A stretch of DNA of 63,997 bases, the filler included, from Octopus bimaculoides (taxonomy: Eukaryota): assembly GCF_001194135.2 (NCBI RefSeq). It is 5 parts of 4 records of this genome, joined end to end, with 100 filler letters (N's around TTAATTAATTAA, not from the genome) between each part and the next. Parts side by side here need not be neighbours in the genome. Positions count along the whole stretch, not along the records: positions 31,938 to 52,773 come from NC_068990.1; 4 more parts are not named here. The stretch is one strand, 5' to 3'. Shown piece after piece: positions 1-63,997 of this stretch (positions are counted from its first letter, which is position 1; each line of letters begins with the position of its first letter). Made by a program: the position numbers and the translations under genes. The notes beneath the pieces were generated by a model. The model saw nothing but the letters and a program-made list of their open reading frames with translations. It made no database searches and was not told the origin of the DNA.

Positions 1-124
1 ATATATATATATATATATATATACATATATACATATATATATATATATGTATGAACATATACGTATATATGTGTGTGTATGCGTGTGTATGTGTGTGTGC
101 ATCCCTGTGTATATGCATATCTAT

Positions 125-372
125 GAGTAAGGTCTCATGGTTAAGTGGTTAGGGCTATTTGGTTCATGAACGTACGATCGTTGGTTCGATACCCTGCGAC
201 GAGTTGTGCACTCCATTTCACGTTACTCCAGTCCACTCAGCTCGAAAACACGAGTCCATTCTGTGTTACACTGAATCTTCCTGAGAACTACGTTAAGTGG
301 TACGCGTCTGTGGAGTACTAAACCACTTGCATGCTAACTTCACGAACAAGCAGTTCCGTTGACCACGAGTTA
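125..372 (+). mobile_element. tRNA-derived SINE (family C), decayed
   Basis: A-box-like TGGTTAAGTGGTTAGG and B-box-like GGTTCGATAC, followed by 'atttcacgttactccagtccactcagct', which is shared with the copies at 50599 and 62460. Confidence 0.65.
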
Positions 373-859
373 TATATATGCAGGATTGATCAAAAGTCAC
401 CTGAGAGTAAACCAAAATTCCCTAAATTTATTTATTCATTCCAATCATGAATGTTTAATAATTGAATGCTGCGAGTTAAAATCACCGTTTATTTTCAACA
501 TTTGTCTATTTATTAGCGAAGTCCCATTTAAAATAACTTATTGCTTTAATCTTGGAATTAAAATTGTTTTGATTTACTGTCAGGTAACTTTTGGCCAACC
601 TTGTATATGTATATATATATATATATATNNNNNNNNNNNNNNNNNNNNNNNNNNNNNNNNNNNNNNNNNNNNNNNNNNNNNNNNNNNNNNNNNNNNNNNN
701 NNNNNNNNNNNNNNNNNNNNNNNNNNNNNNNNNNNNNNNNNNNNNNNNNNNNNNNNNNNNNNNNNNNNNNNNNNNNNNNNNNNNNNNNNNNNNNNNNNNN
801 NNNNNNNNNNNNNNNNNNNNNNNNNNNNNNNNNNNNNNNNNNNNNNNNNNNNNNNNNNN

Positions 860-893
<34 letters not shown>

Positions 894-1554
894 TATGTAT
901 GTATGTATGCATATGTATGTATATAAACATACGTATTTACATATGTAAATACATGTAAGTGCCTGTGTTTGAATGGATTTGAGCTTATACATTTATATGC
1001 ATGTATATACAAATACATTATGTATATACTGGTGACACCATAAAGATTTCATTAACTTGGAGAGAATGAGAAATAATTATTTTTGCGAACGTTGAATCTC
1101 GAAGCAAATAAAACTGTATGGAGTAGCGTGTAAATATTGTAAATATTGTAAATATTGGGTTACCATTTGAATAGAAGAAGCTAAAGGCTGCGCATGGAGC
1201 TCGAACTTACATCTCATGTAAACATTATTCACATGCATTTATATAGCTTTATGTGCTCCGTGATCCAACGTCTCCAATAAAAGAATTGTAAGTTTATAAA
1301 TACTGATGACGTCATCGACATACCGTTTTCTCTGGTTAGAATTAAAGTTCTAATACTGACACCAGATTTTCAACGATTGCTTTGTTCCAGATGTAAGACG
1401 TCTACCGTATTCGCAGGAGTTAAGGGTTCGAGACTCGCATGCAACCTTGGAATTTTTCTGACCAAAGTAACCCAATATTTATACGGTATTATTTATAGCT
1501 TTATCTTCTTCGATATCGAACGCTCCAAAAATGAATACTATATATATCGTTTAC

Positions 1555-1862
1555 ATGTTTCAATCATTAGACTGTGGCCATGCTGGGGCACCACTTTGAA
1601 GAATTTTTAGTCGAACGAATCGACCCTAATATTTATTTTTTGCAAAGCCTGGTTCTTACTCTGTCGGTAACTTTTGCCGAACCGCTATGTTACGGGAATA
1701 CAAACACACCGGGCTTCTTTCAGTTTTCGACTACGACATACACTCGCAAGACTTGGTCGGTGCGAGGCTAGAGTATAAGACACTTGCCCAGGTTGGCACA
1801 CAGTGGGACTGAATCCGGAAACATGTTGTTAAGAAGCAAACACCTTAATACACGGCCACGCC
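1555..1862 (-). mobile_element. Composite CORE-like SINE (family B) lacking its internal microsatellite
   Basis: The reverse complement matches both halves of 33986-34390 (head ...CCTGGGCAAGTGTCTTATACTC..., 3' part ...TTCGGCAAAAG...CCCCAGCATGGCCACAGT). The halves are joined directly at ~1708. Confidence 0.8.
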
Positions 1863-1884
1863 TAATGTTTGCATGTGTACGTGC

Positions 1885-1940
<56 letters not shown>

Positions 1941-2059
1941 ATGTAGATACATTCATACGTACGTGTTATTGTTCGAGTAGAAACATGAGATCCTAAGGAC
2001 TACAAACAAATGTTGAGAAAACGGAATACATGTCTTTCAACCAATCAAGTGAGACTGAA

Positions 2060-2330
2060 CAGTTTGCTCTGAGTGGTTCCAAATTGAACGTTGCTGAAGA
2101 CTTCAAATAATTAAGTGGTTGGGTGAGCAGTTTGGAATCAGACATCAAAATCAGGAAGGAGCAAGCATGGACAGCCTGTCACAAACTAAAGGTCTGAAAC
2201 TCCAAATTGCCTAGGCAAATCAGAATCAAGCTGTTCATTGCAACTATCTCGAATCAGTGCTATTAAATGGCTTTGAGACATGGACACCGACAAAAAATTA
2301 CCAAATGGGCTAAATGAATGCTACACAAGG
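2060..2330 (+). mobile_element. RTE-clade LINE fragment, RT C-terminal region
   Basis: Frameshifted translation EDFK*L.GWVSSLESDIKIRKEQAWTACHKL...IRIKLFIATI.ESVLLNGFETWTPTK matches the RTE pattern FKYLG...IRxRxAxAW...ESVLLYGxETWTL. Confidence 0.8.
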
Positions 2331-2508
2331 CGAAATGCTGGGCGGTATTTCGTCTGTCTACACGTTCAAGATTCAAATTCCGTCGAGGTCGACTTTGCTT
2401 TTCATCCTTTCGGGGTCGATAAATTAAATATCAGAGGATCACTGGGGTCGATGTAATCGACTAGTCCTCTCCCCATAAATTTCATGCCTTGTGCCTTTAG
2501 TAGAATGG

Positions 2509-2552
<44 letters not shown>

Positions 2553-2995
2553 GGCGGCTAGCTGACAGAATCGTTTGTACACAGGGTAAAATGCTTATCG
2601 CCTTTCGTCCGTCTTTACTTTCTGAATTCAAATTCCGCCCAGGTCGACTTTGTCTTTTGAATTCGATAAAATAAGTACCAGTTGGTCGCTGGGGTTGATG
2701 TAATCGATTTATCGCCCCCTCCCTCGAAATTGCTGGCCTTGTTACAAAATCTTAAATCATTATTAAGGCGGCGACCTAGCAGAATCGTTAGCGAGCTACG
2801 CAAAGTGCTTAGCAGTATTTCATCCGTCTTTACGTTCTGAGTTCAAATTCTACCGAGATCGAGAGATCGACTTTGCCTTTTATCCTTTCAGAGTGATAAA
2901 ATTAGACCCAGTTGAAAACCAGGGTCGATGTGATTGAATAATCCCCTTCTCCGAAATTTTAGGCCTTGTGCCTGTAATAAAAAGAATTATTATCA
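2329..2995 (+). mobile_element. Three head-to-tail tRNA-derived SINE-A copies separated by (ATT)n
   Basis: Copies start at ~2329 (5'-truncated), 2551 and 2765. The two full copies begin AAGGCGG... and the copies share GAGTTCAAATTCC-like B boxes and GTCGACTTTGCCTTTCATCC...GGGGTCGAT-type sequence. Confidence 0.9.
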
Positions 2996-4405
2996 TTACT
3001 AGACGTAACAACAGTAGCTGCTGCAGCAATATTAACATCATTGATATTATCACAAAAACTAACTATCAGTGTCATCACAATTAGAACATTGATCACCAGA
3101 TTCGTCTACTATTCTAATCCTGATATCGGTGATAACGAATATCATATCTAACCTCATAAACCAATATTACGACAATTACAACAACAATGACAACAGAACG
3201 AATATTGCTTGGACGATAGACACAAAGTAGGAGACGAACATTGTTAATCAGGAAAGTTAAATCAGTGCGTGGCTAAATTAATATCGATTTTTTTGTTTTT
3301 ACTTCAAGATTAAAAAGAGAACCACACACACACACACACATACACACACATACAAACACATACACACACAGAGGCTCACATAAACATGCACATACATACA
3401 CACACACATACATGTAGAGACATAAGCTCACAGACATGATCACACATATAACTCGACCGGTATTACTTTCTTTAGAAGTTCTTCATTATTAAATCATCAA
3501 CGCAACTCTATAAAAGAATCTCAAGAAATAATTGATTAGCAGACAAATAACTGAAAGACAAGACAAAAGATAATTACCAGCAGGGGACTGACGTGTATAA
3601 ATAATTCGTAGATACGTTAGATGTAGTATTTAAGTTACTTATAGGTTACGGAATCAAACGTGGTATTGGTCGTGGCGCCATGTTAAGTACTTGACACACT
3701 AACAAATATGATCTATCAGAGGTATTAATCCGTGTATTTTATCAAAACAGTTTCACTAATAGGCTTGTAGTGGCGATGGTAGGAGTCATTCTTCTGAAAA
3801 ACTTATGTCTCTATTCCGCTTTTTTACAAAGTCCTGATTCTATTTTCTCGGTCATATCTTCTGATAGAAGTGTCACCGTTTTTCGGTGATAGGGCACAGT
3901 TTGTTCTCAGAATGCAAAGAGGTGGAAGCATTTGACATTTTCGCCAATTCACTGACACTATATTGGTATTTCTTTTTTTTTTTATCGACACTGGAAGGAT
4001 ACAGAGCAATGTTGAACTCGGTAACGATTCGAACTCAGAACTCAGTAAGTCGGGGAGAATACCGCAAGGAATTCTACCTGAAATCTAACGACTCTGGCAA
4101 ATCATTGAGATATACTGCGAAGTAAAATGAGTGTCGATATACTTAACGTAATGAGATATGAAATGCTAATGAATTCGAATTACATCTGTAATGGGAAGAA
4201 AACTTCATTAGCTTAGTGATCAATTCTGGTTAAAGAAGACAGAAGAGACACTTTAAATTAATTCAAATTAAAATGAACGAAAATAGAATGTAGTTGAGAG
4301 AACGAATGGAACCTTTGGTAGTCCAGTGGCAATATAGACAAGTCCCGACACCTTTTATTTTTATTAGCTTAGTCTAACCCCTAATGACAAACCTGTGATA
4401 ACTTA

Positions 4406-4471
<66 letters not shown>

Positions 4472-5299
4472 CTTTAGTGAATAAACGTTAGGTGATGTAG
4501 TAAGTTAAATTTTCTATTAAGAAATGATACTATTAATTCACTTAGTGGATGTACTTTCAGTAGACTAGCTTCTCGTCCAAACGAGTAATTTGCTCTCATC
4601 TGTTTCGAATCAAGCTAAAACCAAATATTAATATAGAAGCATTATAATTGACGGACAAAATCCAATCGATAAAATTTAGAATGATTCATGTACTTCCTAG
4701 CATAAATCAGTTTTATATAATTATAAAACTGTCTATTGATTTATTAAATCTTGTGGTAATGAGGAAGAATTGTCTTCATGTCTATGAAAATATTTTGTTA
4801 TCAACTGATTTATAGGTTGGCTGATTGATTAATTGACTGACTGATCGATTAATTGATAATATGACAGTTTTGATGAGCGGGGATTACTGGCGTTTATTTG
4901 CAGCCAGAGAACGTATTATCTTACTGTCAATGTCAGCAACAGTCAAAGAGGATCCTATATCTGACAGAGTAGTGCTTTGTCCATAAAACCATTGTTATCT
5001 GTTACTGGCGGGAAGTGGTTTCCCCGTGTTAATAAAATCAAGCGTAACTTTTCCACATTAAAGTTTTTTTTTAACACGTTGTACGATAATCTAACAAGAA
5101 CATTTTTTTATAAAGGTTTATCGTTTGAATATTCTCACTAGATGTCTCACTTATGCACAAGCGCATTTATTCCACAAAATACGGACAAGAAGACCTTTGT
5201 GTTTTGAGGTCCAGCTTTACATATGTGCTTCGCATACATATTGTTCTTTGAAAGAATATTTAATAAGAATGAGATCATTTTTTTCTCTTTTTATCTTTT

Positions 5300-5506
5300 T
5301 TACTGCGACCATGTCCGGACAACACCTTAAAGAATTTTAGCTAAATGAATCCACCCCAGTACTCTATTTTTTAAAGCCGGGTACTTATTCCATCGATCAC
5401 TTTTGCTGAACTGCTTGATTACGATGTCGTAAACAGTGCAGCACCGGTTGCCAAGCGGCGATGAGGGACAAACTCAGACACAAAGACACAGAAACACACA
5501 CACACA

Positions 5507-5545
<39 letters not shown>

Positions 5546-5705
5546 CGGGCTTCTTACAGTTTCCGTCTACCAAATCCTCTCGCAAGGCTTTGATTGACCC
5601 GAGGCTATAGTAGAAGACACTCGCCCAAGGTGCTACGCAGTGGAACTGAACCCAGAACCATGTGGTTAGGAAGCAAGCTTCTTACCACAGAGTCACACCC
5701 GCATC
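5300..5705 (-). mobile_element. Composite CORE-like SINE-B with internal (CA)/(TA) microsatellite
   Basis: Two conserved halves homologous to 33986-34390 flank an (AT)n tract at ~5490-5543. Confidence 0.85.
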
Positions 5706-5747
5706 TATAATGTTTAATAAGAATAAGATATCAATATGTAATAAGAA

Positions 5748-5950
5748 TAAAGCGGTGAGCTGGCAGAATCTTTACCGTGCCGGGTTAAATGCTTAGTGGT
5801 ATTTCGTCCGTAGTTCTGATCCCAAACTTCGCTGAGGGTGACTTTGCGTTTCATTCTTTTGGGATCGATAAAATAAGTGCCAGTTGAACAATGGGAAGGA
5901 TGCAATCGACATCTCCTCCCATGCTGGTGTTTGTCAAAATTTGAAACCGA
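5748..5950 (+). mobile_element. SINE-A
   Basis: AAAGCGGTGAGCTGGCAGAATC head, central ...TTTCATTCTTTTGGGATCGATAAAATAAGT..., and CAAAATTTGAAACC 3' end. Confidence 0.85.
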
Positions 5951-7094
5951 CATATAATAGGAATAATAAGTACTTCATTGAAGAAGGGAGGCAGTCGCCA
6001 TGAACATTTATAGAGCCGTCGAGCCTGGCAGGAAAAAAGGTGGAAGCTCTCCTCCGACCAGGGACCTAATCTGAATACTCGCAACTCTTCCGCCAAAGGC
6101 AACAAAGCGCTATATAGTGACGCTAATCCGGTTGTAGGATTAATCCGAAGGTAGGCCATAACGTAATTGGAACTCAGAATCCAATAATACCACAAGGCAA
6201 CCGGCCCGACCTCTTTACAGTTCCACCAATGCATTGCCCTGGACTGGACCGGTATTCTTTTATTCAAGCGCGGAATGGTGAAAGATAATCGACATCGGTA
6301 GGATTCGAACACGGAGTACCAGGAACGGGAAGAAATGCTTTGAGACATTTTGTCTGAGGCACTAATGACTATGCTAATTCGCAGTATTTTACACTCACAC
6401 ACGCTTATAAAAAACAATATTTTGAGGAACTCTCACCTTGACGTGTTCTCCAAATATAAATATTTAATAAGACGCTCTATAAAAAATATTTTATAAGATG
6501 TTGTTTTATTGATTCTTCATCTCCATTGTGAAGAAATGAATTGTTTTGCTAGAAGTCAATATTATTTTAGTTTTGCGTTTGTGAAATAATTTTGACTTTA
6601 TTGGAATGAAGTATCGGCGTTTATTGAATTCAGTTTTCTTTTCTTTTCTCTCTTTTGTTTTCGTTGCAACCAAAAACTATTTCTTTTTGTTGTATCTTGG
6701 GAGGGTCATTATGTCAATAATAAACACATGCATTGGTCTTATTTCACTTTTGTTTTATTATTGTTAGTCAGCCAGTAAACCGTTTAACCAATTAACTAGC
6801 CGATTGTTTGATTTATCGTCTGCTTCAGGAGACCTGAAAATCTGGAACAGAGAGAACGTGTTATTGATGAGGTCACGAATGGCAACGAAAGAACTTTGAC
6901 CAACTTACTTGACTCACTGACTGAATGATTAATCAAACAAACGATTAATTACTTTGCTAAATGGTTAACTAGTTGAAACCTAAAAATTGAACGATTTTCC
7001 CAGGATACTACAATATTTGTTTCAACATACGATTTTACTTCAAGAATCTTCAAAGTCAAATACAAAAAAACAAATATATAATCTTTAATATTTG

Positions 7095-7495
7095 TATCGT
7101 CGTCGTCACTACTGACACTACAACGAAAGTTTCTTCAGATGAAGCTCGAGTTCTCCAGCTGCCCTGCCCTATTTGTCCAACTAGCTCGTTCTTTGCCTGC
7201 ATCTTGATCTATTGCTCTCTACTCTTCCTTCCATTATAACGTTTTTCAGACCACTGCTTCTTCGAATATAACCATGATAAATGAACTTCTTTTTCACAAT
7301 GTTCGGATGTTGTCCTCTTTCATTTACTTGCTGTAGCACCCATTTATTTGTCTGATGGTCCTTGTAAGAAACTTGTAACATTCTCCTATGCACCCACATT
7401 TCAAATACATTGGTTATGTTCTATTCAAATTTGTTCAGAGTCCATGCTTCGCAACTATAAATGCCTTTGGCCAAATGAGCGCTCACACTAGCATT
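7095..7495 (-). mobile_element. RTE-clade LINE 3' end with (GAC)n tail
   Basis: ORF 7181-7399 reads MWVHRRMLQVSYKDHQTNKWVLQ...IMEGRVESNRSRCRQRTS, the RTE C-terminus. It is homologous to 59270-59760. Confidence 0.85.
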
Positions 7496-7499
7496 ATTC

Positions 7500-7500
7500 T

Positions 7501-7552
<52 letters not shown>

Positions 7553-7690
7553 GCTACTGCTGCTGCTACTACTACTACTGCTGCTGCTACTGCTGCTGCT
7601 AGCTTTTACAACAACAACAGCAACAACAACAACAACAACAACAACAACACCAACACCAACAACAACAACTACTACTACTACTACTACTAC
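7500..7690. repeat. Compound trinucleotide microsatellite (TAC)n/(TGC)n/(AAC)n
   Basis: Directly visible in the sequence. Confidence 0.95.
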
Positions 7691-7698
7691 TCCTCAGT

Positions 7699-8270
7699 AG
7701 GCGGTGAGCTGGCAGAGTCGTTAGCATACTGGCTGAAATGCTTAGCGGTATTTCATCTGCCGCTATGTTCTGAGTTCAAATTCCGCGGAGGTCGACTTTG
7801 CCTTTCATCTTTTTGGAGTCGATGAAATAAGCACCAGTAAAACACTGGGGTCGATGTAATCGACTAGGCCCCTCCCCACCAAATTTCAGACATTGTGCCT
7901 ATGGTAGAAAGCATTATTATCGTTAGTAGTAGTAGTAGTAGTAGTAGTAAAGTGGCGAGCTGGCAGAATCGTTAGCGCGCTGGAGGAACTGCTTAGCAGT
8001 ATTTCACTCGTCGCTACGTTCTGAGTTCAAATTCCGCCGAAGTTGACTTTAAAAAAAGTATCAGTTGATCACTGAGGTTAATGTAGTAGTAGTAGTAGTA
8101 GTAGTAGTAATCCTTTCTACTATGGGCACAAGGCCTCAAGTTTTGTGGGAAGGGGCTAGTTTATTACATCGACGTCGGTGCTGAGCTGGTAACTATTGCA
8201 TCAACCTCGAAAATATGAAAGGCAAAGTGAAGCTTGGCGGTATTTGAACTAACTCAGAACGTAGAGTCGC
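7699..8270. mobile_element. SINE-A cluster: + 7699-7920, + 7949-8080, - 8109-8270
   Basis: SINE-A motifs separated by (AGT)n tracts. Confidence 0.85.
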
Positions 8271-8364
8271 AACTCAATACCACAGACCACATCATAAGAG
8301 AAGAGCAAGAATATGAAAAAGAAAGAAAAAAGATAAAAGAATAGTGAGCAAATAATATATTTCA

Positions 8365-8437
<73 letters not shown>

Positions 8438-8563
8438 ATATATATATACACACATATATATATATATACATATACATGTATACATACATATATATATACA
8501 TATATATATACATATACATACATGCATACATACATAAATATATATATATATGTATATATATGT

Positions 8564-8612
<49 letters not shown>

Positions 8613-9210
8613 NNNNNNNNNNNNNNNNNNNNNNNNNNNNNNNNNNNNNNNNNNNNNNNNNNNNNNNNNNNNNNNNNNNNNNNNNNNNNNNNNNNNNNNN
8701 NNNNNNNNNNNNNNNNNNNNNNNNNNNNNNNNNNNNNNNNNNNNNNNNNNNNNNNNNNNNNNNNNNNNNNNNNNNNNNNNNNNNNNNNNNNNNNNNNNNN
8801 NNNNNNNNNNNNNNNNNNNNNNNNNNNNNNNNNNNNNNNNNNNNNNNNNNNNNNNNNNNNNNNNNNNNNNNNNNNNNNNNNNNNNNNNNNNNNNNNNNNN
8901 NNNNNNNNNNNNNNNNNNNNNNNNNNNNNNNNNNNNNNNNNNNNNNNNNNNNNNNNNNNNNNNNNNNNNNNNNNNNNNNNNNNNNNNNNNNNNNNNNNNN
9001 NNNNNNNNNNNNNNNNNNNNNNNNNNNNNNNNNNNNNNNNNNNNNNNNNNNNNNNNNNNNNNNNNNNNNNNNNNNNNNNNNNNNNNNNNNNNNNNNNNAT
9101 ATATATATACACGCGCTCGCGTACATATGTATCTATGTATAAATGAATGCATATACAAATACAGACATATATACATTCTTATAAAACTGAGAATTCTTGA
9201 CTGTTTACAG

Positions 9211-9439
9211 TTTGCTGCTGCTGCTGCTACTGCTGCTGCTGCTACTGCTGCTGCTGCTGCTACTGCTGCTGCTGCTACAGCTACTGTTACTGTTGCTGCC
9301 GGTGCTGGTGCTGCAGCTGTGCTATCGTTATATCGACCTCCACGATGTTGGACCAGCCGGGCATCGTCGAAAGTAAATTTTAACTTAGGCGTTGGCACAT
9401 TCAAGAATATACTAGTCTCAATCATCGTCGTCGTCGTCG

Positions 9440-9478
<39 letters not shown>

Positions 9479-9696
9479 ATCAGCAGCATCAACAGCAGCG
9501 TCTCCGTCATCACTATCATCATCATCATCAACCGCAATAACAACATCAATGCAGAAAGCTGTCATCATCATCATCATGGACATCATCATTGCGTACCTTC
9601 CTAATTAACATCATAATGATTATAATGTTATTTATAAGGATAGCCGCAGTCATCACAGCGTCGCTCTTCCGTTCCCTGCCCCTTCTCATCTTCGTT

Positions 9697-9743
<47 letters not shown>

Positions 9744-9790
9744 TATCATCAACAACAACAACAACAACAACAAAAACAACAACAAATATA
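9211..9790. repeat. Compound (GCT)n/(GTC)n/(ATC)n/(AAC)n microsatellite region
   Basis: Directly visible. It generates spurious poly-A/I/M/D ORFs. Confidence 0.95.
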
Positions 9791-9917
9791 ATTCCAGTAC
9801 CGCAGCTGTTCAAAAATAACTTCAACACCTTTTTATTTGTCTATATGAAAACTCACACACATACATACACACACACACATGCACGCACACACGTACGCAC
9901 ACACACACACACACACG

Positions 9918-9962
<45 letters not shown>

Positions 9963-10372
9963 AGGCACGCACACACAAACGCACATCAACATAAAAGCAC
10001 TTACACAGACACACACGCCTATATACACGGTAGTATGAAATAGAAAAAAAAATATAAGAAACATATTGAGCTAGGGTATAAAGACTTGCGTCAGTTTCAA
10101 TAACCGAAGCAGCTACATAGTATTTTTCTTATTAACCACTGCAATTCGGGTCGATCGCAGGTGACGATCGCAGGATCAGAGACGATTGCTATTAGTGAAT
10201 GAAGGTCATTTGCCGCATCCAAAAAGTAAACAGCGTGCGAGCATATAAATATGTACACCACACCCACTCCATACACACAGATACACACACATCTATTTAT
10301 GTCTGTCTGTCTGTCTGTCTATCATCTTGTCTGTCCGATTTGCCTATGTTTCTATCTATCTATCTATATATA

Positions 10373-10980
10373 TAAACGAAATCTGATCAATAAGTATCCG
10401 GACTTTTGCCATAGTCATGAAGCTAAAACACGCAGAGCAAAACCGCTTGATTTAGATTGACCTTAGACTCTGCTGTGCATGTGCACTAAGTTTTAATGTT
10501 CTAGCAGTGCTTGGAAGGAAAGTGTGTACCGTGTGATCGTCGCATTGACCATGACAGAGAAAGTTGTTGTGGCGATACCTGCTCAGAGGCTTACGCAAAG
10601 TTACAGAAAGAGTATGGAGAGGAGTATATTAGCCTCACACAAGTGTACGAGTGGGTCAGACGTTTCCAACGTGGCCGAAATAATGTCGATATTGACGAAC
10701 GTTCTGGGAGACCCGCAACCAGCAGAACTGAGAAAGACATCGCAGATGTGCGTGCAGCTGTGAGGGGAAATCGTTAAATCAACAGCTGTAAGTTATCAGT
10801 AGATGTGCAGATTAGTTACGATTTAGTTCAGTCCATTAACATTGAGTTTGGGTATGAGACGCGTGTCTGCCAAATTTGTGCGAAAACTGCTTTCAGCTAA
10901 CCCCAAAACACTCGGGTTTCAGTTGTACAAGATCTACTTGATTGTATCGAGAACGCTGAAAACTTTTTAATAACTTTGCG
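10373..10980 (+). mobile_element. Mariner transposon, 5' half (TIR plus transposase N-terminus), decayed
   Basis: TA-flanked TIR-like start ...TCTGATCAATAAGTATCCGGAC. Translation AYAKLQKEYGEEYISLTQVYEWVRRFQRGRNNVDIDERSGRP (HTH region) followed by LGMRRVSAKFVRKLL, the mariner WVPxxL-equivalent motif. Confidence 0.9.
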
Positions 10981-11008
10981 TAGGCCTCTGAGCAGCTATC
11001 GCCAATTT

Positions 11009-11104
<96 letters not shown>

Positions 11105-11554
11105 GTAATCCTTTCTATTTTAGGCACAAGGCCTGAAATTTTGTTGGAGGGGAACGAGTCGATCGCATCGACCCAGTGCTCGACTGCTACTTATTCTTAT
11201 CGGCTCCGAAAGGACGAAAACCAAAGTCGACGTACTATAATGTGTAATATTTCAAGGATTAATTCTTTAGTTGAATTTGTCTCAACTAGAAGAATGAAGA
11301 TGGTGTTAAATGCCGAGAATAAACATTATTTACTATTTAAATAATTCCTGAGTTTCAGTTGGAATGTTTTACTTGCAAAGCTAATCGAACGAATAAAAAA
11401 TATCTATACGCATTTAATACTATAGGAAAATAAAAATATGGAATAAAATTTAAATATCTAAATATCTAAATTACTTGATATTATTCAAAATGCTTATATG
11501 CCAGATTTCTTGACTTACGCTCGAGCGGCAATTAATTAATCCATTAGAAAGACG

Positions 11555-11585
<31 letters not shown>

Positions 11586-11700
11586 GTACGTATGTATGTA
11601 TATGTATTTCCATATATACATACACACACACATATGTATATGTGTGGTTGAGTGTATATATATGTATATATATATTTATATATATGTATATGTATATATA

Positions 11701-11767
<67 letters not shown>

Positions 11768-12763
11768 NNNNNNNNNNNNNNNNNNNNNNNNNNNNNNNNN
11801 NNNNNNNNNNNNNNNNNNNNNNNNNNNNNNNNNNNNNNNNNNNNNNNNNNNNNNNNNNNNNNNNNNNNNNNNNNNNNNNNNNNNNNNNNNNNNNNNNNNN
11901 NNNNNNNNNNNNNNNNNNNNNNNNNNNNNNNNNNNNNNNNNNNNNNNNNNNNNNNNNNNNNNNNNNNNNNNNNNNNNNNNNNNNNNNNNNNNNNNNNNNN
12001 NNNNNNNNNNNNNNNNNNNNNNNNNNNNNNNNNNNNNNNNNNNNNNNNNNNNNNNNNNNNNNNNNNNNNNNNNNNNNNNNNNNNNNNNNNNNNNNNNNNN
12101 NNNNNNNNNNNNNNNNNNNNNNNNNNNNNNNNNNNNNNNNNNNNNNNNNNNNNNNNNNNNNNNNNNNNNNNNNNNNNNNNNNNNNNNNNNNNNNNNNNNN
12201 NNNNNNNNNNNNNNNNNNNNNNNNNNNNNNNNNNNNNNNNNNNNNNNNNNNNNNNNNNNNNNNNNNNNNNNNNNNNNNNNNNNNNNNNNNNNNNNNNNNN
12301 NNNNNNNNNNNNNNNNNNNNNNNNNNNNNNNNNNNNNNNNNNNNNNNNNNNNNNNNNNNNNNNNNNNNNNNNNNNNNNNNNNNNNNNNNNNNNNNNNNNN
12401 NNNNNNNNNNNNNNNNNNNNNNNNNNNNNNNNNNNNNNNNNNNNNNNNNNNNNNNNNNNNNNNNNNNNNNNNNNNNNNNNNATATATATATATGCATATA
12501 TGTGTGTGCTGAAAATCACTATTTATATATGTATGCACTTATATACGTGTGTATGTATGCATGTATGTATGTATGTATGTATGTATGTATATACATATGA
12601 ATGTATGTATGTATGTATGTACTTGCTATTTATAGCAACTGTCTACCTCAAATTATCGCTAAAATTGTCTTCTTAAAACTCCTTTAAGAAGCCAGTTTTA
12701 ACGTCGAAACTTTGAAGCAAAAGATATTATTCAATATTAAATACCCTTTCGAATCTACACACA

Positions 12764-12815
<52 letters not shown>

Positions 12816-12911
12816 AGCACTTAATTATTTTTATATATTTGGATAGATGCATATATCCGCTGGTAGATAGATAGATAGATAGTTAGATAGATAAATAGAT
12901 AGATAGATAGT

Positions 12912-12979
<68 letters not shown>

Positions 12980-13456
12980 CGTACATATGAGTCTATATGT
13001 TTGAGTACATCTACTGAGTTCTCTCTTAAGTATTTGAAGCTACTTTCGTGGGAACTTATTTTACCAATTAATGGCTTATTTTTGAATTGCTTCTCTCTTG
13101 TAAAAAGAAATAATTCCAATTCATTCCTGACTTTTTATTCAGATTCTCAACATCATTGGATAATGAAAAATTTAAGTAGCATAAATCAATACTTTGATTT
13201 AATTGGTAGTACGCAAATAGATATAATCAATATAAGTATGAAAATAAATTTAATCTTCAATATAAATCGAACTAATTCGTGAATCTTTAAGTTGATAATT
13301 TTCCAGAACCTCTCGAACTTGTCGAACGGAAATGATAGGAGATTTTTTAGTGATAAATATATGAAGAGGACAAGAATGAGGCTGTTGGGGGATAATTGCA
13401 GGGATGCTGGGGTGAGATTGGAGGAGTTTGCTACCGATGATGATGCATGTGTGTTT

Positions 13457-13493
<37 letters not shown>

Positions 13494-13498
<5 letters not shown>

Positions 13499-13730
13499 GA
13501 TCTGATCAATAAGTATTCTGATCAATAACGAACCTAAATGATGCAGAGTAAAACCACTTGCACAAATTGACCTTGAACTTTGCTGTGCATGCGCACTAAG
13601 TTTTAACTAGTTCTAGCTTGCTTCCGCTGTTTACACCAGTGTTTGGAAGGAAGGTGTGTAGCGTGTGATCGTTGCATTGACCATGACAGTGAAAGTTGAG
13701 CAGAGAATCTGCATCAAATTTTTCTAAAAG
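13494..13730 (+). mobile_element. Second 5' fragment of the same mariner family
   Basis: Homologous to 10373-10570 and encodes MTVKVEQRICIKFF. It starts in a (TA)n tract. Confidence 0.85.
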
Positions 13731-13787
13731 TAACTAGGCGTTAGATATTACTTATAGAATTTTCAGCATCACTGAAGTCATCATTGG

Positions 13788-13908
13788 CCATCTGGAAAAT
13801 AAGAAATAAGAAATAAGTCAATAAGAAAATGCAAGAAATCTCCATTAGTAATGGAGATTTTTTGTATTTTCTTATTGACTTATTTTCTATTTCTTAATTT
13901 CCAGATGG
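13788..13908. repeat. Near-perfect palindrome with 60-bp arms and 1-nt spacer
   Basis: Left arm 13788-13847 versus the reverse complement of 13849-13908 gives 55/60 identity by manual alignment. Confidence 0.95.
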
Positions 13909-14462
13909 AAATGTTTAATCGCAGCCCACAAAAATCAACACGCCAAGCAGCTCATGAAGGTGGACTAACAAGACACAATACGTACGGTGTTGCGTATAGA
14001 ACTGAATTTTCGTCCGTGGAATCCCCATTCCGGGCAGGAGTTAAAACCTGATGACTGTGACCGCAGAAATCCAGAACTCTTAGAACTCCAAGAAGTTCAG
14101 AACTCCAAGAAGTCCAGAAATCCAAGAAGTCTAGAACTCCAAGAAGTCCAGATCTTACTCCATGTGATATTTACCTGTGGGGTTACAGAAAATAGGAGGT
14201 GTACAAGACAAAACCTCGCACGCACGCTGGAGGTCTTGGAGACACGGATTCAGGAAGTTCTCAATAATATCCCAGACGACATCCTTCAGAAGGTTGTTTA
14301 TTCCATACCTGGCCGTTTGAGGAAATTGGTTGACGCCACCGGTGCTCACGATGGAATATGAAGATTTAAAAACTTGTATCATTTGTTTCAAGAAATTTGT
14401 AAAAGCTATATGAATGTAATTATCAATTTTTAATGCCTACATACTTTTCACCCACCCTGTAT
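13909..14462 (+). mobile_element. Internally deleted Tc1/mariner element (rosa/DD41D-like), 3' TIR present
   Basis: Translation MFNRSPQKSTRQAA...ELKPDDCDRR followed by RSPDLTPCDIYLWGY...LETRIQEVLNNIPDDILQKVVYSIPGRLRKLVDATGAH. It ends in CACCCACCCTG+TA, i.e. a CAGGGTG-type TIR. The catalytic middle is missing. Confidence 0.8.
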
Positions 14463-14533
14463 ATATATACATATGTATTAATATATCCTTATGTATATGT
14501 ATGTATGTGTGTGTGAGTCTCAGTATGCATATG

Positions 14534-14580
<47 letters not shown>

Positions 14581-14680
14581 NNNNNNNNNNNNNNNNNNNN
14601 NNNNNNNNNNNNNNNNNNNNNNNNTTAATTAATTAANNNNNNNNNNNNNNNNNNNNNNNNNNNNNNNNNNNNNNNNNNNN
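14581..14680. other. Scaffolding gap pad N44-TTAATTAATTAA-N44 (also at 31882, 52818, 62120)
   Basis: The identical 12-mer is centred in a 100-nt gap four times, so it is an assembly artefact. Confidence 0.9.
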
Positions 14681-15566
14681 ATATATATGTTTGTATGTAT
14701 ATACATATATATACATAAATAGATAGATAGTTAGATAGATAGATAGATAGATATCGGTGTGCGCGTATGTGTGTGTGAATGCATGTATGCATGTGTGTAT
14801 ATACATGCATACGACGGGCTTCCATAGGGGTTCCACTAATCTAGTTAGACATTTAGCCATTGCTCATTCCGGGGCGTTCGATGGGCATAGTACCGCGTAA
14901 TGGGACTGAACTCAAAACGACGCTGTTCTGAAGTGAACTTTTAAACTACACAGAGATGCCCAAACACATATAAGCCGCACAGCATACGCCGACGTAAATA
15001 GATATGGTGTTGATATTGTTGATTCCAGTAAATCGGCTCTGATCGGCCAGACTTTGGATCAAATGCAAACGAGCTACAACACTCATGTTTTCTTTTAGAA
15101 AATTGTGTACTCAGCATTACATTATCGCACGTCTCCTTTGTCTTCTTCCTGATTGTAGTATACGATATGAAGAAAATTTGACTACTATTTCTAGCAGGTG
15201 TGGAGATCACAAAACTGCTTCTTCATATGGATCTATATAGATAAGTTTGAACATCTGTCTATTTATCAGTCTGGTTATCCCTTACATCTTCTCTTTCAAT
15301 TATTAACATATTAATTATGATATTTCTTTAGAAAGCAACAATCGCTAATGGATTAAATATGCATACAAGTAAAATTTGCTATCGTAAATCTACAAAGCAA
15401 CATATTTGAAATAATAAGACGGCAAACAATTTCCTAGATATCTCATTAATTACATTCTAAGTTCTACAGCTTTTTCAAGGATTAAAATACAAATATTATC
15501 AGCCCTAAAATTATTTGAGGATTGTTATGTATAATCATATTACTATGGTAATATTATATACTTTTA

Positions 15567-16100
15567 TTCTTTTATTTATTTCAGTCATTTGACTGCAGTG
15601 ATGTTGGAGCACCGCCTTTAGTCGAACAAATAGATTCAAGGACTTATATTTTGTAAGCCTAGTACTTATTCTACCGGTAACTTTTGCCGAACCGCTAGGT
15701 TTTGACAACATCGGTTGTCAAGCGATGATGGGAGCAAACACAGACATATACATACATACATACATACATACATACACACATATATACATTTAAATAATAA
15801 GGGTAAAAAAATTGAATATTAATTTGATTAATATCAATTTAAATCAGTGGCCTAGCATGTTGAAGAAATCCGAAAATTCAGAAAAATTATTTTACATACA
15901 TACAAGAGGGATATAGCATATCGGATATCCAATTAGTGGTCATCCCTCTTATATGTATATACATATATATATAGGACAAGCTTCTTTCAGTTTCCGTCTC
16001 GCAAATCCACTCACAAAACTTTGGTCGGCCCGAGGCTATAGTAGGAGACACTTGCCCAAGTTTCCACGCAGTGGGAATGAACCCAGAACCATGTGGTTGA
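15567..16100 (-). mobile_element. Composite SINE-B with ~160 bp inserted in its internal microsatellite
   Basis: 3' half at 15567-15760, 5' half at 15960-16100, and unrelated sequence at 15790-15950. Confidence 0.75.
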
Positions 16101-17854
16101 NNNNNNNNNNNNNNNNNNNNNNNNNNNNNNNNNNNNNNNNNNNNNNNNNNNNNNNNNNNNNNNNNNNNNNNNNNNNNNNNNNNNNNNNNNNNNNNNNNNN
16201 NNNNNNNNNNNNNNNNNNNNNNNNNNNNNNNNNNNNNNNNNNNNNNNNNNNNNNNNNNNNNNNNNNNNNNNNNNNNNNNNNNNNNNNNNNNNNNNNNNNN
16301 NNNNNNNNNNNNNNNNNNNNNNNNNNNNNNNNNNNNNNNNNNNNNNNNNNNNNNNNNNNNNNNNNNNNNNNNNNNNNNNNNNNNNNNNNNNNNNNNNNNN
16401 NNNNNNNNNNNNNNNNNNNNNNNNNNNNNNNNNNNNNNNNNNNNNNNNNNNNNNNNNNNNNNNNNNNNNNNNNNNNNNNNNNNNNNNNNNNNNNNNNNNN
16501 NNNNNNNNNNNNNNNNNNNNNNNNNNNNNNNNNNNNNNNNNNNNNNNNNNNNNNNNNNNNNNNNNNNNNNNNNNNNNNNNNNNNNNNNNNNNNNNNNNNN
16601 NNNNNNNNNNNNNNNNNNNNNNNNNNNNNNNNNNNNNNNNNNNNNNNNNNNNNNNNNNNNNNNNNNNNNNNNNNNNNNNNNNNNNNNNNNNNNNNNNNNN
16701 NNNNNNNNNNNNNNNNNNNNNNNNNNNNNNNNNNNNNNNNNNNNNNNNNNNNNNNNNNNNNNNNNNNNNNNNNNNNNNNNNNNNNNNNNNNNNNNNNNNN
16801 NNNNNNNNNNNNNNNNNNNNNNNNNNNNNNNNNNNNNNNNNNNNNNNNNNNNNNNNNNNNNNNNNNNNNNNNNNNNNNNNNNNNNNNNNNNNNNNNNNNN
16901 NNNNNNNNNNNNNNNNNNNNNNNNNNNNNNNNNNNNNNNNNNNNNNNNNNNNNNNNNNNNNNNNNNNNNNNNNNNNNNNNNNNNNNNNNNNNNNNNNNNN
17001 NNNNNNNNNNNNNNNNNNNNNNNNNNNNNNNNNNNNNNNNNNNNNNNNNNNNNNNNNNNNNATATATATATATATATATATATACATATATATATAGGAC
17101 AAGCTTCTTTCAGTTTCCGTCTCGCAAATCCACTCACAAAACTTTGGTCGGCCCGAGGCTATAGTAGGAGACACTTGCCCAAGTTTCCACGCAGTGGGAA
17201 TGAACCCAGAACCATGTGGTTGATAAGCAAGCTACCTACCACACACTCACTCTTGTACCTATGTTAATGAAGCTATTATATGAGAAACGATATTTAAATT
17301 TTAACCGTAAATGAGTTTACAAATATCATTGTAAAACTGGTATGTCTAATAATGTTACACGGCTAAATGTATATAAGTCTTTGGATGGACAATGGTTTGG
17401 ATGAGTGCTGACAAAGGAGCAGAAACTCCCGAAATGTGGCATATACACTATTAGCCATTTTTCGTTTTCGATCTCATTGTTGTTTACATCCTGCGCCTCG
17501 GATACATAACATCGTAACAAAATCAGTGCTAGCTAATATTTCTATAGAAAATCACTAGAGATAAACTTAACATGACACTGCTTAGTGGCTGTGGCAAAAG
17601 AGGCTGTGTGGTGAACATTTCTGCAAGGTTTTGAAGACAGGCTCTTTCGTATCTGGTCAAGCTTCCACCAATTTCTTCAAATATCATTTGAAGTGGAGTG
17701 TTAAGGTAGAGACGGATCTGTTGCTTTATCACAAGTTGGAAGGGAGTTGTTATATCCTTTAGTGTTGAAGTATCATGTCTCTTTGATCGATATAAAACCT
17801 ACCTGTCTTGTGTGTTGTATATCTTGTGTGTTGTATCTCTGTCTTGTGTGTTGT

Positions 17855-18060
17855 ATTATTGCCTTTGCCCAGCTTCTAACGCTGGAGATGTACTACAATG
17901 TCAGCTGTTCACTATCAGTGGACTAAGGTAACACCTCTTATTTTTCGAACATCTTCCAGAGTATTCGACCGGTTCCAAGCAGTGCTGTTTTCTACAAGTG
18001 CTCCACCCTTATTGCAACTCCTATTGGTTCAAAGTACATTTCAAGAATTTTACTCACTGA

Positions 18061-18062
<2 letters not shown>
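17855..18062 (-). mobile_element. R4/Dong-like LINE 3' end
   Basis: Minus translation LEMYFEPIGVAIRVEHL*KTALLGTGRILWKMFEK* matches the C-terminal QKxxLLGTAxILRKVL motif. The 5' junction is an (AAT)20 tract. Confidence 0.8.
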
Positions 18063-18125
<63 letters not shown>

Positions 18126-18459
18126 GTTATACTCAAATGCAACAAGATAACTCAACTATCCTAGACAGAACTGTAAAATACATAAAGGTTAGCCACGAAG
18201 CTAAATTAAAAGAAAAGTCAACACAAATTAATAAATGAAAAACATATAGTTCATTGAGCAGATAGTGCCTCTTAGCAATAGACTCAAACGTGACAACAGG
18301 ACCACACGAGTTCCTGTTATCTGACAAAAACATAACATAAGCTGTCAGAAATGTATCAAGTAAGGAAACAGAGGATTTGATGAAGTGAAATTAATATTCT
18401 CGCGATTCTCTCTTATATCAAGAAAAGGAACGACAACCACTACGAAACATTTTAAATAC

Positions 18460-18595
18460 AGGCGGAGAGCTGGCAGAAACGTTAGCCCGCCGGGCAAAAT
18501 GCTTAGCAGTATTTCGTCTGCCGTTACGTTCTGAGTTCAAATTCCGCCGAGGTCGACTTTGCCTATCATCCTTTCGGGGTTGATAAATTAAGTAC
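18460..18595 (+). mobile_element. SINE-A, low divergence, 3'-truncated
   Basis: GGCGGAGAGCTGGCAGAAACGTTAG...GAGTTCAAATTCCGCCGAGGTCGACTTTGCC. Confidence 0.9.
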
Positions 18596-18661
18596 ATATA
18601 TGAATGTATGTATATACATATGTCTGTGTGTGTGTGTATTATACATATGTATATATATATT

Positions 18662-18705
<44 letters not shown>

Positions 18706-19345
18706 ATATATATACAGGTATATGTAAAAATATCTATCTATCTATCTATTTATGCTTTATGTATAGTTACATATAAATGTAATTCCATAGTGTACATACT
18801 GATCTTTATGAAAAAGTGTAAAGAAGGCAGTTATGAGTTATTAAAAGAGACATACTTTAGCTAAAAGCATTATTCATACTTACTCATAAAAAAATAGTAA
18901 TATATTTTATTGCTTTTGCTCTCAGCAGTTCTAAATTGGCCAATTTTGGCGCATATTATTGGGAACACATTCAAGTGAAATTCATCATCAAGTTAAGAAT
19001 ATTTTCAGATGGAACTTCAGCATTTTCGCTAAGAGAAACCTGTTTGATTGCTTCGTACCGGTAAAGGAAGTTTTGTGGAATACAATATTCTATAAAAATA
19101 AAATATTCATTATTTACCAAATATAATGTATAGTTAGTAGAAAATAGATATAAACTGAGCAGAGAATAGGATGAATACACAGTATGGAACGGAATACGTA
19201 CTGGACTGATAATAGAATATCTATTGGGTGAATGGAATTTATACTGGCAGAAAATTAAATAGAGATAAGTGTGCATACTGGGTATAGTGGTTATAGAGAA
19301 GATGTAAGAGATAGAGAAAAGTATACACATTATATATACATACAT

Positions 19346-19411
<66 letters not shown>

Positions 19412-20513
19412 ATATATATGTATATGTATGTATATGTATGTATGTATGTATGTGTGTGTGTGTGTGTGCTTGTGTGTGTGCATTAAATATGTAATGGCCT
19501 GCACAAAAATTATACACTGAATTACACAATAGGAAAAATACGCAGAAAACAATATCATTTATATAGATATACTGACCTAAGATATATATCTAAGTATTTC
19601 TTATTAAGTCTATTTGTATAAAAATGTAAAGATCTTGTCTTAAACACAATGTTTACTTGACCTGAAAAATGTGATCATCTGGATTTGGTTTAATTTTACG
19701 CTAGTTTTCCTTGAACAACTGAATAACTTCTAAATGTCTACGGAGTTACTGATTGTAAATCCAAGAACTTCAGTAATTTGGATGGTAGTTTTACAATTAA
19801 TAGCTTATTCATGCATGGACATCAATAAGATTTGTTTCTCTTCTATACTACACTACAAAACATATTTATAGTATGTATAGATATAAACACTTAGCTCAAT
19901 ATCTGATATTGTTTTCAAAAGAATACACGGGGGTAATGAATATAACGTATAGCAGTAGCTTTCTTCAACCGAATACACGCCGTTGATTGGTTGAAATTAC
20001 CCAAATACGGCAAATTTAACACGAAATAACTTCTAAAATACGAAATTTTGTCAAAGACTTTCAGACTAAAAAATGTGTTCTACGCGAGAAATTCTACCAA
20101 TATTCGAAGTTTCAAACTGTTTAGTTAAAAAAAAATTAATTAAAATATCTGTGACTGAGATGGAATAGAGCCGAGTAATTCAAAATCTTCCCCTTCTACA
20201 AATATTAAAGAGATGACGCAGACTTCCGAAAGGCAACGGAACTCCATTTTAGCAACAAAATCTCACCAAAAGGTAAACTTTTGAAAGAAATACAACGACA
20301 ATATACATGAACACTTTTTCAAATGGAACAAATTATGAACACTACATACGACTGGGGAGAATAATGCAAGTACTTGAATACTCCGGTTTGGCCCTCTCCA
20401 AAGATATCATTTTGAAATCAATCAACATTGGTGCTAGTGTATGTTTTCATTGGATTTTGCACATTTTACATTTATTTCATACTTTATAATTGTAACTGTA
20501 CTTACTTAGGAAT

Positions 20514-21360
20514 CACTTTTTCAATCCTCAAAATGTTATGCGTATATTTACAAACATGCTAATACGTATATAATACGAGAAAAGGAAAGAGAGAGAGATG
20601 CTTTCAAAAACAATGGCATCTTGAATTGCAATTATATTTCAACAAGTTGAACACATACGTACAATATAATTGAAAAGAAGCCTCTTTCTCTCTTGTTTTT
20701 TTTCCCTTTCATTCTTCCTTTTTTTCCTTTTTCTCTTTCATTCTTGTCCTTCTTCCTAAAATCGACACCTTGAAAGGTCATTTGGCATCAATGATGTTTT
20801 AGTCAAAGAGGACTCCATAATAAATGCTTTCGTCTACTCTCTACTCCACTTCCTCTTTTCTCTTTCTCTTTTACTAAACAAAACAAAGCAACATATATCA
20901 CTTTTCCAATCCTCAAACTGTAATGTGTATATTTACAAACATGTTAATATCTGCATTATAAGCGAAGAGGAGGGGAGAGAAATAGATGCTTTCAAAAACA
21001 AAGACTAAATCAAAAATGACATCTTGAATTGTAATTAAATTTCAATGGTTGACCACATCGATATAATATAATTGAAAAGAAGCCTCTTTCTTTCTGTCTA
21101 GCTTTCCCCTTTCATTTTTCTTTCTTGTACTTCTTCTTGTCTTTCTCTCTTTCTCCCTTTCTCCCTTTCTCCAAAAACAAAATTAACATCTTGAAAAGTC
21201 ATTTAGCATCAACTACGTGTTAGGCAAAGACCATCCCAAGATAAATGCTTTCTTCTCCTTTCCTTTCTCTTCCTTGTCTATCCTCCTCTGTCTACCCTAC
21301 TCCTCCCTCCATTCCTATTTTCTCTTTCTCGTTTCTAAACAAAACAAAACAAATCAACAT
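20514..21360. repeat. Diverged tandem duplication, ~390-460 bp unit, 2 copies
   Basis: The blocks 'aatcctcaaa..tgt', 'atatttacaaacatg', 'gatgctttcaaaaac', 'aattgaaaagaagcctctttct', 'cttgaaa.gtcattt.gcatcaa' and 'ataaatgctttc' recur in the same order. Confidence 0.85.
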
Positions 21361-21404
21361 CTTTTCGATTTGTATAAAAGACTGAAGAAATTTTCTGTAC
21401 ATCA

Positions 21405-21447
21405 TATCTGAAGAGCTCGACTAAACGGACCGGACGAAAGCACTAAT
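21405..21447 (+). ncRNA. Degenerate minimal type I hammerhead ribozyme candidate
   Basis: tat-CTGAAGA-gctcg actaaa cggac(cggac)-GAAAG cac TA-ata. The core boxes are present but stems II and III are imperfect. Confidence 0.3.
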
Positions 21448-21864
21448 AAAGAATTATCCCAAATTCTGACTGCCTCCTTCTTAATATACAATATCTGTAT
21501 ATTACTTCAAAAATTCCATATATATATGTATGTGTGTGTGTGTGTGTGTGTGCGTGCGCGCGCGTGTGTGTGCGTGTGTGCGTGTGTGAGTGTGTGTGTA
21601 CGTACTCTATATAAATTTATAAGCAGTCTTTTGTGGTTGTTTCCATCTCATACATTCTAGGAATATTAGTGAAGTGTAAGGTAACATGAATAGCTGCATA
21701 ATAACATCACGTGAGTAAGTGATACATATTTAAGTATCTGAAGAAAAGAAATTTTATACAACATGAATCCTGTTTGCAAAAATTAATATTCCAAGCGACC
21801 GTTGCCCCAAATACAGTTGCTAACATCATAACCGAGACCTGCTAGAAATACAAGGGTTATGGGG

Positions 21865-22870
21865 TGACAGTTAACCATCTCTAGAGTGTGGATAAACTCA
21901 AACTCTATGGTGAAAAGCACAGCCAAGAGCAGAATTATTAAATGCAGTGTACATGTTAAGTAAGAATGCTTGTGCGATATTAGATCTTGTTAAAATATCA
22001 CAGGGCAAATGTGAAGAGAAGAAATGTAATGAAAGCTGGCAATAGAATGTTATAAAATGAAATAGAGAAATGAAAATTAGACTGCAGGTAGGCTTAGACA
22101 TAATTAGCAATAAATGAACTAGACAGAAAACATCACGCACTAATGAAGGAGATATTATATTAACACTAAAATGGAGATAAAGCTAATTAGACTTAATAAT
22201 CTAGATATTCTAGAGGTTATAGTTATAATATTCTTAACTGGAAAAGAGAATTAGCAAGACTAGTTAGGAAAACAGGAAAACAAATCCAGATTGCATTTAG
22301 AATATTACAAAAGAGATAGCACAAAAACGTTATCCATATGACAAATACTGACAGTTTAAATTGAAAAGTATTATAAAATGGGTTTACAGTAAGTGTCTAC
22401 TAAAGAATAAAGATTTACGAATACATTTTGCATAAATGAATTTATAAATATAAAACAGGAATTTCACATTTAAATGGATGTAAAAAAAGAGGTAAACCAA
22501 AAACGATTTAAAATCATAAATTTATTAATCAATGTCAATTATATTGGCAAGAAAAAGAGTGAGCTAGGCGAAAACAAATTAAAAAAACCCCAACATATTG
22601 CTTGTTGAGAAATCCAGGAATAAAAGTAAACCTGAAAGTTATTTATCTTTTATCATACCACAAGACCAAAGCTTTGTTTTAGAAACGACTAATAAAGCAG
22701 AGTGCAAAATTAACTGAATGTTGTGAAGAACCAATCAATCATATTGTGTCTAGATGTCCAGTCTTATCTTAAACTGAATATATAAAGAGTTGTGACAAGA
22801 GTAGCTGTTTTATACACCGCGAACGATGCTACAAAATGTATTAAAGATTGAGAAACAAGTTACATAGTGT
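21865..22870 (+). mobile_element. Highly decayed R4/Dong-like LINE (RT to CCHC zinc knuckle)
   Basis: NHL..VDKLKLYGEK (equivalent to NHLLYMDDLKLYAK), ELDRK, YWQEK, LLRNPGIK...IIPQDQS and CEEPINHIVSRCPVLS*TEYIK. Confidence 0.75.
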
Positions 22871-23109
22871 AACTTGGCGAGTTACAGTCCAGACAGAATA
22901 ATAAAGCGAAACAATCCCTGCTAGTATTGTTAATAATATTCAGCGTATAGTGGGATCTAATTGACACATCAGTTCTCAACTTCGGAAACATATCATTGAC
23001 GAAAAAAGGAGGGAAAAACGTACTACTATTTTTAACGACTGGAAAAAGGGATATTAAGAATGATATAGTGATTGAATACACTAGCAATTCTCGTAATAAC
23101 GGGCGATTA

Positions 23110-23325
23110 GAAGGTGGCGAACTGGCAGAAGTCAGCAGACCAGGCAAAATGCTTGGCTGCGTTACTTCCATCTTTACGTTCCCAGTTCAGATACCCACAA
23201 GGTCGACTTTGCCTTTTATCTTTCTTCGGTCAATAAAATAAGTACCAGCTGAGAATTGAGGTCGATGTAATCGACTTACCCCCTCCCGCAACATTTCAGG
23301 CCGTATGCTTATAGAAGAAAGGATA
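23110..23325 (+). mobile_element. SINE-A
   Basis: AAGGTGGCGAACTGGCAGAAG head, central domain, and ATTTCAGGCCGTATGC 3' end. Confidence 0.85.
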
Positions 23326-24049
23326 ATAACTGGTGACTTATTAAAAACGAAATGCTGACGTCACTATATATAGATATGAATGTCTGAAGGTATTGAAAGT
23401 ATTAAATACATTGTTGAACTAGACATCCTTTAGCCCTGATCAAAATGGTCTAGCGTCCAGGATAAGAACAACGATAATACTCCTGTTTACTTTATTAGTG
23501 TATATATCAAGGAATACATTATATACAACGATACAGTCGGTAGAGTGTCCGGCTTGAGATATTTGATTCGATTCTTTACGTTCTGAGTTCAAATCCCGCC
23601 CAGGTCAGCTTTGCTTTTCATCATTTCAGGATCAATATAAGAATACTGTTTAGGGTCAGGTGACCAGCAGATCTGTACGAATGTCAGATACACTCTCCTA
23701 ACCCTCCTATCTGCCTGAGAAACAGGTTTGTAATTTGAGGGATTTTCGACTTCTATTTCTAGTATATCCAGCAGCCACATAGCGGCTACCCTGCTATCGG
23801 TGTAGTTTGCTGATGGTAACCCCGGACCAACATTGATTGAGTAGTCTCACAGCCACAAGTAGTCTGCCGAACGAAGTCGTGCAACTCATAGAAGTTCTAT
23901 ATCCCAGTTATACTATATCACCACACACCTGAAAATCTCTTATCATGAAACCGTACGATAAAAAGATAAATTGCATGAGGTACACTATGATAATGTTTAG
24001 TTCTTGTTCCCTTTTCACTGCCTAGAATACCCCCTATACGCGCATACAT

Positions 24050-24620
24050 TATTGCGGTGAGCGCAATAGAAACAGTAACTTAAATAGAATAGAATGAAAT
24101 GAGTGCATCAGTTTGTGAGCTTCCGCATTTAATGCTAATAGTTTGATTTCTAGCATAGTGTTTGTTACTAGTGAGACTATGGCTGTAGCATCTATTTCTG
24201 TGTGCCTATGTTCTTCAAACGTCTAGTCAAAATTGGAGAGATAGTATTCTTAGAATGTTATTGTTGCAGAATTCTGGGCTGTTGCATATGCATCTAGGTG
24301 TTTGATGTTGTATATCATAGGGATTAAAAGATTGATCTAGTTGTATTCTGTTTTCTAGCAAACTTATACAGTTTTCAATTAATAGTACAACTGTGAATGG
24401 AGAATAGTATGTGAATGTTAGTGCGATGTTATCTGTGTATGAGGCTGCATGTATATTTTATGGCGGTTTTGGAAACTTGTGTAGATATAGGTTATATACT
24501 GCGGGTAAAAGAACAGATCAATATATCACTGTAGCATTTTGATTTGGACATTTCAAGTCTGGAAGTATTGTTAATATGAACGACATAAGCTTAAGGGACT
24601 GGCAGGCAACTTTCTGTTGA
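24050..24620 (-). mobile_element. Decayed non-LTR reverse transcriptase fragment (I/Jockey/Nimb-like group)
   Basis: Minus translation SVLLPAVYNLYLHKFPKPP*NIHAASYTDNIAL matches GSVLSPxLxNLY...SYADDI (RT motifs). Confidence 0.65.
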
Positions 24621-26422
24621 TTTTGTTAACATAGTATAGAATATTTGTGACAATGTCGACTACTTTTAAAGATGAATATTGTACTGAGTGGAAGTACCAA
24701 CACAAAGGAAATGTATTATTAATCACAGACTACAACAATATTTAATATATATGCAAAATAGCACCCCACAGACCTATTGGAATTGTGGTTGTTACCAATA
24801 TAGCATATGTATATTTGCCTATGGATGTATACATACATATTTAATTGTAGAAATATATATTAGGAATTTCCTCACCGCTTTTGTAATGTTAGAAATACGC
24901 TCAAACCATGATTAGCCAACACATCGCGTTATTGAATCTCCAAACGGACACAAATTAATGGAAATATATTCTTAATTTTTAAAAAAAATAATCATTAAAG
25001 TTAATGATAAATGTAAAAAGGGCTACGGAAAAGATTATAAGTATTAGGAGCAAAATCAAATCTCTAACAAGAAGAGAAATATATGTGTATAATCCAGATT
25101 TTTGAGTAGATTTCTTAGATGGAAATTGAAAGAAATCCATAACCTTAATTTTTCATTTCTCATCATTTACTGATTTCAGCGAGAGACTGAGTACATACTG
25201 GGACACTACTTATTGGTGGAGATTTTCTTCTTTCCGACGAATATCCATGCCAGAAACAACATTTTCAATCCTATTGTCCCGTCTACAGCTTTCACTGAGC
25301 GTAAATCTAATATATTCACTGTGTAAGTCTAATTGACATTTATTTTTCTTTTCCTGGATCTTAATGTTCACTTACACCCTCCTACTTATATATATGCATA
25401 TATATATATATATATATANNNNNNNNNNNNNNNNNNNNNNNNNNNNNNNNNNNNNNNNNNNNNNNNNNNNNNNNNNNNNNNNNNNNNNNNNNNNNNNNNN
25501 NNNNNNNNNNNNNNNNNNNNNNNNNNNNNNNNNNNNNNNNNNNNNNNNNNNNNNNNNNNNNNNNNNNNNNNNNNNNNNNNNNNNNNNNNNNNNNNNNNNN
25601 NNNNNNNNNNNNNNNNNNNNNNNNNNNNNNNNNNNNNNNNNNNNNNNNNNNNNNNNNNNNNNNNNNNNNNNNNNNNNNNNNNNNNNNNNNNNNNNNNNNN
25701 NNNNNNNNNNNNNNNNNNNNNNNNNNNNNNNNNNNNNNNNNNNNNNNNNNNNNNNNNNNNNNNNNNNNNNNNNNNNNNNNNNNNNNNNNNNNNNNNNNNN
25801 NNNNNNNNNNNNNNNNNNNNNNNNNNNNNNNNNNNNNNNNNNNNNNNNNNNNNNNNNNNNNNNNNNNNNNNNNNNNNNNNNNNNNNNNNNNNNNNNNNNN
25901 NNNNNNNNNNNNNNNNNNNNNNNNNNNNNNNNNNNNNNNNNNNNNNNNNNNNNNNNNNNNNNNNNNNNNNNNNNNNNNNNNNNNNNNNNNNNNNNNNNNN
26001 NNNNNNNNNNNNNNNNNNNNNNNNNNNNNNNNNNNNNNNNNNNNNNNNNNNNNNNNNNNNNNNNNNNNNNNNNNNNNNNNNNNNNNNNNNNNNNNNNNNN
26101 NNNNNNNNNNNNNNNNNNNNNNNNNNNNNNNNNNNNNNNNNNNNNNNNNNNNNNNNNNNNNNNNNNNNNNNNNNNNNNNNNNNNNNNNNNNNNNNNNNNN
26201 NNNNNNNNNNNNNNNNNNNNNNNNNNNNNNNNNNNNNNNNNNNNNNNNNNNNNNNNNNNNNNNNNNNNNNNNNNNNNNNNNNNNNNNNNNNNNNNNNNNN
26301 NNNNNNNNNNNNNNNNNNNNNNNNNNNNNNNNNNNNNNNNNNNNNNNNNNNNNNNNNNNNNNNNNNNNNNNNNNNNNNNNNNNTGTGTGTGTGTGTGTGG
26401 GTGTGTGTGTGTGTGTATGTGT

Positions 26423-26468
<46 letters not shown>

Positions 26469-28789
26469 AAATGCTGTGATTGGATCGTATGACATCTGTT
26501 TCTGCAACCTGAATCTTGATTTGCTTCAGAATACGCTGCTCTTGGCATGCTAAGAACCGTGGTACTTATATGCAAACATCAAGTAATAAATCTGCTGGCT
26601 TGTGTAGAGAGATGTCAGACTGAAGTTATTTTATTAAGGAAATATTAATCAGCTGTATTTTTTAACACGGTTTTCTTCACTCAATCGTGCGATAATTGTC
26701 TTGGAAGAAAATACTCTTTATAGACTATGAGTTATAAAACACCGGGTTAGGTCATAAAGGAGGTCATCGGTCTGTACAACGTGCTTTCTTGCATCATTAC
26801 GCTTCATCGGCGTGAGACACAGAATTGGTGGTGCGTAGCCCACCATAGAATGTATGTGAAAAGACACTGAACGAAGTAAATGTGCAGCACTTTATTGAAA
26901 TCGTCGCCGATTTTTGTGCCATTCATCCATTAGTTCTAGTGTTGAGGTGTTTTTATTCTGTAACATTCTGAAGGTCTAATGTGAAACGTTAATTATGTTA
27001 AGGAAAGCGATAAGATTAACTAATCCTTCTTTACGCACGGTCCCCTCTTCAGAGAGGAAATTTTACATAAACCTAAACAAAGTATTGAATAAATATTTTT
27101 AGAATTACTGGTGGATTAGCTTGTGAATATAGTAAACGAAGATAGCATTAGATTAGGTAGATGTTGTTGTATGAAACTTGGCAGTCTTTGATTGGTAAGC
27201 AATGGGTAACGTGTTGGCGGATGTCTACCATCTGTTTGTATACCGTAAGCTGTTTGTATACTGTAAAAAAGGGGCAAGTATTGAGACGTTTGTACTGGTT
27301 TGATATTATTTAGCCAAGTAGACGGCAAGCTGGAAGAATCTCTAGCGAGCCACACAAAATACGTAGCGGCATTTCTTCACGTTCTAGTTCAAAACCCATC
27401 CGAGCTCGAGTTTGCTTTTTATCCTCTAGGAGTGGATAAAAGAAGTACCATTTGAGCACTGGGGCCCATGGAATCGACGTATCCTTCTCCCAAAACTTCT
27501 CTCATAGAAAGAATTATTATTTGCCAAATTCTTTCGAGACTTTCTTTAAATTATTTCTAAATAACTAGCGTATATTACAGAAACACATTTATAGACGTAG
27601 GTATATCTTTACATCCATATACATACAGGAGTTTCAGGCTACATTTGACGATCAGTGATGATATTCCTTGGTCGTGAGTGGACAGCAATCATATAAGCGT
27701 GCGTGTATGTGTGTGTGTGTTAATATGTGTGTGTTTGTGCGTATGTGTTGGAAGTTGTGTAGCCCAATAATTAGTGTGTTGAGATCAAGATAATACGTTC
27801 TTGATTCCATTTCTTGAACTGATCGGTGGATTTTTCGTTGAGGAAAATATTTCCTTTAACCTTGCTTCAGTTGACTCAGCCGTAATTATTACATGTTATA
27901 TTACATATATAATTAAACACAATATAATTTTAGTTTGCTTCTTCCAGTCTGCAACATTGAAATTACATTTTATCTCGCTGTAATACGAAATAACATCGAT
28001 GACGCTCTAGTTATTACTATACTACCTTATATATCGTAATTTTCGCATTTATATATAAAAGCAACGAACGTGAGATTGAGCAATGTTATATTTGATCATA
28101 ATAGATGTAAAAACATTGGTACTAACGTATGTATAGATGTTGAGTATTTAAAATGCATAGCAAAAAGCGAACGATTGAATAGCTATTAGTCCTCAAATTA
28201 ATGCATTTTAAGCATCCCCATAACGTGAAAAGACCCCCAAGTAAATGTAATATTGCTTGTTCTTCATTATATTGAGAAGAAAATTAAATTTATAACTTAC
28301 TGTTTCTGGGATTCGACATTCATGTCTAAGTGAGAAAACGAAGGGAAAAAAAATATTCAATCAACAAGCAACAGGAATCTGAAGTGTGATCTAGAAACAA
28401 TTTGCATATTAAGTAGTTTGATGGAAAGAAAAAAAAAACTTTGGTGCTGTTCAACTTATATAGATATAATAGTTGCATTTTACAGTAATGGGTCATGGTG
28501 TGAAAAATTGTGAAGTATACTTCTAGATCTCAGTAATATTAGCAGAAAATTCAGCACAAATTCACAAGGTATTAACAAAAATAAGAAAAGAAGATAATAT
28601 ATTCAAAAAAATATGCAACGAATTTTTCAGTCGGAAGTAATCCATTCAGGTTCAGTAAAACTCACGTATACCACACACACACACACACACACACACGCAC
28701 GCACACGCGCGCGCGCACCTATATTTTCTTTATATGAATTAATTCGGCCCTGAGTCTCAGCTAGGGGATATAATAATTACTTGTAATTT

Positions 28790-28991
28790 AGGCACAAAAC
28801 TAGAAGTTTTGAGGGGAGGGGTTTGTCGATATCACAAACCCCAGAACAAGGCTGCCATTATGTTTTGTTGAATCGGATGCACCTAAAATGAAGCCGCGGC
28901 GAAATTTGAATTTAGAATATCGATTTGGGAAGAAATAAAGCGCCGTATCTCTAATGATAATAATGCTTTCTAATAATAACAGCAATAATAA

Positions 28992-29026
<35 letters not shown>

Positions 29027-29402
29027 CTAATAATAATAATGCTTTCTAATTGTGGCATAAAGCCAGCATATTTTGAGGAAGAGATCGAGTTTATAGCATC
29101 GACCCAGTACTTGCTTGGTACTTTATTTTATCGACCTCGAAAGAATAAAAGGTAAAGTTGTCCTTCGTGATATTTGAACATAAAAAGTTCCTCCCACAAA
29201 ATGCTGCTAAGCATTTTGTGATATGTGCTATCCTATGATATTGCTTTCAAATTCTGGCTCAACTGCTACATCTTCTATCGACCTCCAAAGGATGAAAGGC
29301 AAAGACGACCTTGGCGGAATTTGAACTCAGAGCCAAAAGATGGACGAAATGCCGCTAAACAACTTGTGCGGTGTGCTAATTATTCTGCCAGCTCACCGCC
29401 TA
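28790..29402 (-). mobile_element. Three decayed SINE-A copies, with an (AAT)n tract at ~28985-29040
   Basis: Reverse-complement SINE-A motifs at ~28790-28960, 29045-29230 and 29255-29402. Confidence 0.75.
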
Positions 29403-30630
29403 CGCTGTCTTATGATATTAATATAAATACAACACAAACAATAGGAACTTGTTACACTTCCAGGTGATTTGAATTCGTCACTAAAATTTCAACTTGTCAT
29501 TTCAGTATCGCCCCAGCCTCTGCTTTACTGATATTTCTATAAATATTTGTGATCTTTGATTTTATTTGAATTTTATTAGAATATGCTTTATTAGACTTTA
29601 TAGTGTTAAGTAAGCGCTGTTATTTTTTTAGAACTAGATTTTTCTGTTATTTGATTCTATATATTTGATTAAAACAAGGTAGTAATTTTCGGTAGCATCT
29701 CAGTCTGTTTTGCAATAACCTGTTTTTATGCGTTTCTTGCAAAGTTCCGTTGTCTCCATTATGATAAAAGAAGATCTTCAACCTCATAAGTTCTCTCATG
29801 TTTTCTGTGTCTTAGACAAATATCTTCACAAAGTGCTTCGGACGTGAGATTGGAGATATTCTTCATTGAGCCATATACATCGAATTTTCTGCTTGCTCGT
29901 ATTGCGCTCTCAGTGCAGTGTTTTGTGTACTCTGAGAGTACTCAGCCAGCGATTGCCTGATGTTATTACTTAATAGATTCTCCATTTGTGGACTATAGTG
30001 AATTAAAAATTTAGTTTAGTTATACTGTATTCTATTTTCATTTATAGCAATGAACAGCTCGTCAAAATATAGCAATCAAATACGAAATGAAATTCTATAA
30101 AATTTAGAATGAATAAGTAAGAAAATTACAGAAGAATTATTATAGGAATGTACAATTTCAGAAAAGTAATTCTAGGAGAATATAATTTAGTCCTCAAATT
30201 TCTTTACGGGATAATGGATGACTGTATTTGTCTAGAATCAAATAGTTTCGTTTACAATATTATGTTGAACATTTACATATATTTCCTCCCGTGTTTTACT
30301 TTAACAATTTTATTTCTATACATGATTATAGATTACTAATAAGAATTATGACTGCAACTTCCATTTATGTCACATACAGAAGCTATGTAATGTACAGTAG
30401 AGCAACATCTACGGAAAGCTATGTGTTACCTTAGGAGAAATAATGTCAAATAACGACAGATTTTTGTATATTTCCTGTGTTAAATGAAACTTAATTGAAT
30501 ATACGAACGATTTTGCATACACGTAGCTATTAACAAAGCTATTTATCATTTTTATTCTGTTGCTTTCTCAGATAAAAATGAAGAAAAAACCTTAATGGCA
30601 ATGTACATATGTTTCATTACTGAGTATTAT

Positions 30631-30889
30631 ACATTGATCTTTGAGTTTCCTGCAGTTTTACTATTCAAACTACATCTGTCTCCTAACTACTATTCAGATT
30701 TAACATCATATGTTGTATAAAATATATGTTGGTCCTTTCTTTCATTTAGATATTTCATGTCTTCAATTGTACATTGATCTTTGAATTTCCTGAAGTTTTA
30801 CTTTGCAAAGTACATCTGTCTCCAAAGTACTATTCAGATTTAACATCATATGTCCGTTCTTTCATTTAGATATTTCATGTCTTCAATAT
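30631..30889. repeat. Tandem duplication, ~140/120 bp, 2 copies
   Basis: 'acattgatctttga.tttcctg.agttttact' and 'tactattcagatttaacatcatatgt...ttctttcatttagatatttcatgtcttcaat' each occur twice. Confidence 0.9.
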
Positions 30890-31529
30890 ATTTTGCTACA
30901 CATGAGGATTGTAATGTTACTACAAGTTTCAAAAAAGTTTCTTCGAAAGCCATGAAAGTCCGTATACAAATAACCTGTTTAAGATGTTCTTTTATGTAGT
31001 CCAAGTTCTTTATAGTTAAAAGCAAAATAAATTCCTTTATAGCTCTTTTCAGTAAACGGATTGAGGAATTTCTATCATCGGTAATACAATATAAAGAAAT
31101 TTACTTAATATTTCAGAAACCAACTTGCTACCATCATAAAGCTAGATATTACAAGTAAGATTTCGCTGAAAGTTATGCGACAAATATGTTTATATTTTAT
31201 TGAGTAAACGTGTTGTTGATAATAATGGAGATATTTTAAGTCGTACTAAGCCGCTACGCGTATAAATACTAACTAGAGTAAGATTAATCCTGCGACAAGA
31301 AGAAAACAACAACAATAATAATCTTTTCTACTATAGGCACAAGGCCTGATATTTTTGGAGAGGGTGCTAGTCGATTTCATGGACTCCAGTCTGTGACTGG
31401 TACTTATTTCATTGGCATGGAAAGGATAAAAGAGAAGCTCGACCTCGGCGGAATTTGAACCCAGGACATAAGCACGGACGAAAATTGCCTCTAAGCAGTT
31501 TGCCCGGCATGTTAATCATTCTGCTATCT

Positions 31530-31589
<60 letters not shown>

Positions 31590-31590
31590 T

Positions 31591-31837
31591 AAACACTGAG
31601 ATAGCAAAACACGAGGACAAACGTAACATTTCCGGCAAAAACGAAGTAAACAAAAAACAACAAACCCAGACCGTTAGTGTACAAAAAGCACCAATCCAGA
31701 TCACCACAGACAAACATATGAATGAAAAGGAAGGCAAAACAAATATAAAGCCTGGAAATAACGAAGGGAAACCTAATAATTACGATACTATGAAAATGAA
31801 AATAACCGAAGAACTGAAAACCACAGATCTTAGAATG
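31591..31837 (+). mobile_element. Probable R4/Dong-like LINE ORF fragment directly after (AAT)20
   Basis: Open ~80-codon frame ending YDTMKMKITEELKTTDLRM at a gap. It resembles the N-terminal part of R4-type ORFs (from memory) and has the same (AAT)n 5' junction as other copies. Confidence 0.4.
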
Positions 31838-31960
31838 NNNNNNNNNNNNNNNNNNNNNNNNNNNNNNNNNNNNNNNNNNNNTTAATTAATTAANNNNNNN
31901 NNNNNNNNNNNNNNNNNNNNNNNNNNNNNNNNNNNNNATATATATATATATATATATATA

Positions 31961-32638
31961 TAGGGCAAAATTATAAATAATTTTACCAAGTAGTCAGTAC
32001 ATAAAAAAAACCTTTAAGGTAAATTATACAAAATATTCTATAATTATATACATAATTATAGTAAGGGGTCCGCTAAATGCCTCGCCAATGTACTGAATTA
32101 GAAATAGACACTAATGTCTTTTCTACTATCATAAAACCTCCAAGACAATAACACACTTTCGATGTAGGCAAAAGAAAAATGATGAATCAACAAAACTGCG
32201 GTCAATTACAGATGCGTTTCGAACTTAAAGTAAAACATAATTACCTATTGTTCTCTTCAGTGTAATATTCCAAAAATAAATTTATGAGTGTTAAAATTGA
32301 ATATGCATGCGATCAAGTGACATCACATGACTAATATTTAACCGCACTCGCAAAAATATACACAGCCGAGTGTAATTCATATGTTTCTTTTATACGGACA
32401 TGTGTGCTACGACTTATCCCGCAGAAAAATGAAGTTTCAATCATGGAGTGAAGTTTAAGTTTGATAATAATATAGGGTAAAATTGGAAATAATTTTACCA
32501 AGTAGTCAGTACTTAAAAAAACCTTATATGTAAATTATAGTAGTAGAAAAGACATTAGCATCTATTTCTAATTCAGTACATTGGTGAGGCATTTAGCTGA
32601 CCCCTTATTATAATTACGTATATAATTATAGAATATTA
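31961..32638. repeat. Two-module repeat A-B ... A-B(inverted)
   Basis: Module A: 31961-32028 and 32473-32539, direct. Module B: 32032-32133 and 32536-32638, inverted. Confidence 0.85.
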
Positions 32639-32660
32639 TGTGTGTGGGGGTGGGGGTGTA

Positions 32661-33919
32661 TATAGGAAGTGTAAGGTATTTGAGGACATACTTTTTTCGG
32701 GTCATTGCTGCTTCTTTTGTTAACTATGTATAATCTTTGTTTTAGAAAATAATAATGGCAGACCCTCAGCTTACTCAAGAAATGAAGAGGCATGCTGTTA
32801 TTGTGGTTATAAAGGCTGGGTATAGCGATCTAGAAATAGCTCGATTTTTAAAAGTTGCTAGATCTTTCATCTACAAAGTTTGTACGGAGCTAGAGTCTGA
32901 AGATAGAAATGGATCACTAGTATCAAAGCATAAAAAGCATTCTAAACACTTTGAAATCATCAAAACACCTGAATTTATCCAGCAAGTTCAACAGACCATT
33001 GATTACAATCCCATAAAGTCCATGAGGTCAACTGCAAAAGATCTCCATGTGTCAGAAGGAACAGTCAGAAATGTTTGTCCCTGAAGACATCAGATATAAG
33101 TCTTATCTGATGAGGAAATGTCAATTTGTCAGAAAAAGCAAAAGAAAATCACTACATCAGATCTACAAGGCTCTTAAACAAGCTGAAAAATCCAGCAGAA
33201 GAGTTGATTTGGTGTTTCTCAAATGAGAAAAACTTCGACCAAGACCAAAAAGTTAGCAGAAGTAATGACAGATGGTTATGTGCAGACCCTTCTGAGGTTC
33301 CAAGCGTTATGCATACAACATTTCCTGCAACTGTCATGGTTTTAGGAGTTATCAGCAATGAAGGACATGTGATGCCCCCTTACTTCTTTCCACAAGGCCT
33401 TAGTAAACTCTTCCACCTACATTGAGGTCCTGGAAGAAATAATTGTTAATCCCTGGATAGACAGTGTATGCAATGGAAGGCCATATGTGTTTTAGTAAGA
33501 CACTGCACTATCACACATGGCTCTAGTAACACATAAACGGATGGTTGAAAATTTTCATGATCACGTAACTTCATACATTTGGCCTCCTAATTCCTCAGAT
33601 CTCAATCCATTGGATTATTACATGTAGAGCATTGTTGAGAGGTCAATGAACATGGCCATAACACCAAAGATCCTTTGAAAGCTGCCATAGTCAGAGTAAT
33701 GTCCAAAATGAACCAGAACCACTTGATTCGAGCATGTAAATGATTTAAACCTCATATATAAGCAGTTGTTGAAGCTGAAGGTGACTTTATTGAATAACAT
33801 TATAGGAATGAAAGTTTATTTTTATCCTCATAACATTTTTTGATAAATGAAATTATTATCTGTTACTATATATATATTGTTTTATAAAACTAAATCTGTC
33901 CACAAATATCTTACATACC

Positions 33920-33922
<3 letters not shown>
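32661..33922 (+). mobile_element. Near full-length maT (DD37D) Tc1/mariner transposon, pseudogenised transposase
   Basis: Imperfect TIRs TATAGGAAGTGTAAGGTATTTGAGGACA and the reverse complement of TGTCCACAAATATCTTACATACCCTA. Motifs FSNEKNF, F**D and WPPNSSDLNPLDYY, with 37 residues counted between the 2nd and 3rd catalytic D. Frameshifts and stops are present. Confidence 0.9.
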
Positions 33923-33963
<41 letters not shown>

Positions 33964-33985
33964 GTGTGTGTGTGTATATATAGGT

Positions 33986-34390
33986 GCAGTGTGGCTGTGA
34001 GGTAAGAAGCTTGCTTCACAAGTACATGGTTCCAGGCTCAGTCCACTGCATGGCACCTTGGGTAAGTGTCTTCTACTATAGCCTCAGTGTGACCAAAGCC
34101 TTGTGAGTGGATTTTGTAGATGGAAACCCAAAGAAGCCTATATATATATATATATATATATATAAATATGTATATATTTGTGAGTGTGTCTCCCTCCCCC
34201 TATCGCTTGACAACTGACGTTGGTGTGTTTACGTCCCTGTAACTTACCAGCTTAGCAAAAAAGATTGATAGAATAAGTACTAGGCTTACAAAGAATAATT
34301 CCTGGGGGTCAATTTGTTTGACTAAAGGCAGTGCTCCAGCATGGCCACAGTCAAATGACTGAAACAAGTAAAAGAATAAAAGAATATATA
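33986..34390 (+). mobile_element. Composite CORE-like SINE-B, full structure
   Basis: tRNA-like head (GTGGCTGTGAGGTAAGAAGC...GGCTCAGTCC), CORE-like TGGCACCTTGGGTAAGTGTCTTCTACTATAGCCTC, internal (AT)n at 34138-34170, a conserved 3' half, and a TAAAAGAA tail. Confidence 0.9.
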
Positions 34391-35643
34391 TTATATAATA
34401 TAATATATAAATGATTACTTGTAGGGACACAATATTTTGTTATGTGACCATAATATGCTACCAAGTATATTAAAGGCTTTATATGTCAGTACTGTATCCT
34501 ATTATGTTACCATATATATATATATATATATATATATGCTAAAGTGTAGGAATGAAATTTTCTTAGGGGATGTTAATCCAGATTTTCAGGTGGATATTTA
34601 AAGCATTTTCATTGCCCACCAAAAATTCTAGGGGTGCACTTGCACCTGCTGTTCCGATGCCTATGATATAAATATATGTACGTAAATATATATATAACTC
34701 AATCATCCAAACATAAAAATATACCAAATAATCAATGCAATGATAATGTAACTAGGAAGATGTCAGGCATAAAGATAGTAAAGCCCAGATATGCTCAGAA
34801 AGTAAACTGATAAATTTGCAGATAATTGTGAAGTTTTAATAAAAGTAACAAATGAACTTACCATATCTAAAAATCTTAAGAGTGAATATACAGCTAAAGA
34901 TAGAGTTAAAAACTAACAAAATAAATTATATGCACAATTCTAATAATAAGATTGAATCAAATGGCCACAACAAACTTAATACTAATATAAAATCTGACTT
35001 AAAAGGTAAGATAAAAAATATCATAATCTATTCTGATATATCTAAACCTGAATACTCAAGCAACACATCTTCAAGAAAACGCACAAGCAGTAATTATGGT
35101 ATAATTTGCATGAAAATTACTACAACCCATGAAAAATCAAAAATGTTAAAATGAGACAAAGGAATGTAACTTGATTTAACTCACAATAAGTGAAAAATTA
35201 TTAGGACTAATATATCTGAAGTTTTCATTTATACATTAAGCAGGAACTTTCTTCCAAACTAAAGATATCACTGCATTTTGAATAGGTACACAGTTAAATT
35301 CTCTTACTCTACAACACCAAATCTCACAAATATTATAAAATATTCTAACATCTGCAAATAAGTTTTATTAAAATAAGATACACACTAAAAATATCATAAA
35401 CACTTGAGTTAATATTTATCAATATGTATAACCCTAAATTTACATTCTGAATTCAAATTAGAGCAAGGTCAACTTTGCCTTTCATCTTTTTGGTGTAAAA
35501 AAATAAGTCACCCCTCTGAAATTGCTGGCTTTGTCCCAAAATTTGAAACCAATATGTATAGCCCTAAAATGGGTAACATTCAGAATGTAGAAAAACATTA
35601 ATACAAACTGACCAAATCATTAAGTCTTTTGTATTTTGTATTG

Positions 35644-35680
<37 letters not shown>

Positions 35681-36543
35681 CTCTCTCTCTCTCTCTTTCT
35701 CCCCTCCCTCTCTCTCTCTCTCTTTCTCCCCCCTCTCTCTCTCTCTCTCCCTCTTCAAGTCAGGTGCATGCATATATGATTGGCTTGTATGAAAAGATAG
35801 AGATGAATTGTCCTTATATTACAGGTGAGTATGTATTTGAACATTTACTACATTTTGTATGTGTAAGTTTGTATGCTTAGATGCATGGATACATATGTAT
35901 GTCAGTGGATGTAAGTAAACAAAAGTTATATACATATATGAATACATGTGAATGTGTGCATGTATAAGTGTGTGTAGATATATACAGTAACTTCTCACTA
36001 ACCAAATTTCAACCTGTTTTTCTCTGCAACTGAACCATTTATCATTGTTAACTTGGAATATTCTTTAATCAACAACTTCGTTGCTGGATTTCTTCATTTC
36101 CTAAGACACCCTCTCACTACAAACTTTCTCTTCCTTCTTTCTTTCTATCTATCTGTATATAGAATGCTCTCCTAAATGTACATACAGTTCTTATCTAGCA
36201 CTGGCAACCAACTGGGGTTAGTAAACAACAGTGAGTTAAAATACTATTTACTTCCAAAGTTCTGACATTTCAGTGTGATTATGCAATCATCTAGGTGATG
36301 ATTACTGCACAAGATACTAGTATTTGCTAGTGAAACATATGTAAAAATTATGTCATCTATGATGTAGTAAAAATATCAACAAAATCTCTTGTTTTATTCT
36401 GCTCTTGGGTATGTGTAACTGTATACATATTTATATATATTAAAAGTAATTGGGTTTATGTCCACTCAAAGACCCAATTACTTTTAATACAATACTGCTC
36501 TATGTTTTAGAGTGTGCTTCTTTATCGGATACATGATATATTG

Positions 36544-36589
<46 letters not shown>

Positions 36590-36745
36590 CTGGCATTAGG
36601 AAGGGCATCCAGCTGTAGAAACTCTGCCAGATCAGATTGGAGCCTGGTGCAGCCTTCTGGCTTGCCAGTCCTCAGTCAAATCGTCCAACCCATGCTAGCA
36701 TGGAAAGCAGACGTTAAACGATGATGATGGTGATGATGATGATGT
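36590..36745 (+). mobile_element. SINE 3' module with (GAT)n tail
   Basis: AGGAAGGGCATCCAGCTGTAGAAACTCTGCC...CCCATGCTAGCATGGAAAGCAGACGTTAAACGATGATGAT, recognised from memory as a common cephalopod SINE 3' part. Confidence 0.6.
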
Positions 36746-37169
36746 GTGTATGGATCAAAGCAGTTTGATTCAAATTTGTTGGTACTCTTGAGTTTCAAAC
36801 ACAAAGCCAGTCATCAGGCATTTTGAATTTGAATGACAGAAGTTGATTGTTATTACTGTAAGGTGGGCTGTGATTGGTTGAGGAAGGTCACGTGGTGTCA
36901 TGGTTTGATGTTGGTATATGGGTAACATTTAGTTGGAAAATACTGCATGGTGAACAGGAAATTGACCACGTGGAAGACAGGAAACAAACTAGAAGTTGGT
37001 CAAGTTGTTGGGGGAAGGGCGGAGTAGGAAGGGGCAGCATGTGCAAATCTATAGTTTTGTATGTGAGTGTGCAGATGTGCTCATATAGTTTTATGTGCAT
37101 GTGTATACTGATGTAGGCATGGGTATGCACGTCTGCACACACACATGTGTGTGTAGACCATCCGCAAGT

Positions 37170-37224
<55 letters not shown>

Positions 37225-37412
37225 TACAGACATACTCACACACACACACACACACATTCCTTCCACCACTTTCTTTTAACAATTTCATGAACTCATCCCC
37301 TCACAAAATTGTAATGATCTTTTGGACATTGACTAATGAGAAAGAAGCTACAAATTTTCTATTTGTTGTTTTTTGTAATATTTCCGTTTGTTGTGTTTTC
37401 ATTAAATTTTTG

Positions 37413-37451
<39 letters not shown>

Positions 37452-37452
<1 letters not shown>

Positions 37453-37623
37453 TTTTACTGATACTTAGCATAAGTAACAGAGTGACTCAAAGTCAGAGAG
37501 TTTCGTGCATTTGCACTTATCAAACTCACAGGCCTTTGATCTGTGACTAGTTTGATAAGTGCCAGTGCATGAAAATCTCAGATCTTGGGTCACTCTATTA
37601 CTTCTGCTAAATATTAATAAAAG
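37452..37623. mobile_element. Foldback/MITE-like element, ~75-bp imperfect TIRs in TA context
   Basis: CTTTTACTGATACTTAGCATAAGTAACAGAGTGAC...GCACTTATCAAACT pairs with AGTTTGATAAGTGC...GTCACTCTATTACTTCTGCTAAATATTAATAAAAG. A partial related arm lies at ~38980-39014. Confidence 0.8.
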
Positions 37624-37819
37624 TATACATATACTCATGTTTTGAGTTCTATTTTTCTTGTTTGTACCAACATACCTACACACACATATACAGACACATA
37701 CACACAGACACATCTATCCACAGATATACACCATACACATACATTATGTGCGTGCATATGTGTGTGTATATACACATGTGAGTTTGTTTACATGTGCATG
37801 AACATGCACACTTACATAT

Positions 37820-38020
37820 GACGGGCCAGATGTGTCAGGATAGACTGTGACATCACCATTGACTCGTAGAGGTTTATTGTACCTAATTACCTTGCTGGCT
37901 GCTATTTCTCCCCCATCTTCATATGGTCAAGTAAAGGCGACCTTAGTCGCTAACCCCTACCCTTACAAACACCAGTCCACTCTGTTGTTATATCAATTGG
38001 TTTATCTACTTATCTCCTCC
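37820..38020 (-). mobile_element. Decayed RTE-type LINE 3' end
   Basis: Minus translation ITTEWTGVCKGRG*RLRSPLLDHMKMG resembles TGxxxGKRGRGRxRxxxLD. Confidence 0.45.
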
Positions 38021-38054
38021 ATTCCCCCTTCTCTGGTATGTGCCTCCAATGTGT

Positions 38055-38505
38055 TTAGCCCTTTAGCATTTAAACTAGCCATATCCAGCTCAAATATGCT
38101 ATCTGCTTTATGTTCAAGCAGTCAAAATCTGGCCTCTTACACCTACCCTACAATGTCATTCTAAAAATATACAATCACATCATTTAAATCTCAAAGTCAC
38201 AAGATAATGCATGATTAATCCTTTAGCATTTAAACTGGCCATATGAGGCTAAAATATTCTCCCTGTTTTATGTTTAAACCAGTCAGATTTGGTCTCTCAC
38301 ACCTACCCTACAATGTCAATCTAAAAATAAACAATCACTTCATCTAAATGTCACAGCTATAAGATGATGCATGATTAATACAAAATAACTGAATAATAAA
38401 GCATTTTAATGAACAGAATAATCTGAATGCTAAGAGGTTAATTCAAAACAATGCGAATTAATAAGTATTAAATTCCACAGAGCAATTTGAATGCTAAAGG
38501 GTTAA
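38055..38505. mobile_element. piggyBac-like MITE with a second copy nested in its internal TTAA
   Basis: Outer copy TTAG-CCCTTTAGCATT...ATGATTAA (38055-38218) plus 38442-38505 ending AATGCTAAAGGG-TTAA. Inner copy 38215-38441 reads TTAA-TCCTTTAGCATT...AATGCTAAGAGG-TTAA. Confidence 0.85.
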
Positions 38506-39489
38506 ATTTGGTTGCTGCTTGCCTCAAACTTGTATTACTTTTCTGCCTGTCTGACAATGCATTTGCTCCATGCTGGCCCTATAAGCTGTATCTAGTGGTT
38601 GCATCTATAGTGGAATGTCATGTGCTGCCTAACACTAAAACATAAGTAACGACCATAATAAAGGAGCACTAAGTTATAACCATGAACTTTTCTCTTATTA
38701 TTGCTGTGCTGCTTGTATTACGTCATAGCCAACCCTTGGATACAGACAACCAGTGTCTCTATAAGTGACGGTATGAGTTTAACATGTGTAACATTAGAGC
38801 TGAAACCTATATGATTTGTGGAGCATCAAGCGTATCCAATAAATTCAGACATACATACAGATAGATAGATAATGCGTTTGTATGTATGTGTGTGTATGTG
38901 TGTGTGTATGTGTGTGTGTGTGTGTGTGCGTGTGTGTATATATATATATATTATTATTATTATTATTATTATTATCAATATTTACTCTGTTGGTTCTGCT
39001 AAATATTAACAAAAATAAGCTTTCACTCATATTTTCAGTCCTATCTTGTTTGCATCACCATACCTATACATATAGATATATATTTATGGATGCATATATG
39101 TGTTTACATATTTCTATGTATGTGTACCAGCACACACATACACACACACACACACACGTCACTATCTTTCTGCTGTGAGTAGTATTCATAAACCTTATTC
39201 AGAATTTGAGATTAAAATATTTTATATGTTATGTGTTATATATATATATATAATGTGTGTGTGTGTGTGTGTGTGTGTATACACACACACACATACACAA
39301 ACATTGTGATTATATCTTTTTATGTTTCCATTAAATGTAGTTTTCTTAACATTTTTGCTTATCAACTTGTCTATTTGGGTGTGTGCATCTGTGTGTAAAA
39401 CTAGGCTACTTCAGTAAATTGTTATTGTGTCTATATATATGTATGATTATATCATACCTATCTATCATTGTCATGTGTAAAATATTGTT

Positions 39490-39771
39490 ATCATTTTACA
39501 TATGCACAACAGATTAAACTGTTGGAAAAGAAAAATTCATAACATCAGGCTACAACAAGTAACTTTAGATGCCAAGAACCTTCCTAAGTATCCCAGGTGT
39601 CCTTAATGACACTGTTTTCTGGAGGTACACTAAACTAGGTTTTATACCTATTTTCTCTATCAATCTGCTCAAATTTTTATGGATAGTTTATAATGCACCT
39701 TTGACTACAGGGGTACATTTTACTTGCACTTTCCATAGTCTCTGTAACTCAATGGCTAGGTCTTGGTACTT
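39490..39771 (-). mobile_element. R4/Dong-like LINE 3' end (RLE domain)
   Basis: KYQDLAIELQRLWKVQVKCTPVVKGAL*TI...LQKTVSLRTPGILRKVLGI*. Confidence 0.85.
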
Positions 39772-39810
<39 letters not shown>

Positions 39811-39844
<34 letters not shown>

Positions 39845-40226
39845 TTATGTTTGACTTTTGCTTTGCATTTGTACAAGTTGGATCCAAGTCTCACCCAGAG
39901 ACCTCAAGAGACAACATGTTAGAAGTTCATGTAGGTGTTATGCCTAGGGTACCATATATTTGGATTTGTACATAGTGTTGTTCTAGAGAATGTTTAAGAA
40001 ACCATAAGAAAATTATGTGTTTGCTTTAAAATTTGAGATCACATAGACAGTATTTTACGTAGGATATGGGCAGTTCCCATGAGCACTATCTTTTGAACTT
40101 CAGCCATTTTGGGGTTTCCTGGTATCTGAGCTAGGTAGTAATCAGCCCGTTTCGCTGTCATTCCCAGGGCACCTATGACAATAGGTATTGTTTTAGTCTT
40201 CAGGTTCCACATTTTGCTAATTTCTA
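39811..40226 (-). mobile_element. Second R4/Dong-like LINE family 3' end with 3' UTR and (AAT)n tail
   Basis: EISKMWNLKTKTIPIVIGALGMTAKRADYYLAQIPGNPKMAEVQKIVLMGTAHILRKILSM*. There is (AAT)n at both ends. Confidence 0.9.
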
Positions 40227-40788
40227 TATTATTATTATTAATACTATTGAATGAGAGAAAAGCACACACCATCGAAGTGATGTTAGGGTACAAATATACG
40301 AAGACCAATATACCCATCATGACTACCCGTCTGATAACGATACAGCAGGCACGTACACTATAACTATATGTGTGTGGCATGGTGACCTCCTATCAAGATA
40401 AACAGTGCATGACTTTGCAAATGGGGCGCCTAGTGAAAATTTTCTTCAGGTCAAGTTGCCCATTCCACTCAAAAGGACCCTGAATAAAGGTCAAGGATGA
40501 TGATTGAAACACACATCTCCAGGGGTGAATTATTCAAACCCCCAAAGAATCTCTCTCAACATACTACACCTACTCATGATCAGAGAGGTACATATCGCCA
40601 GCCACTTAAGGGCATGCTCAACTGGTTATGGTCAAGTGACAAGTAAATCTGTGGTATTGGGCAGAATACTTGCTGTAGTTCCTCTTTTACACCATGACAA
40701 AACATGTACATATTAACACTTCCAAGATCACAAGCCATCAGAACCACTGCCTGTTATTGCATAACTATTATTATTATTATTATTATTA

Positions 40789-41001
40789 AGGTGGTTAGCT
40801 TCCAAAATCAATAGCACACCAGGCAAAATGCTTAGCAGCATTTTGTCCATCTTCATGTTCTGAGTTCAAATTCTGCTGAGTTTGACTTTGCCTTTCATCC
40901 TTTCAAGGTCAATAAATTAAGTACCAGTGAAATACTAGGACTGATGTAATCAACTAGTCCCCTATCCCCAAATTTCAGGCCTTGTGCCTTTAATAGAAAG
41001 G

Positions 41002-41036
<35 letters not shown>

Positions 41037-41430
41037 GGCAGTGAACTGGCAGAATCCTTAGCATACCAGACGAAATGCCTAGCAGTATTTCCCAGTCACC
41101 ACGTTCTGAGCTCAAATTCCTCCGGGTTTAATTTTACCTTTCATCCTTTCAGGGTTAATAAAATAAGTACCAGTTGAACACTGGGGTCAATGTAATAGAC
41201 TCATCCCCTCCCCCAAAATTGCTGCCTTTGTGACAAAATTTGAAACTATTATTATTATTATTATTGTTATTAAGGCAGTGAGCTGGTAGAACTGCTAGCA
41301 CACCAAACAAAATGTTTAGTGGTATTTGATCCATCTACACTTATTTCATCGACCCCCCCAAAAGCATGAATGGCAAAATGAACAAAATGCTGCTAAACAT
41401 TCTCTCCAGCATGCTAATGATTCTGCCAGC
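40789..41430. mobile_element. SINE-A array: three + copies (40789, 41037, 41273) and one - copy (41335-41430)
   Basis: SINE-A motifs separated by (ATT)n tails. Confidence 0.85.
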
Positions 41431-41472
41431 TTGCTGCCTTATAATAATAAGAAGAAGAGGAATAACAATAAT

Positions 41473-41851
41473 AACAAGAGCACTCAGAGAGCAAACCTCC
41501 ACCAGGGCAACACCAACATCCTCTCAACAATTAGCTGGAGATGATTTTTAAAATGAGAATATATGTAATAAACTCGACTGCTCTCACAAATGGAAGTGCT
41601 AAAAATGAACCCAACTGCTCTCAAAAATTAAGTAAAAAAACTGGAAAAATAATCCAGAATCCTTGTCCAGTACCACCAGATTGATCCCAAAATCTAATAA
41701 GTTCATGCCAGTCATGAGGCCAAACATCCCTGAAAGCTTCATCTGAATCCATCCAGCAGTTCTTGAGATATCTTGTCCATGGACAAAAAAAACAAACAAA
41801 CAAATGTGACTGAAAACAATACTCCTGCCTTTACTAAGGTGGAAGTAATAA
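41473..41851 (+). mobile_element. Non-autonomous Helentron (HINE/DINE-1-like) element
   Basis: Starts AACAAGAG. 5' subterminal CCTCCACCAGG and 3' stem-loop CTCCTGCCTT-TACT-AAGGTGGAAG. Internal 'GATCCCAAAATCTAAT...AGTTCTTGAGATATC' is typical of such elements (from memory). Confidence 0.6.
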
Positions 41852-41857
41852 TAGTAA

Positions 41858-42072
41858 CCCTTTCTAGTATAGGCACAAAATCTGAAATTTTGAAGGGAGA
41901 GGGTAAGTCAAGTACATCAATCCCGATGCTCAACTGGTCCTTATTTCAACGACCCTGAAAGGATGAACAGCAAAGTTGCCTTCAGTGGAATTTGTACTGA
42001 GAACATAAAGATGGATGAAATGCCATGAAGCATTTTGTCTAGCATGCTAAAAATTCTACCAGCTTGTCATCT
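41858..42072 (-). mobile_element. SINE-A
   Basis: Reverse-complement SINE-A, full length. Confidence 0.8.
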
Positions 42073-42074
42073 TA

Positions 42075-42297
42075 ATCAGACAAATACATAACAAAAACAC
42101 CAGGACTTACAAATATATATAACATACAGAAAATTGCACTACTGGGCACTGCACACATCCTACGCAAAACACTTTCAATACAGTAACCATAAGAGCATCA
42201 CAGCAAACCACAGCACATACCCAAGGCACACAGAGCTGCACTCGGTAGTGAAGTGAAAGCACGTTATAAAAAAATAAAATAAAAAATAATAATAATG

Positions 42298-42320
<23 letters not shown>
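42075..42320 (+). mobile_element. Third R4/Dong-like LINE family 3' end with (AAT)n tail
   Basis: ITKTPGLTNIYNIQKIA/LGTAHILRKTLSIQ* (one frameshift), then a 3' UTR and (AAT)n. Confidence 0.85.
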
Positions 42321-42328
<8 letters not shown>

Positions 42329-42344
42329 TGATGATGATGATGAC

Positions 42345-43300
42345 AATGATTTCATTTATTTGCTACAAGGGCAAAGGATGAGTGGGACAATATAAAGACA
42401 GACATAAAGCGTGGGGGTTTACATATAATGAAATGATAAAAAAAATGGTAAGAAAGAAAGTATACATGGTATACACTGAAAAAGAAGAGCCATATGCACA
42501 GCATACAAAGATTTTTAAATAATTTTTTAAAAAGTGGCGGGGAAGGATGATATAGAGATGTGGCCCTCCTGATACAGGAAGGCCTCTAGGGATAATCAAA
42601 GAACCCAACTGCCTGCGATTTCCCTGAAAACCCAGGAGCAAGTGCCCTCTCCAATTCCTACCATCCACTCTTGCCATTTTCACAACTTTCACCCACCTTT
42701 CAATAAACTCACTCGAGGACAGCACTTCCCTCTCCACTCTCAATTTCCTTTTCAAGTGAGACTTGCAGAAGTCAATGAGAGCTCTACCAAAGAAGAATGT
42801 ATCTGTCCTCATGCCTTTCAGCTTTGTCCACCAAACAACATCTTTCACCACAGTCCCCAGGCAAATCAAAACTGCTTTGACTGCCCGATTGAAGGAGGGC
42901 AGTGGGGCAATCATTACTACTGACTCGGTCAACAGATGGATCTATCCAACATATGACAGCAGCTGTTCGACATAATCCCACAAGTCAGCAATGCCCGGAC
43001 ACTGAACAAGGGTGTGCAAAATGATTTCATCACTCTGCACGCACCTTGGACAAGCCTATCTGACAGCACATCCACGCCTGTAGAGTTTATCTCGAACCGG
43101 TAGCGCTCCCTCCCCCCAGAAGCACTGCCAGGCCAAGGACATCTGGAAATTATCTGGAAGTCCTCTGGAACAGACAAGCCAGTTCTTGTGAGTGCCCAGA
43201 GTCTCCCAAAAAATGTCGTTGCACTTCCCCGCCACTAATCCTCTATAAATTTCTAAAGCGGAACATCCATCAATCCCATTGCCCGACTGGTAGAGGGCTG
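42345..43300 (-). mobile_element. Tx1-clade (L1-like) LINE 3' end
   Basis: LAWQCF..ALPVRDKLYRRG...CPRCVQSDE..LHxLVQCPG (CCHC knuckle), ...VVKDVVWWTKLKG...SHLKRKLRVEREVLS...ERW, then a 3' UTR and an (ATC/ATT) tail. Confidence 0.85.
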
Positions 43301-44365
43301 GTTTCAGAATTAGGCACAAGACCAGCAATTTTGGGGAGGGTTAATTTGTTTACATTGACCCCAGTGCTCGACTGGTTCTTATTTTATAGACGTTGAAGAC
43401 CTCAAAGATAAAATTAACCTTGACAGAATTAATAATATTAATAATATTAATATAGGTTTTAAATTCTAGCACGAAACAGAATTAATAGTAATATAGCCAT
43501 CCTACTATGGAAGATTCATGAAATGCAAATTTTTAATAATTATAAGGACTTAGAAAAATTTCATCAAAAACTTATTCCCTATTATGAGAAGCTAAGAGGA
43601 ATCGGTGCAGCACAAATATTTTTGTACTGGACTAGTAGTAGTACTCTTGATCTTTTCAAACCCCATCCCTGATAGGGTTAGGTCAATGCAACTTATGTTC
43701 AAGTTGAGTTTCTACAGGATGTTTGCTGCATGTAAAACAGATAGTGAAGAAGTTACAAAGGTTATAGTTTTGAAAATTAAGAATGTGATACAGAGTTTCA
43801 GAAATGAGAAATCATAAGGTTGATGTGAGAAGAGGTGAGTAAATTGAATGAGGTTGCTTGAAGGTGGTATGCAACATGTTAGTTTAGAGAATCAATAGTC
43901 TTCATAAAAGAAACCTAAATGACAGTACTCAGTACTTTGGTGTTTAAGTAATTGTACTGTTGTACTGTTAGTGGTTGTATCAGTTTGACTGAGTTATTTC
44001 GGGCAGTTATGTGATCTAGAATGTTTACATGTAACAGATATTTCTAATACATAGTGTCATAGAGTGGAGAATACTACTACTTTGTATAGGATCATGTTTA
44101 TGTGATAGAAAATTTGTTGTGTTGGAAGATGTTTTTAAATGAATGAACTATCCTATATTTTTATAAGCTTTTCTCAAGTAAAATTTTTTCAAGATTCCTA
44201 ATGATGTTATTCTAAATTGAAAATTAGAACTAAAATACATTACAATTTATATTTATACAAACTGTTATCATGATTTTTATCTAAAATTATTACATAAAGA
44301 AGTTCTCTCGCTCATCTCCTTATAGGCATGATAGTTCATATTTGTTATGCTATACAAATTCTTAC

Positions 44366-46883
44366 CTTTGAATTTTCCCTTTGATCTGAAGAGATTTCTT
44401 TTGAGTAATTATGTTTTGTTGGAGATTCCTCTTCTTCAGAACTAGATGAATAAGATTCATCAACAGGAGTATATCGATTAGTATCTTTTGGTTTGTGCAA
44501 AATTCTAATTGGTAGACTAGTTAAATTTTCAATTTCCTTTTCTAATGATTCTATCTCAGCATCAGATTTCTGTTGCATGGTTTGTACTGCATCCATAACA
44601 CCTTCATCACAAATAGCATTTTTGTCATTAAAATATTCTCTTGGACTCACTTGCTCTAATGTGGAAGGCCTGATTTGGCTTTGAAATTCTTCTGCATCTT
44701 GAGGTGAGCTTTCTTGTGGTGATTGTAACTCTGAGTAACCCCTTTCATTATGGGGGGACATTTTACTAGATGGTACTTCAGCATTAGCTAAAGCTTCTAC
44801 TTCTTTCCTTTTCTTAATTTCTCCTTCATAAGAAGCCTCAATAGTGGCTGCCCCATAGAATGGCTTCTCTTTTTTTCCTATATCCAGAGTTGGTTCTTTA
44901 TTTGGCAGATTATGTTGAAAAACAGCTTGAGTCACTGATTTATCTTCATGCAATCGTTCTTCCAATGGTATGGTTTGTTCAGAAGATGTCTGGGATACTG
45001 ATTTACCTTCCTGGTTTTTCATATCCAGTCCCAGTTCTTCTTTTGGAATTCTTTCTTTGGCAGATGTCTGAGATACTTGTTGTTTGAAATCCAGTCCCAG
45101 CTCTTCCTTCAGAATACTTTCTTCACCAAATGACTGAGATTCTGGTTTATTTTCTTCTTGATTGAAATCCAGTCCCAGCTCTTCCTTCGGAATACTTTCT
45201 TCACCAAATGTNNNNNNNNNNNNNNNNNNNNNNNNNNNNNNNNNNNNNNNNNNNNNNNNNNNNNNNNNNNNNNNNNNNNNNNNNNNNNNNNNNNNNNNNN
45301 NNNNNNNNNNNNNNNNNNNNNNNNNNNNNNNNNNNNNNNNNNNNNNNNNNNNNNNNNNNNNNNNNNNNNNNNNNNNNNNNNNNNNNNNNNNNNNNNNNNN
45401 NNNNNTGATTGAAATCCAGTCCCAGCTCTTCCTTCGGAATACTTTCTTCACCAAATGTCTGAGATTCTGGTTTATTCTCTTCTTGATTGAAATCCAGTCC
45501 CAGCTCTTCTTTCAGAATACTTTCTTCACCAAATGTCTGAGATTCTTGTTTATTCTCTTCTTGATTGAAATCCAGTCTTGACTCTTCTTTCAGAATACTT
45601 CCTTCCGCAGATGTCTGAGATACTGGTTTATCCTCTTCTTGTTTGAAATTCAACTTTACATATTCCTGTGGGATAGTTTCTTCACCAAATGACTGAGATT
45701 CTGGTTTATTTTCTTCTTGAATGAAATCCAGTCTTAGCTCTTCCTTCGGAATACTTTCTTCAGCAGATGTCTGAGATACTGGTTTATCCTCTTCTTGTTT
45801 GAAATCCAGTCTCAGCTCTTCCTTCAGAATACTTTCTTCACCAAATGTCTGAGATTCTAGTTTATTTTCTTCTTGAATGAAATCTAGTCCCAGCTCTTCC
45901 TTCAGAATACTTTCTTCACCAAATGTCTGAGATTCTTGTTTATTTTCTTCTTGATTGAAATCCAGTCCTGGCTCTTCCTTCGACATACTTTCTTCAGCAG
46001 ATGTCTGGGATACTAGTTTATCTTCTTCTTGTTTTAAATTCAACTTTACATATTCCTGTGGGATAGTTTCTTCACCAAATGATTTTGGTTTATTTTCTTC
46101 TTGATTGAAATCTAGTCCTAGTTCTTTCTTTGCAATACTTTCTTCAGGAAATGTCTGATATACTATTTTATCTTCTTCTTGTTTGAAACCCAACTTTAGA
46201 TCTTCCTTTGGAATGTTCTCTTCAGCAAATGTCAACAACACTGGTTTATCTTCCTGTGGTTTGAAATCCAACCCTTGCTCTTCCTTTGGACTTGTTTCTC
46301 CATCAGATGTCTGTGATATTGGTTTGTCTTCCTGTTGGTTGAAATCCAGTGCCAGTCCTTTTTTTGGAATAATTTCTTGAAATGTTTCATATACTGTGTT
46401 AAATTCTTGTTTGAAATCCAGTTCCAATCCTTCCTTTGGAATGGTTTCTTCATTAAACGTCTGATACACTGGTTTATATTCCTGTTGTTCAAAATTCAAC
46501 CCTAGTTCTTTGTTTAGAATATTTTCTTCAGAAAATGTCTGATATACTGGTTCATCTTTCTGTTTGAAATTCAGCTCTGATTCTTCCTCTGGATCAATGT
46601 GCTTCAAAAGGGTCTGAAACATTGGTTCATCTCCATGTTTCAACTCTGGCAAGAATCTTTCCTTAGGACTATCATGTTCCACATTTGTTTGTGATCCATT
46701 TTTAAATCCAAGCTGCTCAAAACTTAACTCTGCCTCTTCACTTGAAATAGTTTGTGTAGGTAAAGCTTCAGAAACTGTTTTGGTTTCTATTTGACATGAT
46801 TCTGATTCAGTTTCGTCTTTTGGCAATTTCGTTTTAATATCTTCTTCAGATAAAATTGGTGTTTGATCATAGCTAAAGTCCAT
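44366..46883 (-). CDS. Large coding exon of an unidentified acidic, repeat-rich (likely disordered) protein
   Basis: ORFs 46883-45201 and 45454-44345 are continuous across an N gap. About 750+ stop-free codons in AT-rich DNA end at a consensus donor AAG|GTAAGA (44366/44365, phase 0). The 5' boundary is uncertain (in-frame stop near 46953). Confidence 0.85.
45000..46620 (-). repeat. Coding minisatellite: 78-bp (26-aa) unit FGEESILKEELGLDFNQEENKPESQT, ~20 copies
   Basis: Period of 78 bp (45406 versus 45484) and a higher-order period of 390 bp (45661 versus 46051). Confidence 0.95.
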
Positions 46884-48064
46884 TCTTATTGTTCTTATTA
46901 TGTTTATCAGTGTTATTGTCGTTGTTATTACAGAAAGTATGTGTATTTGTCTTTATGCGTACACTGATATTTACCTTAGCTTCTATCTCATTAATGGATT
47001 TACAATTTCTTAAATCAAACTTAAAGAAAAGTTGTTTATTTGTCAAAGAAATAAATTGAAGTATAATTAAATATACTAAGTTAGTTGAACTGCCTTAAAC
47101 AAAAAAACTTATCAGCCTGTGGAAGAATGTTGTAGTAGGTGTATGAAACCTGTCTCGGTCGATAAGTTACTTGTGACTTGAATCATTAATGACAAAAGTA
47201 TACTATAAGATTACTGTCATAACAGAGCAAGTTAAGCACGATCCCTTATTGATAACATACACTTTTCCTCTCTCTATGTCACTCTCTCTCCTCCCCCCTT
47301 TGCTTTCTTTCACTCTACTCCCACTCTCTCTCTCTATCTTGCTTTCTTTCACTATCTGTCTATCTTCTACATGAACTACTACTTTCTCAACTTTCTTTAG
47401 GTGACTCAATTATCAATTTGTCACATGGTTTTGACAATTCTCCCGCTTAACTTAGCTAAGATTATAGTAATAACATCAGTAGCTTCAGTACTATATTTTG
47501 TTATTTAATTTGGTTTACTGAGTTTCCAGCTCTTTAACCGAGAGGCCATCAAAGAAGAAAACAAAAAAAAACAATTACAAAATTAATCCAAGCCAAAAAC
47601 ATTTTATTATGCATGTACCTGTGTGTGTGAGTGTGTGCGTGCACGCGCATGCTTATACATACACATCTATCTATCTCTGCACACACACACACACACACAC
47701 ACACACNNNNNNNNNNNNNNNNNNNNNNNNNNNNNNNNNNNNNNNNNNNNNNNNNNNNNNNNNNNNNNNNNNNNNNNNNNNNNNNNNNNNNNNNNNNNNN
47801 NNNNNNNNNNNNNNNNNNNNNNNNNNNNNNNNNNNNNNNNNNNNNNNNNNNNNNNNNNNNNNNNNNNNNNNNNNNNNNNNNNNNNNNNNNNNNNNNNNNN
47901 NNNNNNNNNNNNNNNNNNNNNNNNNNNNNNNNNNNNNNNNNNNNNNNNNNNNNNNNNNNNNNNNNNNNNNNNNNNNNNNNNNNNNNNNNNNNNNNNNNNN
48001 NNNNNNNNNNNNNNNNNNNNNNNNNNNNNNNNNNNNNNNNNNNNNNNNNNNNNNNNNNNNNNNN

Positions 48065-48113
<49 letters not shown>

Positions 48114-48739
48114 GTATGTATGTAAAAAGAGAGAGAGTGAGAGTCTCACACAAATGCACACACACACATATACATATAGTCTCACTCTCTCTCTCACAGA
48201 CACTCATACACACAACTACATGGTTGAATTTTAAAATTTTAAGAAATATACAGTCAACTAGAGATTGTATATCAATTCCACTGTGCATCACCATGTCCTA
48301 TGCTTGGAAGCTTGTATTCATAAACATGCAAGTGAGTGTGTGTGTGTGTGTGTGACAAACTTACTGTAATGTAATTACTAGTTAACACCTAACCCAGTAA
48401 ATCGTGTGTGCCTCTCCATTTCTAATGAACCAATGCAAATAGTAAAGCAAAACTTTGATTAGACCCAATAAAATATAAAACTAAAAATAAACACAAAAAT
48501 AACATTAGGAGACAATAGAAACAATTAACACTAAACCCAGTCCCATACCAAACAACAAGAACAACAAAGGGAGATAACATTGATCTGGTGAAGTACATTA
48601 AGCTACACTCAAGAATAAACAAACAAACTGGAACATATAAACAAGAACATAAACGTCACAATAACAAAAATCTTATCAAAACAAACATATGCATCTTATC
48701 ACCAGCTACTCAACTAAAAGTCATCACACACACACACAC

Positions 48740-49032
48740 ACATATATAAGGGTAAAGACCCCCTTTGGTAATGAATAACCATGGGATTGCACCTAGAAAG
48801 TTCCCCTCCGAGCCACAAGTCCAGGAAAGGTTTATGGAAGACCAGCAGTTGCTCATACTTACCAGCCTCCCCTCTCCATACTAATGGTGTTATCCAAGAG
48901 AAAGGCAAAGACCGATACAGTTTGGCACTAGTGGTGTTGCAACTTGTTTCTACAGACGAATGAACTGGAGTAATGTGAAATAAAGTGTCTGGCTCAAGAA
49001 CACAACACACAGGCCAGTGTGGGAATCGAACT
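48740..49032 (-). mobile_element. SINE (family C head) with long 3' body
   Basis: The reverse complement has B-box GTTCGATTCCC and TGTGTTCTTGAGCCAGACACTTTATTTCACATTACTCCAGTTCA, shared with 63850 and 50599. Confidence 0.7.
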
Positions 49033-49084
49033 ATATTGACACTTGCCTAACTTGCTTATCTTTACATTTATTCATATATATTTT

Positions 49085-49186
<102 letters not shown>

Positions 49187-49532
49187 AGGAGGTTATGAGC
49201 GGTAGTGGTGTCAGTGAGACCCATAGATATCAGGTAATGCTGAGTTAGTGCTATGGATAGACCATAGTTAAGCTCCAGGTTCGGTGATTATGCGAATAAG
49301 GAGTCCAACATAGGTTGTATATCAGTGTGTGTGTATATAAAGATTTACTTTTCGTAATGAGATAAAAAAAACAAGGCTGTGTAGATTTTAGAACATTTAT
49401 AAATAGAAGGTTTTACAGCTGTTTCCAGGATATTTATTATATCCCTTCAACGGAGACAGTGTGAGAAGATGGTTAAGCAATAGTTAATTTAGATAAGATA
49501 AATTAACTATTACTTAACCATCTTCTCACACC

Positions 49533-49580
49533 GTCTCCAATGAAGGGATATAGTAAATATCCTGGAAACAGCTGTAAGAC
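49533..49580 (+). ncRNA. Hammerhead ribozyme motif with mutated core (CCAATGA)
   Basis: GTCT-CCAATGA-AGGGATAT-AGTAA-ATATCCTG-GAAAC-AGCT-GTA-AGAC. A third mutated copy (CCGTTGA) lies on the minus strand at ~49410-49457. Confidence 0.65.
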
Positions 49581-49705
49581 CTATTTATAAATGTTCTAAA
49601 ATCTACACAGCCTTGGTTTTTTATCTCATTACGAAAAGTAAATCCTATATATATATATATATAAAACCGAGGCTGTGTATAATATAGAACATTTATAAAT
49701 AGAAT

Positions 49706-49753
49706 GTCTTACAGCTGTTTCCAGGATATTTATTATATCCGTTCATCAGAGAT
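49706..49753 (-). ncRNA. Minimal type I hammerhead ribozyme, intact core
   Basis: The minus strand reads ATCT-CTGATGA-ACGGATAT-AATAA-ATATCCTG-GAAAC-AGCT-GTA-AGAC. This gives CUGAUGA and GAAA boxes, a stem II hairpin, a palindromic stem III (ACAGCTGT), a GUA cleavage triplet and stem I (TCT/AGA). Confidence 0.75.
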
Positions 49754-50429
49754 GGTGTGAGAAGATGGTTAAGTAATAGTTAGTTTAGTTAAGACAGGAA
49801 ATTGAGAGTGAATGTAGAGATATTGTATTTGTAAATCCATTGTTTAGGCAGAATGGTATACATATAAGATTCCAATACTTTGTGAGTAAAATCCAATTGT
49901 TTTTAAGATTGGTTGTTGCCTTTGTAAATCCATCATAATGCCTCTGCTTGATTTGCCAACTGCTTTCAAAGGTACTGGATATATTTTTCATCCTGCTTGT
50001 ACTGGTGAGGTCAAAGGTGTCACAGCCCCACCGCCTGATGATAGTATAGGAGAGAGAGAGTGGTGACCTTAGGTGTTACAGTATGATGGGAAGATCAGGT
50101 TTGTTGTTGTGAGAGGTTGGTAGTGGAGAGTGTAACAGGGGGTGAAAAGGACAAGGAGCATTTTCTCAAAGTAAAATTTATGGAAAGTGAATAGAAGAAA
50201 ATTTGGTGTGAGAGGACATGAGGAGAGCGAGTGAAGGTTACAAGAGTGCAGTTTCTTCCCTTCCCACTCAAGTATCATGATTTGGAAGGATAGAGGAAGG
50301 AGAAGAAATAGGATATGACTGATGGAGTTACAGAGGATTTAGAATGCATAGGCTGGAGAAGCAATGTTGAGAGATGGGAAGGTATAAAATAGGTGTGGAG
50401 GGAGCAGGATATTCAGTATGCACAGGTCA

Positions 50430-51275
50430 GATGCTTCCTCCACCCCCAATTATGGATACACTTAAGGTACACCATCTCGTCAGACACCAAAATCAACAAG
50501 AAAGTTGATAACAGACTGGCCAAGGCAAAGTGCCAGTGGACAGTGAGATTCCAGGCTTCACAGTCAGCAGTAAGAACAGGCCACTGGTGGTGATCAGTGG
50601 AGGCATGTGGCTTAGTGGTTAGGGTGTTGGACTCATGATCTTAAGACTGTGGTTTCAACTCCTGAACTGGGCAATGTATTGTGTTTTTGAGCAAAACACT
50701 TCATTTCATGTTGCTACAGTCCACTCAGCTGGCAAAAATGAGTAATTCTGCAACAGACTAGCACCCTGTCCAGGCGGGAAATTTATACGCCATGAAACAA
50801 GGAAACTGACCCTTATGAGTTGGTACAACTTGAAAAGGTAACTTTACTTTTTTTTTTTTTACTGGTGATAATCAATGTGGTAGGAACCAAAGGATTTCTT
50901 TAGGGAGTCCTTGTACCTCATTTTTGGTGCCTTTCTCTCACTACAATTAGAGAAGAGGTTGCCATACAGTATAATCTTGGGAAGTCAATGATCCTCCATC
51001 CTGGTGAAATGTCTTGCCCAGAATAGCTGTGTCTTCTGCAGAGATGCTTCAATGCTGGTGACTTTGCCTGCTCTAGGACCTCAATATTAGTGACAAAATC
51101 ACTCCAGTCAATGCTGAGGATGACACAAAGGCAGTGCTGATAAAATCAAATCATTCAAGGAATTATAGGTAGTGCCAATAGATGACCCACAATGCTGAGC
51201 CATACCAAAGTCTGGTTATGACAGCTCTCTGTACACTGGTCTTGGTCTCATTCAGTCTGCTGAGACGATTCTCAA
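50430..51275. mobile_element. BovB-like RTE LINE remnant, rearranged (+ 50430-50535; - 50540-50600 and 50861-51275)
   Basis: Plus strand: YTISSDTKINKKVDNRLAKAK. Minus strand: TKTSVQRAVIT...AGKVTSIEASLQKTQLFWARHFTRMEDH*LPKIILYGNL...APKMRYKDSLKKSFG. Confidence 0.8.
50599..50860 (+). mobile_element. SINE-C inserted in the BovB-like LINE, with T-rich tail and diverged target-site duplication
   Basis: A-box TGGCTTAGTGGTTAGG and B-box GGTTTCAACTCC. Flanks are ACTGGTGGTGATCAGTGG and ACTGGTGATAATCAATGTGG. Confidence 0.8.
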
Positions 51276-51884
51276 TTTCATCCTTAAACCCGAGGGCACA
51301 ATGGAGTTGAATATGAAGTAAACCTTTATAGCCATATATAGTTTCTAAATCTCTCCCTCACTTTCTTTTTATATCTAAAACCATATTAGAGTAGTGAAAT
51401 ATGTTAACCACTCATTGATAAAATCAGTTTGCTTCAAATCACATTTGTGGATAGACCCTGAATGTAGGCGCATAGCCAAAAATAGATGGTTACAAATGCA
51501 ACTGCATATTCTTGATGCAGCAGAAACATATGTTGGTCATATGAACCAATTATGCTGTTTAATTAACTATAAAAAGAAAAGGAAAAGGAAAATATATGAA
51601 GATGTACTAGTCTCTGTATTGTTTATAATTATTTTGGATTTACACACCCAAAAATATTCATAATCCAGTGAAGTGTGAATCCAGGATTTACCCACTGGAA
51701 GAATAACAGTAGGATTATTCACCCTAAGTAATCCTAGGTACTTTTTACCACTCAGTGTGGTTAGCCTGAACCTGGACTGTAGCTGAGTGCTTATACAGAA
51801 CCCACCTGCTATTTATTATTGATTTTCCATAAAAATGAAGCTGTATTCCTTAATTTGCTGCTTTTCTATACACAAACTGGGAAG

Positions 51885-51980
51885 ATATAAACACTCACAA
51901 CGCCCAGTCTGGGAATCGAAACCACTATCCTATGACCGCGAGTTCGCTGCCCTAACTACTGGGCCATTGTGCCTGCACAT
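51885..51980 (-). mobile_element. tRNA-like SINE head
   Basis: The reverse complement reads TGGCCCAGTAGTTAGGGCAGCGAACTCGCGGTCATAGGATAGTGGTTTCGATTCCC (A and B boxes). Confidence 0.65.
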
Positions 51981-52554
51981 ACACACACACACCTTCATAT
52001 AAGGACTAAAAGCCGTTTTGCTATTTTGATATTTTGTTTTACACCAAAAATGGAAAAAAAAAAATTTTTTATCTCTGATCTCAAACCATTACTAATACAC
52101 TATATCAGGGCTTGCCTTATTTAGAACTTGTTATGAGATACCTTTCGTGATAGATTGTGTAACATGCACCTATTAACATTGTATAAAAGTCGAGTGCTGA
52201 CTATTTGACATATATCATTATCTATGAAGAAAATTAGTTACAACATGACATAGATTCAATTCTTTTGACAACTTAGATTGTTGTAATAACTGAAAGTGAG
52301 TGGTATTTTTATGAGATAGGCAAATACAATAATCCCTCACCATATCGCAGTTCACCTCTTGCATACTCAGTATATTGCAGACTTTTCTGGCTAATATATG
52401 TAAATTCATATTGCAGACTCCTCAGTACATCACGAGTTTCTGCGGCCGATAGGTATTTATATTGTTTTAAATTATAATTATTTTTGTGGGAGGTTTTGGA
52501 ACGTAACACCAGCAATAGTCAAGGGATTACTGTACTGTTTTTATCTGTTATAAT

Positions 52555-52770
52555 ATTGGTTTCAAATTTTGGCACGAGGCCAGCAATTTTGGGGATGGTA
52601 AGTCAATTACATTGACCCCAGAGCTCAACTGGTACTTATTTTATTGACCCCCAAAAGGATGAAAGGCAAAATCAACCTAGGCAGAATTTAAACTCAGAAT
52701 GTAAAGATGAATAAAATGTCACCAAATATTTTGCCTTGCATGCTAATGATCCTGCCCACCTGCTACCTTA
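52555..52770 (-). mobile_element. SINE-A
   Basis: Reverse-complement SINE-A, full length. Confidence 0.8.
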
Positions 52771-53549
52771 TATNNNNNNNNNNNNNNNNNNNNNNNNNNN
52801 NNNNNNNNNNNNNNNNNTTAATTAATTAANNNNNNNNNNNNNNNNNNNNNNNNNNNNNNNNNNNNNNNNNNNNTGTAGTTGAAGACACCTGCCCAACGTG
52901 TTATGAGCACTGCCTTCCTCCTTTAAGCTAGTAAAAATATAGAAACAACCAAAGATATAAGAACATGTCGAACCACTATCCCCAGTGCAATTGTAGCAAT
53001 GTCACAAGTTGTCCACTCAATGGAAGTTCATAAAAAACACACTGATGCATAAAACCTAGATAGATGGTGTCACTTCGGTCCAAAATTTAGTAGGGCTTTT
53101 AAACGCCAAATTTACAAACAATAAATCTCAACGCGAAATAAAATTTATTATCCAAAATTATATCTATTATGCGATTCCATCGAGATCAGATGCAGAGGGT
53201 TTGCAGGTTAAACCTTCTACAGAACTCACAGCATGTTTGGGAATTACAGAGACTAAGTAGGCAGAAGGCCATCAGTTTGGTTCAAGAGTAGCACGCTTAC
53301 TCCTCCAAATTAAGAGACATTGTAATTCCATCTCATTATCCCCATACATCTACGGCCTGAAGTAGAAGGAAATCGGTAGCATGAAAATATCTTTAACCGT
53401 TGTCAAAACTGTGCACTATTACATCAACGGATTAAAAAGATGTCTAACCTGTCTTCCTGGAAAATATATAATAATCAGTGATTAACATTGGAATCAAATC
53501 TAATCTCCATCAGATTGGATAGATTCTATATTCTAACGTATATGCAATC

Positions 53550-54530
53550 ATAAGTATTCAGCATGAGTTCAAATCAAAATTATGTGAGGTCAAATCTAAT
53601 CTATATGTGAATAAATTTGACGTACACGTACTAAAATCTAACTTACATGAGGCTGGTTCTAAGGTACATGTGACTTAATCTTACCAGCATACAATCAGAT
53701 CTAATGTACATGTAATCAAATTTAAACTACACAGAATCAAATCTATCCTACATGACATCAAACGTTTATCAAGATTTCAACTGTTCTACACTTGACTATA
53801 TCAAATTTAGTCTACATGTGAACAAATGCAACACCTAGTGTCAATTTACCTTACATGTGATATAATCTAACCTACATGTTAGATAATTTAACCTACATAA
53901 GGTGAGACGTAAGTTACATACGTTTAATTTAACCTACATGAGATCACAGCTCACAAACATCGCGTGAAATTTAACCTACGTGGTATAAATATCCAACATA
54001 CGTGCGATCTGATTTAATCTACACGATGTTGAATTTAACCTACATGTGATCTAATTTAATTTACATGTATTCACATCTAACCTACTTTAGATAAAGTACA
54101 ACCTACATGTGATCCAATAACTTACATGTTATCAAATCTAATCTACATGTGATCTAATCTAACCAAAAGTGTAACCTATAAGTGATTTGATTTCGCCTAC
54201 ATGTGATCAAATCTAAGCTACAACAGGTCAAATTCATTCCATGTGGTATAAAAATCTAATGGACACGTGATCCTATTTAACTTACATATAATCAAAACTA
54301 ACTAGCATGGGATCAAAACTAAAGTACTTGTGATCCAAATTAACCTACCCGTATTCAAATCCAGCCTACACGGCAATCAGATCTAACCTACATATAACCA
54401 CATTTAATCTACATGAGATCAAACCCAGACTGCATGTGATCCAATTTAACCTACATGCTTTTAAATCTTACCTATATGAGATCAATCTAAAGAAAAGGTG
54501 AGCAATTCTAACGTACCTGAAGTCAAAACC
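53550..54530. repeat. Highly degenerate ~21-bp minisatellite, consensus ~AATYTAACCTACATGTGATC
   Basis: Dozens of recurrences of AACCTACATG / TACATGTGA across ~1 kb. Confidence 0.8.
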
Positions 54531-55871
54531 GAACTCTACAGGTTCTAGTTTCGGGGTCTTCCTAAACTGAAAGTGAACAAACAGTTATACACCTCCCACT
54601 CCCACTATACTAAACAACCACTTCTCCACCTTCCCAGCCTTTAACTACCTCTTCCTTCTCCTACACCTCCTCCTACGCCTTCCGTGCTTCCCGCTCCAAC
54701 GTATTCAACATTCTGTTCTTACTGCTCCTCGTTTATTGATTCGGTTCCAAGATTCAACTTCGCAATCACCAGAACTGCCATCACGCCACAACCACAGCTA
54801 CCGTCTCCACTTCCATCTTTAATAAAAGCTACCACCACCACCACCACCACCACCACCAATACCACTAACTACCNNNNNNNNNNNNNNNNNNNNNNNNNNN
54901 NNNNNNNNNNNNNNNNNNNNNNNNNNNNNNNNNNNNNNNNNNNNNNNNNNNNNNNNNNNNNNNNNNNNNNNNNNNNNNNNNNNNNNNNNNNNNNNNNNNN
55001 NNNNNNNNNNNNNNNNNNNNNNNNNNNNNNNNNNNNNNNNNNNNNNNNNNNNNNNNNNNNNNNNNNNNNNNNNNNNNNNNNNNNNNNNNNNNNNNNNNNN
55101 NNNNNNNNNNNNNNNNNNNNNNNNNNNNNNNNNNNNNNNNNNNNNNNNNNNNNNNNNNNNNNNNNNNNNNNNNNNNNNNNNNNNNNNNNNNNNNNNNNNN
55201 NNNNNNNNNNNNNNNNNNNNNNNNNNNNNNNNNNNNNNNNNNNNNNNNNNNNNNNNNNNNNNNNNNNNNNNNNNNNNNNNNNNNNNNNNNNNNNNNNNNN
55301 NNNNNNNNNNNNNNNNNNNNNNNNNNNNNNNNNNNNNNNNNNNNNNNNNNNNNNNNNNNNNNNNNNNNNNNNNNNNNNNNNNNNNNNNNNNNNNNNNNNN
55401 NNNNNNNNNNNNNNNNNNNNNNNNNNNNNNNNNNNNNNNNNNNNNNNNNNNNNNNNNNNNNNNNNNNNNNNNNNNNNNNNNNNNNNNNNNNNNNNNNNNN
55501 NNNNNNNNNNNNNNNNNNNNNNNNNNNNNNNNNNNNNNNNNNNNNNNNNNNNNNNNNNNNNNNNNNNNNNNNNNNNNNNNNNNNNNNNNNNNNNNNNNNN
55601 NNNNNNNNNNNNNNNNNNNNNNNNNNNNNNNNNNNNNNNNNNNNNNNNNNNNNNNNNNNNNNNNNNNNNNNNNNNNNNNNNNNNNNNNNNNNNNNNNNNN
55701 NNNNNNNNNNNNNNNNNNNNNNNNNNNNNNNNNNNNNNNNNNNNNNNNNNNNNNNNNNNNNNNNNNNNNNNNNNNNNNNNNNNNNNNNNNNNNNNNNNNN
55801 NNNNNNNNNNNNNNNNNNNNNNNNNNNNNNNNNNNNNNNNNNNNNNNNNNNNNNNNNNNNNNNNNNNNNNN

Positions 55872-56100
55872 AAGGAAGAAGAAGAAGAAGAAGAAGAAGA
55901 AGAAGAAGAAGAAGACCAAGAAGAAGAAGAAGAAGAAGAAGACCAAGAAGAAGAAGAAGAAGACAAGGAAGAAGAAGAAGAAGACAAGGAAGAAGAAGAA
56001 GAAGAAGACAAGGAAGAAGAAGAAGAAGACAAGGAAGAAGAAGAAGAAGAACAACAACAACAACAACAACGACGACGACGACAACAACAACAACAACAGC
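55872..56100. repeat. (GAA)n with periodic GACAAG/GACCAA interruptions, then (CAA)/(CGA)
   Basis: Directly visible, adjacent to a gap. Confidence 0.9.
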
Positions 56101-56419
56101 AGGGTAAACACCAACAAGATGGCGACGACAAAGGGCCAAAAAAACAAATGAGAGGGGGACAGAGGACAATAAAAATGAATAGAAAGAGAAGGAAGTGACG
56201 AAAACAGAAATGAGCTCGGTGGAGGAAGGTGGGGATGGAAGGAAGTTGTTGTGATTGGTTAGAGCCATGATTAATACAAGAAACAGGAAATGGAATGATA
56301 AATTTGATGAGTCAAGAGATCGCTTCCAGATCGGTCCAGTGCAGTTATGGGATGTGGGTGTATATGGAGTTGATGATGTGGGTTAACGAACCGCTGAGGG
56401 AAAGGAAGCTATGGGCTAG

Positions 56420-56465
<46 letters not shown>

Positions 56466-56496
56466 CACAAGAGNNNNNNNNNNAGACAGGTAAGTT

Positions 56497-56546
<50 letters not shown>

Positions 56547-56559
56547 CAGACAGATAGAC

Positions 56560-56593
<34 letters not shown>

Positions 56594-56657
56594 AGAGAGA
56601 AGAACAAGACAAGAGAGAGAGAGAGAGAGGAAGAGACAGACGGACAGACTGTAAGTT

Positions 56658-56702
<45 letters not shown>

Positions 56703-57589
56703 GTAGATAGATAGGTAGAGAGAGAGAGAGAGAGAGAGAGANNNNNNNNNNNNNNNNNNNNNNNNNNNNNNNNNNNNNNNNNNNNNNNNNNNNNNNNNNN
56801 NNNNNNNNNNNNNNNNNNNNNNNNNNNNNNNNNNNNNNNNNNNNNNNNNNNNNNNNNNNNNNNNNNNNNNNNNNNNNNNNNNNNNNNNNNNNNNNNNNNN
56901 NNNNNNNNNNNNNNNNNNNNNNNNNNNNNNNNNNNNNNNNNNNNNNNNNNNNNNNNNNNNNNNNNNNNNNNNNNNNNNNNNNNNNNNNNNNNNNNNNNNN
57001 NNNNNNNNNNNNNNNNNNNNNNNNNNNNNNNNNNNNNNNNNNNNNNNNNNNNNNNNNNNNNNNNNNNNNNNNNNNNNNNNNNNNNNNNNNNNNNNNNNNN
57101 NNNNNNNNNNNNNNNNNNNNNNNNNNNNNNNNNNNNNNNNNNNNNNNNNNNNNNNNNNNNNNNNNNNNNNNNNNNNNNNNNNNNNGCTATCTCCTCAAAA
57201 ATCTCGGGCCTTGTGCCTAGAGTATAAAAGAAAAGAATATATATTTGTGTGTGTTGAAATACACTCACACATATAGAGGATTTGTGCATGTATACATATA
57301 TGAAATGTACGCATGAGCGTGTGTGAATGTATGTGTATTTGTGTGTCTGTATAAATATACACACATAGAGCTATATATTTAGCTAATCACATAATGTCCA
57401 AGATTTGATCTTAGTACACGACACCTCGATATTCCTGTATAACGTGGGGTTTACCAATACCTTGAGAGCTTTACTCTGCCTCTCTGTGTGTGTGTGTGTG
57501 TGTGTGTACGTGTATAATTATATGTGTGTGTATATGTATATACACACAAACGTATCTACATTCATACACATGCATACAATCATATGTAT

Positions 57590-57716
57590 ATGTTTAAACA
57601 AATGCCTTCCCACTACAGGGTTCCAGGTTCAGTCCCACTGTGTGGTACTTTGGACAAATGTCTTCGATTATAACCTCGGGCCGACTGAAGCCTTGTGAAT
57701 GGATACGGCAACAAGA

Positions 57717-57763
<47 letters not shown>

Positions 57764-58020
57764 CATACACACACATGTATGTACGTGCATACGTGTGTGT
57801 GAGTGAGTGTCTGAGTGTCTGTGTTTGTTCTCACCACCGCTAGATGACCGGTGTTGGCTTATTTACGCTTCCGTAATCTAGCGGTTCGACATAAGAGATC
57901 AATAGCACAAGTATCGGATATAAAAATAAGTTTTGGGGTCGATTTGCCCTACTAAACCCTGGGAGACGGTGCCCCAGCATTTTCGCTTGCTAATCACTGA
58001 AGCAAGTAAAATAATAAATT
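57590..58020 (+). mobile_element. Composite SINE-B, decayed, with internal (TA)/(GT) tract
   Basis: Both halves are homologous to 33986-34390. Confidence 0.8.
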
Positions 58021-58939
58021 TGCATTCATATACATATAAGCCACACTCACACACATAGAAACATAAAAGTACAGAGACGCGCGCGCGTGCACAAACACGC
58101 ATACACACGCACATATCATGATGTAGCTCACTACCGCACACCAGTATCTGGCCCACAGACTGCCTGTCTCCACTTTTCACCCTTTTATACCACTACTACC
58201 ACGTCCTCTGCTTCTCGGAACTGCCTGATTTGGTAACATTTCCATTCAGACAGTCCTTACTGTACTCAGTCGTCTTTCCTCGTCTTGCCGTCCATATTGT
58301 GTTTATCCCAGAAATGATTCCTGATTACGGGAAACAAATTAAACATTAGCTTGATCGATCTCCGATCATGCTAGTCTATTTATAAACCTAATATGCAGAC
58401 CGGTATAACGTCACCAGCCAGCATTAACAGAATTCACTGTGCTACAAACCTACCAACCGTTCGAGCCAGGTCAGGGAATAAATCCTCCTCCCCTTTCTCC
58501 TTCCCCTCCTCCCCTCCCCCTCCCCCNNNNNNNNNNNNNNNNNNNNNNNNNNNNNNNNNNNNNNNNNNNNNNNNNNNNNNNNNNNNNNNNNNNNNNNNNN
58601 NNNNNNNNNNNNNNNNNNNNNNNNNNNNNNNNNNNNNNNNNNNNNNNNNNNNNNNNNNNNNNNNNNNNNNNNNNNNNNNNNNNNNNNNNNNNNNNNNNNN
58701 NNNNNNNNNNNNNNNNNNNNNNNNNNNNNNNNNNNNNNNNNNNNNNNNNNNNNNNNNNNNNNNNNNNNNNNNNNNNNNNNNNNNNNNNNNNNNNNNNNNN
58801 NNNNNNNNNNNNNNNNNNNNNNNNNNNNNNNNNNNNNNNNNNNNNNNNNNNNNNNNNNNNNNNNNNNNNNNNNNNNNNNNNNNNNNNNNNNNNNNNNNNN
58901 NNNNNNNNNNNNNNNNNNNNNNNNNNNNNNNNNNNNNNN

Positions 58940-58982
<43 letters not shown>

Positions 58983-59269
58983 GGAGTATATAAAGTATAT
59001 ATATATATATAAATATGCGTGTGTATATGTGTGCGTGCGTGCATGCGTATATTACCAACAAATGCGAACACATTAATATAAACCATACAAAGACACATAC
59101 AAACTCATGCACGCACACGGAAACAAATACACGCATATACACAAAAACATACATATATAGACCCTATCACACACATGCACACGCACACGCACAAACACAG
59201 ACACAGCCAAATGACTCAGACACAAAGTAGACACAAATGATCACACCTTGAATTATATTTTCTCTCACG

Positions 59270-60212
59270 CATCGTCGTCGTCGTCATGTATAGTATACCT
59301 GCAACGCATTGATGACAACAAAAGTCTCCCTGAAAAAGCGCGACTTCTGCAGATGCCTTGCCAATCTTGTCCAACCAGCTCTTGATATCGTCCATCCATT
59401 GCGTCATTTGCCTACCTCTTTGATCTACTGTTTTCCACTCTTTCTTTCATGATAATGTTTGCCAGACCTCTGCTTCTTCGAATACGACCATTATAGAGGA
59501 GCTTTTGTTTTTTTTTTTTCACAATGTTCAGGAGCTGTCGTCTTTTACCTACTTGTTGTAACACCCATTTATTTGTCCGATGATCCTTGTAGGAGACGCG
59601 CAACATTCTCCTATACACTCACATTTGAAGCACACTGATTATGTTCTCTTTAAATTTGTTCAGAGTCCATGCTTCGCAATCATAAATACTTATTGGCCAA
59701 ATGAATGCTTGCTTTTAACTTAACTGGGACACTTTTGCTAGTCCAGATGTTATTAACTCTAGAAGTACCAATAATTTCTTACTTCTTACAAAGACCATAG
59801 CTGTCATTTTTGACCGGCATTAAAAATCTTTATTTAATACAATTTATTTTAGATATCAGCTAATGCAGTGAATAAAGGATTTGAAAATACAGTCTTTCGG
59901 CATTTATTGACAAAAGTTTACGTACAAAAGAGAAAAAAGAGATTACATATACGCATATATATGAAATGATGCTCATGATTTCGCATTCAATACAGTCGTA
60001 AAATCAAAAAGTTAAAAGTAAAAGCGGTTATTTATGACAGCTCGTTACGTTTAGTGTTAAACTTTTCCATGAATGTTCTTGCCATGGTTAACCGTGTCCT
60101 AATTGTTTTCTTACATAGAGCTTCATTAGAGATTTGGTCTCCAAGATACTTGTACAATTCAACCGGTTCGAGCATCACGCTTCCCAGTTTGATGTTAATA
60201 TTTACTTTCTCT
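59270..60212 (-). mobile_element. RTE-clade LINE 3' region split by a ~290-bp insertion, (GAC)n tail
   Basis: 60212-60060: LEPVELYKYLGDQISNEALCKKTIRTRLTMARTFM. 59760-59270: ELNNIWTSK...YDCEAWTLN...YRRMLRVSYKDHRTNKWVLQ...WMDDIKSWL. Confidence 0.8.
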
Positions 60213-60213
60213 A

Positions 60214-60430
60214 AAGGCAACGAGTTGGCAGAATTGCTAGCACGCTGGGCAAAATGCTTAGCAATATTTCGTCCATCTTTACTTTCTGAGTTCAAATTCT
60301 GCCGAGGTCGACTTAGCCTTTCATCCTTTCGGAGTCGATGAAGTAAATACCAGTTGAACACTGGGGTCGATTTAATCGACTCATCCCCTTTTCTGAAATC
60401 ACTGGCCTTGTGCTAAAATATGAATTCAAT
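60214..60430 (+). mobile_element. SINE-A
   Basis: Full head, central domain and 3' end. Confidence 0.85.
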
Positions 60431-60745
60431 ATTTGATTTCTCCTTTCCTGCTGCCATGACTTTTGTTTTCTCATGCGCACACAGTACAATACACAAAACT
60501 CGGGCGCGCGCGCGTGTGTGTAACATAAATAGAAAAGTGGATAAATACGCAGATAGGCAGTCAGATATAAACAGACAGTTTGACAGGCATACAGACAGAC
60601 AGATAGAGAGAGAGAGAGAAAGGGAGAGAGAGAAAGAGAGAGAGATAAGGACATAAACAAAATCGAAAAGCACAACCGATGTGTGAAATTGATGGTGACG
60701 TAATCAAATATGTTGATGATGTATGTAATATATATACATACATGC

Positions 60746-60797
<52 letters not shown>

Positions 60798-60836
60798 GGT
60801 AAACTAAACAAGCCGGCAAATAGACAAAATTGTTAG

Positions 60837-61051
60837 ATCCTTTTCTACTCAAGGCATAGGGCCCAAAATTTATGGGGTGGGAACCAGTCGACTAGTTCGA
60901 CCCAGTAAGCAACTGGTACTTAATCTATCGACTCCGAAAGGATGAAAGGCAAAGTCGACCTCGGCGGAATTTGAACTCAGAATGTAAGACAGACGAAATA
61001 CTGCTAAGCATTTCGCCCGGCGTGCTAACGTTTCTGCCAGCTCGCCGCCTT
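60837..61051 (-). mobile_element. SINE-A, best-preserved copy
   Basis: The reverse complement reads AAGGCGGCGAGCTGGCAGAAACGTTAGCACGCCGGGCGAAATGCTTAGCAGTATTTCGTCTG...GAGTTCAAATTCCGCCGAGGTCGACTTTGCCTTTCATCCTTTCGGAGTCGAT. Confidence 0.92.
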
Positions 61052-61478
61052 ATGAAATTGTTAGACCCATCGGACGACACGCCTTGTGATGGTTTTACTG
61101 GCTTCTTGCATTTTAACTTGAAATCCCGCTATGGCGTACATGGAGCATAGTCTTAACTCGTTACCCAGTGCCCAGTTAAACGCAACCACCTGGTCCTTGC
61201 GCAGGTTTTAGCGGTCTTCTTGCAAGTCTTTGAGTAAGGTTTGAGACTCGCACTCCCTCCCACCTCTATCGGAGAACTTATAAAGGATTATAGGCATTTT
61301 CCTCTATTGAGAGTGAACGATAAAAAAAAAAAAAAATCTGAATGCAAGAATCTAAGCGAACGAAATGCCGCCAAATCACTATATGATGAAGGTGTTGTTG
61401 CACCATATCGGGAGAGATATGGTGCTTGTTTCTTCTATGTAAAATGGAGATTGAATTTTCATTGCTAANNNNNNNNNN

Positions 61479-61527
<49 letters not shown>

Positions 61528-61788
61528 AGGTGTGTGCGTATATATATGCGTGCATATATACACATTGTTGAATGGCCGTTGATTCCCTTGAATTCGTCTG
61601 CAAGCTGTCCAAATTTCTCGCAATTCAAGTTTAGTAGAGTTGCTGATTTAGGGACTAACGACCGGATTATGTAGTGGGTGTATTAGGTTACTTACTCGTA
61701 GCTAGTCTCTGGTAATCAGCTGTCTAACCTGAAATACGTGCAAGGATTCTCGCACACGTACATACATGTATATCTATCTATCTATCTA

Positions 61789-62044
61789 TATATTATTCAT
61801 TAAAATACTGAGATGCCTATAATAGGACATCTAACCCGCTAGAAAGAGCAGCAAAAAACTCTATACCACAAAAATAGGGATAATTTCGAAAGAGAATGAA
61901 AAATAAAAACTTTTACCAGTCTATACTCTGTACCATGGTTTCAAGTTATTTAGCAAGATTTTTGTGGTATAGAGTTTTTTGCTGCTCTTTCTAGCGGGTT
62001 AGATGTCCTATTATAGGCATCTCTGTATTTTAATGAATAATATA
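61789..62044. mobile_element. Young MITE with 87-bp TIRs in TA context
   Basis: 61789-61875 versus the reverse complement of 61958-62044 shows one mismatch, with an ~82-bp spacer. Confidence 0.9.
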
Positions 62045-62204
62045 TATATAGTCTGCTGACTAATTTTTATTCTCGNNNNNNNNNNNNNNNNNNNNNNNNN
62101 NNNNNNNNNNNNNNNNNNNTTAATTAATTAANNNNNNNNNNNNNNNNNNNNNNNNNNNNNNNNNNNNNNNNNNNNATATATATATATATATACATATGAT
62201 GTGT

Positions 62205-62345
62205 GTGTGTGTTGGCTGGTTTTGATGTTGATTTTCTGCTTAAGCTCATTCTGAAGTGTATTCATTCGCTTGTTGTATTTCATGTTCTTGATCATTGCCA
62301 ATAGTTCATCTTCGAAAATGTTGTAGTAATGGAAATGTTCAAGAG
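62205..62345 (-). mobile_element. Penelope-like element ORF fragment
   Basis: NIFEDELLAMIKNMKYNKRMNTLQNELKQKINIK resembles the pre-RT segment FExDLxxLIxNIxFRxxxNxFQxxLxxDI of Penelope ORFs (from memory). Confidence 0.65.
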
Positions 62346-62459
62346 TAATGGAAAAAAAAGTGGTGAACATTTGACTGTCTTGAATCCATACTTGTGAGAG
62401 CATCGTCCTATTTGTCCTTTTTCGCAGTCGTAAATTGACCAAATGAAATCATGTAGCTT

Positions 62460-62680
62460 TATGGTTAGGTGTTGCACGCACCATTTCACCGGGCGATGCG
62501 TTATGTTTTTTGAGCAGAACACTTCATTTCACGTTGCTTCAGTCGACTCTGTTGTGAGTGAGTAACCTCGCGACGGACTGTCGTCTCGTTCAGGAGAGTT
62601 GTAATCTCGGTCACTTATACGCTATTGAAACTTGGCAATCAGCCCTAAGAGCCCTCAACTCGAGATAATGATGCCCAAAG
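62460..62680 (+). mobile_element. SINE-C, decayed
   Basis: GTTTTTTGAGCAGAACACTTCATTTCACGTTGCTTCAGTCGACTC, shared with 50599. Confidence 0.7.
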
Positions 62681-62899
62681 GTTGATGACAAGGTAATTTT
62701 CTACCATAATCTCTTGATAAAAAATTGTATCCAGTACTGTTTATATATTGTATAAATTTTTGCGCGATCCTTCAGTTTTGTATAACTTTGTGGGTAAATT
62801 CCCTATTTGTTTAGGTATTCTTTTGGAACGTTATGCTATCGATTCTGATCTAATCCTTCTATTCAGGGTATTTGATTAGATATTGATTAGAATCTATAG

Positions 62900-63350
62900 C
62901 ATTTAGCAATAACGAAGAGAAAAAAGTCGTTGACTATTTTTTCAGTACTCGATGGAATAAAAACTGTCCATAGGGTCCGAATTGTGAAGGTTTGACTAGA
63001 CAAAGAAACCTCAATCCAGCCTTTGACAGATCGGGACGAGCATGCACTGATGAAAGTCGCACAGGAAGTCTGATAAGAACTATATGGGGATTTCTGGAGT
63101 ACGAATAGGACTTGAGCGAAGTCCAAGAAAGAGAATGCTCACGGATACTATCGAGACTCCGGGGTCTCAATAGCAGGAGCAAAAATAGTTGCAATGGTGA
63201 TGTGTTCTCAGCTAACCTATGTGTCAGCCATCTTCTTACCAGTGTTTTTAGTTTGCCTTGAGGTAAAGGATGAGTTTTTAACGTTTCGTGTAGAGCCCTA
63301 CACGAGATTAAGCTCCCTGGCAGAAATGTCAGATCTCTCATCTTCCTCAA
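62900..63350 (+). mobile_element. Possible decayed CR1/L2-type LINE fragment
   Basis: SLIRTIWGFLEYE*DLSEVQERECSRILSRLRGL loosely fits LxRPxLEY...DxxxxExVQRRxTRxxxGL. Confidence 0.35.
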
Positions 63351-63844
63351 AGCAAACTAATTTAGCCAACTTTGTGAACTTTTTGTACTTACTACTATTT
63401 GCTAACGTAGTCCATCTCGAGTTTCCTCGGATTCCTCTGTTTTACCTAATCATAGCATTTGTGTATAGTTTATTTGTTGGCTACCTTTTTTTGTTGCCCT
63501 TCAAGAACTCTGTCTTCCTTTTTCATTCAATTATATTATATACACTCACTAAATTACACCTCATTTTATATCGAGAGCCCGTTATTATAAAATATATACG
63601 TGCCTTGTGATATCTGACTATCACCCTCTGCCTTCCATTTACTTCTCTTTCTCTCTGTATACTCTTCCCATAAGTTCCTTTAATTTAATGTCAATCATCT
63701 CGTTAAGTACCTCTATTTCATTTTAGTTTTTACACACGCTTCCTCTCCGTCGTTCTTTTCCTGACCTTTCACCGATAATGATATTTGATTCAATGAAAGA
63801 CCGTAAGAACGATCCGGATGAGATAAGAATATAGTACACTCTTC

Positions 63845-63997
63845 AGGCTGGGCTCTGTGTTGTGTTCTTGAGCAAGACATTTTTATTTTATATCGCATTG
63901 TTCCAGTTCACTCAGCTGTATAATAAGTTGCAACGCCATTGGCGCCAAGAGTGGATTTGGTAGATGGAAACTGAAAGAAACCTATCGTATATATATA
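63845..63997 (+). mobile_element. SINE with C-type head and B-type 3' end running into (TA)n
   Basis: TGTGTTCTTGAGCAAGACA...CCAGTTCACTCAGCTG, then GTGGATTTGGTAGATGGAAACTGAAAGAAACC-TATCG-TATATA. Confidence 0.7.

What the first reader, a model, noticed from the sequence alone, without database searches (positions are those of the whole stretch)
44366..46883. Giant acidic repeat exon of an unidentified, possibly lineage-specific protein
Seen: ~750-830 codons, E/Q/K/S-rich, with ~20 copies of a 26-aa unit that keeps periodic hydrophobics (F..EE.I.KEELGLDF.QEE.K). A non-repeat tail follows with a short coiled-coil-like stretch (DAEIESLEKEIENL) and an SSSSEEEESP phospho-acidic patch. I recognise no family. 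Inference: a disordered spacer exon, as in giant cytoskeletal, neuronal or sperm proteins. The rest of the gene lies towards lower coordinates and could not be found.
Basis: partly seen in the sequence, partly recalled or inferred. Interest (0 to 1): 0.7.

Follow-up and report, generated by a model that had tools for sequence, protein, structure and literature searches.

The report
Giant repeat first exon of octopus Rab32
The repeat-rich open reading frame is real, and it is an alternative first coding exon of the Octopus bimaculoides Rab32 gene that puts a roughly 800-1000-residue acidic, probably disordered arm of 26-residue repeats in front of an ordinary membrane-trafficking GTPase.

Summary
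On the minus strand one frame is open from an ATG at 46883 to a phase-0 splice donor (AAG|GTAAGA) at 44366. It carries a 78-nt (26-aa) tandem array with at least 19 recognisable units, and the assembly gap lies inside that array.

As written, the gap (194 N) shifts the frame by one. The repeat register needs 25+78n nt, which would restore the frame. The gap-free orthologous exons are open throughout: 845 codons in O. sinensis and 1028 in O. vulgaris.

The protein is not unidentified. The 219 residues before the donor are 100% identical to the N-terminus of XP_052827172.1, "Rab-32B isoform X3". Its GTPase exons lie 45.6 kb further down, outside the piece. Gene tables list products of 1059 aa (845+214) and 1242 aa (1028+214) in the two other species.

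The arm has no Pfam, PDB or sequence relative outside Octopus. It is acidic (pI 4.2-4.6), gets low AlphaFold confidence and is weakly constrained (dN/dS 0.4-0.6).

Best reading: a lineage-specific "large Rab32" isoform whose arm displays many L-x-F-x-Q acidic motifs. The gene assignment is well supported; the mechanism is inferred. I rate it a new variant of a known kind, of modest interest.

The parts
46881..46883 (-). Initiator ATG of the long isoform, in the context aagaATGg
   Evidence: First ATG after an in-frame stop 24 codons upstream. The same ATG and context occur in O. sinensis and O. vulgaris, where the annotated genes start exactly there.
46617..46880 (-). Non-repeat N-terminal leader (residues 2-89; residue 1 is the initiator ATG listed separately)
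   Evidence: Translation. About 90% identical to O. sinensis, with dN/dS 0.53 over codons 1-100.
45406..46616 (-). Repeat array upstream of the gap: 15-16 units of 26 aa, degenerate at the 5' end and regular at the 3' end
   Evidence: TRF finds period 78 with 15 copies. Unit list.
45212..45405 (.). Assembly gap (194 N, estimated length) inside the repeat array
   Evidence: The repeat register requires 25+78n nt.
44951..45211 (-). Last three repeat units and the decaying end of the array. Includes Met 45022-45020, which NCBI isoform X3 uses as its start.
44366..44950 (-). Non-repeat tail of 195 residues
   Evidence: 100% identical to P0001 residues 25-219. 87-88% identical to the two other Octopus species.
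44519..44605 (-). The only confidently predicted structural element: a 29-residue helix, EGVMDAVQTMQQKSDAEIESLEKEIENLT
   Evidence: AF2 model of P0001, helix 140-168, pLDDT about 68-79.
44423..44515 (-). Segment identical in O. bimaculoides and O. sinensis: LPIRILHKPKDTNRYTPVDE followed by the Ser/Glu patch SYSSSSEEEES
   Evidence: Alignment; coordinates.
44360..44365 (-). 5' splice donor GTAAGA. The exon ends ...TCA AAG| in phase 0.
   Evidence: Sequence. P0001 leaves the window exactly here and continues in exon 2, 45.6 kb downstream (ttttttcag|ACA TCT GGG). The same donor occurs in O. sinensis and O. vulgaris.

Best explanation
What it is (probability about 0.85-0.9). Window 46883-44366, minus strand, is one of three alternative first coding exons of the Octopus bimaculoides Rab32-family gene. 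It encodes at least 774 residues, and about 830-1030 once the gap is filled. These comprise an 89-residue leader, about 20-30 copies of an acidic 26-residue unit, and a 195-residue tail. It is spliced in phase 0 to five shared exons that encode a 214-residue Rab32/38-type GTPase ending in a di-cysteine (KKSCCR). The product is a 'large Rab32' of about 1000-1250 residues.

How it most likely works (inferred, probability about 0.3). The GTPase end would be prenylated and would cycle on and off organelle membranes like any Rab32. The N-terminal arm would project into the cytosol as a long, flexible polyanion. It has about 35% charged residues and a net charge of about -0.14 per residue. It would display about 20-30 copies of a short hydrophobic-acidic motif (E-E-L-G-L-D-F-x-Q-E-E, invariant core L-x-F-x-Q), so that many weak contacts with a partner, or with itself, add up by avidity. 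The tail would add one amphipathic helix and a Ser/Glu cluster that resembles a casein-kinase-2 site cluster.

The choice of first exon would then decide whether a cell makes plain Rab32 (222 aa), a medium form (464 or 478 aa) or this giant form.
For: Shown:
- One frame of six is open on both sides of the gap.
- Residues 1-219 of XP_052827172.1 (P0001) match 45022-44366 at 100%. The match leaves the window at the GTAAGA donor and resumes at a strong acceptor 45.6 kb downstream.
- The GTPase part is closest to human Rab32 (E 1e-93) and Rab38 (1e-90), well ahead of Rab29 (1e-61) and Rab7 (1e-37). It carries WDIAGQE.
- The gap-free orthologous exons in O. sinensis (845 codons) and O. vulgaris (1028 codons) are open from the same ATG to the same donor. 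The annotated products there are 1059 = 845+214 and 1242 = 1028+214 residues.
- Exon nucleotide identity between O. bimaculoides and O. sinensis is 94.5%, with no indel in 478 aligned codons. The flanking non-coding DNA is 87-91% identical with 25-83 gap positions. dN/dS is 0.41 and 0.60 (Fisher p = 0.005 against neutrality).
- Two other first exons exist, for X1/X2 and for the short form.
- Long and short Rab32 isoforms on the same contig are common in insects. Of 121 Rab32-like hits, 62 have more than 150 residues before the P-loop.

For the mechanism:
- L15, F17 and Q19 are kept in 14-15 of 15 units, including the old diverged units.
- Composition and AF2 point to disorder.
- Precedents exist. 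The FAM21 tail has 21 acidic Leu/Phe motifs that act by multivalency (PMC3374753). The E/K-rich N-terminus of Entamoeba RabD2 drives self-association (PMC12522834).
Against: - I saw no transcript or peptide evidence. The join to the Rab exons rests on one predicted NCBI model, plus the arithmetic of product lengths in two other annotations whose sequences I could not retrieve.
- The frame across the O. bimaculoides gap is not shown directly.
- Constraint is weak. Substitutions are spread almost evenly over codon positions (27/23/29), and dN/dS is 0.4-0.6.
- Copy number differs between close species (22 against 29 units), so the array is evolutionarily labile.
- The similarity among regular units may reflect recent duplication rather than selection.
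- No binding partner is known.
- The motif does not fit the LFa/aDLF patterns, and the LC8 TQT anchor occurs only once.
- The AF2 runs had no alignment for this region, so low confidence is only weak evidence of disorder.
Confidence: 0.7

Rival explanations
1. The giant isoform is made, but the repeat array has no specific binding function. It would be a labile, nearly neutral expansion of a tandem repeat in a little-used alternative first exon. At most it would act as a generic polyanionic spacer or steric brush on Rab32-positive membranes.
For: dN/dS is 0.4-0.6, and substitutions are almost flat across codon positions (27/23/29). Copy number is 22 units in O. sinensis and 29 in O. vulgaris, although those two species differ at only 3 of 1434 aligned unique sites. 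No relative was found outside Octopus. AF2 confidence is low.
Against: The frame has stayed open over 845-1028 codons in three species, with only in-frame length changes. The L-x-F-x-Q core and the Q-T-F/E-E/I positions persist in the oldest diverged units. The exon evolves at about half the rate of its flanks. The last 60 residues include a stretch of about 48 residues that is identical between O. bimaculoides and O. sinensis.
Confidence: 0.2
2. The exon belongs to an independent gene nested in the first intron of Rab32. The join to the Rab exons would be an artefact of gene prediction.
For: Older annotations split this locus into separate proteins: 'myb-like protein X' (303 aa) and Rab-32-like (222 aa). 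I saw no transcript data. The ORF would end 7 codons into the intron if it were not spliced.
Against: The ORF ends exactly at a consensus donor (CAAAG|GTAAGA) in phase 0, the phase the shared exon 2 needs. The X1/X2 first exon joins at the same point. The donor is conserved in three species. Three annotations give products that equal exon + 214 residues.
Confidence: 0.06
3. Translation starts at Met 45022, as in the NCBI X3 model (433 aa), and the repeat array upstream is untranslated leader.
For: This is the current RefSeq model for O. bimaculoides. As written, the frames on the two sides of the gap differ.
Against: The gap length is only an estimate, and the repeat register predicts an in-frame length. 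An untranslated leader would not keep 492 codons open in DNA that is 35% G+C, where the other frames carry 22-44 stops. In the gap-free O. sinensis and O. vulgaris assemblies the same frame is open from the upstream ATG, and the annotated CDS starts there.
Confidence: 0.04

Closest known systems
Rab32/Rab38 subfamily GTPases (human RAB32 and RAB38, Drosophila Rab32/lightoid), regulators of lysosome-related organelles
   Same: The downstream exons of the same gene encode a GTPase domain that matches human Rab32 at E 1e-93. It has the WDIAGQE switch II and C-terminal cysteines.
   Different: Canonical members are about 220-230 residues long. This isoform adds about 800-1000 N-terminal residues of acidic tandem repeats. 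The GTPase exons lie outside the window piece.
Long Rab32 isoforms annotated in insects (500-750 aa; named Rab-44, EFCAB4B or RASEF-like by automatic pipelines)
   Same: The architecture is the same. Alternative isoforms of one Rab32 gene exist, and some carry a long, low-complexity N-terminal extension directly in front of the P-loop.
   Different: There is no detectable sequence similarity between the extensions. The insect extensions are Ser/Lys/Pro-rich and not tandemly repeated. The octopus arm (845 and 1028 residues in the two gap-free species, at least 774 in O. bimaculoides) is longer than any of the 121 hits (maximum 549).
Vertebrate 'large Rab GTPases' Rab44, Rab45/RASEF and Rab46/CRACR2A (PMC8303950)
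   Same: A Rab domain sits at the C-terminus of a protein of about 700-1000 residues. Long and short isoforms come from one gene.
   Different: [quoted passage not shown] Here there is no EF-hand and only one 29-residue helix, and the Rab domain is Rab32-type.
FAM21 tail of the WASH complex: about 1100 disordered residues with 21 L-F-[D/E]3-10-L-F motifs that bind retromer by multivalency (PMC3374753, PMC11331091)
   Same: It is a long acidic disordered chain on endolysosomal machinery that carries about 20 copies of a Leu/Phe-plus-acidic short motif. It is the best model for how such an array can work.
   Different: The motifs differ. The octopus array has no LF dipeptide and no match to the LFa or aDLF patterns. 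The octopus units are a true tandem DNA repeat, whereas the FAM21 motifs are dispersed. There is no homology.
Entamoeba histolytica RabD2, a Rab with an N-terminal Glu/Lys-rich motif that mediates self-association (PMC12522834)
   Same: A charged low-complexity N-terminal extension is fused to a Rab domain.
   Different: It comes from an unrelated lineage and a different Rab subfamily. Its E/K tract is short, whereas the octopus arm is net acidic and has conserved hydrophobic positions.

Membership tests
Rab32/38 subfamily gene (the gene this exon belongs to) | The encoded protein contains a Ras/Rab GTPase domain | tested here: met
   P0001 carries PF00071. AF2 gives a Rab-like alternating beta/alpha fold for residues 226-406. 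The domain lies outside the window piece, at L001 56305-78963.
Rab32/38 subfamily gene (the gene this exon belongs to) | The GTPase domain is closer to Rab32/38 than to other Rabs | tested here: met
   PDB search: Rab32 1e-93, Rab38 1e-90, Rab29 1e-61, Rab7 1e-37.
Rab32/38 subfamily gene (the gene this exon belongs to) | Switch II reads WDIAGQE instead of the usual WDTAGQE (subfamily hallmark, recalled from memory) | tested here: met
   LWDIAGQERF is in P0001. It is invariant in 34 aligned Rab32-like proteins.
Rab32/38 subfamily gene (the gene this exon belongs to) | C-terminal cysteine motif for geranylgeranylation | tested here: inconclusive
   The protein ends KKSCCR, where relatives end CxC. 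Cysteines are present, but prenylation itself cannot be tested here.
Rab32/38 subfamily gene (the gene this exon belongs to) | This exon and the GTPase exons are joined in one mRNA | not testable with these tools
   The only evidence is indirect. One predicted model crosses the junction. The splice phases are compatible. Product lengths in two other annotations fit exon + 214 residues.
Large Rab GTPases (Rab44/45/46) | N-terminal EF-hand | tested here: not met
   Pfam finds no EF-hand or any other domain at E up to 1.
Large Rab GTPases (Rab44/45/46) | Extended coiled-coil domain | tested here: not met
   Only one 29-residue helix is predicted in the tail. The repeat part has no long helix.
FAM21-type LFa / aDLF repeat arrays | [L/I]F-[D/E]3-10-[L/I]F or acidic-D-[L/I]-F motifs | tested here: not met
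   Zero pattern matches and no LF or IF dipeptide in any of the three species.
Multivalent LC8 (DYNLL) clients | Several TQT-anchored 8-residue motifs in a disordered chain (PMC6607443) | tested here: not met
   One TQT. SQT occurs 11 times in O. bimaculoides and 19 times in O. vulgaris. SQT is a low-confidence variant anchor, and the flanking positions do not fit the stated preferences.
Insect long Rab32 isoforms | Sequence homology of the N-terminal extension | tested here: not met
   BLASTP and phmmer of the octopus exons against 125 retrieved proteins hit only P0001.

The most novel reading that the evidence does not exclude
The array is an octopod innovation. It would turn Rab32, the conserved master switch of pigment-granule and other lysosome-related organelles, into a multivalent scaffold. 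Its 20-30 L-x-F-x-Q acidic motifs would recruit many copies of one partner, or zip neighbouring molecules together, on one class of organelle such as the ommochrome granules of chromatophores or retina. The choice of first exon would then set organelle identity or packing.
Probability: 0.12. Interest if true: 0.6.

Novelty: new variant of a known kind. Interest (0 to 1): 0.35.

Why it matters
Rab32/38 control melanosomes, insect eye-pigment granules and other lysosome-related organelles. Cephalopods depend heavily on pigment organelles, yet no paper in the held library links Rab32 to cephalopods.

A roughly 100-kDa tandem-repeat arm fused to the GTPase shows that 'large Rabs' arise repeatedly through alternative first exons. 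That pattern is widely annotated in insects, but my searches of the held library found no study of it.

There is also a practical point. The RefSeq model for O. bimaculoides (433 aa) is probably truncated by the assembly gap and misses at least 555 residues.

Tried and rejected
- **Pfam** on both halves: only a sub-threshold chance hit, SUB1_ProdP9, at E 0.11.
- **PDB sequence search** on both halves: nothing at E up to 1.
- **Word-indexed search of 5.8e9 proteins:** the whole exon found only P0001, and the first 235 residues found nothing.
- **Full HMMER scan of 1.84e9 representatives** with the tail: only P0001. These libraries also failed to return the O. sinensis and O. vulgaris products that the gene tables list, so the negative result says little about other cephalopods.
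- **AF2 without an alignment** on the repeat part: mean pLDDT 35.5, with short low-confidence strands at each LGLDF. I do not interpret this as a fold.
- **Homology to other extensions:** none to the X1/X2 acidic first exon or to the insect extensions.
- **Motif patterns:** FAM21 LFa/aDLF patterns gave zero matches. An LC8 TQT array is not met. An LIR-like E-Y-V-x-L occurs in only 2-5 units, so I did not pursue it.
- **Other exons inside the piece:** neither the X1 micro-exon nor the short-isoform first exon is present.
- **Literature:** nothing on long Rab32 isoforms or on cephalopod Rab32. Ma et al. 2004 on lightoid is not held.
- **Satellite with a chance ORF:** rejected, because only one of six frames is open and the frame, ATG and donor are conserved in three species.

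Full report
**1. The observation**

The finding lies on the minus strand. From an ATG at 46883 the frame is open for 492 codons down to the assembly gap (45405-45212). A frame is open again for 282 codons from 45211 to 44366. The other five frames of the same stretches carry 11-44 stops each, in DNA that is 35% G+C.

Tandem Repeats Finder reports a 78-nt period, with 15 copies at 45406-46561 and 2.6 copies at 45023-45210. At the protein level there are 16 units before the gap and 3 after it. The consensus is QTFGEEsIPKEeLGLDFnQEENKpeS.

**2. The gap**

The gap sits inside the array. The sequence before it stops at ...GATTTCAATCA and the sequence after it resumes at ACATTTGGTGAA. At least 25 nt of one unit are therefore missing, and a true length of 25+78n nt would keep the frame. 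The 194 N as written shift the frame by one.

Continuity in this assembly is therefore inferred, not shown. I tested it in relatives (section 4).

**3. What gene it belongs to**

A search of 5.8 billion proteins with the whole exon returned one hit: XP_052827172.1, "ras-related protein Rab-32B isoform X3" of Octopus bimaculoides, 433 aa.

- Its residues 1-219 match window 45022-44366 at 100%. The match ends exactly at the donor AAG|GTAAGA.
- The contig is CM046610.1 of GCA_001194135.2.
- The remaining 214 residues are encoded by five exons. They start 45.6 kb downstream at a strong acceptor (ttttttcag|ACA TCT GGG, phase 0), which is outside the piece.
- That part matches human Rab32 (E 1e-93) and Rab38 (1e-90), far better than Rab29 or Rab7. 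It has the WDIAGQE switch II.

The X3 model starts at the first Met after the gap, which looks like a consequence of the gap.

The locus has two more first coding exons. An acidic exon further upstream, with an optional 14-residue micro-exon, gives X1 and X2 (478 and 464 aa). A short MTTDNFLE exon gives the plain 222-aa Rab32.

**4. Orthologues**

I fetched the locus around the X1/X2 first exon in two other species.

| Species (record) | Assembly gaps in locus | Orthologous exon | Codons | Repeat units | Annotated product |
|---|---|---|---|---|---|
| O. sinensis (CM016867.1) | none | L002 41391-43925 | 845 | 22 | 1059 = 845+214 |
| O. vulgaris (OX597823.1) | none | L003 44540-47623 | 1028 | 29 | 1242 = 1028+214 |

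Each orthologous exon is uninterrupted from the same ATG context to the same GTAAGA donor, and the annotated genes start at that ATG.

O. bimaculoides against O. sinensis:

- The first 235 and last 243 codons align without any indel at 94.5% nucleotide identity.
- The flanking non-coding DNA is 87-91% identical with many gaps.
- dN/dS is 0.41 for the first block and 0.60 for the last.

Constraint is real but weak. Substitutions are almost evenly spread over codon positions (27/23/29). The regular part of the array has a three-unit (78-aa) super-repeat. Unit number differs between species, though the counts depend on how well each assembly resolves the array.

**5. Nature of the encoded arm**

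- There is no Pfam domain and no PDB relative.
- No relative appears in 1.84 billion representative proteins other than the octopus protein itself.
- There is no similarity to the X1/X2 extension or to insect extensions.
- It is 21-26% acidic and 10-12% basic. pI is 4.2-4.6, and it lies on the disordered side of the charge-hydropathy boundary.
- AF2 gives mean pLDDT 35.5 for the repeat part. In the tail there is only one 29-residue helix, at window 44519-44605, with pLDDT 68-79.
- Within units, L15, F17 and Q19 are kept in 14-15 of 15 units, including the old degenerate units.
- The tail ends in a stretch identical between O. bimaculoides and O. sinensis. It reads LPIRILHKPKDTNRYTPVDE followed by SYSSSSEEEES.

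**6. Mechanism**

Shown: the exon is coding and conserved in the genus. It starts at an ATG and ends at a phase-0 donor that fits the Rab exons.

Inferred: it makes a giant Rab32 whose GTPase end is anchored to the membrane by prenylation (family knowledge). The N-terminal arm would be a flexible polyanion that presents 20-30 hydrophobic-acidic motifs for multivalent, avidity-driven binding or self-association.

Two precedents show how such arms can work. The FAM21 tail has 21 LFa motifs that bind retromer (PMC3374753, PMC11331091). The E/K-rich N-terminus of Entamoeba RabD2 drives self-association (PMC12522834). The octopus motif does not match the LFa/aDLF patterns, and the LC8 TQT anchor occurs only once, so no partner can be named.

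The main rival is that the array is a labile, nearly neutral expansion that acts at most as a charged spacer.

**7. Comparison and novelty**

Vertebrate large Rabs (Rab44/45/46) have EF-hands and coiled coils and belong to other subfamilies (PMC8303950), so membership is not met.

Long Rab32 isoforms are widely annotated in insects. Of 121 retrieved Rab32-like proteins, 62 have more than 150 residues before the P-loop, with a maximum of 549. Their extensions are unrelated in sequence and not tandemly repeated.

I found no paper on such isoforms or on Rab32 in cephalopods in the held library.

This is a new variant of a known kind: a lineage-specific tandem-repeat version of a long Rab32 isoform. 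It is already present as unnamed predictions in two octopus annotations, and it is truncated in the third by the gap.

**8. Limits**

- I had no transcript or proteomic data.
- The 1059-aa and 1242-aa products appear only as lengths in gene tables.
- The protein libraries did not return those two products, so the failure to find relatives in other cephalopods is not evidence of absence.

Noticed in passing
window 47707-48064: A second assembly gap (358 N), flanked by (CA)n at 47680-47706 and (TA)n at 48065-48121, lies only about 0.8 kb upstream of the ATG. The likely promoter and 5'UTR of this isoform are therefore partly unread.
   Followed up: no
window 49365-49787: A cluster of hairpin-forming inverted repeats, about 2.5 kb upstream of the ATG and resembling a small MITE-like element. 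The 84-nt arms at 49408-49491 and 49499-49582 are 93% complementary and 7 nt apart. Outer 42-nt arms are 98% complementary, and a third copy lies at 49706-49787.
   Followed up: partly
window 34195-34395 and 36591-36739; also 38060-38379 and 40766-41272: There are interspersed repeats in the 45.6-kb intron. The first two segments have 84-94% identical copies at several other places in the same 89-kb locus. The other two are local duplications of 160 bp and 246 bp.
   Followed up: no
L001 (O. bimaculoides) 44246-44281; L002 10001-10762 and 36117-36251: The Rab32 locus has three alternative first coding exons. In O. sinensis and O. vulgaris the X1/X2 first exon is annotated as a separate gene ('cilia- and flagella-associated protein 251-like', 'hypothetical protein'), which is probably a split gene model.
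   Followed up: partly
window 45002-45022: The RefSeq isoform X3 (433 aa) starts at the first Met after the assembly gap. It is probably an N-terminally truncated model that misses at least 555 residues.
   Followed up: yes
protein libraries against gene tables: The O. sinensis 1059-aa and O. vulgaris 1242-aa products are listed in the gene tables. None of the protein searches returned them, although they should have been top hits. Those libraries evidently do not hold them.
   Followed up: no
window 40039-40380 (-) and 42363-42932 (-): Two intronic ORFs of 113 and 189 aa have no Pfam hit. The first ends in a sequence (IPIVIGALGMTAKR...LMGTAHILRKIL) that I recall from memory as typical of invertebrate retroelement fragments. 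I did not verify this.
   Followed up: partly
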